This document shows, piece after piece, positions 1 through 64,000 of a stretch of DNA of 64,000 bases. The stretch is from NCBI RefSeq assembly GCF_009914755.1, contig NC_060931.1; one strand, given 5' to 3'. A model generated the notes under the pieces. It saw only the letters and a program-made list of their open reading frames with translations. It had not been told where the DNA came from and did not search any database. The position numbers and the translations under genes are program-made. Numbering within the stretch: position 1 is the first letter of the stretch; each line of letters opens with the position of its first letter. This DNA is from the human T2T-CHM13v2.0 reference genome, Homo sapiens.

Positions 1-60
1 TGGGCAACATAGTGAGATCCTGTATCTACAAAAAATAAAAATAAAAAATGAAACAAGACA
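1..60 (+). mobile_element. 3' end of an old Alu (AluJ/FLAM type), cut by the window edge
   Basis: TGGGCAACATAGTGAGATCCTGTATCTAC followed by an A-rich tail. Confidence 0.85.
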
Positions 61-61
61 G

Positions 62-101
62 AAACAAACAAACAAACAAACAAACAAACAAACAAACAAA
101 C
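62..101 (+). repeat. (AAAC)10 microsatellite derived from the Alu tail
   Basis: Perfect AAAC tandem array directly after the Alu A-tail. Confidence 0.95.
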
Positions 102-1085
102 AGATAATGTGATGTGGTAGAAAAGGCACTGGGACTAAATTTATTATAAGTTCTCAATCCTTATTAGCACTCTGTCTCTCTCAGCTTCAATTTCCTCATC
201 TGTAAGCTATCCGTTAGCCTCACTTTTTAAAAAAATCTATAAATTGTCTGCTAGTAAATTGCTCTGAAGCTAAACTCAAACAATAGTCCCTTTTGAATTG
301 TTCTGTTATCTCATGTTCTGGGGCATGCTAATCCACTGATTGTAGTACCTGATAATGTCTCCTTATAATGAATCCCTTTTTTATGTGGCTTTAATTTTTG
401 TGTGTGGGCTTATTTTCAACTGGAATTATTTTTGATTTGTATGAATCATGTATGTTCAGTTCTGTGGAAATATCTTTATAGGTTTTATATTTGCCATGGC
501 TGAGTATCCCAAGGGTTTCATTTGTCTAGGATGAATTTTTGCAGTATTTTATGAGTTTAAGATCCCAACACCATGTGGATGATATTTATTTGGAGTCCAT
601 ATCTGCATGTGGCACATGCTAGGGCTTTGGAGCCCACCAGACCTGAAGCTTCTTTGCTTCTACCCTGGGCCCTCTTGGGAAGTTCTCCTGTTCCCCTTAC
701 ACAAAGCAGGCAGTGTGTGAGTTCTAGCTCACACTTGGGTTCAAGGCCTCATCTCTGATTTTTCAGGGGGATTTCATGATTCTAGTTCCTTGCTGTTAGA
801 GCCTCTCACCATGTCTGATACCCCCTGGGATTCTGCTGCATTAGTTCATGCTATGAATTTCATTGTGTTTTGGGGGGTATCTGGAAATTTCCCTTTGTCT
901 TTTGAGTTTGGCTTTTAGAAAACACTTAATAGTTTATCTACACCTCTAGTATCTTTGTCAAGAGGATCTTCTTAGCTCAATTTGCCATGTTGTTGGAAAT
1001 GAAAATCAAGTGTATATTCTTTATGAGCACTTTCCCTTGGTTAGCCATTTTATTTCATAAAGTTACGCTTGTTCAGTGGCAGAAG

Positions 1086-1232
1086 CATTGCTTCTCAAAC
1101 TGCCTGTGAACCCCTTTGGGATCTTGTTAAATGCAGATTCCAATTCCCTAGGACCAGGAGCTGCAATTCTGCATTGTTAACCAGCTCCTAGGTGATGCTG
1201 ATGCCCCTGACCAACTCTGGGTAGTGAGGTTT
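1086..1232. mobile_element. MER5A-like hAT-Charlie MITE
   Basis: CTTCTCAAAC...GATCTTGTTAAATGCAGATTCC...CAGCTCCTAGGTGATGCTGATGC resembles the MER5A consensus. Confidence 0.75.
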
Positions 1233-1649
1233 TGAGCTAGGGCAGCAGTAATCTCTTCCCAATTGCCAATTTATGAGTTGCTGGAATTCATCTAGTGTGG
1301 TTGCCTGATAAAATCTCCACTCATTTTGTTGCTCTCACAAATGAAACTTCATGTTGAAAGCAGTTTTAAAAAATGTAAAGAGTTATAAAATATTTCTTCA
1401 TTTGGAAAAAAAAATCTATAAATTCAAAATGGAATGGAATAAAACTGACCTTTAAAGCCCTTGAAAATACCCAGAAGTCCTCATCTGCTTTACCCAAAGC
1501 TCCCTTCCACCTCCTTTTCCTTTCATTAAGTCCATTTTTCCTCAAGCTAAAATTCCAGGCAAATTAATAAAAGAATTAACTTTCTAATTTAATTTAAGTT
1601 TTCCTTCTATAATTATGTATTAATATTGATTTCTTTTTTGTTGTTATGG

Positions 1650-2317
1650 TTTTGTAGGGCCTGTAGCCTAGTAACTTACTCATGGTTAACATCGATTCAA
1701 GAGAACAGAGTATTTGAGTTTCAAACAATTGGTGTACCAGGTGAATCTTCAGAATACGAGAGATTGTATGACCAAAGATTCAAGTGAGGTTACAAGGTCG
1801 TCATGTCCTTATGTAGGCAGGGCAGCATCTTCCAGACTTTCTCCATGTACCCCAAAATGCAGAAAAGCAAAGCAAAACAAAAGTTGATTGGCATCCTGGC
1901 TGGTCTAACTTTAGCTATTTACAGCTTAATTTTATGGACTACAATGCCAACAATTTGCATGCCCTGACAGGTAGAAAGTCAAGCTAAGTTCTCAGGACAC
2001 AAGACAAATAGGAAAGTTATAGCTGTCCCTGGGAGGGAAAGGATCAATAATGAATGGGTACCCCAAATCACATTTACATAGGAGTCACAATTCAAACAAA
2101 TGATTTTCTCTTGATAATCAGAATTTGGGAAGTAGGGGAAAAGAAAAAGTTTTTAACCTTCTTCTCTCCACGGGGTGCTACTGATAAAGATCCAGGAGAG
2201 CTGACCTTGGCAAGAATTCTTACCTGTCTCCAGCTTTTTGTCAGTTGTCCCAGATCTCATCTGCAGAGTCTGGAGTGAGTGGGGTGTATCAGCTGTCCCT
2301 TTTTGGGTGCCAGAAAC
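1650..2317 (-). mobile_element. ERV1 (MER4-group) internal 5' leader fragment with primer-binding site and splice donor
   Basis: On the - strand the LTR end is followed by GTTTC-TGGCACCCAAAAAGGGAC (2312-2295; 15/18 match to the tRNA-Lys3 PBS TGGCGCCCGAACAGGGAC, two differences at CpG). CAG|GTAAG occurs at 2226-2219. Left boundary approximate. Confidence 0.7.
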
Positions 2318-2642
2318 TGTAGAGGATGAAAAATGTTTATTTTTCTCACTTGTAACAAAAGACACAGTAACAAGAGAAAAGCATACACATTTATCTAATA
2401 CAAGTTTTATGTGACACAAAAGCCTTCAGAAATGAAGACCCAAAGAAATAGGGAAACCTGTGTATTTCTATGCTGTTTGATGAAAAAGTGGTTAGTTGTG
2501 GAGAAGTAGGATTAGGCAAAAGGAGCATGATCTAATGGTAATAAACTGGGGTGGCAGGGAGGAATTGAGGCCAGTTTAGATTCTTCTGTCTCTGTGTCTT
2601 CAGACATAAGAATGTTCCTTTCCTCTCTGTATAAGATGGGTA

Positions 2643-2995
2643 TGTTAAATCAAGTTTAGCCTAAAGCTGCCTCCTTACATATTTTAAGTTCGGCCTAAAG
2701 CCTTCTCTATACATCGTGAACTATAACCTAAATGGAGTTGTATACAGACTGTAGCCTACTCTTGTGCCAATCACCGAGTTTTGGTGGATCAAAAGTGGCC
2801 AACTGTTCAAACCCTGTTCAAATAAGACAAACAACAAACTGCAACCGATCCAGCTGTTTCTGTACCTCACTTCCATTTTCTCTTTGTCATGTTCCTTTTT
2901 CTGTCCATAAATCATCTTCTTCCACCACATGGCTGAACTGGAGTATCTGAGCCTACTCTGGCTCAGGAGGCTGCCTGGTTCTTTGCTCAATTAAA

Positions 2996-3030
<35 letters not shown>

Positions 3031-3192
3031 GACAAAGTCTCCCTATATTTCTCAGGCTTGTCTGAACTCCTGGGCTCAAGCGATCCACCTGCGTCGGCCT
3101 TCCAAAGTGCTGGGATTATAGGCGTGAGCTACTGTGCCCCTCCTCAATTAAACTCTTTTAAATTTAATTCAGCTAAAGTTTTCCTTTTAACA
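2643..3192 (+). mobile_element. MER57-family solo LTR (ERV1)
   Basis: TGTTAAATCAAGTTTAGCCTAAAGCTGCCTCC...TTTTAACA; 4-bp TSD GGTA at 2639-2642 and 3193-3196. Confidence 0.88.
3001..3142 (-). mobile_element. FLAM_C-like Alu monomer inserted in MER57
   Basis: Poly-T plus a single Alu arm; TSD CTCAATTAAACTCTT at 2986-3000 and 3143-3157. Confidence 0.88.
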
Positions 3193-3479
3193 GGTACCTC
3201 TCACCTGAGGGTCTGTGACCTACTTCAGGAGATGGTCAGAAGACTCTTTGCTAGGTTTTATGGCCTGCTTCATGGGAGAAGGGCAGGAGGAGGTCAGAGA
3301 GTTCTTCCTGCTTCTCAAATGTCAAAGTGCCATATTTTGGGGTAGTGCATTCTGAACCCCGTTATGGCCAAATCAGTGTTGCCTTTAGAATTAACCAGGG
3401 GCATAGAGTAAGGTGTGAAACATGTTGGCCTCCCCCATGGACTTATAGAGAGCTGGAGGTGATCTTACAACTGTGGGGC

Positions 3480-3633
3480 CTGGGGGCAGTCCCTCAGGAC
3501 CTCCAGAAAGAGCCAATCTTGACACCATCTTGATTTTGAACTTCTGGCCTTCAGAACTGTGAGAGACTAAGTTTCTGTTGCTTTAAGGCACCTAGTCTAT
3601 GATAATCTAATACAGCCACGGGAACCTAATACA
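3480..3633 (+). mobile_element. MLT1 (MaLR) LTR 3' fragment
   Basis: TTGATTTTGAACTTCTGGCCTTCAGAACTGTGAGAG...AACCTAATACA. Confidence 0.8.
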
Positions 3634-3689
3634 GTGAGTATAGCAGGAACACTAATATTTATTGCAAGTCCTAAATAAGTTTTACATTC

Positions 3690-3840
3690 ATTATTTTATT
3701 CTTAATGACCATGTGATGAAGTAGGTACTGTCATTATTTCCATTTTACAGGTTAGAAAACTCAGGCTCAGAGAGGTTAGTTAAATAGCTGGCCCAAGGTC
3801 ACACAGCTAATAAGGAGTGAAACTAGGATTCAAACCCAGA
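3690..3840 (-). mobile_element. MIR
   Basis: CCATTTTACAGGTTAGAAAACTCAGGCTCAGAGAGGTTA...CCCAAGGTCACACAGCTA core. Confidence 0.85.
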
Positions 3841-6656
3841 GCCCCCTCCCCTTAAAAACAATATACCTCTAAGGTCTTCCTCCTCCCTATCAGTATCATG
3901 GTGGCAAAATATCATACTTCTGTGTGGTATTTTCTTTATTGGTCAGGGGGACCAGCACTTTTTTCTCCACCACAGTTGATGGTGTTCAGTGCTTTAACGC
4001 GGTGGTCATGAGGCCTCTTGAAAATCCAACAGAGTAGAACATATGGCTTGATGTCTTCAAGTGAATCATTCTACCTAAACAGGCAACTTACATAGGAAAG
4101 CTACACTGTCCCAAGTTGCAGAGGTGTAGAGATGTGAAACACATTCCTTCCTTTGAGAACACAGCACAGCGCAGGGTCTCTTTCGGCAGGACTGCACCAT
4201 TCAGTTTGGCACTTTTTCAGGAACTCAGTGCTGGGAGGAACAAGGGAAAATGTGAACGTTTTCAATTCAGCTCTTGAAGGGACAGGGGATTATTTTTAAA
4301 AATAAACCCTGGGGAAACACTTAAAATCATAACTAGCAGGAAAAAAATCCATTGAAAACATTTTTAAAAACAAGGTGTATATTCGTACCAGGACACTCTA
4401 TTCTGGAGCAAGCAGCCCAGAGAGAAGCACTCAGGCCTGAAGCCTCTTTAAGATGCCCTTCCCTGCTGGAGAGGGCCTGTGGGAGGGAGCAGGTTTCCAG
4501 GGCATGGTCAGTCTGGGAAAGTTTCCAGAGAGCAAAGCCTACTTGGATGCTGGCATCTCCTTCTGCTGTCATGGAAACATCTACTGGGGGCCAAAACCAA
4601 GGCAGATTCTTTTAGCTTCATCATTGGAAGACTGACTTTTCCAATCTTGATGTTATAATGATCAGTTCAGAAGCTTCTGTCAAATGTTGTGAAAGCTGGT
4701 TTTTAAAATATGGTACTTGGCCTCCTTGGTTTATGTTTGAGGGTACATGGCCCACTGTCAGGAGACATTTAACCCAAAGATCTCTACACTCGGTCAGAAC
4801 TCAGTGGTGGCTTGGGGACTTTACATTTGAGTGTTCCTGGAAGAAATGGAACTTTCCTAATAACAAAGATAATAATAAGGCATATTTTAAGGCACTTTAG
4901 CATTTAATAATTGCATTTGTCTGTACTACCTCACTTAATTTTCACAACCACCTTGTGATGTGACTATTACTTCAGCATGACAGACCTGAGGCTCAAAGCC
5001 TTAGAAAGAGAAAGGCATCAGACCAATTTGCTTACATTGAAAACTATGATTAAAGGAGATTGTGTGTAAAGCACTAAGAATGTAGCCTGGCATGTAAGTA
5101 ATATGCAATAAATGCAGCCACCTGTCATCACCCTCATTCTGCTTGGCTGTTGTTATTAATTACTACCTAATAGAGTTGGCACTGCAGCCCAGGTTGCTGA
5201 CTCCACACTGCCAATTTTTTTCTCAAACACGAGAATGTTCCTTCCTACTTGACCTTATTTCTTTAGGAGTTTTTTCTCTACTTAAAAAAAATTTAAGCCA
5301 GTTAGCAAACCAATGGATTATGAGAACAATTTAGATGCAAAATGTTACTCCACCCATCACTAGGTTGATTGGGATAATCTGGCTGGACAACACTTGCAGG
5401 TCAACATGAAATATACATATTAAAAAAGATGGGTCTTTCAGATAAAGGACTGAAGTCATGTAGAGTCAATAAGCAGAAGGCTCTGGTAAATCAGTGAGAC
5501 TATCGAAGAAGGTGCAGCATTTGAGAAGCTGGCAGAGCAGGGGTTTTCTTGGACATGCAATGTGCACACAGGTAAATCCCTTCATACCTTCAAAGGTGGT
5601 AGGGATGTACACATACCAACTCTAGCTGGGGAGGCTGTGTTGGAGGGGATGGGAAGGTCTATAGTTCCCTGGATTGGGCTTGACCCTGTTCACAGACTGA
5701 CCCTTGCCCAGGATAAAGAGAAGAAGGTATGGAGGATGTCTTCCCTTCCATGTCTTCTGGACACTCCCACACAAACAGTTCTTGTTTTCTCAGCTGTTAG
5801 CCAAGAAGAAAAGCATCCCCATTCCCCTTGAGCAGAAAGCTCGATCTATCCTGTAGATATTTGTGAAGAGGGGGGTTAGGGGAGGAGGTTATGGAGAGAA
5901 CATCTGGTCTGACTGACATACTTATGATCATGAGCCTGGTGATTATTGACTGGATGTTCTCACTGCCCACATTGTGGGTGCCATTTGCAGAGTCTTAGGA
6001 AAGTATAAGAAAGGAGAAAAGGAGGCAGTTGCATTTCAGCCCACCTGCAGGCAGAAACCAAAGCTTGTCTCTCAGGGGGTGCTGAATCAGATGCCATGTC
6101 CGAATCAGATGGAAGAAGTCTTCAGTTTGCTTTAGCTGACCCACACATCATAAGAGAGTGAAATCTTGGAGTCTTATCCTGCCAGTGGTGGGGGGCTGAG
6201 TAAAGTGACTGACTTTCCAGCCTTAATTAGCCAGTAGATGTTTGAAGGGCTCTATGTAGAACATTGAACTCTAGACACTGCTTCCATGTTGCAGAGATTG
6301 AATCTCATGGGCAAAAAAGCCTTCCAGTGTATAGGAGGCAGCCTGCATTGGTGGAAAGACAGTTGGACTTGAGGTCAGGGTCAATATGGTGAATTCCATC
6401 AGCTGAGTCAGTGAATTTTAAACATATAAGAGCATGATCTTGAAAATTCTCTAATGTGTTTAGTCATTCTCTGATTCCAAATCCCAGATCAACAGGCACT
6501 TCATTAAATTCTCCCATAATAGGTGAAACTTTAGCCATAAAATGAAAAAGCAAGGACCTCTGTGGCCCTGAAGTTGGTGATGGCTCCTACAGAGCCAACC
6601 CAATGTGGGGAAAGGTGTATTCATTTCTACAATGTGCCATAATACAATGTTTTGGC

Positions 6657-7020
6657 TGATATGGTTAGGCTGTGTCCCCATCCAAATCCCATCTTGAACT
6701 GTAGCTCCTATAATCCCCACGTGTCATGGGAGGGACCCAGTGGGAGGTAATTGAATCATGGGGGCGGGATTTCCTGTGCTGTTGTTGTGATAGTGAATAA
6801 GTCTCATGAGATCTGATGGTTTTATAAAAGGGCAGTTCCCCTGCACATGCTGTTGTGCCTGCTGCCATGTAAGACATGCCTTTACTTCTCCTTTGCCTTC
6901 CATCATAATTGCGAGGCCTCCCCAGCCATGTAGAACTGTGAGTCCATTAAACCTTCTTCCTTTATAAATTACCCAGACTTGGGTATGTCTTTATTAGCAG
7001 CAAGAGAACAGACTAATACG
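6657..7020 (+). mobile_element. THE1B/C solo LTR (MaLR)
   Basis: TGATATGGTTAGGCTGTGTCCCC...GACTAATAC; TSD TTGGC/TTCGC (4/5). Confidence 0.93.
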
Positions 7021-7453
7021 TTCGCCTCATTATAACCACAAAATAAGCCATCTGGCTCTATGGTCCGGGCTGACTAGCTTATTTTATTTACTGAATGATT
7101 ATTTACTGGGTTCATAGTATGTGCAACTTGCTATAGTCATTTGGCTCAGGCAGTAGGAGTGAGGCACGGACCACCTCATGATGCTTCGGGGGCTAGTTAG
7201 CTTTAGAAAGACCAGAGCTGTTTTCATCCTTACCAGCCATTTGGCAAGTGTGTGCCAAGGTCATCAAGCAGGCTTTGTGAGTGTGCAGATAACTCAGCTG
7301 AAAATGGAGAAAGAGGAGAGGAAGAATGGAACTTGGACATCAGGATACCTGGGTGGCTTGGCTACAAGGTAGATGACCTTGAAGTCACCTTCTTCATAGC
7401 TCAGATTCCATAGCTGTAAATGAGAAATTTGGTTGTGATGGTCTGTGAGTATA

Positions 7454-7558
7454 TTTGTATAATGCCGTTCGACTTTTGAGGTGGTTTACCTTTCTGAATT
7501 ATCACTGTGGGACACTTTGGAAGGTGAGAAGGCAGTCTGAGTGGAAAGAGGCCTGAAA
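7454..7558 (+). repeat. 105-bp dispersed direct duplication, copy A
   Basis: 98/105 identical, ungapped, to 9043-9147. Confidence 0.95.
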
Positions 7559-9042
7559 TTTAAAAGTTTTACTATTATAAACCCATCACCACTACTGGAA
7601 AAGAGCTCAGAACACATGTTCTGAGGATGGCAGGTCAACAATTTGTGCTTACACAGGAGGAACAGCCCAGCTTTCCATGCTTAGAGCCTCTGGAGAGAGA
7701 AGACCTGATGCTCAGAATCACTAAGTGAATTTCCTAAGGGGATGCTCCTGTATTTGTAGTCTGTGCCTTTAACTTTAAAATACTTTAGTTCCCAGGTCAG
7801 CAGAAATGCTCTTGAAAAATGAGGAATTTCCACAGTTAGTAGGGGTCAAAGTTCATAGACCTCAGAGATTGAATCCATAGTCTAATGGGAAATAGGCAAT
7901 GTTTGTTACCAAATAATAGATGAGGATTTTCATCTCTGTTAGGTTACTGGTCAACAATATACATGTGTGTTTCACTAGTAGTTGTTTACCTAGAAACAGC
8001 TGAGGTTTCATTCAGGTTTACCCTGGAAAATAGTGCCAATCCCAGTTTTCTGCATAGCAAGGAAGGAAAAAAAAATGGCCATCATTTATACCCACATGCA
8101 TATGAAAAACTATATTTCCTGAGAACAGACAGGATATTTTAAGGTAATGTTGGAAGTGGTGGTGGGGATAGTAGAAGTAGTTTTTGGACTAACAGAATCT
8201 AGTTCTTTGTTTCTGATGCTTTTTGCAGATGTGACCTATTGGTTTTGACATCAGATGTTCATATGTCGGTTTGATTTATAGAGTGGCTAATTCGGAGGAT
8301 GGGGGAATCAGGATGGAAATTTTGGAATATCAATCACAATCTTCATCTGCTTCCTTGTCTGGCAAGGCTATAATTTGTGGGCTGTACATGTAAATTAGGC
8401 ATTTTCTTCTTCAATAAGGAAACTTGAAAAAGCAATGCCTCTGTGTGCACGTAAACAGCACCCACATCTGCTTTAAGGAGAAATGATAAACAGTTTTTAT
8501 CTTGTATAAATAGGGACAAGCTTTGTCCTCAGCTGTTTATATGCAGCTCCCACTAACTTTGCTTAGACTAGAAGCTTGTCTCACTGTTTGAAGGAATAGT
8601 CAAATAATCTAGTTGACAAAAAGTAGATCTTGATTTGATGTTTTGTGTTCTTCGCCTTGGGTCTGGGAGTGAAGTGAGTTGCTGGGGAAGGTAGGCAAAG
8701 AGTAAATTTTTGTGATGATGGGAAAGGTGCAGGGAGGCTGAATAGAGGTGCCCCCCTCCTCCTCCTATGACCTCCAACTGAAACATTGGCTTGGACCTGA
8801 CATGACCAAGGCAACTAAGGTCACCCTGATCCCAGGAGTATTTTTGGGTGAAAAGGGTTGAGAGCAGATCTTGTACTTTCTGGGCCTCTGGGACTCAGTT
8901 TAACTAGAGATCCCCCCTCCTTTATTCATTATGATAGATAGTCTGCCTGAAATTCACTATGATGAGGGAATCACCTAAGATTTGGATTACTCCGCGTGTC
9001 TTTTCAGTGTTTTCAGTTGAAGAACAAGAACAAATATCGATG

Positions 9043-9147
9043 TTTGTATAATGCCGTTCGATTTTTGATGTGGCTTGCCTTTCCGAATTATCACTGTGGG
9101 ACCCTTTGGAAGGTGAGAAGGCAGTCTGAGTGGAAAGAGGCCCGAAA
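9043..9147 (+). repeat. 105-bp dispersed direct duplication, copy B
   Basis: 98/105 identical to 7454-7558; continues into a degraded MIR (to ~9290). Confidence 0.95.
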
Positions 9148-9809
9148 CTGACTTAGAAGGCTAGGATTGAGTCTTTTCTTATGTGGCCTTAAGCAATTCA
9201 CTCAATCGTAATGACCCCTCTTATTCCATCTGTAATACAAAGATAAAATAACACTTGCCTGCTTCAGAGGGTGTTGTGAGTTAGGAATGTGCTAGACGAA
9301 TAGGTGCTGGAAACCTCATATGCTGGTTGTCAGTTATGTGGAGAGTCTTTCATTCATCTCCATGGGGCTATGGAGTGGTGGAGGATGAAATGAGAGATCT
9401 AGCATGCAAACCCTTCTGTAGGTATCTGTACTGGGGTAGGTTCTTCCCCAGTTTTGTTTGTTATTTAAACTCATTACTGTGTTTCTTCTTGCTGCCCTAG
9501 TCAACAGCCTCTTTCTAGTGGCAGCTGAGAGCATCTACTGACCTGGGCATCAGCTGGCTGCAGAATTCAACTTGTGGAGGCTCTTGTTTTCCAGTGTGGT
9601 GTTTATGGGCTTAACGTAGCACAGTCAGCATTAGGGAGATCAGGATGGGGCCGACTCAAGATGCCTAGACAGTAAGAGTGTTTCCTGTCTAGCTCTGTCC
9701 GTTTAAAGAGGACAGGTCGCTTCACACCACGATCCCTTTTTGGGAAAATGCTCATGTTTTCTATGGCTTCGTGTTTTCTTCACACCTATAAGTTACATGC
9801 ATTGAACAG

Positions 9810-10040
9810 CAGGCAGTGGGTGGTTAAGAACCTGGGCTTTGATCCAGATGCCCAGTTTCAAATTCTGTCTGTATTACTTAAGCTGAGTGACCTTCTGAAA
9901 TTCACATAACCTCTCTGAACTTGAATTTTCTCATCTGCAAAGTAAGAATAGTAACAGTAGTGAAATAGGAGAAAATGAGATAATTTGTATAAATTACCTA
10001 GCATGGTGCTTGGCATTTGATAAGATCTCAGTAATGTTAG
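9810..10040 (+). mobile_element. MIR
   Basis: GTGGTTAAGAACCTGGGCTTTG...TTTTCTCATCTGCAAAGT...GCATGGTGCTTGGCA. Confidence 0.85.
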
Positions 10041-10166
10041 ATACTGTTATTGAATCTAAATGAAATTACTGTTTGCTTAGGATTGAGCTGCAATCTTGAC
10101 AGAGTATATACTCTGTCAAGAATATCTATATATAGATCTCCAAGAGTATATAGATCTCCAAGAGAT

Positions 10167-10389
10167 CAGAGGTCAGCAAACTACGGCCCATGGGCCAAAT
10201 CCAGCTCACTGCTTGTTTTTGTCAATAAAGTTTTATTGGAACACAGTCACACCCATTTGTTTATGTACAGTCCCTGCTGTCTTTTGTGCTGCAGCATCAG
10301 AGTTGAGTAGTTGTGATAGAGTGTGTTTGGCCTGCAAAGTCTAAAAAACTGACTGTTCACCCTTTCCTGAAAACCTTTACCAATCTTTG
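10167..10389. mobile_element. MER58A (hAT-Charlie)
   Basis: CAGAGGTCAGCAAACTACGGCCCATGGGCCAAATCC...AATAAAGTTTTATTGGAACACAG. Confidence 0.9.
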
Positions 10390-11354
10390 CACTAGACTAT
10401 TGACTCAGTTGAGTTCTAATCTCACTTCTGCGGCCGACTTGCTGCCTAATCTTTGATACGTTATTTAATTGCTTTGTTTTCCTCACATTTAAGAAGAATG
10501 GTCAGAGAAACTTGGTTGGACATTTGGCACATGTCAGCCCCTGGAAGTGAAATGATACATTACCGTCATTGCTAACGGAGCAAGAGGGTCAAACGCTGCG
10601 TATATATAATCACGCTTATGGGAATGTAACCCTGGATGATTGGACATGTTATAAGATGCTTTTCATGTGGGTCAAAGCAGGCTTAATTTCCAGCCTATTC
10701 TGGTTTTAACCTACAATCTCATCTTTACCAGATCCTTGCACCTTGTAATTATTTTTAAAAGGAGAAAAACTGTAGAAAAAAAATAATTTGAGTACAGCAG
10801 CCGCCTCAGATTGAGGCTTGTTTTATACTGATACTCTCAAGATCTCGAGGACAACTTCAAGAATTGCAGACACAGATATCTCTCATACTTGACATTTTAA
10901 GACCATAGCTGAGCATAAAAATGTGAGAATGCAGATTATCCTAAAAATGACGTTTTTATGATAAAAGTAATCTATTAAAAAGTCACATGAATAGCTACAG
11001 CCATTTGACGTTGTTAACGATATAATGATGTGTTAAAATGCTAGAGGAAGGATTATGTCAGTGTTTGATGTTTTTATAAGTTGCTGCTGTATAAAAATGT
11101 CAAATAAGAATAATCTTATACTTGACATTTTTCACTTGGTTTTCACTCTCAAAATAGCTCTGTGAGTTCTGGTTACCTTTTTGCTCATACTTTTGACTTT
11201 TCCCTTCCCTAAATAATTTTCTGTGCTCACCCACATCACCACTTTATTTTCTTCTAATTAATTTTTTTAATTCCTTTTAAGTAAAGAGCTCTTGGTATTT
11301 TTGTGTATTCCCTTGCAATCCTCTCCAATTTCCTCTTAATATAAAAGAATGACT

Positions 11355-11470
11355 GTTAATTTTTTTTGGTCAGAATGCTGAAATAGTATCTCCATATATC
11401 CTTCTGGTCATAGTTAATTCTTTTTGGTCAGAATTCTGAAATAGTATCTCCATATATCCTTCTGGTCATA
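11355..11470 (+). repeat. 58-bp x2 tandem duplication
   Basis: 11355-11412 and 11413-11470 differ at 2 positions. Confidence 0.95.
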
Positions 11471-13770
11471 TTCACACTGTCCTCCTCTTTTCATACAATT
11501 AGATAAGAAAGTGCACCAATTTTTTTCATTTGGGGAGGTTAATTTGTTTCTCTCTCTCTCTCTTTTTTTTTTTTTTTTTTTAACATTGTCTTTTCCAATT
11601 CTTTAAAGATGTCTGGCCTTCCACAACTAATTTGAGCTAAGTGGGTCCTTTCCTGGCCCTGGTATGCAGACAAGTGCTGATTCTTATGCACTTATGTATA
11701 TGGCGGGTGCTCAGCTCTGTCCTGCTTGAGATGGGCAGGAGTTTTCTAGAAAGAGCCTCTCAAGGGGAAAGGAGAAATTGGGAAAAGGTCATGAGTTGGT
11801 TCTATGAGCAGTTCAATAAGCAGGGATACCTAGTTTTGGGAAGGGCTTGCATTTCTGCTGTGCGTGTGTCCGTGCATGGCCATATGTGCTTAGATGGTTT
11901 GGAATCTTTTATAGTCTTTGACTCCTTGACAACATACACATAAACCCTCTTTATATTCACCCAAAAATGAGAATACCTTTTAAAAAGGAACTCTTACCTT
12001 TAAGAAAGTCATAAGCTGAGTTTGCCTCTTGGTTTTCTGAATTGGTCCAAAGCCATCGGGCCTCAGTTCCACCAACTTCTTTCCTTACTCTCTGCAGATT
12101 TTATCTTTGGTAGTTTCGCCCTTTCTAAGAAAACAGCTCCACCTCCTGTCTAAAGGAATCCCCCCCTCTGCGTCTCTGAGCCTGCCTCCTTCTTGTCCCA
12201 CCTGAACCTCACACCCTGTTGGGAATGCCTTCTGTCTCTTGCATCTTTGGCCTTGTCCCCTTCACTGGCTATAAACTTTTTTATAGTTTGCTGCTCTCTT
12301 CAGAGCCCCTGTGTTGGCCTCAGATTCTTTGTATCACAGTGACCCCCTGCTCTGCCAATTTCTCTTCCTCATGCCATCCTCTCCTGCAGTTGTTCCTGAC
12401 AGTTCTTTCCTTAATTCACTTCTCAATTCCTTACCTCTATGACCTTATCTCCTCCCATCTCCAAAGACATTTACCTGTCTGCCCCAGGATTCAAATGTTC
12501 CAGGTTAATGCTGCTTTCCTCTTCGCGGTGGGATATGTTGATCACCTCTTGTGCAACCCTAACGTGTGCACACTCCATCAGTTACAGACTTTATTTGGGA
12601 CATCCTATTTCTATGGCCTTACATAAATCATGTTCTTTTTTATTTTAAAGTTGCCGATGTTTCCCCCTTGCTGTTTTATAAACAAGATATTTTGAGAATT
12701 CTCTTCTCAGCAGGTTCCAAACAGAAACTTGCATTACTATTCTACAAAATAATAAACAGCTTTGGGCTATAAAACCTTTCAAATTGTTTTTTCACAGAAG
12801 GGATTTGCATGCTGACTCATTCCTACTATATTTATAACCTATCGGCCAAACCACTGCTAAGGCAAGATTTCTAATAAAGCTATGGAAATTACATGCATTG
12901 CAATGGGGCAGAATATATTTACATTTGTGGTATTTTAACATTTCCAAATTTATTGCAGATTACCTTTTTGTGCATGCCTGTGCTTTAATGGTTTTTTATA
13001 GCAGAAAATAGTGGTTTATGATTGTATTCCCAGTAGAAATTTATTATGAATCCACCATATGGAGTGTTACATAAAACTAAACTTGTAACATGGGTGGTTT
13101 TATTGTTGCTTAGCAAGATCTACTGTACATTTTTGAAAATTAGTGATAATAGAAATGTCAAAGAAGGGAAGTTTGGTTTATGAAGAGAGTCTTCATTTTA
13201 CATTCAAATTGTCACGAAGGTTTTAGATTTTATTTTAAGATGAAAATGATGTACCCTTTGACAGTTAGAATGTTAGGTAATATAACTGTTTATTATGTCT
13301 TTCCCTGTCCTGCTCCCAGTTTTCATTGTACTAGTATTTGCTAAAGCAGGAGATGGGCAAAGCGATAATACCAATATCAACCTCCTGTGTAAGCCCATCT
13401 TCCTATAATGATGGACCTGGCTCTCTAGCCATCACTGTCAGCCATTAGCCATTAGAACTCACCACGAGCAGTGGTCATGGAAGCTGTTGCCAGAGCACAT
13501 GGAATCGTTTTCTTTTCTTCCTTACCTAGCTTTTACTGGGCATCCTGCTCGAAGGGTTTAAGGTACCTATTTCTGCTAGCATTTGTGGTTCAGAGAAAAT
13601 ACAAGGGTAAGGACAAAAGAAGGTTCATATTTAGGTCAGTCAACATTTTGCATAGGAGTCCCCCGGGGGTAACTTAGACCTGTATTCTGGGAGACTTCAT
13701 TTTTGGCCAGTTCCTAAACTTTGGTATGATGAGTGAGTTGGAAAACATACCTTAAAAGTGTTTTTTTTCT

Positions 13771-14073
<303 letters not shown>

Positions 14074-15165
14074 TTAAAAGTATTTCTTTTCTTTAAGTAG
14101 ATGAGGTTAAAAAAATGCTTGCCTCATATTTCCCACAAAGAGCCTATAATTACTTTATAATCAGGAGCGATTCCAATAAACATTATTAATATTAAGAAGT
14201 AAGAACATTGTGTACAACACCTTCTTTTACTATCTTTTATGAGTACCCTTATTTTACTGTTTTCACTTACCACTGTGCCCCCAGCAGAGACTGCCGTCAT
14301 AGGCATAACCATATTGGAAAATCAGGAAGGAGTTGAAGGAGAGGTTTTCAGCCATCGGCATTTCTGAAGAGTTTGCCACAGTACTGTGTGGTTAAGAGGG
14401 AGCAGAAATGAGTCTAATATTTTGTATGTTTGAATTATGGCCCTGCATATCTGTTCATGCTAAAAGGTTTATTGTGCAGACCAGATGTATTGATGTTCTA
14501 AATATGAAGACTTTGCAGTAGGCTTTGCAAATATAAAGCATTGTAGAAAAAATCTTAAGTCAATTCATTATTTGTCTCCTAACTGATTTTTAGGTGTAAT
14601 TCCACTCCAATAGAGACATTTTGGTGATGGAACTATCCGAGCTCTGAGGATATTTGTATTTGTAACTCCAGCCTTATCAATTACTCTTGTCTTAAATTCC
14701 AGCATAACTTTAGCACCTTTGCTATAAATGGTTTGTTAAAAAATTCAAAGCCCATGCGTGAAGCACATTTTATACTCCATATGGACTGCTGTTGAGTTGT
14801 GGAGAAAGCCAGACTCAATGTTTTGAAAATTCCTGGGTATGAAGAGGTTGTTTTGAGTGCCTGAAATGTCTCTGAAGTATGACATTTTGTACTTGATCAT
14901 TGTCTTTGTTACCTGTCTGGGTCTCGACATCAGAATATGAAACTACGACTTTTGCCTTCTGCAAGGTTGAAATCTGGCTGACAGTTTTTAGCCAGTCAGG
15001 CAATTGGGACTTACCAGTAACTGAAAATTATTTTTACAAACCTCGTTAAAATAATTATTATAACAATAGCTAGGACTGCACATTGAAAACGCATGTAAAT
15101 TGAGAGAGCTTAAAGGAGTGACTGGCTAGGAGATAATTATGGCTAGAAATGTATCTCTTCAACTA

Positions 15166-15447
<282 letters not shown>

Positions 15448-17835
15448 TCAGATTAAATAGTTTTCAGTGCTAAGCTTCCAAAGTGGATCCATTTTGTTCC
15501 TTAGAAGGTCTTTGCTCTTACTAATATACTAGGGAGAAAACATGGGCTCAGAAGAGAGTACAAGAATGTAATGTCAGAGGGAGATCATGTGAGAAACTGA
15601 ATGGATTTACTTGGCCTTAGTCTTAGTGATGGGCCCATCTGGAGTGTCCCATAGCTATTCTTTAGGCAAATACATTTTTAAAATAAAAATAAAACTGGTT
15701 TCTGATAAGACTTCCATACCACAAGCATCTCTCTCCAGCCTGTCTGGTTCTGAGCATCATTTACTTTTCAGGGTATGTGGTTTCTTATTACATTTCATTT
15801 ACATTCATTATTACAAAATACTAACAGTTCAATGTGAACAGTGTCATTTCCCAAATCAGGCATACAGGCACCCAAGAAGAAATTAATCACAAGAGAAATG
15901 GGCAGAAAGCTGTGAGACAATGAAGTGTTAACAAGGAGGCCTAATAAAGCAAATCAAAGTTTGCTGACAGATTGCATATCAAGACTGAAAGAAAAGATGT
16001 GTGCATGAAAAATCTCTAGTAGACCCTCGTACTTTTTTGTGGTAATATATTGAAATAGTTGATATAAAAGAAATTCAACATTTTTTCTGCTGCTTTTGAT
16101 CTGACAACATGCTCCTAAAAGTCTTTCTGGTATCCTAGGCACTATAAACTTGGGGCTAGGGTAGAAACACCATAGAGCAGATCCATGTGTAGTGAGAAGC
16201 GTGCTATAAATTATATTTTAACTTGCTCATGTATTTCTTCAAGTGACCAACTTTTGGTCAGACACATGCTTTGCAGATGCCCCTGCCTAAGAACATGAAA
16301 TACTTGGGTTGTGCTTTTTCGGCTAAGAGAATGACAGGGTGTTTGGTTGAATAAGTCGGTTACCATCATTTCAATTGCATCTCAACAGCCTTTCCTGGAA
16401 TAAGAGTCTGTTACAATAATAGCAAATATGCTGATTCTTCGGAAATATACAAAAAATAACTGTGACACGAGCCATCAATTTTTAGCAGTAGGTCTCTGGT
16501 GGGAAGAGAGACTATATCAGAATCATCTGTGTGGTTTTTTCTTCCTAACCTACAAGCCACTCTCCTTCCCAGAGGAAATTACATAGTATCTAGATAGGTG
16601 GCCAGAATCTCTGATGGAAGGTGGGTAGGGTGTGTTGTGTGTGTGCACACATGTGCCTGTAGTTTGAAAACACCCTACGGGTGATACTGATACCGTATCT
16701 CCTATATTGAGGACAAACAATTTACATGTTTGAATTTACAAACTCAGCAATCAAGAGGCTACTTTCTCCCGTGTGCTCTCTATAATTTGGATGGATTGCC
16801 TAATTATCTAAACAGATAGGCTTAGTTACTAAGAGTAAACTTAGTTAACTGAGAAACTAGCATTCTCAAGGATTTCCTACAATTGTATAATAAAAAATCA
16901 TTACATATTAAAACATTATGGTATTCATGTCTAAGAAAATAGAACATTTAAGAAGTATTATTTAAATGATCACTGAGTAGTAGGTCCAATTGAGTCTTTA
17001 TTCCCAGTCTTGATCCATTCCCATTACTGCTATAACTATCTCTACCTCTAACTTTTGTTTTGAAAATATCACCTGATTGAACCTAGAATTAAAACACTCC
17101 AGAGTGTGGAGGACTGTAAAGATACTTTAGAATTTCACACTAGGTTGGTGTCAAAAGCTTTTGAAGAGGACTTCCAAAATCTTTTGATCTTTTTCATAGC
17201 CATGGGGACTTTAACTGATTAGACTCTTAGTTAATGAAGACAGACTTATTCATTCTTTCTAGCACTCCTGATCATCCTACGCTCTAAGTGAAAGCCTGGA
17301 TTTTTTTTGGTAGTTGTTTGCATCTTTTATAGCCTCCTTGCTGAAATAAGAGGAATACATTTATGTAATAACTTGAATATAAGGTCTTATAAACTCTCAT
17401 GATTATCATCTTTAAGAGTTTCCATGTTCTCATATCTTACTACTCATAAGTATTTTATTTAGCTTGCATTATAAATGTAACACACAAGAAGTTTGTATTA
17501 TCTGTTGTGTTTCCAATTACAAATTTAATCTGTACTAGGATTTAATTTTTACTTTTAGTTTTAAATAGATTAGAATAAGGTTTTAAACAGCAAGATAGTT
17601 TCTGGAGAAAACTGGATTTGATACTTTATCCTGGCCTTTCTTTAATTTGCAGAGTAAATACCATATTATGCTCTATAAAGTGTCACTAAAAAGGAGAATT
17701 TGTATTAAGCATCAAATATGTAGCTGAGACTATGTTAGATGCTTTTCATATGTTCACATGTATCTCTCTATTAACCTTATGAAATGTTATTATACCTTCT
17801 TTTTATAAGCCTCCTCCCCCCACCCACCGTCCGCC

Positions 17836-18112
17836 TTTTTTTTTTTTTTGAGACAGAGTCTTGCTCTGTTGCCCAGGCTGGAGTATAGTGGCACAATCTC
17901 AGCTCACTGCAACCTCCGCCTCCTGGGTTCGAGTGATTCTCCTGCCTCAGCCTCCTAAGTAGCACGCACACCCAGCTAATTTTTGTATTTTTAGTAGAAA
18001 CAGGGTTTTGCCATGTTGGCCAGGCTGGTCTCAAACTCCTGACATCAAGTAGGAGGCCTGCCTCGGCCTCCCAAAGTGCTGGGATTACAGGCGGGAGCCA
18101 CCATGCTCAGCC
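17836..18112 (-). mobile_element. AluS with a ~20-bp internal deletion
   Basis: Dimeric Alu; the GGGATTACAGG block is missing after GTAGC (~17962). Confidence 0.93.
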
Positions 18113-19789
18113 TCTACCTTCTTTTCAAATGAGTAACCTGAGAATCAGAGAGGTTGAGGCACTTGCTCAAGTTTCCATAGCTTTTAAATGGCTGATTCCT
18201 GTTCCTTATTATCATCATTAATGATGATAATTATTATAGCCACAATTTGTGAGTACTTTCTAGATGTCAAAAATTTACATACACCTGTATTTTATTCAGG
18301 CATCAAAGGAATTAATGTTCACATTTGATCAGTGAAAATATGAAAGATTATGGTTAAGTACATTTTCTAAGGTCACACAGCTAGTTGGTGACAGAGTGGA
18401 GTTTGAGCTTTTCATCGTTGTAAAGCAATACTTTTTTATGTATGTTTCACAAACTCTTCCTATGTTTTTACTAATGGCACTATTGTTAGAATAAGTGACT
18501 TATTTCCATGGTGATTCTCAAGGACAACATTTTTCATTCATACGATAAACTATGGCATACTTATTAAAGTCTCATTGCTTTGCAGTTGTACCTTCCACAT
18601 GCTTCTGTTGTGACCTATATCCTTTGGTGATCTGGCAGTGGGTCATTTTCGTGGTGATCAAATATGTATGTATGTAAATACAAAATTGTTTGTTTTATTC
18701 ATCTGCTTTCCTTCCAGTCTAAACACTGAGCTGGAATTGAGACATTGGACATGATAGTTTGTTGAAGTTTGACATTTCTGTCCAAGATTTGTTTGGCCAA
18801 CCTTTGAAAGCCTGAGTTTAAACTATTCCACAAGCATCAGTCAAAACACATGAGAATCATGGGAAAGGAGGGCGCTTTTCCTGCACAGCTGCTCTGCAGA
18901 AGGGGAATTGCATGGCAAGGCATCTCCTCTTGGCCAATGTTAGGAGAGAGAGGGCTTTTCCTTCCTCAGGAGAACAGCTCCCCTTCTCTTCACATCCCTA
19001 AATAATGCAGGAATGTCACATTGCTTGCATTCTTTTGATGCTTGTCCTGACTTTGATTTTGCTCTGGTACTTGTCTGAAAACAGAGCTGTCAGCACCTTC
19101 ATTTTTTTGCTCATCCTGTTTCCCAGCCAAGGATAAGTAATAATGGGTTTAAATTCCCAAGTGCCTGCATTTGGCTCTGAAATAGCAGTGGGCAATCTTT
19201 TCACCCCCACCCCTCCTATTTTAGGGTTCAAATAGAAATCTTAGCTGTGTCCTTCCCTCAGAGTTTCCTGGCTCCTAGTGGTTTCTGGGTGATGGCCAGA
19301 GATGAGGACCCCACCCAGGCTATTCTCTGAATTTGAAAGTTGTCTGATCCTTCACTACCACCAACTGTCAGTGACGTACATTCCCAAGCCCTCTCTTGAT
19401 CTTGCTTGCTTTCTTGCTTTTAAGATTGAGATGCTTCTGAGATGTAGAGTAATATCAGATCGCCTAACACCCTGAAAGAGAGAAACTTCAACACTCAGGG
19501 AGCTTTCATGTGTATTAGAGAAAAGAACCCAGTGGTCTGGACAGAGTTGGTGCTTTGCCAGCTAATGAAGCAGTTTCTCTTTCACAGACCTCTGAGAAAT
19601 ACTGGTAGGCTCTTTATGTTCTTTGAATATGGAGCCCACTGGTGACTTGATAAAGGAAATCACTTAGTTGTTGAAGAATTAAATAATGTACTAAGAGTAT
19701 TTCAATTAGCAAGTATTCAATTAAAAAATAATGACGACATCCACTTATTCTATTCATTCAACAACACCTTCTTAAGTATTTACCAGGGA

Positions 19790-20030
19790 AGCAGGTAGAG
19801 TATTGAAGTTTAAAAACACAGACTCCAGGATGAGACAACCTGGTTTCAAATCCTGATTCTTCCATTTATGAGCTCTGTGATCTTGGGCAGATTACCTAAG
19901 CTCTCCTGACTTAGTTTACCCATTTATAAAATGGAAATAATTATAATATGTGCCTCAGAATTATTTTGAGGATTAAATATAATATGTAGGGAGCTCTTGG
20001 CATGTAGAAATGCTTTAACAACTGTTGTTG
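19790..20030 (+). mobile_element. MIR
   Basis: TTTCAAATCCTGATTCTTCCATTTATGAGCTCTGTGATCTTGGGCAGATTAC. Confidence 0.8.
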
Positions 20031-20860
20031 ATTAAGTCACTGTGCCTGTTCCTAATTAGTTACAATTAAGGGAAGGTTCCTCCCATGAAATTTTTGATAA
20101 TGTATTTAAAGAGTCAAACTATAGACACAGAACACAAAGTACAGAGTTGAGTAACAGTATGGAATCTGTCACAAAGACTAAGTATTAGTGACCTTTCATA
20201 TCCCGTTCAGGTTTAAGATTCCAATAACACAGGCTGGAGGTTTCCCAGGAAGATGTGACTCTGTGCCTGTGTAGCCAGAGAAAGCGTAAGGGAGTAGGGG
20301 GACTGTCACGATCCAAACCCAGTTTGTTTCACTTCTTTCTCATCACATTCTGATTGCCTCTTCCCACCATCCATCTCCCAGCCAGCAACCTCATCTAACT
20401 GAGCTTCTCAGTCCCCTGAAGTCCCTTTTGCTTTTGCGGGTTCATGACTTAGCACACAATTCTTTCCTTCACTGCATTTTTTTTCTAGCTATGATAGAAT
20501 CAGGAACTGTTTAAAGCCGTGGATCATTTGCCTGCAAAATAAGCCAGAACTAATGATTCTCCCACTTCTCCAGCATATCCCCCTCCAGCAGCCTCCACTG
20601 GCTAACTCTGCTCCTGGACTTCACCAGACTTGGCCTCTCAGCCTTCAACTGCCTTCTCCTTTATCTTGATTCTCAAATGTGAAAGGAGGAGCGAGTGATA
20701 ACCACAATCTGAGAGTTTGCATTATGAAGTTCTCAGTATATTACAAGCCTATTTGAAATCCATCATGTCTCAGGATTATATATATAATCGCTTTGATACA
20801 TATATATGCATATATGTATATATAAAATCCCTATTCATATGTATATCTCATATATACATA

Positions 20861-21065
20861 GGATTATTTCCAGCTTGATTGGTCTGGTGCATATATATAT
20901 ATATATATATATATGCATGTGTATATAATCCCTATATATGTATGCATATATATGCATACATATTTTACATATGCATGCATACATATATAGGGATTATATA
21001 TACATGCATATATATATACACACACTCTCACACCTGCCTCAGACCAATCAAGATGGAAATAATCC
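20861..21065. repeat. ~205-bp AT-rich inverted repeat (hairpin/cruciform)
   Basis: Outer arms 20861-20885 and 21041-21065 are 24/25 complementary; inner arms around ATAATCCCTATATATGTATGCAT / ATGCATACATATATAGGGATTAT. Confidence 0.92.
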
Positions 21066-22609
21066 AGTTGAATCCTGATTCGTGCTCAGCATACATGGAA
21101 ATACTAATGGGTATACTTTCTGGAGAACAGGGTAAATGTCATCCACTTTTAGAATGAAATGCATATTATTTGTCAGCCTAAAAATTCTTATTTTCAAATG
21201 GTGGAATTAAAAAATAAGCTCTTTAAGGTCTTGGAAAAAAGTCTAGCCAAAGAATAACACTTTTGAATGTCAGAACTGGACAGTGCTCCTTGATTAAAAG
21301 GATTAATGGCATGGGTGCTATTTGTGATTGCACCAGCCTGAATAGGAGGCAGTTTTCTTAACTACCTAACAAGGAGAGGCATGGGGACTCCCCAGTATGT
21401 CTCCAGGGTACCCATGACATATCACTAGGGGAGGGATGAGAAGGATCTCAGGCTGCATTTGGCAATCCTTTTCCTCTGAAGAAACACAGGATCTTGAGTC
21501 ATTGGTATTATTGCCAGCCTTTCTCAGACCTCAAGGTGCTCTTAGGCTGACCATTAATTTTTGAGAAGCCTAGACTCTGTACTTTTCTAGAAAAGTATTC
21601 ATAATCGGTTATGCCTATATAGTCCTATTTAACATCCCACAGCTCCTCATCCAGTATAGGATCCAGAGTGGCTACTAATTAATTGTGTGACCTTGGGAAA
21701 GTCACAGCCACTGGGCTGAGTAATAACCAGGATTCCCTCCAACCCTAGGCTGCCTGGATTTCCATCCTCACACATATCTTCCTGTTGCCCCAACTCTTTC
21801 TTCATGGGATCCTAGCAGGAAATTCTGCATATCGTGCCTAACAGGCTGTTAAATTACTTTAATTAAAGTGTCAAGGGATGAGAATTGAAGATTACTCAGA
21901 GCTGCCACCCCACCCTTCCCCAGCCAACTGGAGAAGGCTTTTGCCAAGAAGATTCAGACGTATAATATTTAGTAAGTCCTGTATGGGCTAACACGGAGCC
22001 ACTCTATTCCGTGGTCTTTAGATGTGAGATGACACTGAAATGGGATGACAGTCTATTTTTGACAGACTTGTCAGAAGCCAGAGCATGATGCCTTCATCAA
22101 ATTCAAGACTTTATCTAGAAAGAGGCTTTGACAAAGACTTGCGGAGAAAATGTGGGAGGAAAAAAGTTCCAACCTTATCTGAACCCTCTTCCACTTGGGC
22201 CACGGAGCTCTCTCCAAAAGCTAGAGTTTGGTCCCGATGTTGGATCTCTCAGAGAAACTAATGTAACCTGCGATTTCTAGGATGCTTGAGAGTTTGAAGA
22301 AACACATCTTGGAAGCACTACATTGACTTGGATCATATTTTTTCTTTAATAAGAAAAACAAATCCTTTAAAAACAATTCAGGATTTTTATTTGTATTAGG
22401 CAAATATTCATGGAAACAGTAGGGACAGGAAAAGTTTATGAAGACAAGGGTGATACACATATTTTCCAAGATGGAATAATACCCCAAAGTGATACATGAC
22501 CAAAACTGACCCGATATGTAGGTAGAATTGGCAGTTATTCACAAGGTGTGGAGTGAGTATCTGTCTCAGAGCGTCTCCTTCCCAAATCTTCCTAAGAGTC
22601 CACTTGTTT

Positions 22610-22830
22610 GAGAGCATGTTGAATATTATAGTTAAGAGCTTATAATTTATAGCCAGACTACCTAAGTTCGAAGTCATGCTTCAGCTGCTTGACCCTGAGA
22701 GAACTGCTTAACATCTCCATGCCTCAATTTCTCCACCTGTGAAATGGTGTAAACCAGTATCGATCTCATAGTATTGTTATGAATGTGAAGGAGTTAATAT
22801 ATGTAAAGGGCCTGGCCTTTGGGAAATGCT
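22610..22830 (+). mobile_element. MIR
   Basis: GCCTCAATTTCTCCACCTGTGAAATGG...GAGTTAATATATGTAAAG. Confidence 0.75.
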
Positions 22831-23191
22831 GTGTAGGTCTCCAAGTTCAGCACAGGATTCTGAACATGGAACTTTAAAATCGAAATACTTCAAGGAAAGT
22901 TAGAGCACAAAATTGTTAGTCATTTAGATCTTAGCATAAATGAATTCCTTTCTCTGTTCTGAGAGCCTCTGGGAATTATGAGGACCTTGGGAACCTAGAA
23001 GTAGGCATCAGAGGAACTGACACAGGGTAGGGAGGAAAGGGGAAGCAAACATTTGCCTGACTCAAGATTTTACTTTTGAGCCAGCTCTGCCTTTTAGTGT
23101 GTCCATTCTAGCTTCTGTGAACTTGCTATTTTTTATGATTGTTAACTCATTATTATTATTTTATTATTATTAACTCATGCTAATATTCATT

Positions 23192-23354
23192 CAGCACTGG
23201 TTTAATGATAAGAAAATTATAAGAAATAATGAGTTAATAATAATATGCCATTATTATTATGTAATTATATTATATATATTATATCATGAGATAATATGCC
23301 AGTATTATTAACTCATTATTTCTTATAATTTTCTTATTATATCAACCGGTGCTG
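23192..23354. repeat. 163-bp AT-rich inverted repeat
   Basis: 35-bp perfect stem (23208-23242 / 23303-23337) extended by CAGCACTGGTT / AACCGGTGCTG. Confidence 0.95.
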
Positions 23355-23590
23355 GCTTTTATGATGATGATTCACAGAGATCCTTCTCACCCATCTAAGT
23401 AAGAGTTAAGTGGTATTTTTAGCACCTCTTCTCTTATGTCCTTTGTCTTACTATTCAGACAGTCAGTGGACATTGTTGGCATATAATCTTGCATCTGTTC
23501 CATTAGGGGTTAATGCTGGCTTCTCTTTACAGGTGAGTTACTTATAAACATCTTTGCTCTATTTTCCTCTTTAAGGACAATCTCTTACAG

Positions 23591-23650
23591 TAGTGGTTCT
23601 CAAACCTGAGCATGCATTGGACTTACATGGAGGCTTGTTAAAACGCAGAT
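23591..23650 (+). mobile_element. MER5A terminal ~60 bp (one end), truncated
   Basis: TAGTGGTTCTCAAACCTGAGCATGCAT...GGAGGCTTGTTAAAACGCAGAT, then an abrupt switch to unrecognised sequence. Confidence 0.8.
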
Positions 23651-23660
23651 CAGCCAGTGC

Positions 23661-24328
23661 CATGAAAATAATCAACTTGCTTAAATTGCGTTGGACTTAA
23701 GATTGCTTTTGGACTGCTCAAAGATTTCATCCTATATCCATTCAGACAGAAGAGCCGGGGCCCTTCAGGAGGTTCCAGATCAGTGCTCTGTCCTATCTTA
23801 ACTGCCCGCCAGAATGAACACAGCCCTGCTGGCAATGATGAGTAATCATATTCATCTCAGCTGTGCAGGGATGGCTCAGTATTCCTCTAAGAATTCACAA
23901 TGGTCTCTTCTGTTATCCCATCCATGAGGATGCTTCAGATCTCCAAGGTTTCATGTGGCTGGGGCTAGAGGCTGGGTGGAGAAGGAGTGCATGAAAGAAG
24001 ATAGAACCTGCAAAGTAGAGATAGGTAACTCTACTTTGTAAGGACATTGAGTAAAAGGGTCAATGCCCTCACCAAGCTGGCCTCTCAATCTTTTTGACCC
24101 CTAACTAAGAAGAGAAGACAGGGAACAGTTTTACATTTTGGCTGAGACAAGGGGCCTGGAGCTTTTCCTGGACAGACGGTGTTTGTACCCCTAAGCCACT
24201 CACAGCTCAGGTCTCCTCTGCTGAACCCAAATAATACTGAGTGAGTGACTATAAAATATCCCTTTGCCCCAAAGTGCCAGCTTTGCATTGTACCCTCATT
24301 AAAGTGTGCTCTTGTGGCCAGACTGTCA
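23661..24328 (+). repeat. Left arm of a ~660-bp inverted duplication
   Basis: Collinear with the reverse complement of 25588-26245; roughly 80% overall by eye, 95/98 in the core 23993-24090. Confidence 0.97.
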
Positions 24329-25480
24329 GTTTCAGAAGAAAACTCCTTTTAATTTTAACTAGAGTCCTAGGCATCAGAAACAGTAGAGAAAGAGGATTCA
24401 TTTATGAGTTCCTATGGCAGATTATGGGTTTTATTTGCTCCTTTACACCACTTTTCAGTCTGTCATTTTGGTAAGGTTAAGCCCAGTGTAAAACGTTCCC
24501 GTAATTATGCTCGGAAACCCTCCCAGCCTGCTGCATGCCAATAAATGCCTGGAATAACTGTCAGGCTAAATGAATCCCATTTGCACAAAATGATTATTGA
24601 AAGTTATTTTAGTTCCCTATTAAGCAGTTGCAGAACAGAGCTGTAATCAAAATGTTTATTTCAGTTAGAATTATTATGGTCCATAAAAACCTCAAGTAGA
24701 AAGTAAACTACACTTTATCAAATACAGTAAAGGCCACAGCTAGTTAAACTTCTTTTTTCACACGGCCTCTATCCTAGAGTCTGACAAGAGGCATAATGAT
24801 TAGCCTTTTCCACACTATATTAATGGATTTTATAGCCCAACTTCTGTCTAGCTAATCCAGAGTCTCTTGCCCTGGGTGAATAGAAACCTCAATTCTTTCC
24901 TGCTGGTTACCATGGCAAGCCAGCAGGCATAAGTCTCTCTGTTTCTGAGGTTACAAAGTAGGGGAGTGTCCCCTCACATTGAATGGCTGAGAAAAGGCCG
25001 TGGGGTTATAGTGCAAACAGAAGTATTTATTCATCCTACTGCCCCCCATGACTGACTGTGTACAAGCATTCCTGTTACTATAGCAGCGATTTCTTTTCCT
25101 GTGGATCTCAAAGGTAGCCAAGAAAAAATGCTTTGGCTCATTAGGCCAATGTAGTCATCCTCACCAGAAAACCGCTTCTAGGGTTTTTCTTTGGATGGGG
25201 GTAGGGGGATGGCTAATGAAAACGGCCTGTTTCTTTCCTTCCCTCTATGATCTACCCTTGAGAAGAAATCTTGGGTTTACAGTGAATGACTTTCTCGCCG
25301 TAAATCACAACAGTTTCAGTCATAACCCTCTATGCCTAAAAGTACTGTGTTGCTGTTTTTTTTTTTTTTATAAATTCCAATACCCAGTTAGAATCTCTGG
25401 AGGTTGAACCCAGGCATCAGGGGATTAAGTTCCCCAGATGATTCCAATGTGCAATTAATGATGCATACTCCATTATAGGG

Positions 25481-25564
25481 CAGTGGTCCCCAAGGTGTGG
25501 TCCCTGAACCAGCAGCATCAGCACCATCTGGGAATTTGTTAAAAACACAAATTCTTGGGCACCA
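25481..25564 (-). mobile_element. MER5A opposite terminal ~85 bp, inverted relative to 23591-23650
   Basis: CAGTGGTCCCCAAGGTGTGGTCCCTGAACCAGCAGCATCAGCACCATCTGGGAATTTGTTAAAAACACAAATTCTTGGGC. Confidence 0.82.
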
Positions 25565-25587
25565 AATACACCAAAGTGGAGAATGCA

Positions 25588-26245
25588 TGACAGTCTGCAT
25601 TAGGATACCATGCAAACCAGGTGCTTTTGAGCAAAGGGGTATTTTATAGTCACTCAGTATCATTTGGGTTCAGAGAAGGGGACCCGAGCTGTGGGTGGCT
25701 TGGCGGGGAACAAATATCTTTTGTCCATAAAAAGCTCCAGCCCCATGTCTCAGCCAAAGTATGAAACTGTTCCCTGTCTTCTCTTCTTCTTATTTAGGGG
25801 TCAAAGAGATTGAGAGGCCAGCTTGGTGGGGGCATTGACCCTTTTACTCAATGTCCTTACAAAGTAGAGTTATCTATCTCTACTTTGTAGGTTCTATCTT
25901 CTTTCCTGGAAGCCTTCTCCACTCAGCCTCTAGCTTCAACCATATGAGAACTTTGACTTCTGAAATTGGAAACTAGCATCCTCATGGATGTGGTAACAGA
26001 AGAGGCCATTGTGTGTTCTTGGAGGGACATTGAGCCATCTCTGCATAGCTGAGATGAATATGATTTTCACTGTTGCCAGCAGGGCCCTGTTCATTCTGGT
26101 GGGCCGTTAAGGCGGGGCACAGCAGTGACCTGGAACCTTCTTAAGGGTCCCAGGCTCTTCCTGAATGGAGATTGGATGGATTTCTTGAGTGGATCAAGGG
26201 CAACCTCAAGTCCAACCCAATTTTTGTAAATTTATTATTATCATG
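25588..26245 (-). repeat. Right arm of a ~660-bp inverted duplication
   Basis: Reverse complement aligns to 23661-24328. Confidence 0.97.
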
Positions 26246-27221
26246 TTGGGTGTTACTTAGCTGTGTCGAATGCTATCTTTGAAAGTTTTGAAAACTAGAA
26301 AACTAGACTGCTGAAAATAAATGTTCTTGAGTAAAAAAATGATTCACCAGGGTTTTGGTAAGGCCACAGAAATTTGCTGCAATTCCTGTGTTGGTTCATT
26401 AGACCCAGCTGCTGCTTTAGTGAACACCTCTGCTATTCCAGCTAAAAAGGAGAGGAGGACCTTTGGCAAGTATCTTGGCAACAGCTGCCACTCCCAAACT
26501 GCCTGGATGATCACATGCTCCAGGGTGATGCTTCTGTCCTAAGGCTGCTTCAGGCTCACCAGGAGTGCTTTGATTTAGTAGGATTCCACAGCTGTAGCCA
26601 TTCTACCTCTCTGGACTTTTCAGTTACCCAGGCTAACATGCATTCTTTGCTCTTTGAGCAGGTTTGGTTGGGTTTTCAGTGACTTATAAGTAAAGGCAAC
26701 TCAATTAATAAATGGACGTTTGGTTTTATTACACTAAAACCCAGGTAAGGTAATCCACTTAAGTACCTGGATTGTAAGACCAGAAAGGACACTGTTGCCT
26801 GTAATTAGCAGGTGATTCCTCTCTCCAATGGGCTCATCCAGAGCATAGGTCACTACAATCCATTTGGAACACATTGGATCCCAGCCCTGTTAATGCTCTT
26901 CTGTATGCAGTTGGTGTTATTTCACATGCCCATTCAATGAGCAATGAGTGGCTTCCTCTTGATTTACATACCTGTAGCTCCTTCTAAGGCCAGGAGTTAC
27001 CATGTGTCTCATCTGATGACTAATACAGACTGATTCAGTTAGCATCATCAGGAAAAGAAACATTTACACTAATTTGCATTATAACCTTTATTTTGCAAAG
27101 CATTGGATCTTCTCAGAAGCAAAGCCTGATACGTTAGGATCCTAGATGAAATAAATGTTCTTATTTGCCTTAACCTCCATGTAAACTAAAATAGGATCTA
27201 GTAAGTGTTGACAAAAGTGGT

Positions 27222-27578
27222 TGATATGGTTTGGCTCTGTGTCCTCACCCAATCTCATCTCAAATTGTATTCCTCATATGTGGAGGGAGGGAGGTGGTTG
27301 GCTCATGGGGATGGTTCCCCCATGCTGTTCTCGTGATAGTGAGTGAGTTCTCATGAGATCTGATGGTTTTACAAGGGGCTCTTCCCCCTTTACACACCCT
27401 CTCTCTCACCTGCTGCGATGTGAGACATGCCTGCTTACCCTTCCGCCATGATTGTAAGTTTCCTGGGGCCTCCCCATCTATGTAGAACCATAGGTGAATT
27501 AATAAATTGACCTTTTGTTTATAAATGACCCAGTCTCAGGTGGCATTCTTCATAGCAATGTGAAAACAGACTAATACA
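27222..27578 (+). mobile_element. THE1D-like solo LTR (MaLR)
   Basis: TGATATGGTTTGGCTCTGTGTCC...GACTAATACA; perfect 5-bp TSD GTGGT. Confidence 0.93.
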
Positions 27579-29044
27579 GTGGTTAAGCTACACTTCACAT
27601 AAATAATTATTTCCACAAAGCAGACGCTAAATCCTTCATCAGAGTCACCTGGAAGAGTTTGCGTGTGATGTGGCCATAGGATGTCACCACACTGTTTACT
27701 CTTAAAACTGTTGATAAGTATTTTTGCTTTTATAAGCCTGAATGCAAAATCACCTTTTGTTTGCAGAATAGCCTTTCCTTGCTGTATTGGAAGCTGGAGC
27801 ACACACTTAAAGAAACAAAAACCCAAAACCAAACTTTATTTTTTGTTTTGTTACAAAAGTCTTTAGAGGCTACCCTTTCCCGTAACTCCTCTGCAAGAGT
27901 CCCCCCACTGCTACCACCAAAGCAAAACATCAGTCATTCATATTTCAGGTAAGCACATCAAAACAGCATGTTCTCCAGGGGACTGTTTGGATAGAACATG
28001 AATTGAAGACATTGCTTTTCACCTGTAAAACAAGGCCGTGTTTTGTTTTATTCTGTTCTAATTAAAAATTGTGTCTTTCTTGAATAATTTTCTTGCCTAC
28101 CTCTCTTTGTGAACACAAATTTGACAGAACTGGGGCAGACAGAAAACAGGCATTTATTGCAATCAATATTTGTAGGAACTTGTACATCTCTTTCACAGGA
28201 AGGATGATGTCTGTAAGTTTATAGAGGAGCAGAGGTGTAGGAAAATCTACTGGGGAGTGGGGGACAGAGGAGCCTATTCTAAGCTGTGTAGAAAATCAAG
28301 TGGATAAAAATTATAGAAAGAAATTTCTAGTCTAGAACTTTTGGGCTGAGATGAATTTTGTGATTTAAAAAATTATCACGTAGCAACTCCATGCCATTTG
28401 TGGAAATCTGAACTGCTTCCAAGAGTGTAACAACTGAGCTTCCATAACTGCAAGTGTAGTGTCTAACGACTTCTTTTGTTTGCCTTCTTCTCTGTGGTTG
28501 TTTGGAGGTCCGTGGCTTCCCACTGACCTGTCTCCCATCCTGGGCATGTCCTCACCTCGGGTCAAGAGAGTGTGTTTGCTGGAAGAGGTGCTCCTGAGTG
28601 GCGGTGCCGCAGCCACAGTGATGTATCCTGTGTGGTTCTCGGTTTCACATATACTTTTTGTTTGTGTTTTCTTCTACCTCTGGAGGGGAACATAAATTGA
28701 CCCCGATCTCTTTCCCAAATGCTTCAGTGTTGGTTTTTTTTTTTTTTTCTCATGGTCCTTTGATTTTTTTCAGAAGAGAAAACTGAACGCCAATCCAATT
28801 TCAGTAGAAAATACAATTATAACATAAATGGCTACATTGTTTGAGGAGTGTTCACTGGTATCTCAGGGCCTGCCACAAGGGGATGGGCAGGTGGAATTCT
28901 GTTCCAAGCAGCATTCCTTTCTGAGTTAGGTCTTACCTTTGAGTCTCCTGCTTATTGGACAGCAAACACTTCCTTCTTGCTCGGGGCTCATCTCTGCAGG
29001 TTTTCTTATCTAGACCCCTCCTGATTCCTACCCCTGCTTGTCAC

Positions 29045-29468
29045 TGTTATAAGTTCAGTTACAGTGCTTCCAAATTCAGTGTTGACATCCTAGCCCATAC
29101 TTCCTCAAAATGTAAACTCATTTGGAAATAAGGCTATTGCAAACACAATTAGTTAATTTAAGATGAGGTCCTACTGGAGTAGGATGGGCTGCTATTTCAA
29201 TGTGGCTGGCATCCTTACACAAGGGGGACATTTGAACATGGAGACAGACACACTGAGGACACCATGCAGAGGCTGGGGTTAGACTGCCACCTTTCAAAGC
29301 TAGGAGAGAGGGCCTGGAACAGAAGCTTCCCTAGAGCCTTGAGGGGAAACGTGGCCCCACCAACACCTTGATTTCAGGCTTCTAGCACCAGAACTGTAAG
29401 ACACTACGTTCTGTTTAGGCCACTGAGTCTGTGGTACTTTGCTACAGCAGCCCTAGCAGACAAACACA
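29045..29468 (+). mobile_element. MLT1B/C solo LTR
   Basis: ATTTGGAAATAAGGC...TTAAGATGAGGTC...CAACACCTTGATTTCAGGCTTCTAGC; TSD GTCAC/GTCTC (4/5). Confidence 0.88.
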
Positions 29469-30289
29469 GTCTCTCATCATCACCACTCCTCCAAACACAC
29501 ACTCACCAAACTTCAGCTTTCCCATGGTCCTTTGTATCCCGGCCTTCATCGACAACCACCTAAACTACAAAGCTGCCAGCTGTGACCGGACCACCACAAG
29601 CAAAGGACCCCATGCTGTATCTGCTCAACCCACACCTGGGGAATGTAAACTAAGTGCACCCTTTCTTACTGAAGGCAGTGTCCCCATGGCAGGCAGTGCC
29701 ACCTTGGGGAAGCCAGCGGCTTCTACAGGGCACACTGGCAAAGCTTATTTTGGTTTGAGACACTGAGAGACCTCAGAAGTCAGTAACATAGACATTGCTG
29801 CTTTTGAGACAAGGCCAGCAGGGGAGTGTGTTGGGAGAGAGAGGACAGGTTCAGGTGGGAGAATGGAGAATGGAGGGGCCAAGGCTGGGAATAAAGGAAG
29901 TCTTTGTCCATAGGTCCAGCAAGTCACATGGTACAGGAAGCCTCTCAAAGTTGTTTCCTCTGCTGCAACCCCACTCTGGCCATATCGTTGGCAGGAAATT
30001 CCAGCCTGTGCATGCAATATTTTACAGCAGGTACAGCTTTCTATGGCTTTTTTTTTTCTTTTACCCCAGAAGCATTTCCTCAAAAATGTTCTCACTGACT
30101 GGAAAATAACCTTGACCCATTTATTACTGTCCTCCTATACTTTATTCAAACCCAGGAGAATCTGCAGGCCCCTGTGAAACCATGCTGTTAAAGGTAGGAG
30201 GAAATCAAGAGGGAGAACGCCTTTTGCTCACAACAGCGCTTTGGGAGGTTCATGCCCAGAGAGCGACATTTGTCCCTGGGAGCAAACTG

Positions 30290-30570
30290 TAAATTACATC
30301 ACAAATTAACATTTTAAAATTAAAGCTGGCATTTCTGACCTGCTGCTGGCAGCCACGATCATGCTGCAAAGTGACATCATTTATGACACTGGCAGTTAAG
30401 AAGCCCAGTGTTTGAGGTCGTAAAACAGTTTCCAGGCCTGATTTAATATCGATTTTGCTGTCAGGCTAACTTTACTTTAATATTTAAACAAATGTTTAAT
30501 GTTTAAACAGCTTGATTTTTCCTTTTCCATTTTTCTGTAGCTTTAACCCAGTGTTATCTATGTCGTAACA
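30290..30570. promoter_or_regulatory. Candidate developmental enhancer (posterior HOX/TALE motif cluster)
   Basis: TTTATGAC 30380, GTCGTAAAA 30417, TGATTTAAT 30439, CTGTCA 30458 and GTCGTAAC 30562 in sequence with no recognisable repeat; motif evidence only. Confidence 0.4.
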
Positions 30571-31934
30571 ATTTCTCCTTGGGCCGGCTTCCATATTATA
30601 CTGCCCTATCTTTAGCAACATTCTCCGATGAATCATCCCAAGCTATATCATGCATCTAAACCTTTTCTTTTTCCTTGCGATGGAATGACCAGCCTATTTA
30701 TGTATGTATTAATAATTTCTGTTGTATGGATGGCATGATATTGTATTGCTACAGGATAGGTATATCGTTAGACCCATGGGGGCAATGACCTTCCAATAAG
30801 CAGAGGATAATTTCTCACCTGAAGAAGTAGCAGCACCACCAGTAGCTTTGGGAATAGGCAGACTGGACCCAGCAGAAGGAACAGAGGCCGCTTGCTCAAA
30901 GGAATCTGTGGGTTTGAACTAAGGCAGCCCCTTATTGTACAATATTTTTTTTTTTTTAGTGCGGGCAGAGTTTGATTTCAGTTGTGCTAAAATGATAAGG
31001 TGCTTTTTGTCAATTGGTTTACATAACTCCGGTGGAAGCTGCTTGTATCTTGGGACACAATATTGACAATATTCTCAAGAGGAAAGTAAAATTCATGAAG
31101 TGCACAGCTGGGAGCCACTTCCTAGTCGCCCCTCCTTCTAGGGCCACATACAGACTAACTACTAAACCACCTAGCAAAGCCCAGCTAGAATGGAATAAAA
31201 CAAGTAAGTTATGATATGTGCAGGGCACAGGGGGTAGTATTTTGCTTTAATAGGGAGTCCCTTTCCCCTTGCATTCTTAACTTAGATGTCCTGCCTATTT
31301 CTTCTGGGGTTTGCAGAATTTCCCCATTTCTTTTTCTGCAGAGATAAAAGGGCAGCCAATTTATGAACTGCGTACCACGGGGATTATAAATCTCTCATTT
31401 GTCTACTCTCATTTCCATCTGATGTATTTTTCAAAACAATAGCCTGAATTCTGCTTTTAAAAATATTATCTGACTAGAGACTTTGCTTGAAATTCCAAGG
31501 ACCAAATGAGCTTTCTGTTGTCTAAGATACTCCTAATTATTCTGTCTCACCACTCATATGCATTATAAATATATAAGGAAATTCCATGGCTTTTGAAAAA
31601 AACCCCAAATTACAAGTATTCATCTTACTGAGAGCTCTATATAGAACTACCAAGTCCCAAACCACCAAATCCAAGGATGCTTCATTTGTTAGAAAAACAA
31701 GGGAATTGTTTTTATGAAGCTGGTCTTGATCTACAATTCGGTTTTTTATAGGCTACTGTCTAGGGATCCCCCGTGCCTCATCTTTGATGTTTGGGAGTAA
31801 TTTCTGCCTCTTTGTGGAAGTAAAGGTAATGTTTTTAGCTGATTATGACACTCTGCCAAAAAGATTTGGTTTCTTAAGGCAGCAACCAAGAGATAACCTT
31901 GACCTTTTAGTCACATTGACCAAAGCAAGTGAGT

Positions 31935-32056
31935 ATGTGTGTGTGTGTGTGTGTGCATGCATGTGTGTGTGTTTGTGTGTGTGTGTGCATGCATGTGTGT
32001 GTGTTTGTGTGTGTGTGTGTGTGCATGCATGTGTGTGTGTGTGAGTGAGAGAGAGA
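31935..32056. repeat. Compound (TG)n/TGCA microsatellite followed by (GA)n
   Basis: Three TG runs punctuated by CATGCA and two GTTT interruptions. Confidence 0.95.
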
Positions 32057-32151
32057 AAAAGGAGAAGAAAAAGGATGCAAGGGGAAAGACTGTTTAGACT
32101 AGGCTACACAACAGTACCCCCCTTGTTCTGCGGCTTTCAAAAAACCATTTT

Positions 32152-32443
32152 GGCCTGGGGTGGTGGCTCATGCCTCTAATCTCAGCACTTTGGGAAGCTG
32201 AGGTGGGTGGATCACCTGAGGTTGGGATTTCGAGACCAGCCTGGCCAACATGGTGAAACCCCGTCTCTACTAAAAATACAAAAATTAGCTGGGCATGGTG
32301 GTGCATGCCTGTAATCCTAGCTACTCGGGAGGCTGAGGAAGGAGAATTGCTTGAACCGAGGAGGCTGAGGATGCAGTGAGCCAAGATTGCGCCACTGCAC
32401 TCCAGCCTGGGCAACAGGGTGAGGCTCTGTCTTAAAAAAAAAA
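32152..32443 (+). mobile_element. AluS, full length
   Basis: Dimeric Alu; TSD AAAAA(A/G)CCATTTT. Confidence 0.95.
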
Positions 32444-32489
32444 GCCATTTTTACAAAGAGTAATGCTGAACTGCACATAGAACCCCTCG

Positions 32490-32615
32490 GTGGGCATGGG
32501 TAGGAGTTCTTATTAAAAATGCAGATCCTCAGGCTCCTCCCCAGACCTAATGAGTCAGAATTTCTGAGTGTGAGGCCTACACAGTTCTTACAACGCTGCA
32601 GTTTAAGATCCACTG
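32490..32615. mobile_element. MER5-family fragment
   Basis: TTATTAAAAATGCAGATCCTCAGGCTCCTCCCCAGACCTAATGAGTCAGAATTTCTG. Confidence 0.7.
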
Positions 32616-33379
32616 CAGTAGATCATATCACCTCCATTCGGGATAAGTGAAAAAGAAAACTGATCCCCGATAAAGTGATCAATACAAGGAAATGTGAAGA
32701 AAGGGAAACAAAGCAACTTATGATCAACACGGCCATCACACATAATCACAGAGATCAGGGAGAAATGGACCAACTGCATGGAGTCTTCTCTGAAACAGAG
32801 TTTCTGGCCAACCTGGCCCTCTAGCTGTGTGGCCTCTCCTTTGCCCTGTAACCAGGGACCCCACATTATTTGTGCCTTCCTCTGATTCCCTCTTTACCAG
32901 ATTCCAGTCCTTCACATTGTCTTTCTTTTTGGGTTTCCATCATAAGAAACTTTAATAGCTGCCTCTTCTGCCTGCTCTTTAAGGGTCTCTTTGCCAAGGA
33001 GTGGTGGCAGGTAACGTCAGTGTCATGGCCCAATGGGCAGTGTAGGCAATGCCTGTTCATTTACCAGGGATGGACTAAGGTGAGTGTGCAGGGAAGACAA
33101 AAAGGAGCAGTTGGAGGAAGGACAAGTTGGAAAAGAGGAAGAACAAGGTGGGAGAAGATACACAGTTGAGAGTGGGTTTCTGCTTTGCCATATATTAGTT
33201 GCTACTTTGCATACATGAAAATTTACCTGCTGGGGAAAGGTGGCCTAGAGATGGCAAAAGGTGGGGAGGTCTGTGGTAAAGGAATGCATTATCTGCCCCC
33301 TTTGATAGCACAAATGTGGCTCTGCCCTCCCCTCAGACCCGTTCACCAAAATAAAAATAATAATACTGATGGTTGGTGC

Positions 33380-33760
33380 GATCTGTCGGGAACAGTCCGG
33401 CAGCTGAGCGCTGATTGATGACAGACTAGGATTTACTGGTGGTAATAAGGCTCTGCGAGATTGCCAAGCAAGTGAAAATAAAGGTGTGATGATTGAATTA
33501 CATATTCTCTTTCTGCGATTGAAAATAATATCAAACAACTGACTCCGGTGCCAGACAGATTACATAAGCGCAAGTTAAGTGGTAGAATAAAAATGAGTAA
33601 TTTTTCTCCTTGACTTAAATACAGCACTAAGTAGTGTGCCCTTGAATTCAGCAGAAAGCAATTTCCTCTTCCCCAGTAACAGCTAGGGGGCATTGCAAAT
33701 GCAAATTGAGTTAGCTTTGCATTTTTAATATTCCACATATCCATAATTCACTGCTGAGAT
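33380..33760. promoter_or_regulatory. Candidate enhancer (PBX-HOX/MEIS composite plus octamer)
   Basis: TGATTGATGACAG 33412-33424, ATGCAAAT 33699-33706 and several retained CpGs; motif evidence only. Confidence 0.45.
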
Positions 33761-35640
33761 TTTAGAGATGTTATTGCTACCACTTGGGCACATTTAAATT
33801 ATTTTGCCCCTCTGAACTTTTGCATTAACTTTAACATGGGCTCTTAAGATATATGTTTTAATCTACAGAGAGGCCTGTGCTTGAAGAAACTCTAGTTACT
33901 GTGACAGGAGCGCCCAACAGCCCAGGACAGACTGTTGTTTAACTTGTCATGTTCTCTTTCCAAGGGGAGCTTGTTGAAATGAAATAACTCCTGCTTAATA
34001 GAAAAAGATAAAAACTTCAGCCACTATATTACAATGTGTGGCCTTTCTCGAAAGAACATAGTGTCCACCATGTCACCCAGAGCAGTGACATAAGAAGCAT
34101 CTTAGAGGTTTGTAGTGAGCAATGAGAATTTCATTGGCTGGCAATCAATAGTAACACAATTCCTTTTTGAAAACCTACTTCCATAACGTGTAACAGCATT
34201 AAGCTTACCTTATTGGGAGTGGATGAGACCAGAGAATATCAAGAAATAAGGAAACAGCATGTCTCTTGCTGTGTTTGATCAAAAAAAATATCAGCCTCAT
34301 GCCCCAACTATTTGGGATCATTTTTTGACCTGAGGGCAGTTGCTAAGTAACTAGCAGAGTCTGAGTCTGTGAATCTTGCTAAATTCTCTTTTGAGAAATA
34401 TAACTGATATAGAGTCTTCCTAACAGTTTCAATTCCTTTTTGAAGCTCTGCTCTAGGCTGTGGCAGAAGCCAGGTTGCTGCAGAGGTGGCTTCATACCCC
34501 TGCAGGAAGCTGGCCAAGGGAAAATGGTATTTCAGGGGAAGAAAATAGGTGATATTTTTCCTTTCTTTCCTTCCTTCTTTCCTTGCTTCTTTATCCTTCT
34601 TTCCCTTTTCCCTGTCCTTCTTCCTGCCCTCTTTTCTTCCCTCCCCAAGGAAATGAATTAGGATGCTTTGGGAAATATATTAGGTTTATAGAGAAAAATA
34701 AGAAGTTAACATATATCTTAATGATTAAGAAGGAACTTTATACAATTTGAAGTGAGGGAACCTAATTCCTTCATTTTTCTCCAAGGTCATGCTTACATTT
34801 TAGATCAGGGTATACTCAAGTTTTATCAACTAGATTCACCTGTGCATTGGCATGCTGAATTATAGATTGTTTAAAAAGCACTACTTCTGCGTCCACTCAT
34901 GAAGAACACAGGGGTCCAGATAAAGACTTTGAATATCCAATTCTGCTAGGAATGAGTTAAAAAAGGAATGTCAGTTACAGTCCCCCTTTCTGTACCTTTC
35001 CTTCTTCTACCAAACCTTTCTTTGCAACCGCCGTGGGATCGGATTCATATTAATGAGCTGAATTAACCCAAAGGTGTTTACTATGAACATTGTGACTGTT
35101 TCAAAGAGCCAGCCAGTCCCTTCTCTCTCCCATCCTTTTCTGTTTTGGGGTGAAGGTGCCCTCCTCTTGATGATGATGAGGGAATTTTCTCCAGTCTGGC
35201 TTTCACTACTGGGTCCCTTTTGGGCTCTTGGCCAATTTACTCCACTCCCTGACCTCCAGAAATCAACAGGCAACCCAGAAGTCTTTAGATCTTTTTAGCT
35301 CTACTCTCACTTCCTTGCCAGTCAGCCTCGAAGAAAGCAAAACTGAAAAAGACCAACCTTGAACTTGGTCTTGATAGAGCATGTGGAGAAAGCCTTCTTG
35401 GGTTCCATGAGGGAAAGGGGACTCAGTTTTATCTTCCTCCTCAGTTCTGCTTCCATTTCTTTGTCTCCATAATAGTTTTTCATTTTCTCTGTTCTATTTT
35501 TTCTGTCCCATTATTTTTCTGTTCTGTTGTTTTTCATTTTCTTACTAGAAGATCTTTGTAATGTCCCTGGAAACCTCTCTTTCCAGATAGTTCTCTGAAG
35601 TCCCATGTTATAAACACCAAAGGTTTTTAGCATCTTTTTA

Positions 35641-36120
35641 TTCAAAACAATTTATTGAGTGTCTACGTACTATGTACTGTTCTAGGTGCTGGGGTACAGT
35701 AGCAAACTGTACAGACAAAAGTCTCTGCCCTGTGGAGCTTATGTTCTACCAAGGAGAGAGACATTTAATAAGGAAATATCATCTAGTATGTTAGAAGGTG
35801 ATAAGTACTATGGAAAATTGAACAGACAAATGGAATATAGGATGGAGAGCTGCAAATTCAACAAGTGTGTTCAGAGTAGGCCTGGTTGAGAAGGGGTATG
35901 GGCAAGGACTTGAAGGAAAGGAAGCATTCAGCCATGTGGGTGTCCATGGATAGAGCACCCCAAGCAGAGGAAACAGCCAGTGCCAAGGCTCCAGGTGAAT
36001 CTGTTCAAGGAGCACCAGGGAGGCTGATGTGGCTGGAACTGGCCCAATGAGGAAGAACATTGCAGGGCACGTAGGGGCAGATTTTGTAAGCTCTTGAGAC
36101 CACTGCGAAGACTTTGGCTT
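35641..36120 (-). mobile_element. L2 3' fragment
   Basis: ATTTATTGAGTGTCTAC...TTCTAGGTGCTGGGGTACAG...AACAGCCAGTGCCAAGGCTCCAGG. Confidence 0.85.
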
Positions 36121-36744
36121 TTATAATACTTCACTGACTTTGTGTTTTTCAAGGGCAAATTTTACCAAACACTAGGTCCTGAGGGAAACTGCTTTATCTA
36201 ATATATTCAAATGATTTATAATTAGCATACAAATTGTATATAAAAAGGCACTTCCAGAAGGCTCAAGAAGTTTGTTCTCTTTAGCGGTATAAACATCTTT
36301 TTTTTTTGCAATCTTTTCAGTCTTAGTTGTTTTGCAGCCTTTAGCCTGCTTTAACCCTCTAAGAGATACACTCATTCCAGTTTCTGTCTAACCATACAAA
36401 TTCCATGTTGGGTGTGGTTTTTCTCACATAGCATCATAGATAAGCCAGAATTTGGTTCTTAGCATAAGGTTAATAAGACACAGACATCTGAAAAGAATTG
36501 CCTACGTTTAATTATTTGGCATACTGAAGTTAGCATTTAAAATTTTATTTACAGCAAAGGGATAAAGTAAATAGTTTGGCTTAAAAACTAGTTTAGAAGG
36601 AGATGCCATTGTTTATTTTTTTAAATTAGTTAATTAATTAATATTGGTTAGGAAATCACAACTTCATTGGAAGGCACAGGACCTGGACTCTTGATAACTA
36701 GACACCATATATTCATGTATGTTTTACGATATATTTTCAAATGT

Positions 36745-36885
36745 GTGATCCCATCAGATGCTTGTAATGCCGTAAATGGAGGGGGCAAGTGTTGCTGTCT
36801 GTATTTTTAAAAGAGAGATTACAAGATTCACTCAAGGTCACATGGTAACGGGCAGAATTGGACTTGAATCAAGATCTTCTGACTT
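36745..36885 (-). mobile_element. MIR fragment
   Basis: CTCAAGGTCACATGGTAACGGGCAGAATTGGACTTGAATCAAGATCTTCTGACT. Confidence 0.7.
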
Positions 36886-38409
36886 TAAAAACAGTTTCCC
36901 ATGATGAATCCTTGTTTGCAGACTGTAAATGCACTACAGAAATAAAGAAAGTGTGTATGAGAGCTGGCAGAGCAAAGGGGGCAAGCAGAGCCAAGCACCG
37001 TGAACAAGGCTCAGGGTCATAGGGCACACATGATAGTGTAATGCAGGAGGAGTGCGAGCTTTGTCACTGGGCATTCAGGTCTTCCCTGGCAGGAGACTGC
37101 TTACGTGCCACACAGGACCCTGCCACCGTCAAGTCCACTCTCCTGCCTGTGCAGAGGTAAGCACTGAGTCCTAAGTAACCACATAGAAAAGCTGCCTTTT
37201 CTTTTCTTCCTCCCAACTTCCTGCACCCCATCTGGAACTGATGCTCCTCTCTTCTCTCACTCCTAGGTGGAAGCTGTTCCTAGGCTGATTTGCAGCATTA
37301 GAGGGCAGGCAGCCACAGCTGAAGGGACCAAAGACATGCGAGACCTGGGGATTTGTGTGTGGTGGGCAGAAGATAACAAAGAGACGGAAGGTGGAATGAG
37401 AGGGTTGTATTCTCTTAAAGAAGCTGAAAATCTGTGTCCTAAGAATGTAGCTTAGTTTGAACTGAGAGTAGAACCTGGGGAAAAAGTAAGGGAACCAGAG
37501 TTTTTGAGAATCAAGTAAGCATTGAGCTTTTTACTTGGGTCAAGAATAAGATGTCTGTTTATGTTTCAACTTTACACAAACTTATATACAGCAACTCCTG
37601 GAGTGCCCTGAATAACGGTCCCAGTGGAGATGACCATCACAAAAGCCATCCATGAACCTGGGGGAGTTGGGGAGGTGGGGGGAGGGGGCAGAGAGAGAGA
37701 GAGAGAGAGAGAATTTTTTCACTTTTAAAATTCCAGTAGCTTTGCAAATTGTGAAGAGTCAAAAGCCCTGGCTGCAGCTCCTTCTCATCTTGTTGTATTT
37801 AGGGGGCTGCCCACCGAGTGTCTGGTGCCCTTGCTTGCTCACACCACCAGCACACAGCCTGTGCCCCTCCTGCAGCCAGGAGGGCAGTGGATTCTGAGTT
37901 TTAAGACAGCCAAACAGTATCGGAAGCAAAATGATGTTTTGAAACAACATTTTTTAAATCATGTGTGTTCCTTAAAAGTTCTCACTTTCATGAATAATTT
38001 TCCATAGCCTGGAGGGCATCCCTTTTCCCTCGCAAGCCTTTCTATGTGTGTTCACATTCACTTAATCATTTTTCCATTTCTTCACCTCCATGACTTGCCA
38101 AACTAGATCCATGGGAATCTTATCATTCTTTTCCATAACCTAAGGATATGGATACTTTCTACTTCCCTCACATCCTTAAATTAACCTGCATGTTGCTAGG
38201 AGAACGAGGTATTGAAAATGTAGGTTTACAAGTAAAGCTACCAGAAGTGCCTCTCTTGTGACACATTACTCCTCATATTCTTTCTGCCCAGCTCTGTCTC
38301 TTAGTCCCTCTGATTCAGTTCAGGATGGCTACAAGCACCCTAAGGCCTCTTCCGTATTTCATCACGGTGCTGGGTACAAAAGAGCCCATGGGTAAGGATA
38401 GGACCTCTG

Positions 38410-38648
38410 CAAATCCGCAGGGATAGGAAGCAGATTAATGATTACCAGGGGCTGGGGAAGGGGATAATGGAGGGGAGCTGCTTAAAGGGTATGGGTTTCC
38501 TTTGGGATGACAAAAAGGTTCTGGATCTAGATAGTGGTAATGGGGACAAAACAGTGTGAATGTACTAAATGTCAATGAATTGTACACTCAAAAATGGTTA
38601 ACATGGTGACTTTTATGTTATGTAGATTTTACTACAATTTTAAAAAAT
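38410..38648 (+). mobile_element. L1MB-type 3' end fragment
   Basis: CTAGATAGTGGTAATGG...GTGAATGTACTAAATGTCAATGAATTGTACACT...TTTTACTACAATTTTAAAAAA. Confidence 0.85.
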
Positions 38649-38649
38649 G

Positions 38650-38850
38650 GGGTTTCTAGATTCAGAAAGTGCTGGATACCAATTCCAGCTCTACTTCTTA
38701 TAAGCTGTGTCACTCTGGGCAAATTACATTTGGCAAATTATAGCTGGTGTCTTCGGCACATAAGCCTGAGTTTCCTCAGCTGCAAAATGGGATGAATAAT
38801 TCCATCTGCCTGGTGATATTGCTCGGAAGAGTAAGTGAGACGGTGCATGT
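38650..38850 (+). mobile_element. MIR
   Basis: AATTCCAGCTCTACTTCTTATAAGCTGTGTCACTCTGGGCAAATTAC...GTTTCCTCAGCTGCAAAATGGGA. Confidence 0.75.
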
Positions 38851-39978
38851 ATAGTTCTTAGGGTTTATTTTTATATTGCAATTGTCTTTAGTACAAGAGA
38901 GTGTAATGCAAATGTTGGGGTAGGGTCTGTCCTGTTCTAAGACTGCTTTCAGACTGCAGATTTCATGACTGGAAAAATCAAAGGCATATCCCTGGAGTTT
39001 TTCTGGTCCCTGCAGACTCATTTGCTGGGTCTAGCTTGACCTGGAAGCAGAATTCAATCACTTTATTGTATTTGTTTCTTTGCAAGAACCCTATTATACC
39101 AAGTATCGTGATTTTTCTAGTCTTTACTGATGTTTGGGAGATATTATAGGAGTGGGTGGCATTGCACTATATAAAGCATTTGCCATGTTGCTCCCCCTTC
39201 TCTTTTCTAACTGTTTTCCTTTTAGAACTTCTCCTTCCTCCTCTTCCAGCCACACTCCCATTTTTCCCTTCAAATGTCTGGAGTAACATTTCCCTTTTTC
39301 TGAAGATTCAAGTTCTTGGACTCTACTTTTACCCCAACCACTTCTCAAACACTTTCCTAACCAGAATACATGGATCTCCCAGGGGAGCGCTAAGAGTGAC
39401 CTTCTCCACCAGCCGATGGAACTTAAAGGATGCCAGGTCCTTCCCCAGGCCCTTTGGCATGTTTGATTCACAATCAACCATCACTGAGCCCTAGGTGAGG
39501 AATCAGAACTGCCTTGTATTCCCCAGAACAAATAGCCATTCTTCTGTGACAGTTAGCAGCCATAAAGGCAGAATTAAGACAGCTTTCCCTAAGATTACTC
39601 AATATCTAGAACCCCATAAGTACAAAGTCTACCACTGGTCTCTGTGATATCGTGTGCCCCATTCTCCTGGCAAATGGAACACATGTCGGTGCCTGAAGAT
39701 TGTTGACTGGATTAATGGCTATATTTCAACTCATACTGGCCCTTCAGCTTGGCCTTTTCTTGGACAGAGAACAACCTTCCCAACTGTTCATGACAGCCCT
39801 ATAAGTATATGCTATCCTTAAGGTAAAAGTTTTCCAGGAGCCCCTTACCCCATATTTTGTCTTTTTAGTGATGAATTGAATTATTGGTTAAAGAAACAAT
39901 AAATTAAAGCAGTGATTGAGATAAAAATAGCACCTCTAGAAGCAAAGCAGTTTATAAACTACTCAAAAAGATCATTTT

Positions 39979-40583
39979 TTAATTTATTTTTAAATTTCAA
40001 TAGTTTTTGGGGTACGAGTAGTTTTTGGTTACATGGTAAACTGTAGAGTGGTGAAGTCTGAGATTTTAGTTCACCTGTTATGCAAGTAGTGAAGGTTGTA
40101 CCCAATATGTGGTTTTAAAAAAATCTCTCACCCACCTCCCACCTCCCCCTTCTGAGTCTCCAGTGTCCATTATACCACTCTGTATGATTTTGTGTACCCA
40201 CAGTTTAGCTACCACTTATAAATATGAACAGACAGTATTTGGTTTTCCATTCCTGGATTACTTCACTTAGAATAATGGCCTCCCGCTCCATTAAAGTTGC
40301 TGCAAAAGACATTGTATTATTCTTTTTTCTGGCTGAATAGTATTGGTCAATGGACACTCAGGTTGGTTCCATATCTTTGCAATTGTGAATTGTGTTGCAA
40401 TAAACATACGTGTGCAGGTGTCTTTTTGATATAATGACTTCGTTTCCTTTGTGTAGATACACTGTAGTGAGATTGCTAGATCAAAAGGTAGGTCTACTTT
40501 TAGTTTTTAAAGAAATCTCTATACTGTTTTCCATGGAGGTTGTACTAGTTTACATTCCCACCAGCAGTGTATAAGTGTGCCCT
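39979..40583 (-). mobile_element. 5'-truncated L1PB-type element (~600 bp)
   Basis: L1 3' end on the - strand; TSD TCAAAA(A/T)GATCATTTT at 39963-39978 and 40584-40599. Confidence 0.9.
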
Positions 40584-41627
40584 TCAAAATGATCATTTTA
40601 AAGCTATAACACAGTTATTGTTTTATGTTCCCACTATTAGTCACTACATTAAAGGTTATTGTTTTAACGAATTGCTCAAGATAAGAAAAAAAAGTTTTAC
40701 CTTCTATTCTAATTGGTGAGTGATGTGTGAACTAATCAGAAGCCTGTGCTGTCGCCTCCATTAAGGTACCAGATGTATTTGGCCGAGGAGAGATTTGTTG
40801 AAGAGCTTCAACCTTTAAGTGCAGAGGATAAATGGATGGTGACATCATTATACCTTGACAAATAGAAATTATATTATGTCTTTTTTTTCACTTTTCATTA
40901 CCAAGGATGATTTATATTAGTGGCTTTCAATTCATAAACCTATGGATTCTCTGTAAAGTTAAAAACCTTTTAAATTTGTAACATGCAATAGGGATGGTTA
41001 ATAGCATTCATGACCCATGCTATATAATGTTATTGGAGCTATTTTTTCAGTAAAGGTGCATTATAAACAGGTGCTGGGAATTTATAGCAAGCAAATTTGT
41101 GAGCCTCATATGCCTGGCATTATTTCCCAACCAACCATAATGCTAAGTTATCATAAGTGACATGACATGTGACCCTGTTACATTTTATCTTCATCAAATA
41201 CTGAATGATATTGAAAGGTCTTGGAATGAAAACTTAAAGAGTCAATAGAATTGTTTGTATCATGAAAAATAAGTGCAGCCTTTCTCATAACCTTTGTTCT
41301 CCCAGTAAATCCTGTTTGTTGCTTGAGTTGATTATATTTAGTATTTGCTCCCTGCAACGTCTGGGGATTTCCATGAAATTTTCTGTTATTACCCAAGATT
41401 TCGCCTCCCTCATCCACCTCATTCACTGAGGCTTATGAATTAGAATGCTTGAAAGAAGAGTTTGCATGTGTCTGGATAATCTACTCCCCAGTCTAAATTA
41501 CAATAACAAAATAAACGCTGGATGCTTAGGGATAAGATTTGAATGGATTGCTACAGGAGATTAAAACAAGGTAGATTTTGTTTATCTGGGACCCAAATCA
41601 GGGAGGAAATGGTTGCATGAAGAAGGG

Positions 41628-41630
<3 letters not shown>

Positions 41631-41674
<44 letters not shown>
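41631..41674. repeat. (GT)22 microsatellite
   Basis: Perfect dinucleotide run. Confidence 0.97.
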
Positions 41675-41675
<1 letters not shown>

Positions 41676-42604
41676 GAGGGGGAGGGGAGTGTGGGTGTAG
41701 GAGTGTAGGGATAAGATGGAGATAGGAGAGAGGAAGAAAGATAGAAAATAAATTAGGGGTAGTTTAAATAAAAAGAGTAGACTTTGAAGATGGCATTTTA
41801 ATCATTTTTGTCCATTTGTATTGAGGATAGGATGAAATTAGAATAAGACTAGCAAGATGAAGAGACACCCTGGGAAATAAATGAGGAGGTGAAGATAAGA
41901 AGTGGTATCTTCAGCAGGTTCTTCATCCCCAGCCCTCCGCTGCCAGCTCCCCAGTGGAGGGCTGGGGACGGGAGAGGTGGACTTAGGCTCACTGGCGCAG
42001 GGAGAAGGAAAATAAGTCCCCACAAGGCTCAGAGTGCACAAGGAAAGTGGGCCTGGAAAGCAGTGAGGCTCTAGTAAGTAGCACACAAAAGGCTTTGCAG
42101 AATGCAATTTAAGCCTGCGATGGCGTCTCAGAGCCAAAAGAGTTTGCAGCAGGATGGCATCAGCGCAGACACATTCTCACCGTCGCTCATTTCCAAGTTG
42201 CTTGTTGGAAAGCCCTCGACGAGACTGACAAACCTCCCTGTGAACCGTGCAGTCGAATCGCTGTCACATAACAAACGTGATTATGTTGTAAGTAGAGGAC
42301 CATGAGCTCACCTGTCATGCCGGCGACATCCTTCTGGTAAGCTGCCCAAACCCTGCTGACACAAGGCTGTTCCTAACAGAGAAGACATCAGTGCTAACAT
42401 TTCCTGCACCTTCTATAGCATGCCGCTGTTTCTGGAAGACACCTGTCCAATTAGCGCCAGTGCTATGTGGTACTTATGGCGGATGTTTCATTTCTCAAGC
42501 ATTTTACATTCTTGCACTGTGTGTATTCCACATCCACCCCCCCCATCTCACAGCATCTATTAGTGCTCTTTACAGCATTCTTCACATGTGTTCAGCGCTT
42601 CGTC

Positions 42605-42775
42605 AATTAAGCATCCAGGTTTTGACTCTAAAATTTAAAAGAATTAAAATAGAGTCCAGGAGAGCAACACAGAGAATCAGAAGGTTATGAAATAAGATGA
42701 GGAAAAAAGTTTGAAGAAATTGAGATTATTTAGCTTTGAAAGGAGAATAATGATAGGTGACAATCACCAGCTCCT
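42605..42775 (+). mobile_element. L3/CR1 LINE ORF2 C-terminal fossil
   Basis: Translations ...KFKRIKIESRRATQRIRRL and LKKLRLFSFERRIMIGD resemble the CR1 motif ERVQRRATKMI...RLKELGLFSLEKRRLRGD. Confidence 0.75.
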
Positions 42776-43617
42776 AAAACACTCATTTGACCATGGTCTT
42801 TTGGCTTCTTTACAGAGAAGAATTTTGAATATTTTTCTGTCATTTATTTCGGGGGTGGGGAGGGTGGGAAATGAAGAGAGTATGGTAAAGGGAAGGCAGT
42901 TCCAATCTATGTTCTAGAACGCTTGGGAACAGACTTTGAGTAGCAGGAAAGGAAAAGCATATTAACATGTGGTTGGGGTTGAGAATATGGAATTTCTGGG
43001 CCTGTAAAATAAAATCACCCAACTTTCCTAAATCTGTTGCTTCCCTAAAATGCAGCAACTTGTTTAAAAGCAGAGCTCCCTAGCTTTCTCCGTGCTCATC
43101 CCCTCGTGAAGGCAGAGAACAATTGGGTCAACAATGACCGCCATACTGGACCATCTTTTTAGCAGTATGAAAATGGCCAACTCATGGAGCTTGCATTTAA
43201 ATCCCCAGAATAATATCTGGCACAGTGAGGCTTCTTGATAAAAGTTTGTTGCCTTGAATTGAGTTTCGAGACTCCCCAGTTTTTGAGTGGGATTAAGGAA
43301 GATACTAAACTTTTGAACCAGTGTGCTTTCAGGAGCGGATGGTAAATCCAAGATCTTGATATCTGGAATGGGTAGAAAGTGGTGGAGGTAGAAAAAGCCA
43401 TTGGAAATTTCTAACACAGAATCCAAGGTTGGAACAATACGTTTTCAATTTTATAAAGAAAATGATTGAAGCTTGAAAACACCCAGAAAATTAGAGGGGT
43501 TGGTTTTCTATATTAGTAATTTCCAAGGAACAAAATGGCACCATCAAGTTTCCTTTAACATAGCCCCATCCAGAGTGACAAAGTGAAGTGAAGTACTCTT
43601 TGGCTAGGGTAACCTGT

Positions 43618-44382
43618 TGTTATGATTTCAACTGTGTCTCCCAAGAAGAGGCTGGAATCTTAATACCCAGTACCTGTGAATGTGACCTTACTTGGAAATA
43701 AGGTCTTTGCAGATGATCAAGTGAAGATGAGGTCATTAAGGTAGGCCCTAATCCAATATGATTGTTGTCCTTATAAAAGGGGGAAATTTGGGCCAGGTCC
43801 AGTGCCTCACGCCTGTAATCCCAGCACTTTTGGAGGCCAAAGCGAGCGGATCACTCAAGATCAGGAGTTTGAGACAAGCCTGGACAACATGGTGAAACCC
43901 CATCTCTACTAAAAATAAAAATATTAGCTGGGCGTGGTGGCGCGTGCCTATAATCCCAGCTACTTGAGAGGCTGAGGTAGGAGAATCACTTGAACCCAGG
44001 AGGCGGAGGATGCAGTGAGCCACAGTGAGCCAAGATCATGCCACTTCACTCCAGCCTGGGCAACAGAGTGAGACGCCATCTCAAAAAAAAAAAAAATAAA
44101 ATAAAAGGGGGAAATTTGGACACAGACAAAAGGAGAATGCCAGGTAAAGATTGGAGGTATGTTGCCACAAGCCAAGCAATGCCAGATTGCCAGCAAACTA
44201 CCAGAAGCTAGGAGGGAAGCATGTAACAGATTCTATAGTGCCTCTTAGAGGGAACCAGCCCTGCCAACACCTTGCTTGAGATTTTTGGCTTCTGGCCTGC
44301 AGAACTATGAGACAATAAAATTCTCTTGCTCAAGTCACACAGTATGTGATATTTGTTATGGCAGCCCCAGAAAACTAATACA
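43618..44382 (+). mobile_element. MLT1B/C solo LTR interrupted by an Alu
   Basis: GTGAATGTGACCTTACTTGGAAATAAGGTCTTTGCAGATG...GCAGCCCCAGAAAACTAATACA. Confidence 0.9.
43791..44100 (+). mobile_element. AluS inserted in MLT1
   Basis: Perfect 18-bp TSD ATAAAAGGGGGAAATTTG (43773-43790 / 44101-44118); internal 10-bp duplication CAGTGAGCCA. Confidence 0.95.
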
Positions 44383-45769
44383 TCTGAATAAATGAATCAA
44401 TCTCTACCTTATTCAGCAACTATGACCTTGGCCATGGGTCTAAGCTTTAGTACTGGGGCTTCTCTCTCTTTAAGGGCAGCTGAATATTTTATGTTTTCCA
44501 AGTTTTAGAGGTTGGCAGAAACCCTTCCTTTCTTCTCCCCAACTCTCATCTCACACTGAGTCACTCTTTCAGGGCTGGGCATTTATTTACTAAAAGTTCT
44601 AGATAGCAATAGTTTTTATTGTCCAAATGCAAACTTCTCTTTGCCATCACCTCATTTGGAAATAGCCACCATATGACCACCAATGCAGTGTTATCTGTTT
44701 GGTGTTCCAGCCTCCAGATGTCTTTTGGGGGATAGGTTTGCATCTGTTAGAGATGAAGGAACTAAGTGGCATCATGACTTTTCCTCATGGAAATTACTTG
44801 GGGGCAAACAAATTGTTCTGCCTTTCTTCTGATGCATTTTAAACTAAGTCATCCTTTTGTTTCACCAACAGCAAAAACAAGCATTTTTCAAAAACTGAAG
44901 TCAATCAAAGGAGTAGTAGCAATAAAGAGGAAGATGTAAGTTTGTTGCCTTTTTTCTTTATATGTTTATGTATAATTATTTTCTATCTTTCTGTAAGACT
45001 GGCCAGAGACAAATTGTTGAAACAAAGTTTGTGTTTTCCCAACAATTGACTCCACCTTTTGTTTGCTGTAATCTCAAGACACTTTCCTTTTGTGCCTACA
45101 CAGGCTGCTACATGTTTGTTACCTCCCATCTTTACACCACTCAAACTTGAATTTGTTACTATAAGGGTTTAGGGCTTTGCCTGCTGGGGCCCTGAAAGCT
45201 ATCTGCAGCCTTCTCCCTGCCATTGGATCCATTAGGCAAATTTTCCTATGCCACGCACAGCCACAGCCCAGTTAAAAGGCTCATCTCCTTATGAAAGTCT
45301 TTCATCATGGCAATAGCAGGCCACATGGTGACCTCAGAGAAGGTGGCCATTGCCCATGTAGCTTGAGCTAAGTTTACTGCTGGGTGGCCCTACCCACATT
45401 GTTCAGTAGGGCAAACCACAGGCAGCATTTTCCCCACACAAGGACCACTCCTTTTGCCCACTGCAGTCTGTTTTCCTGGAACTCCCACCTGGTGAAGGCC
45501 CCACAGGCTAGACACAGAGCCTAGACACGGATACCTTCTTTCTTGATTTTGCTTTTCCTGCTTCATTGTCCACTCACCCATGAAAAGAGCTGCCAGGTGG
45601 CAGCAATCATGTACTCAATGCCTTTGCATGCCCTGGGCCCCATAGCTGTCCAAAGACAGATGTTTATGACCTGGCTTGTCCATTCTGTTTTGGTAAACCC
45701 AACTATCATTTAAAGCTGGACTTACACGTGATGCTGAGGCTGGCAAAGACAGCTACTTATGTGGCTAAT

Positions 45770-46430
45770 TATATATTCCCCTCTCTGCCTTACCCACAGA
45801 GCCCATTTTAGTTCAAGGCAGCAATAGGCCCAGAAAACAAAGCTCTCTTATATTTAGGAGTGGTCAGTGCTGTAATTCTGACCAATGAGATGAAAGCAAA
45901 ATTCTACTGGTTGAGGATGCCAGGAAAGTTATTGTTTTCTTGTTAAAAAGGAACAGCCTCAGCACTCAGTTGCTTTCTCTCCTTCCTCATGTTCCTGCTA
46001 CCTTTGCAGATGTGCTGTCCGGAGCAGCACTGTTTGATAGAACTCTCTGCGATGATGGAAATGTGCTCCATTGGCACTGTCCATAGAGTAGCCACTAGCC
46101 CCTGTGTCTATGGAGCACTTTAAATGTGGCTAGTGTGACTGAGGAGCAGAATTTTTAATTTAATTTTATTAAAATAATTTAAGCTTAAATAGCTACACGT
46201 GGCAATCACTCCATATTGAACGGTGTAAGGAACTATAGCATCCATCTTTCAAGTAAGAGGATGAAAGCAATGCACTTAAGAGTGGCAGCCTGGAAAACCA
46301 AGAGAAACCCATCCTATAGGTCCTCAAGTCAGTGTGGCAGCCGTGCAGCCCTGGAGTGCTTGGTATGCAAGAAAAACAGACCCTGATTTAGTTATACCAC
46401 TGATGTTGGGTTTCTGTTCAATGCAGCTGT
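45770..46430 (+). mobile_element. Old MLT1 (J/K-like) LTR interrupted by MER3
   Basis: AATTCTGACCAATGAGATGAAAGCAAAATTCTACTGG...GTTGGGTTTCTGTTCAATGCAGCTG; boundaries approximate. Confidence 0.6.
46025..46228. mobile_element. MER3 (hAT-Charlie)
   Basis: ATAGAACTCTCTGCGATGATGGAAATGT...GTAGCCACTAGCC...AAATGTGGCTAGTGTGACTGAGGA. Confidence 0.88.
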
Positions 46431-46649
46431 ATGTGGTCACAGCAAGTACTTTGTCCAAAATGTTCAGATACCCAAGTGCAACCTCTGGGAGAGCCAGTTT
46501 TTGAAGAAAGTTGGATAATACAGTAATGGCACCATGTAGAACTTTCCCTTGGTTGAGGGCATTTGGTGTTTGATAAGGGGAGTCTTTCTTCCCTAATCTG
46601 CTTTTTGGATTTGCTCATTTGTCTAGCCACATATATAGTACGTGTACGT

Positions 46650-46880
46650 GGTGGCAAAGTGCTTGGGCACTGCAATCAGTCTCCTGGGTTTGCACCCCAG
46701 CTCCGCCACTTGACATGTAGGCTGGGGGAAGCCACATCACTTTTATGTGCTTTGGTTTTCTCACCTGGAAAATGAGGATAATCATATGCTCTCTTGTTAG
46801 TGTTATCATGGGGTGAAGATGAGGCAATGCCAAGTATAGTGCCGCGTACAGAGCCTGGAGCAAGGTAAGCACCCAAGAAT
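46650..46880 (+). mobile_element. MIR
   Basis: CCTGGGTTTGCACCCCAGCTCCGCCACTTGAC...TTTTCTCACCTGGAAAATGAGGATAAT. Confidence 0.8.
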
Positions 46881-47851
46881 GCGAACTGCTACTATTGTGG
46901 TCATGATTTTCTAGCTTGTAGCAGAACTACTACTTATTTAGATCATGGCATCTAAAAATACATTTCCTCAAATATCAAAAGAGCCAGGACCAGAATCTTG
47001 GCCTCTGGCCTCAAAGATAATGCCTTTTCCCGGCATTTCCCCTGGACAGGCTGGGAAACATCGCACCACAAAATCTACACTCTTTCAATCCTGTGAGTAC
47101 TCATATTTTAATAATTTCACCTATCCATGCTACAGTTTGTTTTATTTAGGGGAAAGTGTTTCATTTTGTTTGTATTTCTGATCTTTAGCTTGTCTGTTGC
47201 CAAATAGCTCTATGGAAAGAGAACAGGGGCTTTGAAGGCAAACAGGTTGAATCCTAGCTCTACTGATAATGGCTTTCTGACCTCTGCAAAGTAGTTAGTT
47301 TCTCTGCACCTCCTTTTCTTCATCTCTAATGTGAGACTAATAGGACGGTTGTGAGGGTCACATTGAGTGGGCTATAAGCCAACTTGCGAGGTGGGCAGTT
47401 AGAAATGTGGGCTCCCTTCCCTTTCCTCTTGAGAAGCCCAATTCTAGAGAGCTTTTCCCAAGAGGGAAAGCATCTTGATCGCAGTTATTTCTGGCTGGAG
47501 TAGAGGTGGCAGGTTCTAGCTATCATAACTCAAAGAAACTTTAGGGATTATAGCTATCATCATAGAATATTAGGCTCAGAATGGGCCTGAGAGATCTTTT
47601 AGTTGAAACCTTCTGTATTGATGAGAAAACTTTGACCCAGTGAGGTCAAAGACTCTGAATCTTAGAGCTATAAGAGACTTGAGTAGTCAGTCCCTCTAAT
47701 TCAACTTGCCTCAACGTTCCTGTAGAACATACAGCATTATAAAGTTATTGTTTAAAGTATTTCATCTCTCTGAGAATACTTATCCCTACTCCATGGATAT
47801 GGGAAGCTGAATAAATATGGGAGTCAAGAGTTTTCAGAAATGAGGATAGTC

Positions 47852-48182
47852 TTTTTTTCTTTTCTTTCTTTCTTCTTCTTTTTTTTTTTTTTTTTTTTTC
47901 GAGACAGAGTCTCACTCTTTTGCCCAGGCTGGAGTGCAGTGATGAGATCTTGGCTCACTGCAACCTCCTTCTCCTGGGTTCAAGGGATTCCTGTCCCTCA
48001 GCCTCCTGAGTAGCTGGGATTACAGGCACGGGCCACCACACACAGCTAATTTTTGTATTTTTAGTAGAGACGGGATTTCACCATGTTGGCCAGGCTGCTC
48101 TCAAACTCCCAACTTCAAGCCATCTACCTGTCTTGGGCTCCCAAAGTCCTGGGATTACATGCATGAGCCACCATGCCCGACT
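47852..48182 (-). mobile_element. AluS with a (TTTC/TTC) tail
   Basis: Dimeric Alu on the - strand. Confidence 0.94.
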
Positions 48183-50137
48183 AGGGATGATCTTTTGAGA
48201 ACACTTTTAAGAACCACGAGGAGCTAGAGGTGGTAGGAAAAGGCTCTGTGTTCGGCAGAAAGACCACCATCTACCATGGTTACTGGGAATCAAGTTGTAG
48301 CACTGCCATTCACTAGAGTGTGACCTTGGACAAGTCACTTAAAATTCTTTTATCCTGTGTTCTTTACCTCACAATGGGGACATTCTAATGCCCATTTTCA
48401 AGCATGGGCCTGTGTATCAGATGAGGTCACATACATGGAAGCTCTGTAAGGCGTACACTGCTCTAATAGAGCAAGGGTTGTCCCGCTTCCTAATAGACAT
48501 AAATTACAGTGCTGTCTCCAGTGGATTTAGACTTTTCCACAATGCTGTGCCTAGGTATGTGTGAGAACACCAGGAAACCCTTAAGACTCACCTCACCCTG
48601 TGTGTACTTTTTGCCCCTCTTAATTGAACTGTAGAAAACTGGCATTGTAAACTTAGACACATCTCCATTTCCAGATGTACAGAGTCCAAGGCTTTACACA
48701 AATTGCACATTTCCTTTGTATTTCAAGAGTCTTAAATCACAACAGATCACAGTTTCTGAAGGGAACTCTGTTGGTGAAGAATAATCTTCTATGAACTTGC
48801 TGGTGACCGGCTCTCACATTACAAGAGTTGGCGGTTAAAACTGACGTGGAGAGTTTCTTGTACTGATCTGGCAACGCTTTCTGCAAAATACCATCACATC
48901 TCCCTTCAGCCCCAGAACTTCTGGCTGCTACGTTTTGTCTTATCCCTCTGATGTATTTAATCCCAAGTGTGACATAATTACATCATCAATGAACTCTTTT
49001 TAATTAACTGGCTGAGGGTAAACATAATTGAACTCAACTGTTTCATATTTTGAAGGGTGTGTACTTTTATTTCTGCATGATTGTACTGGGGCAAGTGAGT
49101 TATAAACACAAACAGATCATTCTGTGTCCTGGTTTACATCTTTGATTCACATTACCTCATGCGACTTCAGTTATACTTCAGAACAGAATAAATGCAAGTC
49201 CATACTCATAAATATACAATGTAGGTAGATGTACATATGTATTAGTTCATATGCTAAAATGATGCTTCTAGCAATGATAAAAAAATACCTGTGTGAGAAA
49301 AACCAAACATATGGTTAAGTTATCTGCTACCCTATGGTTAACTTTGGTTTTAGGTAAGAAATTGGGCCCAAAACTGCTTTTAGAATTAAAAGTTGGGATT
49401 TTTTTTTTCCCAGTCAGTGATTACTTAAAACTGCAAAAACAAAGCAGTAGAAAAATAAATGATTCATCAGGATCTTATGGGAAAAGAAGTAGAATTAGAC
49501 CTCATGGGACCAAAATTTCTAGGTGGTTCTATTGTTTTCCAAGTATCCAAGAAATGATACTTGGGTCATTTTTTAAGGCCTTTATTTATCATCTCAGAAA
49601 ATAAGGATTTTCCTGTTTTAGAAACTGGTATCTTAACAACCTGTTATTTATCTGGTTTTATTGTTTGTTTGTTTCACTTCTTGGCATCTACCATTTCCTC
49701 CTTACATGTTGGTCCTCCAATCACACTGTGTTGAGTGACAAATTTGCTAAATGCGCAGATTTTTATCTACCTTATTAATGGTAAATATTACAACTGACCT
49801 AGTCTGCTTTGAAATCTGGAAATTTATTATTTTCGAGAAAACTTTCCATTAACTTACTTAGCATTCTGCAGCTTATCTAAATCAGGTGAATCAAATGAGG
49901 TGAAAACCAATTTAGTTTGTGAATCGATTGATACTGCCCTTTGTCTCCTAAAATGACAACTGTCTCTGAGGCTGGATGGCCACTTTTTCACTATTTGTAA
50001 TGTAATATGCGCTAGCTTTAAGCTCCTGTCCTGTAGGGAGCATATTCTTTGTAAAAGGAAATACAGGAAAATGAAGAAGCAGAAAACCTAAGCCAAGACC
50101 TGCTATTCTCACCCCACTTTTATGTCCCACTTGTCTA

Positions 50138-50557
50138 CTGTAGTAAGACATTCCATTGGTGGCCCCAGGTGAACCATAATTCCTGGTGTTCACCCCTTAC
50201 CTCTCCCATATTGATTTTGGGCTTGACCCATGTGACTTGCTTTGGCCAGTTTGCAAGTTTGATGCAAGCAGAACTTGATACACATTTGCAATTGGCACAC
50301 TGCCCCTTGGAACTGTAGACCACCATGCTGTGGGGAAACCCAGGCTAGCCTCATGGAGAAGCCACATGAAGGAGAACAAAGGCTTCAAACATATAGCCCC
50401 TCTCAAGTCATTTGAGTTATCCCAGCTGAACTACAGATGTGGAACAGAGATGAGCTATCTCTGCTATTTCCTGCTCCAATTTCTCACATGCAGAATTGTG
50501 AACAAATGCAACTTGTATTGTCTGCAGTGTTTTTTCTGCATCAGTAGATAATAGGCA
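50138..50557 (+). mobile_element. MLT1F/G/H-like LTR
   Basis: GGGCTTGACCCATGTGACTTGCTTTGGCCA...CAATTTCTCACATGCAGAATTGTGAACAAA. Confidence 0.75.
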
Positions 50558-50589
50558 GGAGTTGGTATAGATTATCGTTCAGGGCATGG

Positions 50590-50770
50590 AAGACTGACTC
50601 TGGAGCCTCATACTTGAGCCTGAACCCTAGCTCTGTCACGAACTTGCTCTGCAGCTGTGGACAAGTTCCTCAGTTTCCCTAGTTGCAAAATGAAAATAAT
50701 AATAGTGCCTAACTACTTCTTGGGTTGCTGCGAACATTGTGGGGGTTAATATATGTCAAGGCACTTGGTA
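50590..50770 (+). mobile_element. MIR
   Basis: CTAGCTCTGTCACGAACTTGCTCTGCAGCTGTGGACAAGTT...GTTAATATATGTCAAG. Confidence 0.7.
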
Positions 50771-51232
50771 TGCCCTCAAATCCTACTTCAGCAGGATTGT
50801 CACCTCCTTGCCTGAGGCAGCAATTTGGCCTTGATGACCATTGCATTTACAAGGCTCATCACTTAGTAGGCGTTCCGTAAATATTTGGATCCATAAATAT
50901 TTGGCAAAAGAGCAGAGTAAATCACCCAAAATTTTCCAGAAGAGAAAGAAGTTCTTTGACTCTCACTTTATCCTCTTGTCATCTTACAAGAAGGCGCTGG
51001 GAGGAGAGTGAGCAGCCCTTGAGGACCTGGTAATAGGGCAATAAGAAATTGGAAAATAGGCCTCCAGAACTTTGAATTAAGTGTAAATTGTCTCAGAATT
51101 CTTCAGAATGTCCCAGCTCTCTGCAGGTTCAAGGAAAAGTCCTGATGCTCTTCAAATACAGTGGCAAAGTTTGGTAAAAGCTCCTTATGAAGTAACCTGC
51201 AGACATGCTTACCTCGATTTAAAGGTTAACTC

Positions 51233-52362
51233 AAACTATAAAAATCCCAGAAGAAAACCTAGGAAATAGCTTTCTTGCTATTGGCCTTGCCAAAGAATTT
51301 ATGTCTAAGTTCTCAAAAGCAGTTGCAACAAAACCAAAAATTGATAACTGGGATCTAATTAAACTAAAGAGCTTCTGCACAGCAAGATAAATTATCAAGG
51401 AAGTAAACAGACAACATACAGAATGGGAGAAAACATTCACAAACTATGAATCCAGTAAAGCTCTAATATCCAGAATGTATAAGGAACTTAAATCAGCAAG
51501 CAAAAAACAAATAACCCCATAAAAAGTGGGCAAAGGACATGAAAAGATACTTCTCAAAAGAAGATATACAAGCAGCCAATAAACATACAAAAAAATACTC
51601 AACATCACTAATCATCAGAGAAATGCAAATCAAAACCACAATAAGATACCATCTCACACCAGTCAGAATGGCTTTTGTTAATAAAGTAAAAAAATAACAG
51701 ATGTTGGCAAGGCCATGGAAAAAGGGGATACTTGCACACCCTTGGTGGGAATGTAAATTAGTCCAGCCACTGTGGAGAGCAATTTGGAGATTTCTCAACA
51801 AACTAAGAGATGCGCTACCTTTTAACCCAGCAATCCCATTACTGGGTATATACTCAAAGGAAAATAAGTTGGTCTACCCAAAGACATGCACACTCGTATG
51901 TTCATTGCAGCACTATTCACAATAGCAAAGAAGTGGAACAAACATGGTGGATTATGTAAATACAGTCTGGTACATACATACCATGGAATACTATGCAGTC
52001 ATAAAAAAGAATAAAATTATGTCCATTGCAGCAACATGTATGCAGCTGGAGGCCATTATCCTAAGCAAACTAAAGCAGAAACAAAAAAACCCAAATACTG
52101 CATGTTCTTGCTTAACAGTGGGAGCAAAACACTGAATACACATGAACATAAAGAGAAGAACAATAGACACTGGAACACTGGAACTACTAGAGGGAGAAGA
52201 CAGGGATGCGGGCAAGGGCTGAAAAACTACATTTTGGGTACTGTGCTCACTACCTAGGTGATGAGTTCAATCATACCCCAAACCTCAGCATCATGCAATA
52301 TACCTTTGTAACAAATCTGCACCTGTACCCTCTGATTCTAAAATAAAAGTTGAAAAAAAAAA
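51233..52362 (+). mobile_element. L1PB (L1PB4-like) 3' fragment: decayed ORF2 end plus 3' UTR
   Basis: [18 protein letters not shown] and WYIHTMEYYAVIKKN motifs; ends CTAAAATAAAAGTTGAAAAAAA. Confidence 0.93.
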
Positions 52363-52715
52363 ACCATAAAAAATTTTTAAAACAGTTTTCCTATGGGAGA
52401 AGAAAGGGAAGAGGGAAGAAAGGACAGGTTAGAAGTAAGACTTTATAAATGTAACTTGTTACATGATTGTTTATTTGAAATTATATAATGTTTTTATATA
52501 ATTGAAAATAAAATTAAAAGTACCAAATCTTAAACTAAAAAAAGTCAAATCCTTTTACCTTACAATAAGACAATAAATGCAGGCATCAGCCCAACATGGC
52601 CTGATTTAAAATGTACTTTTAAAGCTTCCATTTATAAAGTTCTTAACATATACCAAGCATTGTACTATGGGGTTCATTCATTCATTTGTCCATTTTTTTT
52701 CATCTACTCGTCAAG

Positions 52716-52887
52716 TTTCCACTTTCTTAGTAGTTTTGCTTGGTGGTATTTGAAATTACAGCAAAATGCTATTATGAAACTCGGTTATTTTGCTTATTTG
52801 TTTCTCCTGTCAAACCTAGTGTTTCCATGTGGGAATTCCTTCCCAACACTTCTCAGAAATTTGTATATTTTTCTGAATCTCCAGAAA
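52716..52887 (+). repeat. ~170-bp dispersed direct duplication, copy A
   Basis: About 75-80% identical by eye to 55238-55405 (shared TACAGCAAAATGCTATT, CTAGTGTTTCCAT, AATTCCTTCCC). Confidence 0.88.
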
Positions 52888-54678
52888 TTTCTTGAGTACC
52901 CGCTGTGTCAGGCACTTTGCTAGGCACTGGGGCAATGATTGTAAACAAGACGTGATCTCTGTTTTCACACAGCTTACGAGATATCTCGTCTAATCTTTAT
53001 GACAGCCCTACCAGGTACTTACTCCTATTTTCCAGAGGAGGAAATTGAGTCAGCCAGTAGTGGCACAGCTAGCTTACCAAGATTTCACAGTAGGTTTATC
53101 TGACTCCAAAGCCCTTAATCTTAAACATTGGTCCATTCTATCCCTCTTTATCATCAAAGTTGCAGCTTATTCAACAAGACTGTTTTTGTTTTGAATTATT
53201 CAGTGCTTATGATTCTGCAGTTTAATGTATTCACTAGAGTCAATTTTTCATGTCACTTGGCATTTTGGAGATCTAGCATTCCAAGTCACTGGGTCAGGAT
53301 GGTAAGATATGTAATAAGGGAACACAGTCCTGATGACACACTCAGTGTTCCACACCTTGTGCTCCTGTTAGTAACACCATCTATGAATTTGCTACGCTGG
53401 GGGCCTATAGGGTTTTTGCTGAGATTTATTCTGACAATGTGAAGCTTAAGAGTTGAAAAATTTATAAAATGGGTATATGTGAAGCTATGAATAAAACCTG
53501 GAAATCTTTTCCACTTGAATAAAATCCAGCGTCTTTTTGTTTCTGTTTATTCTGTATGAGAACATTCATGCCTCGAAGTTAAGACCTAAGGCAACATAAA
53601 TATCCTGAGATGCTTCCTTGGTCTTCTCCTATTTGGTTAGCTAGTCAATAACCTATTTTCCAAGCCTGCTATATAAAGAGCATTATGTGTGCTTTGGGAG
53701 TAGGGGATTCAGTGTAATTCCTTTCTTCTGTGTATTGAGAATATACTACATGTAAGGCAGGGTATTTTGTGTTGTGATGGATCATTCCACATTCAAAGAA
53801 ATTGACAGTGACTTCGAACACTGGCAGCTCAAGCATGTGTGAGCAGAGCCTTGATCTTAACAGAGAGAGCTGTGGTGTGGCTCAGCCTGAGCAGGGGAAT
53901 GGGGGAGGGAAAATGCAATGTGTTCGGTGACTGGTGTGGTGGGCCTGGAGTTTTGAGGTCATGGGGACCAAGGAGGAAGGGAGAGAGGATAAGTTGATCA
54001 GCTGACAAAGTAGACTGCATCCTGGATGATGATTTGGGAAGTGTGATCCATAACTGGGGGATCAAACTTGGGGGGATCAAAAATGGGGAGAAACCAAAAG
54101 TTGTTGTGATAGAGAGTGAAATGATTCTTTTTTTTTGTAGAGGGGCGGGGAAGAAGCAACAGAAGAAAGAAAGTAGAGGGAGGAGGAAGGAGATGAGAAA
54201 GGAGATGAGAAAAGGGGTGACAGGGAAAGGGATGGGGAAGGAGGGAAAAGAAGAAAAAGAAAGGTTTGCCCCAGTTTGCAATCTCCGTGGAGGTGTTTGC
54301 AGGGTCACTGGAAACTCACTTTGGGGAAAAAAAAAACTTTAGAAATATGTCTAGAGTGAGGGTTTGCAGGTCTTTCCAGTCTGACTGTGTCCCTGGTCTG
54401 CTGGTGTGGGTCGGATAGGTTATGCCTGGCTACAAAGATGGGCATGTCTGGTTCAGACCAATGTGGGGCTTCTGAAGGCTCAGTCATTCTGTATTTGTCC
54501 TCAGGTTTGAGTGGAGGGGAGGTAACGCTGGCCTGGCCTTTAAAGTCCAGGAACTACTTTCCTGTGGTTCCATCTACACTAGATTTTTAGGTCCTGGCCT
54601 GAAACTGATCTGGTTCCCCAGAGATCGCTCCCGCCGTTGGGACAGACAGTAGTACTTTTGGGACAGACAACAGCAGAC

Positions 54679-54748
54679 ACTGAAAAAGTTTGAAAATTGC
54701 TTGTCAGGCCTCACAAGGCTAAGTCAGCAATTTTCAAATTTTTTCAGT
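54679..54748. repeat. Inverted repeat with 23-bp arms and a 24-bp spacer
   Basis: ACTGAAAAAGTTTGAAAATTGCT / AGCAATTTTCAAATTTTTTCAGT, 22/23 complementary. Confidence 0.93.
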
Positions 54749-54778
54749 TTATATTTTTAGCAGGAGAACGGATCCTTT

Positions 54779-54886
54779 TTTTTTAAAATTATACTTTAAG
54801 TTCTAGGGTACATGTGCACAAAGTGCAGGTTTGTTACATATGTATACAGGTGCCATGTTGGTGTGCTGCACCCATTAACTCATCAC
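54779..54886 (-). mobile_element. Severely 5'-truncated L1PA (~108 bp, L1PA4/5-like 3' end)
   Basis: TTATACTTTAAGTTCTAGGGTACATGTGCACAA...CCCATTAACTCATCA; TSD AGAAC(G/A)GATCCTTT at 54765-54778 and 54887-54900. Confidence 0.93.
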
Positions 54887-55237
54887 AGAACAGATCCTTT
54901 AAGCAAACAAATACTTTTTGGAAAAAGCCAGATATGTTAAACTGGCAGACACGGAGCTACCATGGTTGAAAGCAGAGGGGAGCCTGATTAGCCCTGCCTC
55001 CAGGGACCCCTCAGGTGTTCTGAGCCCAGAGGGTTCCATGGAGCATGGTTTGAATACCCTGTTCTAGGGCTGGCCTTGCCAGAATCAGTTTTGTGGCCAG
55101 GGCTGAGCTGGAGCCAAGCTAAGCTCCTAGGGGATTTGGTATCAGGGAAAGGAGATGGTGTCTATGTGAGGTTAACTGAGCTGAGGGTAGAAAGCTGGTG
55201 GTGAGGTTTTAAGAGAAAAGATGGCTGCAGGGCCATT

Positions 55238-55405
55238 TTCCATGTTCCTAGTATTTTTGCTGGGTATCATTTGAAAATACAGCAAAATGCTATTGTGAAA
55301 CTCTGTGCTTTTTACTGACCTATTTCTTCTGCCAAATCTAGTGTTTCCATATGGAAATTCCTTCCCTATACTTCTTAGGAAACATGTCTTTTGAATCCCC
55401 AGAAA
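55238..55405 (+). repeat. ~170-bp dispersed direct duplication, copy B
   Basis: Homologous to 52716-52887. Confidence 0.88.
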
Positions 55406-56040
55406 AACCTGTCGAGAAATTGGGAAGAAAAGAAAAAAGGGTATTCTCTGACAAATTAAAGCTTAACAATCAACGTAGAGATATGACTGAATAGAAGCAA
55501 TTCACTGATATCATATTGAACACAGGAGCAGAAAACATGAGCACGTGGATTGTGAGGTTTGGGTTGGCATTTCTAGAAACCTAGTTAGAAGCACAGAAGA
55601 GAGAAATAACACCATTCAATGAATGAGCCAGCCTTGCTTGTAGCCACGGCCACTATGAATATGTGTTTATGAACCTCTCTGCTGCTAATGGTAACTCATT
55701 CTTGCAAGTAAAACAAATATTAATAAATTTGTATGTATAGTGTACTTTATACAAATCCTATGAGTGATATTCCAAGAGATAATGGGTTTTGGAAGCAGAA
55801 TAAGACTTTAAATGAGCAGCTTAGACTGTGACTCTGTGTAGTGCTATCTCCCAACTTTGTTGGGAGATCCGAATGTTATTTGAATACTACCCAATAATAT
55901 TTGCGGCTGTTTTTCCATGTTTGAATATCTTCTATAGGCTGCAGTTTTTCGTAAATCCTGCTAAGGTTAATATTTGTTATTAACTAAACAAATTTTTAGA
56001 TATGCACGATGATGAGTAAAATGTTTGAGAAATTTTACAA

Positions 56041-56418
<378 letters not shown>

Positions 56419-57368
56419 TGAATCCTAATTAATAGCTGTTAGGAATTTGGAAACACTGCCTGATCCAACCTCTAGTCTTGAGGCAACCATCATTTAAGTG
56501 ATCTCATATTATCGAGCTGGATCTCAACCTGATTTATGCTGTGACCATGATTTAGCAAATGTTTCCCTTTAAGACTAACCTGAAGCTAGCACAAGTGTTC
56601 ACAGTTGACTTCAAAAATAGGGATCTTTTAACCATTAAAAATGGAGAGTCGGAAGTTTTCTGCTGAAGAGTGAATGAATTATTTAATACATCTTTCTAAA
56701 GCTTTCATTTAAAATAAGCTCCCAGAGTCACTTGGGAAGTGTTTATATTTAGCTGTGTGTGTGGGAGGGGCACACACATACAGGTATGCCATGTGAGTAG
56801 AGTCAGACAACCTTCTCTCCATATGAAGTAAGGAAAGCAACGTTGCTTCTTTTGTTTTTATTTATCAATTCCTATCCACTCTGAGTTACAGCATGGAGTT
56901 TCAACATGTAAATGGTGAATCTAAGAACAATGTGAGCATTGAGCTGACTTCTCCTTTTTATTTGATTATAATGTTTATGTTTGCAGCAGAGCATTTATCA
57001 TGTCATTGCTTTAGACTTATTTTAAACCATAGGTTTATTAAAGGTTTTTTACTAAATAGATTTTAGTTTGATCACAAAGTAATTTTGTTTCCTGGAGTCT
57101 CATTTGTCTAGAAGGAACATCACATATTTATACTTAACATTTTGTGGTCAAACAATGGAAGGGAGGTGAATGTTTGAATTATTGCACTATTTATAATCAA
57201 TGTTTGACTATCACTAACTATGGTCTTCAAAAATATATTGGCTTCTCTGTTTTATAGCTGGGAGAGAAGCTGTGTTGACTTTTGCCTCTGACAGAAAAAA
57301 GGAGGAAATTTCTATGATCGAAGTTGGTGTTTAGATTTCATGGAAAGGGTGATCTTAAAAATAAATTA

Positions 57369-57744
<376 letters not shown>

Positions 57745-59574
57745 CTAGTTAAGACTTACCATGTCAGTGTATAATATGATATGAGATTTAGGTTGTGTTA
57801 GCTCCTTATGTAAGAGCCAATAATTCATTTTTTAGAGGATAATTGTCATGATAAAAGTCAACCAAAGATTTTGTCTTCATATGAGGAACTGTTATAAGAC
57901 AGAGTTGATAAAGAAAAAAAATTTTCACATCCTTGTTCACTATTACAAAGCAATAAAATAATGGTATTCTTAATTGCTGTTTCTTTGAAAATATTCCTAT
58001 CTTTAAGAATTATATTTCAAATAATTAAATATATATCACCTATTATGATATAGCCTTTTGGAACAAAATTCAATATTGTCTCATCTTCAAAAGACTAAAA
58101 TGAGTATTACAGGTGGATTCTGAACCAGGAATAGTGGTGGGAGGTTATTTTCTGTGACAGACTTTAAGTTCCTTAGGCAATGATGGAAAAGTCTCGGACC
58201 ATCCTTGGAGCAAAGTTGAGAAACTGAAAAAGAGTGAGAAATATTTTCCACATGGTTTGGGAGGGCACCCTATTATATATTTCTGGACTTGAATAGATGT
58301 AATGGATCAAACTGGACCAAACAGTCTTTTTTCCTCATGTTGGAGGTGTGGTGGGATTAAATTTATAATAACAAATTTTTTGAAAGTAACAAAGATTATG
58401 GGTTTCAGATCAACAGGTCACTAATTTTAAAAAAGGACATTACCTGACCTGTGTGGTTAGACAAGAACAAAAACATGCACTGTATGTTAGACAGTAGTCG
58501 GCCACCTTCAATCCTGTTGGGAACAATTGGAGTTGTAAATTATCAGAGAAAGAGAGAGATTCAGGTAGACAGAACTGATGGGAAATAAAAGTACTTTTAT
58601 TTTCCCATTGTAGTGAAGAAATAATCCAATTAGAAATAATGAAAGTGTGAGATTTTAAATCAGAAGGAACTAGGAGAACTCATTTAATCCGTGATTCTAT
58701 GAAGATGCCTTGGAGGAAGAGGGGAGGGGTGGTGCTTTCTAGGACAGGGGTAGGGGTTAGGAAGACCAAGAGAGAGGTGACTATGCCTTCTCAATCTGGG
58801 TGTGGGCTCCATAGAGCTACCCATGCCCACGATTGAAAGGCAGCTGCTTCCTTTTGGAGGCTGACAGGAGCATTGATAGCGCTGGCCTCAGGCGCTTGTG
58901 TATCTAAAAAGAGGAGCCCTAAGGCATGCCCTAGGAAGAACCAGGCACCCACAGCCCACACTTCCAGGGCCTATTCTCTCAAGTCAGCTGCAGCCAGGTG
59001 TGAGTCCAAATGTAATGTCAGATTGGGAACTCGACAAAAATGTGGCAAAAAGGGTTAAGGAAGTTTGAATGCCCCTTATATGCCAGAAGGTCCATTGTAA
59101 AGTTTCTTTAAAGGAGAAAATGTCAGGAGTAGTCAAGAAGATCAACATGAAAATATTTTAACAATGCCATACATGATTTAAATTAATATCCACTATCAAG
59201 GTTTCAGGGGTAGGAATATTTTTTTTGAATGCAATGCAGAGCAAAATTCTTATGTTTTTTTTTTCTGCCAACTCATATAATTCTTTCACTAGGAATTATA
59301 AAAACAGGAAAGGATTTAAAAAAATATTTGTTAGGTAATAGAGACCCCTAAAATATGCATCAGACATCTATGGCTGACTTTTGTAACATGAACCAGACCC
59401 ACCATATTGATTGCAAAAATAGAGTTGGCATTTTCCCCCCTCAGTCAGGCACTTCACAGATTAATCTCGAATTAAATATAACTTGGTCACAGTGGCAAAC
59501 TGATGACTTTAGTTTTCTCTCTCAATGCCCCCAAGGGGCAAGAAAACGTTTGCTCACTGTAAAGTTAGAGTGAC

Positions 59575-59990
59575 TGTGACAAAGGGTCCCCAAAGTATAG
59601 TGTCTTAAGAGTGAGTGATGTGAGCCAAAGCTTTCGCGATCTGCACTGGTGTGTAGCTAAGTTCCATGCAGTCACTCAGAGACTTCAGTGCCTGCTTCCC
59701 CATCCCTTTTAATTTTGCTCCTTCATCACATGGGAGCATTAAGTTTGTCTACTAAATCAAAGCTGGGACACAGGTATGTTCACATTCCAGCTAACGGGAA
59801 GGCAAGAGACAGAAAACAAAAATCCAAGGCAAGAATTTTTCTTCTAAGCAAGTGAGGCATACTAGGACACATCACTTTTGTTCATGTCCTGTTGGTGAGT
59901 ACTTAGTCTCATTAGTCCCATAGACACACCTGGCTGCAAAGGAGGTCAGGAAATGTAGTCTCTACCAGGGGGTCCATGTGCCCAGGAAGA
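59575..59990 (-). mobile_element. Old MLT1-type LTR
   Basis: CACACCTGGCTGCAAAGGAGGTCAGGAAATGTAGTCT...CCATGTGCCCAG. Confidence 0.65.
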
Positions 59991-60697
59991 AAAGAATAGG
60001 TCACAATCATTGAGACTTTGTTGTCATTGTCCTCAACGTGAGGTGGCTTAGGAGGAAAGAAAAATGTTTTTCCCATATGAACAATAAATTACAATTAATT
60101 CAGGTGTGATTGTCTTATAATTATTCTCTGAAGATCAGCGTGGTCGTCTACTTTTGCAGCTTCTCTAGGATAGTTGGACCTAGCTACCACTGATTATAAA
60201 AACAACAACGACAAAAAACTCAAAAGAAGCAAATTTGAAGTCATGTTTGAGTTTGTCCTTCCTTAGAGAGGAAAGTAACCTAGTAGAAGCAACCCTTGGT
60301 GTGCAATCAGAGGTATGAATATTTAGATCCAGCCTGGTTACTAATTCAATAAGTGACTCTGGGTGAGTCTCACTTCACTTACCTGCTCCTCGTCTGCAAT
60401 GAAGGGATTGAATTGGATCAATTTTGGCTTTAAAGACCTTGTTTAATCTTAAAAAGATGTCGTATATTCCTCAATAAAAAAACTTGGGCTTGTAGAATCT
60501 GTTAATTGAAAAGACACAAAATGAGAAAACACTACAATTAATCTAGTAGCACTTTTTAATAAATAGTAGAACATCTATTATTTATTCACCCTGCAGATAA
60601 TGTTAGATGGGCATTTAGTTTTGAGGATGCCATGGCCCCAGCTTGAAAACACTGCAGCAGGTGTTTTCAAGATGCTTTGATGCTTTAAAAGTCTTCA

Positions 60698-60973
<276 letters not shown>

Positions 60974-61629
60974 TCAACTTTGACTTCTTCATAGAAGGCT
61001 TAGGTGTGATATTAGAGAAAGAGTGTGGGAGAGCCATGCAAAGGGCATGAGTAATGTTCAGGTAGGCTCGGCTCCAGGTCCCCAGGGCTCCAAATAGAAT
61101 CTTGTACATACAGGGAAACAGCCTTGCCACCCAGCCTGCTGCAAGCCTGAGGATGCAGAGTGCAGTTTGTTTGCTGATTCTGGATGGAGTGTGGGGAGGA
61201 AGAGGAAAAGAAGCCATCACACTCAATATGAATCCTCCTCAGAGGAAATCATTTATCTTTTGCTCTGTGAAGAGTCCATGGATAAGATCTAATTTCTTAA
61301 TCAATTATTTATAGCACAGTTAAACTGGTTCCCTTTTTCCCATTTTAATTTTTCTGAAATTATTTTCTTTGACTTCACAGAAGTTTGATTCATTGTTTAG
61401 TTGTTTTTGTTTCTCTTCCACTCTCTTTGGCCCATAGCAAATCTTATAGATAATAATTTCTGCCTTTGTGAGTTATCTGTTATGGCCACTATTTTTTCCA
61501 AGTCTATAGGTCAAATTTTGCAGATCCCAATTTTGAAGAGAAGAGTTAATTCTTTCATTAATTTAAATCCTCACTATGCTTACCCTGTGCACTTTAACTG
61601 CTTGTTGATTTTTGTTTGGTTTTGTTGGG

Positions 61630-61803
61630 TTTTTATTTTTAACAGCTTTGTTGAGGCATAATTTATATACAAAGAACTTTACAAATTTAATGTGTATTAT
61701 TGAATTTAGACATTTCTAAATATATGGTACCATCACCACAATCAAGATAATGGACATATTCAACACTTGCCAAAGTTTCCTCATTTTTTTTGTTTTCGTC
61801 TTA

Positions 61804-61840
<37 letters not shown>

Positions 61841-62380
61841 TTGGCAATAACACTTAACGTGAGATCTTAAACTAACAAATCTTAAGTGCACAATTCCATA
61901 TTTTTAACTATAAGCACTACATTTTACAGGCGATGTCTAGAATTTATTCATCTAGCATAACTGAAACTTTATACCTATTGAGCTAACTCCCCAATTACCC
62001 CACCCCCCAGCACCTGGGAACCACTATTGTATTATTCTTTGCTTTTATGAATTTGACTATCAGACATATCTCGTATAAGTGGAACCAAGAAGCATTTGTT
62101 CTGTGACTGGCTTATTTCACTTAGAACAGTGTCCTTCAGATTCATCTAGTTATTGCAAATGGCAAGATTGCCTTCTTTTTTAAGGCTAGATAATGTTTTG
62201 TTATATGTGTATACAATTTTTAAAATCCATTCATCTGTTGGATACTAGGGTGATATTCACATCTTGGCTATTGTGAATAATGCTGCAATAAACATGGGAA
62301 TGTAGATATCTCTTCAAGTTCTTAATTTCACTTCTTTTGGATATATGCCCAGATGTGAGATTGCTGGATCATTTGGTATG
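61630..62380 (-). mobile_element. L1MA/L1MB 3' fragment containing (TG)16 at 61806-61838
   Basis: AACAGCTTTGTTGAGGCATAATT...TTCTGTGACTGGCTTATTTCACTTAG...GGCTATTGTGAATAATGCTGCAATAAACATGGG. Confidence 0.9.
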
Positions 62381-62829
62381 ATTCTCGCTTTTAAAATTGA
62401 TCTTGTCTTTGATATTTCTATGAACTCTTTATTTTCAATTTATTAGTTTTTAGTGTCTTCAACAAACTGTGGTTCTTTATTGAATATTTTAATCTATTTT
62501 ACTGTGTGGTTTTAGGCTTTGTCAACTTTATAGCATTCATTATGAATCGGGTAAATTTTGCGCCCAAAGCAAAGATCATTGGTAGGACAGAGGCACAAAG
62601 TCAGGCTATGTGGTAGGATTAACACACTATCGACAAATAGTGATGTCTAAATAGGAGGAAAAGGTCTTCCTTGGTACAGTCTTACATAATCACAATCTGT
62701 CTTGGACCAATATCCTGCTAAATATAAACAGGAAGCATTTCCATTAAAATCAGGAACAAGAAAATGATTCGCACTATTGTCACTATTATTTGTCCTTCTG
62801 AAACAGAGAGTAGGAAGTGTAGGCTCAGC

Positions 62830-63240
62830 GTCATAAGATCCAGGGTTTGAAATACCTGTGAGACACAGATGTGGGAAAAGAGAAGGTGTCTGGGATGTGT
62901 ATCCTAGAGCTTGAGAAAAGGGCCTGGAACAGAGATAAACAACAGGGAAGTTTAGATATGGAACTGGTAAGTGAAACCCTGAGTGTAGATGAGATCACTT
63001 AGAAGGAATGTAGATCTGAAAGGGGAAAGGGCATAGGATGGAAACCTAAGGAACTTCAACATGGATGGTGAGACAGAGGAGGGGACCCCGAGAGGGACTG
63101 TGAGGTAGGAGGGAATTGGGATAAGTTGGTGTCAGAGAGCAAAAGAAAAAAGATTTCAAAAAAGGAGTAGCTGTCAGCAATATTAGAAGTTATTGAGAGG
63201 TCAAGAAATAAGGATTGAAAAGCATCCACTGGGTTTAACA
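62830..63240 (-). mobile_element. L2 fragment
   Basis: GAGTGTAGATGAGATCACTTAG...GAGAGGTCAAGAAATAAGGATTGAAAAGCATCCACTGGGTTT. Confidence 0.8.
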
Positions 63241-64000
63241 TAAAGACTCTAAAATTATCCATACCTCACAGTCCAGGAGCCTGCTTCTAGGAATATGTCC
63301 TCCTAAAAGGAACTGAAACTGAGGCGAAAAGCTTAACTATGGTTTTGCATTGTAAAAAAGAAAAAACAAACTAATTGAAAACCTAAACATTCAACCTCAG
63401 AAATATTTTAAAATCATTTTATGTAGCAACAAAAATCCTGTTTTTGAAAAGTATTTAATGGTTTGTGAAATGGAAATAAACACACTAAAATATTAATAGT
63501 GTCTCAGAATTGGGATTATGTAAGACTGCATTTTCTACTTCATGCTTTTCTGTGTTCTCTAAAATTTTCTATAATGCGCATATGTAATTTTACAGTCAGG
63601 GGAAAACATTATTTAGATAGGTTTTTTTTTTTTCTTAAAGTGGCTAGGGGATATATTCTTGCTGACCAGGCATAATAAGCTTTAATTAGGTTCTTTCTGG
63701 CAGGATAAAAACAAGACTCAAGCCACTGAGAGAAGGATTGAGGCCAAGAAATTGGACTGTCAATTCACATAGCACATAATTTCTAATGCTTGACTCGGAG
63801 GGAGGGACAGCTGGAATCTCTTATGGTATTTTTGTTCTACCTGCTGTACTCCGTCTCCTGGCTTTGCCTTCTCTCTATTTGAGGAGTGTTTTGCTAGTTG
63901 TTCTGCAGGGAGAGAAGGGCAGCTTCATGTCTCACCAACTCTCACTCATAACTGAAATCTCCACTTATTTACCAAGGCTTCAAAATACAAACAAAAGAGT

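What the first reader, a model, noticed from the sequence alone, without database searches (positions are those of the whole stretch)
23591..25600. Split MER5A points to an ancient ~1.9-kb inversion with a duplicated breakpoint
Seen: 23591-23650 is one terminus of MER5A read inward and stops just before the left arm. 25481-25564 is the other terminus, also read inward on +, and stops just before the right arm. Reverse-complementing 23651-25564 rejoins the two pieces into one MER5A, missing ~40 bp in the middle, and puts the two arms in the same orientation. Known: inversions made by staggered breaks or template switching leave inverted duplications at their breakpoints. Inference: one event after MER5A insertion created both the inversion and the inverted repeat. 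The putative 8-bp TSDs (TCTTACAG vs CCCTATAA) match only 4/8 and are inconclusive.
Basis: partly seen in the sequence, partly recalled or inferred. Interest (0 to 1): 0.75.

Follow-up and report, generated by a model that had tools for sequence, protein, structure and literature searches.

The report
Old transposon split by small inversion
One ancient 189-base transposon copy in a human gene desert was cut in its middle, and the 1.9 kb beside it now lies flipped between two inverted copies of a 660-base unique sequence: a well-marked but ordinary old rearrangement.

Summary
A profile built here from 26 genomic copies of the 189-bp element places 23592-23651 (+) at positions 2-62 (E 8e-19) and 25564-25482 (-) at positions 106-188 (E 1e-16). 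These are complementary ends of one family, equally diverged, on opposite strands, with about 44 central bases missing.

Each broken end lies 10 or 23 bp from an edge of a 660-bp inverted repeat: 23661-24328 against 26245-25588, 15.4% mismatches, K2P 0.175. Neither arm matches anything else in the human genome, so the arms are a local duplication, not two transposon copies. Re-inverting 23651-25564 in silico makes the two pieces adjacent and colinear.

"One event" is not shown. Copying the arm into a break in the element, followed by a flip between the arms, gives the same sequence. A 125-bp core at 96% identity shows either later exchange between the arms or constraint.

No outgroup genome was available. 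The family name MER5A is recalled, not given by any tool. This is a new instance of a known kind and of low interest.

The parts
23583..23590 (.). Putative 8-bp target-site duplication on the left (TCTTACAG)
   Evidence: Read. It matches the right-hand candidate at 4 of 8 bases. The calibration shows that 4/8 is uninformative (8 of 31 true pairs against 18.5% of null pairs).
23591..23650 (+). Left half of the 189-bp element (MER5A by recall), consensus positions 1-61
   Evidence: nhmmer gives profile 2-62, E 8.2e-19. 52 of 59 bases are identical to the consensus of 26 genomic copies. Genome matches: 26 non-self, reaching no further than query base 72 of 83, mostly base 68, which is 23650.
23651..23660 (.). 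10-bp junction filler of unassigned origin
   Evidence: 9 of its 10 bases (23652-23660) were tested. They show no significant likeness to the missing middle of the element (731 of 2000 shuffles score as well). The 10 bp show no likeness to the sequence outside the right arm (by eye).
23661..24328 (+). Left arm of the inverted repeat (668 bp)
   Evidence: blastn aligns 23661-24299 with 26245-25599 at 81.1% over 656 columns, E 8e-164. The inner 10-base match beyond an 18-bp indel extends it to 24328. Its only genome-wide match is the right arm.
23993..24117 (+). High-identity core of the left arm (partner 25905-25778)
   Evidence: 5 mismatches in 125 aligned bases against 19.3 expected; permutation p 0.0006. 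It contains a 12-bp-stem hairpin kept in both arms.
24329..25380 (.). Unique spacer; its orientation relative to the outer flanks is inferred to be inverted
   Evidence: The genome search of 24329-25480 finds only itself, apart from bases 1056-1130, which are the third element fragment.
25381..25449 (-). Third, more diverged fragment of the same family (consensus 25-96); a separate element
   Evidence: nhmmer E 1.3e-6. 48 of 69 bases identical to consensus. More diverged than the two halves together (Fisher p 0.01). 12 dispersed genome matches.
25473..25480 (.). Putative 8-bp target-site duplication on the right (reverse complement CCCTATAA)
   Evidence: Read. 4 of 8 match with 23583-23590.
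25481..25564 (-). Right half of the 189-bp element, consensus positions 106-189, inverted relative to the left half
   Evidence: nhmmer gives profile 106-188, E 1e-16. 70 of 84 bases identical. None of the 39 non-self genome matches passes query base 84, which is 25564.
25565..25587 (.). 23-bp junction filler of unassigned origin
   Evidence: No significant likeness to the missing middle of the element (1965 of 2000 shuffles score as well; the test stretch was 25565-25588). No second copy in the window at 5 or fewer substitutions.
25588..26245 (-). Right arm of the inverted repeat (658 bp)
   Evidence: Arm comparison: 641 aligned positions, 99 mismatches, K2P 0.175, 9 indel events. Its only genome-wide match is the left arm.

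Best explanation
The ancestral locus held one intact 189-bp quasi-palindromic DNA-transposon copy (MER5A by recall). About 1.15 kb to its right lay a single copy of the 660-bp sequence that now forms the arms.

A rearrangement broke the transposon near its centre. Consensus positions 62-105 were lost, and 10-bp and 23-bp fillers were left at the joints. A second break fell at the far edge of the 660-bp sequence. The segment now at 23651-25564 was re-joined in reverse orientation, and the 660-bp sequence was kept on both sides.

The result is an inversion with a deletion at one breakpoint and an inverted duplication at the other (a 'delINVdup'-type event). The most likely route is a single complex event, either one blunt and one about 660-nt staggered break that was filled in and end-joined, or two replication template switches.

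Shown: the split, the orientations, the abutments, the uniqueness of the arms and the relative ages. Inferred: the ancestral order, the single-event origin and the break mechanism.

From arm divergence and recalled neutral rates, the event is roughly 40-90 million years old. No function is indicated.
For: - Complementary, non-overlapping halves on opposite strands: profile 2-62 (+) and 106-188 (-), E 8e-19 and 1e-16.
- Equal divergence of the halves from consensus: 52/59 against 70/84, p 0.48.
- The left half ends 10 bp before the OUTER edge of the left arm. The right half ends 23 bp before the INNER edge of the right arm. This is the geometry the model demands. A crude chance estimate is 2e-7.
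- In-silico re-inversion makes the halves contiguous and colinear.
- The arms match nothing else in 3.1 Gb: 2 of 2 candidates are the arms themselves, for each arm and for the core. They are therefore a local duplication of unique sequence, as in the staggered-break inversions of Drosophila (17 of 29 inversions; median duplicate 321 bp, up to about 1.9 kb; passages of PMC1885836).
- The class delINVdup is recognised in human structural-variant surveys (passages of PMC5338099, and PMC5829575).
- 0 of 28 near-full-length genomic copies carry a central deletion of 40 bp or more, so the 44-bp loss is probably part of the event.
- Arm divergence per lineage is 0.088, against 0.163 for the element copy from consensus, which fixes the order of events.
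Against: - No outgroup sequence was available, so the ancestral orientation and the single-arm state are untested.
- The same final sequence arises from a two-step path (see rivals), and nothing in the sequence separates the two.
- The arm core at 96% identity against about 82% elsewhere shows the arms may have exchanged sequence after they formed. That makes a later flip plausible.
- A 660-nt stagger is long for the isochromatid model; its own authors note this difficulty.
- The putative target-site duplications match only 4 of 8 (likelihood ratio about 1.4).
- The fillers cannot be assigned.
- The consensus was built from copies chosen for likeness to this copy, so its divergence is probably underestimated.
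- The idea that the break was caused by the element's hairpin is weak. A random 44-bp deletion would cover the apex about 30% of the time (my estimate).
Confidence: 0.45

Rival explanations
1. Same ancestor, two steps.

Step 1: a double-strand break near the centre of the element was repaired by copying the nearby 660-bp sequence, in inverted orientation, into the gap. This is transposition-independent gap filling, as proposed for single-copy 'Pack-TIRs'. It gives left half - arm - right half - spacer - arm.

Step 2: homologous recombination between the two then-identical inverted arms flipped everything between them, giving today's order.
For: - It produces exactly the observed junctions. The fillers lie at the two joints made in step 1, while arm|spacer and arm|right flank remain ancestral adjacencies (geometry worked out).
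- Gap filling at broken terminal-inverted-repeat transposons is described in passages of PMC8277862.
- In one long-read survey, non-tandem inverted duplications are a recurring pattern, whereas delINVdup was seen once (passages of PMC5829575).
- The 125-bp core with 5 mismatches against 19.3 expected (p 0.0006) is what a later exchange between the arms would leave.
Against: - It needs two fixed events instead of one.
- Recombination between 660-bp arms is expected to be rare (recalled knowledge, not tested).
- The core could instead reflect purifying selection.
- No intermediate state can be seen in a single genome.
Confidence: 0.33
2. The 660-bp sequence was already inside the element: an older insertion that replaced its centre. 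A later inversion of the right half plus spacer then duplicated exactly that insert, in inverted orientation, at the other breakpoint.
For: It gives the same final order (geometry). The arm has TATA-like and poly(A)-signal-like motifs near its inner end (my reading, untested), so it could in principle be an old solitary mobile sequence.
Against: - It needs an extra event of unknown source, since the arm has no other relative in the genome.
- It needs both duplication boundaries to coincide, within 10 and 23 bp, with the boundaries of the older insert.
- There is no target-site duplication around the arm, and 44 bp of the element are missing. Neither fits a clean insertion.
Confidence: 0.07
3. 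No shared history. The two pieces are independently truncated copies of the family, and/or the arms are two independent insertions of one repeat family that happen to lie beside them.
For: The family is clustered here, with a third fragment 32 bp from the right piece's terminus. The target-site duplications match only 4 of 8.
Against: - The arms are unique in the genome, so they are not insertions of a dispersed family.
- The pieces have complementary coordinates, equal divergence, the required orientations and both abutments. The joint chance is of order 1e-7.
- My own variant, a second left half just outside the right arm, was tested and rejected. nhmmer gives no hit at 26246-26310 even at E 100, and the alignment there is no better than 91 of 500 shuffles.
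Confidence: 0.03

Closest known systems
Inversions with inverted duplications at their breakpoints (staggered-break model, Drosophila; Ranz et al. 2007, PMC1885836)
   Same: An inverted duplicate of ancestrally unique, non-repetitive sequence sits at the ends of the inverted segment. The duplication is at one breakpoint only, as in 12 of their 18 cases. The duplicate size (about 660 bp) is within their range of 46 bp to about 1.9 kb. Duplicate identity (about 85%) is near their mean of 88% (passages).
   Different: The inverted segment here is tiny (1.9 kb, against chromosomal scale). It is in the human lineage and in a gene desert. The ancestral state is inferred from a split transposon, not from outgroups. 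One breakpoint carries a 44-bp deletion and both joints carry fillers.
CNV-flanked complex inversions of human structural-variant surveys (delINVdup / INVdup classes; Collins et al. 2017, PMC5338099; Frith & Khan 2018, PMC5829575)
   Same: The net signature is deletion - inversion - inverted duplication. Template switching (FoSTeS/MMBIR) is the mechanism usually offered (passages).
   Different: Those are recent polymorphic or de novo variants defined against a reference. This one is fixed and old (arms 15% diverged), and its class is inferred from one genome.
Single-copy 'Pack-TIR' formation by gap filling at a broken terminal-inverted-repeat transposon (Tan et al. 2021, PMC8277862)
   Same: There is a break inside an inactive DNA transposon, a copy of nearby unique sequence lies next to the broken half, and the parent copy is within 2 kb (passages).
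   Different: In the present sequence the captured copy is not flanked by both halves in normal orientation. The right half lies inverted on the far side of the spacer. It would fit only as the first step of the two-step rival.
Alternative (reversed-ends) transposition of hAT elements causing inversions (maize Ac/Ds; PMC8225341, seen as search listing only)
   Same: A hAT-type element lies at an inversion breakpoint.
   Different: Those breakpoints lie at element termini and create a new 8-bp duplication. Here the break is internal (consensus 61|62 and 105|106), so transposase is not implicated.

Membership tests
   A profile and consensus (189 positions) were built from 26 genomic copies. Left piece: profile 2-62, E 8e-19, 88% identity. 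Right piece: profile 106-188, E 1e-16, 83% identity. 28 distinct near-full-length copies among 55 fetched loci carry both ends about 190 bp apart.
   4 of 8 match. In the calibration, 4/8 occurs in 8 of 31 true pairs and 18.5% of null pairs. At least 6/8 occurs in 8 of 31 true pairs against 2.3% of null pairs, which confirms that the family makes 8-bp duplications.
   No repeat library is held. The only proxy is that both pieces fit one profile seeded from relatives of the left piece, with equal divergence (p 0.48).
Inversion with flanking inverted duplication (staggered break / delINVdup) | A segment inverted relative to its ancestral neighbours | tested here: met
   An internal marker shows it. 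The two halves of one element lie on opposite strands and become colinear after in-silico re-inversion of 23651-25564. Which side kept the ancestral orientation is not testable.
Inversion with flanking inverted duplication (staggered break / delINVdup) | The duplicated sequence is ancestrally unique, not a dispersed repeat | tested here: met
   Each arm and the core match only the two arms in the 3.1-Gb genome. The search is a loose first look plus BLAST, so very old relatives could be missed.
Inversion with flanking inverted duplication (staggered break / delINVdup) | The edges of the duplication coincide with the rearrangement joints | tested here: met
   The outer edge of the left arm is 10 bp from the broken end of the left half. 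The inner edge of the right arm is 23 bp from the broken end of the right half.
Inversion with flanking inverted duplication (staggered break / delINVdup) | Outgroups show a single copy of the arm and the opposite spacer orientation | not testable with these tools
   Only the window's own genome is held ('It has no relatives here').
Pair of independent insertions of one repeat family (e.g. solitary LTRs) | Other dispersed copies of similar divergence elsewhere in the genome | tested here: not met
   There are no non-local matches for either arm or for the core, at E up to 10 for the left arm and the core and at the default E of 0.001 or less for the right arm. There is no other copy in the 64-kb window.
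Pack-TIR (captured sequence inside a terminal-inverted-repeat transposon) | Captured fragment flanked by both transposon ends in normal convergent orientation | tested here: not met
   The right end lies 1.15 kb beyond the left arm and is inverted. The feature would be met only in the inferred intermediate of the two-step rival.
hAT alternative transposition | Breakpoints at element termini with a new 8-bp duplication | tested here: not met
   The breaks are internal, at consensus 61|62 and 105|106. Both termini are intact and face away from the joints.

The most novel reading that the evidence does not exclude
The quasi-palindromic transposon itself was the cause. As single-stranded DNA its consensus folds into one long hairpin (dG -58.7 kcal/mol, z -11, apex near position 90, inside the lost stretch 62-105). 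A hairpin or cruciform break at that tip would have seeded the copying of the neighbouring sequence.

The 125-bp core kept at 96% identity in both arms would then be a duplicated functional element (regulatory or small-hairpin RNA) held by selection, not a conversion patch. The locus would be a dated, fixed example of an inactive transposon creating a duplicated functional inverted repeat.
Probability: 0.08. Interest if true: 0.45.

Novelty: new member of a known kind. Interest (0 to 1): 0.25.

Why it matters
The locus is a clean worked example of reading an ancient rearrangement from a single genome. A split transposon supplies the ancestral adjacency, and the divergence of the duplicated arms supplies a relative date.

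It adds a fixed, old human-lineage case to a class known mostly from Drosophila species comparisons and from recent human variants (inversion with a deletion at one end and an inverted duplication at the other).

It also leaves a testable question: one complex event, or a duplication followed by a flip. Primate genomes could answer it.

No gene, annotated enhancer or known RNA family is involved. The nearest annotated enhancer ends at 19810, and Rfam gave nothing at threshold. Biological consequence is probably nil.

Tried and rejected
1. A second left half of the element just outside the right arm. This would have meant the right side is simply an element with an insertion, and the left side a partial inverted copy. 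A lenient alignment ran on to 23562/26336. It is no better than chance: 91 of 500, 276 of 500 and 38 of 500 shuffles reach the observed scores for the three sub-tests. The profile finds nothing at 26246-26310 even at E 100. Rejected.

2. The arms as solitary LTRs or another dispersed family. Rejected on copy number.

3. The fillers as remnants of the missing middle of the element. Not significant (the test coordinates were one base off at each filler, 23652-23660 and 25565-25588).

4. The fillers as templated from nearby sequence. The 24-mer has no second copy in the window at 5 or fewer substitutions.

5. A split repeat across the arm|spacer or arm|right-flank boundaries, which could tell which adjacencies are ancestral. 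The spacer and the first 970 bp of the right flank are unique, so no marker exists.

6. A common pre-existing central-deletion variant of the family. 0 of 28 copies.

7. Known RNA family in 23400-26500. The only match is a sub-threshold mir-449 hit (23 bits against gathering score 60.4, E 0.073). RNA folds of the core have z from -1.6 to -2.5, which is unremarkable.

8. Coding potential. 10 stop-to-stop frames of 60 aa or more, the longest 107 aa. Not followed up.

9. The terminal 13-base motif alone is not enriched in the window: 23 matches against 26.3 expected.

10. A profile search of the genome with the two-arm alignment was not accepted by the tool.
Full report
WHAT IS THERE

Reading 23300-26700 and searching for repeats shows a long inverted repeat broken into colinear blocks. 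The best block is 185 nt at 89% complementarity.

Gapped BLAST joins the blocks into one alignment, 23661-24299 against 26245-25599. It is 81.1% identical over 656 columns with 26 gap columns, E 8e-164. A more lenient alignment adds an exact 10-base match beyond an 18-bp indel. The arms are therefore 23661-24328 and 25588-26245.

Over 641 aligned positions there are 99 mismatches (62 transitions, 37 transversions) and 9 indel events. K2P is 0.175, or 0.165 without CpG sites.

ARE THE ARMS A TRANSPOSON FAMILY?

No. The window's own genome (3.1 Gb) could be searched. The right arm, the left arm and the best-conserved core each find only the two arms (2 of 2 candidates). The 64-kb window holds no further copy.

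Two independent copies of a family that are 85% alike should have similar relatives elsewhere, and none exists. The arms are therefore a local duplication of unique sequence. One caveat applies: the search is a loose first look followed by BLAST, so relatives far more diverged than the arms could be missed.

THE TWO TRANSPOSON PIECES

No repeat library was available, so I made a reference. The two pieces were searched against the genome.
- The right piece gave 323 candidates; 40 were scored and all 40 matched. None of the 39 non-self matches passes query base 84, which is 25564.
- The left piece gave 27 matches. The 26 non-self matches end at query base 72 or less, mostly at 68, which is 23650.

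In 11 of the 55 fetched loci, plain BLAST already finds both pieces facing each other about 190 bp apart. The profile later finds 28 distinct near-full-length copies. Twenty-six copies seeded by the left piece gave a 189-bp majority consensus and an HMM.

Against 23000-27000 the HMM gives these hits:
- profile 2-62 at 23592-23651 (+), E 8.2e-19;
- profile 106-188 at 25564-25482 (-), E 1e-16;
- a third hit, profile 25-96 at 25449-25381 (-), E 1.3e-6.

Identities to the consensus are 52/59, 70/84 and 48/69. The first two do not differ (p 0.48). The third is more diverged than the two together (p 0.01). It also overlaps the left piece in consensus coordinates, so it is a separate neighbouring element.

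What the calls show is a dispersed 189-bp quasi-palindromic family whose true copies have matching 8-bp flanks far more often than mismatched pairs do: at least 6 of 8 matching in 8 of 31 true pairs, against 2.3% of null pairs.

GEOMETRY

The left piece keeps its terminus and its flank on the left. Its broken end (consensus 61) lies 10 bp from the outer edge of the left arm.

The right piece has its terminus on its left, that is, it is inverted. Its broken end (consensus 106) lies 23 bp from the inner edge of the right arm.

Consensus positions 62-105 (44 bp) are absent. The 10-bp and 23-bp fillers are not recognisably that missing stretch.

Reverse-complementing 23651-25564 in a script puts the two profile hits next to each other on one strand. 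The third fragment then follows in the same orientation. A crude estimate of getting both abutments in the required configuration by chance is about 2e-7.

My calibration shows that match to be uninformative: 8 of 31 true pairs against 18.5% of null pairs.

WHAT HAPPENED

Write the present order as:

X - leftHalf - A - S - rightHalf(inv) - a - R

Two ancestors can give this order by inverting rightHalf+S and duplicating the arm in inverted orientation:
- (i) X - leftHalf.rightHalf - S(inv) - a - R. This has an intact element, with the single arm to the right.
- (ii) X - leftHalf - A - rightHalf - S(inv) - R. This has the arm already inside the element.

Ancestor (ii) needs an extra, unexplained insertion of sequence that has no relative anywhere. 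It also needs the later duplication to match that insert's edges within 10 and 23 bp.

From (i) there are two routes.
- One step. One break falls in the element and one roughly 660-nt staggered break (or two template switches) falls at the arm, giving deletion - inversion - inverted duplication. This is the staggered-break pattern documented for 17 of 29 Drosophila inversions, 12 of them duplicated at one breakpoint only (passages of PMC1885836). It is also the delINVdup class of human surveys (passages of PMC5338099 and PMC5829575).
- Two steps. An inverted copy of the arm is first filled into a break in the element, by gap filling as described for single-copy Pack-TIRs (passages of PMC8277862). 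Recombination between the arms then flips the spacer.

Both routes leave the fillers at the same two joints and give the same sequence. I could not separate them.

A 125-bp core (23993-24117 / 25905-25778) has 5 mismatches where 19.3 are expected (permutation p 0.0006). That means either later exchange between the arms, which would make a flip more credible, or constraint on both copies.

I put the shared ancestor (i) at about 0.8. This splits into 0.45 for one step and 0.33 for two steps.

BREAK MECHANISM

The family consensus folds as single-stranded DNA into one long hairpin: dG -58.7 kcal/mol, against -23.6 +/- 3.2 for 200 shuffles. Its apex is near position 90, inside the lost stretch. 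None of 28 full copies has a central deletion of 40 bp or more.

A hairpin-tip break is therefore possible, but the support is weak. A random 44-bp loss would cover the apex about 30% of the time, and the two break points are not opposite each other in the stem.

Transposase-driven alternative transposition is excluded, because both breaks are internal and both termini are intact.

AGE

Per lineage the arms carry about 0.088 substitutions per site. The element copy carries about 0.163 from the consensus. The rearrangement is therefore clearly younger than the insertion.

With recalled neutral rates of roughly 1-2.2e-9 per site per year, the event is about 40-90 million years old. This is an inference. 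The element's divergence is probably underestimated, because the reference copies were picked for likeness to it.

SURROUNDINGS AND FUNCTION

The spacer and the first 970 bp to the right are unique. No split repeat is therefore available to tell which adjacencies are ancestral.
- No Rfam family reaches threshold.
- The core's RNA folds are unremarkable.
- Open frames are short.
- No annotated gene or functional element overlaps the locus, according to the annotation supplied with the task.

LITERATURE

The search 'MER5A' + 'inversion' returned 9 papers (8 listed), and none concerns this locus, judged from titles and abstract starts. A search on microinversions, with passages of PMC8755829, gave background only. 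I therefore cannot say that the rearrangement is unrecorded in genome-alignment resources, only that these two searches did not find it.

VERDICT

This is an ordinary member of a known class of rearrangement, with no sign of function, and of low interest.

Noticed in passing
window 23993-24117 and 25778-25905: A 125-bp core of the arms is 96% identical (5 mismatches against 19.3 expected, p 0.0006), while the rest is about 82% identical. It holds a 12-bp-stem / 8-nt-loop hairpin, intact in both arms with one loop difference. This is either a gene-conversion patch or constraint on both copies.
   Followed up: partly
window 25381-25449 (minus strand): A third, more diverged fragment of the same 189-bp family (consensus 25-96, 70% identity). 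It starts 32 bp from the terminus of the right piece and is followed by a 14-base T run at about 25356-25369 on the + strand. It is a separate, older or different-subfamily element.
   Followed up: partly
window 23131-23354: An AT-rich quasi-palindrome about 240 bp left of the split element. One pair of arms is 38 nt at 97% complementarity (23205-23242 / 23303-23340). 23192-23354 matches its own reverse complement at 81% over 163 bp, and similar AT-rich units occur in tandem on another chromosome. It could be a fragile site, but it lies outside both joints.
   Followed up: no
window 1089-1245 and 32506-32579: Two further copies of the 189-bp family. One is a nearly whole element at about 1089-1245 (profile 4-161, E 6e-8). 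The other is a central fragment on the minus strand at 32506-32579 (profile 65-138, E 3e-13).
   Followed up: no
window 27216-27445: A high-copy dispersed repeat of about 225 bp (4872 first-look candidates; the best matches are 78-90% identical). The family was not identified.
   Followed up: no
locus L039 (G000 contig 10, near 118005130): A genomic copy of the 189-bp family whose two ends lie about 750 bp apart. The interruption begins at about consensus position 65. It was not identified by any search; by recall it looks like an Alu.
   Followed up: no

What the first reader, a model, noticed from the sequence alone, without database searches (positions are those of the whole stretch)
23661..26245. 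~660-bp inverted repeat with strong G-U bias: candidate long dsRNA hairpin on the + strand
Seen: arms 23661-24328 and 25588-26245 align end to end across a ~1.26-kb spacer and match no repeat family I recognise. In a hand alignment I classed each transition between the arms by the pair it would make in a + strand RNA. About 45 give G-U/U-G wobble pairs and about 16 give A-C mismatches (approximate, some columns ambiguous). Strand-symmetric decay predicts ~50:50. Known: compensatory G-U pairs mark conserved RNA stems such as Drosophila hpRNAs and ADAR-edited duplexes. Transcription-associated A>G asymmetry pushes the same way, but modestly. Inference: the locus is or was transcribed on +, and the duplex may be under selection as an editing substrate, endo-siRNA source or intron-looping element. 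Counter-evidence: most LTRs in the window are on +, whereas LTRs inside genes tend to be antisense.
Basis: partly seen in the sequence, partly recalled or inferred. Interest (0 to 1): 0.85.

Follow-up and report, generated by a model that had tools for sequence, protein, structure and literature searches.

The report
Old inverted duplication from a micro-inversion
Two inverted 0.65-kb copies of otherwise unique human DNA look like the scar of an ancient small inversion, and their real excess of G-U-type differences on one strand is not good evidence for a selected RNA hairpin.

Summary
The arms 23661-24328 and 25588-26245 align end to end: 630 aligned columns, 84.4% identity, K2P 0.18. Transitions split 45 G-U type to 17 A-C type on the + strand (binomial p = 5e-4). 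Six alignment schemes give 44-46 versus 16-20.

The arms are not copies of a repeat family. Whole-genome searches find only these two copies, while two control repeats returned 348 and 7515 candidates.

The flanks explain the origin. One old MITE is split, with its left half abutting the outer end of the left arm. Its right half, inverted, abuts the inner end of the right arm. That is the structure B'-R'-S-A-R-D expected from an inversion coupled to an inverted duplication, by staggered breaks or template switching.

Regional mutation asymmetry does not explain the bias. Thirty-eight Alus within 264 kb give a G-U-type fraction of 0.52, and the ten nearest give 0.50 (Fisher p about 0.002).

Selection for RNA pairing fits poorly. 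Transversion mismatches (36) outnumber A-C mismatches (17), and there are 13 gap runs of up to 11 nt in the alignment, plus about 19 nt extra near the left arm's inner end. Per-site selection at primate population sizes is also implausible.

Most likely this is neutral decay, with the bias an unexplained strand-specific mutational effect, a selected extreme, or both. Transcription could not be tested.

The parts
23588..23657 (+). Left half of an old hAT-like MITE (B'). Its terminal repeat is at 23588 and its inner end abuts the left arm.
   Evidence: It maps to the left-half region of full MITE copies in 4 of 9 loci at 66-77% identity. The alignment to 9 copies is.
23658..23660 (.). Junction triplet TGC, copy 1, lying between the MITE half and the left arm.
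   Evidence: Read directly. The same triplet, reverse-complemented, lies at the other breakpoint. A 3-nt match is weak evidence.
23661..24328 (+). Left arm of the inverted duplication.
   Evidence: Its only other genomic match is the right arm.
23985..24135 (+). Low-divergence core of the arms; the partner is about 25763-25913. It contains the 112-bp uninterrupted Watson-Crick plus G-U run 23993-24104 (partner 25794-25905). It also holds a 10-bp-stem palindrome at 24011-24040 (partner 25860-25889).
   Evidence: The core has 11 mismatches in 151 columns against 87 in 479 elsewhere (post hoc Fisher p = 0.001). Run lengths are and the palindrome is family D2.
24329..25480 (.). Spacer S, inferred to have been inverted in the same event. 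Its last part, about 25380-25470, looks like another MITE fragment.
   Evidence: 24329-25374 matches only itself in the genome. The MITE-like look of the 25380-25470 stretch is by eye only: it gave no BLAST hit to the 9 MITE loci at E <= 1e-3 and no listed hit.
25481..25584 (-). Right half of the same MITE (A), inverted relative to B'. Its inner end abuts the inner end of the right arm.
   Evidence: It maps at 80-90% identity to the right-half region of 9 of 9 MITE loci. On L008, L012 and L014 it maps to the same copy as B', on the opposite strand.
25585..25587 (.). Junction triplet GCA, the reverse complement of TGC, copy 2.
   Evidence: Read directly.
25588..26245 (-). Right arm of the inverted duplication. 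It is inferred to be the copy still in its ancestral context on its outer side.

Best explanation
The two arms are a local inverted duplication of ancestrally single-copy intergenic DNA, made together with a small inversion. The inferred ancestral order is B'-A'-S'-R-D, where B'A' is one intact MITE. The present order is B'-R'-S-A-R-D. The segment A'-S'-R was inverted and R (about 0.65 kb) ended up at both ends in opposite orientation.

That outcome is expected from one blunt or 3-nt-staggered break inside the MITE plus a roughly 650-nt staggered break around R. Two replicative template switches would give the same structure.

Since then the arms have diverged to K2P 0.18, much like neutral DNA of roughly Alu age, which suggests tens of millions of years. 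A central block of about 150 bp was probably re-homogenised later by arm-to-arm gene conversion.

The 45:17 G-U excess is real. I read it as a DNA-level effect: more C>T and A>G than G>A and T>C on the + strand, or a sampling extreme picked out by the first-stage scan. I do not read it as selection for pairing in a + strand RNA.

What is shown: the repeat, its uniqueness, the split and inverted MITE halves, the count, and the failure of regional asymmetry to explain it. What is inferred: the one-step mechanism, the age, gene conversion in the core, and the non-selective cause of the bias.
For: Uniqueness. Either arm used as a BLAST-type query finds only the two arms in the 3.1-Gb genome, 2 first-look candidates each. 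A 26-mer from the conserved core with up to 3 mismatches hits 2 places, against 0 for the reversed control. The spacer hits only itself.

Positive controls for the same tool. The MITE fragment returned 348 candidates, 40 scored, at 79-90% identity. A repeat of about 360 bp at 27216-27584 returned 7515 candidates. No further copy exists in the window or in 264 kb by blastn or nhmmer.

Rearrangement. A maps to all 9 of 9 MITE loci. B' and A map to complementary, abutting parts of one MITE copy on opposite strands in L008, L012 and L014. Between 0 and 9 nt are unaccounted for. TGC sits at both junctions.

Published model. Ranz et al. 2007 (PMC1885836, passages read) report that 17 of 29 Drosophila inversions carry inverted duplications of non-repetitive sequence. 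The median size is 321 bp and the maximum about 1.9 kb. In 12 cases only one breakpoint is duplicated. They explain this by staggered breaks.

Against selection. There are 36 transversion mismatches against 17 A-C mismatches (p = 0.013). Ts:Tv is 62:36, or 1.7. The alignment has 13 gap runs of up to 11 nt, plus about 19 nt extra in the left arm. The - strand RNA would also form a huge duplex, -877 against -961 kcal/mol. There is no Rfam match above threshold and no Pfam-supported ORF.

From population genetics, by inference: removing half of all A-C-creating changes at hundreds of sites would need a selection coefficient near 1e-4 per site. That is hard to reconcile with a stem that tolerates 36 transversions.
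Against: The bias is larger than any asymmetry I could measure nearby. For + strand Alu substitutions, C>T/G>A is 1.04 (bootstrap 0.83-1.30) and A>G/T>C is 1.06 (0.72-1.53). The G-U-type fraction is 0.521 (n = 975) over 264 kb and 0.504 (n = 252) in the 10 nearest Alus. The repeat differs from these at Fisher p = 0.0016-0.0017.

Of 312 inverted Alu pseudo-pairs, only 1.9% (all sites) to 4.5% (non-CpG) reach 0.726, and those have smaller n.

Relative to transversions, the A-C class looks depleted (17 against 36). The G-U class looks near neutral (45 against 36, p = 0.37). That is the direction selection would predict for transitions.

On the + strand the core gives a 112-bp uninterrupted duplex, against 43 bp on the - strand. 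The core is also less diverged, which could reflect constraint rather than gene conversion.

No outgroup genome was available. The ancestral arrangement, the age and the direction of each change are therefore all inferred.
Confidence: 0.72

Rival explanations
1. There is a real, very local strand-asymmetric mutation process. The + strand of this 2.6-kb locus would have been the non-template strand close to a germline transcription start, or otherwise more often single-stranded. It would then collect extra C>T and A>G changes, and the hairpin-like bias would be a by-product.
For: Polak et al. 2010 (PMC2927911, passages read) report two patterns on the non-template strand of mammalian genes. A>G exceeds T>C along whole transcripts. 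C>T exceeds G>A only in the first 1-2 kb. Both together give the pattern seen here.

The region has a + strand G+T skew. The RefSeq table supplied with the finding lists an enhancer 4 kb upstream and mostly + strand lncRNA models nearby.

Transversion classes lean the same way. G>T plus A>C type number 12, against 5 for C>A plus T>G type (derived from the pair table; not significant).
Against: The 10 nearest Alus show none of it (0.504, n = 252). The ratio needed, about 2.6, is much larger than any asymmetry I measured nearby; the passages read give no figures. No annotated transcript covers the repeat. The spacer's composition is uninformative, because the standard deviation of G+T excess in windows of that size is 0.059.
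Confidence: 0.3
2. This is a selected + strand hairpin RNA. The locus would be transcribed on + and the duplex kept as an ADAR substrate, an endo-siRNA source or a looping element. G-U-creating changes would be tolerated and A-C-creating ones removed.
For: The split is 45:17. A-C mismatches are depleted relative to transversions. The + strand duplex is 84 kcal/mol more stable, with 47 G-U pairs. The + strand core runs 112 bp without a break.

Chen et al. 2017 (PMC5398296, abstract and passages read) argue that some expressed, structurally stable intergenic inverted duplicates are functional.
Against: Transversions and indels are not depleted. The arms are only 84% identical and the loop is 1.26 kb. 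Chen et al. set their maximum loop at 1 kb, judging longer ones less likely to fold.

The dsRNAscan preprint (PMC11838218, passages read) predicts 5.1 million human dsRNAs. Over 99% of them have phastCons below 0.5. It reports that long, highly paired dsRNAs are mostly intergenic and unedited. Folding potential is therefore common and not evidence of function.

Per-site selection of the strength needed is implausible at primate population sizes (inference). The 5' neighbours of the G sites are G in 20 of 45 cases, the opposite of the ADAR preference as I recall it.
Confidence: 0.05
3. The bias is a scar of the rearrangement itself. One version: the new + strand copy was made by template-switch synthesis on the + strand, and G-T mispairs, the commonest misincorporations, were left as wobble-type differences. 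Another version: the exposed 5' overhangs were deaminated. In the staggered-break geometry, both exposed strands end up on today's + strand.
For: The geometry, worked out from the structure and the model figure legend read, predicts the observed strand. It also predicts that both classes are raised, as seen: G/A 21 against 10, and T/C 24 against 7.
Against: The model needs about 28 extra changes in 0.65-1.3 kb, an error or damage rate of 2-4%. By my recollection this is far above what is reported near replicative breakpoints.

There is no APOBEC-type context. The 5' neighbour of the U sites is T in 10 of 45 cases, against 91 of 285 for all C. Fill-in polymerase errors would give the opposite strand bias (reasoned, not tested).
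Confidence: 0.04
4. The arms are two independent or locally transposed copies of a very low-copy mobile element, for example solo LTRs. The spacer would later have been flipped by recombination between them.
For: Both arms begin TG and end CA. The left arm carries TATAAAA at about 24250 and ATTAAA at about 24299 near its 3' end. It sits inside a MITE with a TGC triplet on both sides, like a target-site duplication.
Against: No third copy exists anywhere in the genome at the sensitivity reached, while two other repeat families were found easily. No matching duplication flanks the right arm in either arrangement. A family with only two copies lying 1.3 kb apart is very unlikely.
Confidence: 0.05

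Closest known systems
Inversion-coupled inverted duplications from staggered breaks (Ranz et al. 2007, Drosophila melanogaster group; PMC1885836)
   Same: These are inverted copies of ancestrally unique, non-repetitive sequence at the two ends of an inverted segment. Duplication at one breakpoint only is common there (12 cases). The 0.65-kb size falls within their range of 46 bp to about 1.9 kb. Their copies also decay, with a mean identity of 88%.
   Different: The inverted segment here is tiny, about 1.9 kb including the duplicated arm, whereas theirs are chromosomal inversions. This one is in a primate genome. No outgroup was available to show the ancestral order. A strand-biased substitution pattern between the copies does not appear in the passages I read.
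Replicative template-switch rearrangements and fold-back inverted duplications in humans (FoSTeS/MMBIR, dupINV-type complex variants)
   Same: Two template switches would give exactly B'-R'-S-A-R-D, with very short junction homology.
   Different: I saw these papers as search listings only (PMC2621351, PMC3907307, PMC7954356, PMC10766186). This event is ancient and fixed. The mechanism cannot be told apart from staggered breaks using the sequence alone.
Drosophila hpRNA loci, mouse oocyte hairpin endo-siRNA loci and ADAR-edited inverted-repeat dsRNAs
   Same: A long inverted repeat that would fold into a very stable hairpin if transcribed, with more G-U pairs on one strand.
   Different: There is no evidence of transcription, small RNAs or editing. 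The arms are 84% identical and interrupted by transversions and indels, and the loop is 1.26 kb. The comparison with those loci rests on recall, not on a call.
Transcription-associated mutational strand asymmetry (Polak et al. 2010, PMC2927911; Green et al. 2003, recalled)
   Same: The direction matches: more A>G and, near transcription starts, more C>T on the non-template strand. This produces a G+T excess.
   Different: The size of the effect, about 2.6-fold, is far above what I measured in nearby Alus (1.04-1.06). No transcript is annotated over the repeat.

Membership tests
Inversion-coupled inverted duplication (staggered-break or dupINV type) | The two inverted copies derive from ancestrally single-copy, non-repetitive sequence. 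| tested here: met
   Genome-wide, the arms match only each other. Control repeats were found by the same tool.
Inversion-coupled inverted duplication (staggered-break or dupINV type) | The segment between the copies is inverted relative to the outside flank. | tested here: met
   The halves of one MITE lie in opposite orientation. One abuts the left arm's outer end and the other the right arm's inner end. They map to abutting parts of the same full copy in L008, L012 and L014.
Inversion-coupled inverted duplication (staggered-break or dupINV type) | An outgroup shows the uninverted order with a single copy. | not testable with these tools
   No other primate or mammalian genome is held.
Inversion-coupled inverted duplication (staggered-break or dupINV type) | The junctions show end-joining or template-switch signatures, meaning a short duplication or microhomology. 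| tested here: inconclusive
   TGC is present at both junctions in the expected orientation. Three nucleotides can match by chance, and the MITE alignment at the break is ambiguous.
Interspersed repeat family (two copies of a Dfam family, such as solo LTRs) | Further copies exist elsewhere in the genome. | tested here: not met
   Each arm gave 2 first-look candidates. The 26-mer with up to 3 mismatches gave 2 hits. Sensitivity reaches roughly 75-80% identity. No Dfam library was available.
Interspersed repeat family (two copies of a Dfam family, such as solo LTRs) | A target-site duplication flanks each copy. | tested here: inconclusive
   For the left arm there is only a TGC triplet in the pre-inversion arrangement. 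For the right arm there is none in either arrangement.
Hairpin RNA, endo-siRNA or ADAR-substrate locus | An inverted repeat able to form a long intramolecular duplex. | tested here: met
   Cofolding the arms gives -960.8 kcal/mol and 584 pairs on the + strand. The - strand gives -877.1 kcal/mol and 549 pairs.
Hairpin RNA, endo-siRNA or ADAR-substrate locus | One transcript spans both arms, and small RNAs or A-to-I editing map to them. | not testable with these tools
   No expression, small-RNA or editing data are available here. No RefSeq transcript overlaps the repeat, according to the table supplied with the finding.
Hairpin RNA, endo-siRNA or ADAR-substrate locus | Pairing is maintained by selection, shown by depleted pair-breaking changes or by covariation. 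| tested here: inconclusive
   A-C mismatches are fewer than G-U pairs (17 against 45). Transversion mismatches are not depleted (36), and the alignment has 13 gap runs. Covariation needs orthologues.

The most novel reading that the evidence does not exclude
The locus is a primate-lineage hairpin RNA gene that does not derive from a repeat and was born from a micro-inversion. A + strand transcript would fold the two arms. Its 112-bp uninterrupted core (23993-24104 with 25794-25905) would be the working duplex, serving as a Dicer or ADAR substrate. The G-U excess would be the trace of selection, or of transcription, on that strand.
Probability: 0.05. Interest if true: 0.65.

Novelty: new member of a known kind. 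Interest (0 to 1): 0.3.

Why it matters
The finding is a clean worked example of how a long, unique inverted repeat arises in human DNA. A small inversion duplicated one breakpoint, and a split old transposon serves as the witness.

It also shows that a nominally significant G-U bias in a single inverted repeat is weak evidence for a structured RNA. The same pattern follows from any strand-asymmetric mutation, and transversions and indels give an internal check on selection.

The residual bias remains unexplained, at about 2.6-fold and p about 0.002 against local Alus. It would only become interesting if a genome-wide survey of unique inverted duplications showed it to be systematic. Examples would be a link to transcription, or to the side of the breakpoint.

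Tried and rejected
- **APOBEC or ADAR signatures at the 45 G-U sites.** The 5' neighbours of the U sites are G 9, C 13, T 10 and A 13. Those of the G sites are T 15, G 20, A 8 and C 2. Neither the TpC nor the ADAR-like preference appears (the enzyme preferences are recalled).
- **CpG decay as the cause.** The non-CpG split is still 36:14.
- **Regional skew as the cause.** The Alu-based asymmetry is only 1.04-1.06. Local Alus give 0.504.
- **Other non-Alu inverted pairs in 264 kb as a null.** Only 8 pairs were found, and most share one element at 51.2-52.4 kb. The pooled fraction is 0.43, which is not informative.
- **Spacer composition as a test of local asymmetry.** This is uninformative, because the standard deviation across windows is 0.059.
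- **Rfam.** There are two sub-threshold miRNA-family hits. One (mir-449, 23 bits against a gathering score of 60.4) straddles the left arm's outer end at 23642-23692. The other lies outside the arms.
- **ORFs and Pfam.** There are no long ORFs. The single hit, DUF4548, is sub-threshold at E = 0.041.
- **The sigma-70 promoter and terminator scan.** This is a bacterial model, it gave counts equal to the shuffles, and it is irrelevant here.
- **Polarising local substitutions with old repeats next to the inverted repeat.** I dropped this. The only sizeable neighbour looks LTR-like, so I built no consensus for it.
Full report
**1. The observation**

The inverted repeat is real and sits at the stated coordinates. 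The repeat finder reports 7 collinear inverted segments between 23757-24299 and 25599-26151, at 80-92% complementarity. A local alignment of the left region against the reverse complement of the right region runs 23661-24299 against 26245-25599. Beyond a stretch of about 19 nt found only in the left arm, the last 10 nt (24319-24328 and 25588-25597) match again.

Over left-arm positions 23661-24299 the global alignment has 630 aligned columns. Of these, 532 are identical (84.4%), 62 are transitions and 36 are transversions. The whole 23641-24345 alignment has 13 gap runs of 1-11 nt, plus an unaligned 33-nt tail in the right-arm row. The K2P distance is 0.177.

**2. The count**

I classed each transition by the pair it would make in a + strand RNA. 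There are 45 G-U type (21 with G in the left arm, 24 with G in the right) and 17 A-C type (10 and 7). The two-sided binomial p is 5.0e-4.

The result does not depend on the alignment. Five scoring schemes and MAFFT give 44-46 against 16-20, with p between 3.9e-4 and 1.9e-3. It is not a CpG effect either: the split is 36:14 outside CpG context and 9:3 within it. Under strand-symmetric mutation the expectation is exactly 50:50 whatever the composition, because both copies then evolve by the same process in their own orientation. This last point is reasoning, not a call.

As a consequence, the + strand arms cofold to -960.8 kcal/mol with 584 pairs, 47 of them G-U. The - strand arms reach -877.1 kcal/mol with 549 pairs, 16 of them G-U. 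The longest run of Watson-Crick plus G-U pairs is 112 bp on the + strand and 43 bp on the - strand.

**3. What the arms are**

They are not members of a recognisable repeat family. Either arm, searched against the whole 3.1-Gb genome, finds only the two arms, with 2 first-look candidates each time even at E <= 10. A 26-mer from the best-conserved core, allowing up to 3 mismatches, hits exactly these two places. The reversed control hits none. The spacer, 24329-25374, hits only itself.

The tool can find old repeats. A MITE fragment next to the right arm returned 348 candidates, 40 of them scored, at 79-90% identity. A repeat of about 360 bp at 27216-27584 returned 7515 candidates. blastn and nhmmer found no further copy in the window or in 264 kb around it.

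The limit on this conclusion is sensitivity. No Dfam library was available, and copies below roughly 75% identity could be missed. Arms that are 84% alike would still have to be a local duplication of one such copy.

**4. How the repeat arose**

The flanks carry the history.

- Immediately outside the left arm lies the left half of an old hAT-like MITE (23588-23657). Its terminal repeat is on the left and its inner end touches the arm.
- Immediately inside the right arm lies the right half of the same kind of MITE (25481-25584). It is inverted, and its inner end touches the arm.
- On full-length copies elsewhere (L008, L012, L014) the two pieces map to the same element. They lie on opposite strands, in abutting positions, with 0-9 nt unaccounted for.
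- The triplet TGC stands at both junctions in the orientation expected for a short stagger. This is weak evidence.

Write B' and A' for the MITE halves, S for the spacer, R for the right arm and D for the right flank. The present order, B'-R'-S-A-R-D, follows from an ancestral B'-A'-S'-R-D by inverting A'-S'-R while duplicating R.

This is the structure that Ranz et al. 2007 described for 17 of 29 Drosophila inversions and explained by staggered breaks. Their duplications had a median of 321 bp and a maximum of about 1.9 kb. Duplication at only one breakpoint occurred in 12 cases (PMC1885836, passages read).

Two replicative template switches would give the same product. Insertion of a copy into the MITE, followed by a recombinational flip of the spacer, would also fit. 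The sequence alone cannot separate these three routes.

A mobile-element origin is unlikely. It has some support: TG...CA ends, and TATAAAA and ATTAAA near the left arm's 3' end. Against it, there is no third copy in the genome and no flanking duplication at the right arm.

**5. Age and later history**

The per-lineage divergence, about 0.09, is close to the mean non-CpG divergence of the 38 local Alus from their majority sequence. That figure is about 8%, derived from the counts. It suggests tens of millions of years, but this is an inference without an outgroup.

Divergence is uneven along the arms. Positions 23985-24135 have 11 mismatches in 151 columns, against 87 in 479 elsewhere (post hoc Fisher p = 0.001). 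The simplest reading is later arm-to-arm gene conversion. Constraint on that block cannot be excluded.

**6. Regional mutation asymmetry**

It explains only a small part.

Across 264 kb (the window plus 100 kb on each side) the + strand has S_GC +0.023 and S_TA +0.038. The G+T excess falls from +0.07 to +0.08 upstream to about 0 downstream. The direction therefore agrees with the bias.

Measured substitution asymmetry is small, however. I oriented 38 Alus and compared them with their majority sequence.
- The + strand C>T/G>A ratio is 1.04 (bootstrap 0.83-1.30).
- The A>G/T>C ratio is 1.06 (0.72-1.53).
- The G-U-type fraction is 0.521 (n = 975) for all 38 Alus. It is 0.504 (n = 252) for the 10 Alus within -20 to +64 kb.
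- Treating all 312 inverted Alu pairs as pseudo-repeats gives a pooled fraction of 0.515-0.518, with a standard deviation of 0.10-0.12. Only 1.9-4.5% of pairs reach 0.726, and those have smaller n.

The repeat differs from the Alus at Fisher p = 0.0016-0.0017. Against null fractions of 0.55 and 0.58, the one-sided binomial p is 0.0034 and 0.013.

Two further checks were uninformative. The 8 other non-Alu inverted pairs in the region are dominated by one element. The spacer's composition cannot discriminate, because the window-to-window standard deviation is 0.059.

**7. Selection for an RNA stem**

The internal controls argue against it. Every transversion breaks a pair, yet there are 36 of them against 17 A-C mismatches (p = 0.013). 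G-U pairs against transversions is 45:36 (p = 0.37). Selection that removed half of the mild A-C mismatches should have removed transversions at least as well.

The ratio of total transitions to transversions is 1.7. Local Alus give 2.03 at non-CpG sites. The stem is also broken by indels, including 11 nt and about 19 nt, and the loop is 1.26 kb.

Chen et al. 2017 capped loops at 1 kb, judging longer ones less likely to fold (PMC5398296). The dsRNAscan preprint predicts 5.1 million human dsRNAs, with over 99% at phastCons below 0.5. It finds long, highly paired ones to be mostly intergenic and unedited (PMC11838218). Folding potential by itself is therefore common.

By inference, per-site selection strong enough to halve A-C-creating substitutions at hundreds of sites is implausible at primate population sizes.

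Other checks were negative. Rfam gives nothing above threshold, and there is no coding signal. The G-U sites carry no TpC or ADAR-like context.

**8. What remains open**

The bias is real for this locus and I cannot assign its cause. Four candidates remain.

- **A selected extreme.** The finding was flagged because the ratio was striking, and a scan of many windows will throw up p of about 5e-4 by chance.
- **A strictly local + strand process.** An example is the TSS-proximal pattern of Polak et al. 2010, in which both A>G and C>T are raised on the non-template strand in the first 1-2 kb of a transcript (PMC2927911).
- **A scar of the rearrangement.** The geometry predicts the right strand, but the error rate needed (2-4%) is very high.
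- **Selection on a + strand hairpin.**

I put about 0.72 on the neutral, DNA-level reading taken as a whole: inversion-coupled duplication with a non-selective bias. Chance and local mutational asymmetry share roughly equally within that figure. I put about 0.05 on a selected hairpin. Orthologous sequences and expression data, neither available here, would settle the matter.

**9. Verdict**

The functional inference is not supported. The locus is a new instance of a known kind of rearrangement product and is of modest interest.

Noticed in passing
window 23205-23242 / 23303-23340: An AT-rich hairpin lies just upstream of the left MITE half. Its 38-nt arms are 97% complementary and its loop is 60 nt (I7). 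It has only a sub-threshold Rfam hit to a miRNA precursor family, 21 bits against a gathering score of 110.
   Followed up: no
window 24011-24040 and 25860-25889: Each arm carries its own small palindrome, with a 10-bp stem and an 8-nt loop, inside the low-divergence core (D2). The bacterial-type terminator scan also picked it up.
   Followed up: partly
window 27216-27584 (+): This is a high-copy interspersed repeat of about 360 bp. It returned 7515 first-look candidates, and the 40 scored copies are 78-83% identical. Its size suggests an LTR-type element. I did not characterise it and built no consensus.
   Followed up: no
264 kb around the window (L016-L035 plus the window): The + strand G+T excess falls steadily, from +0.07 to +0.08 at -88 to -64 kb down to about 0 at +116 to +150 kb. 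Of the 38 Alus, 26 lie antisense to the + strand. Both observations fit long-term + strand transcription or a replication skew domain.
   Followed up: partly
window 25380-25470: What looks by eye like a second, partial MITE fragment lies directly beside the inverted MITE half. It follows a T-run at about 25357-25370. The stretch gave no BLAST hit to the 9 MITE loci at E <= 1e-3.
   Followed up: no
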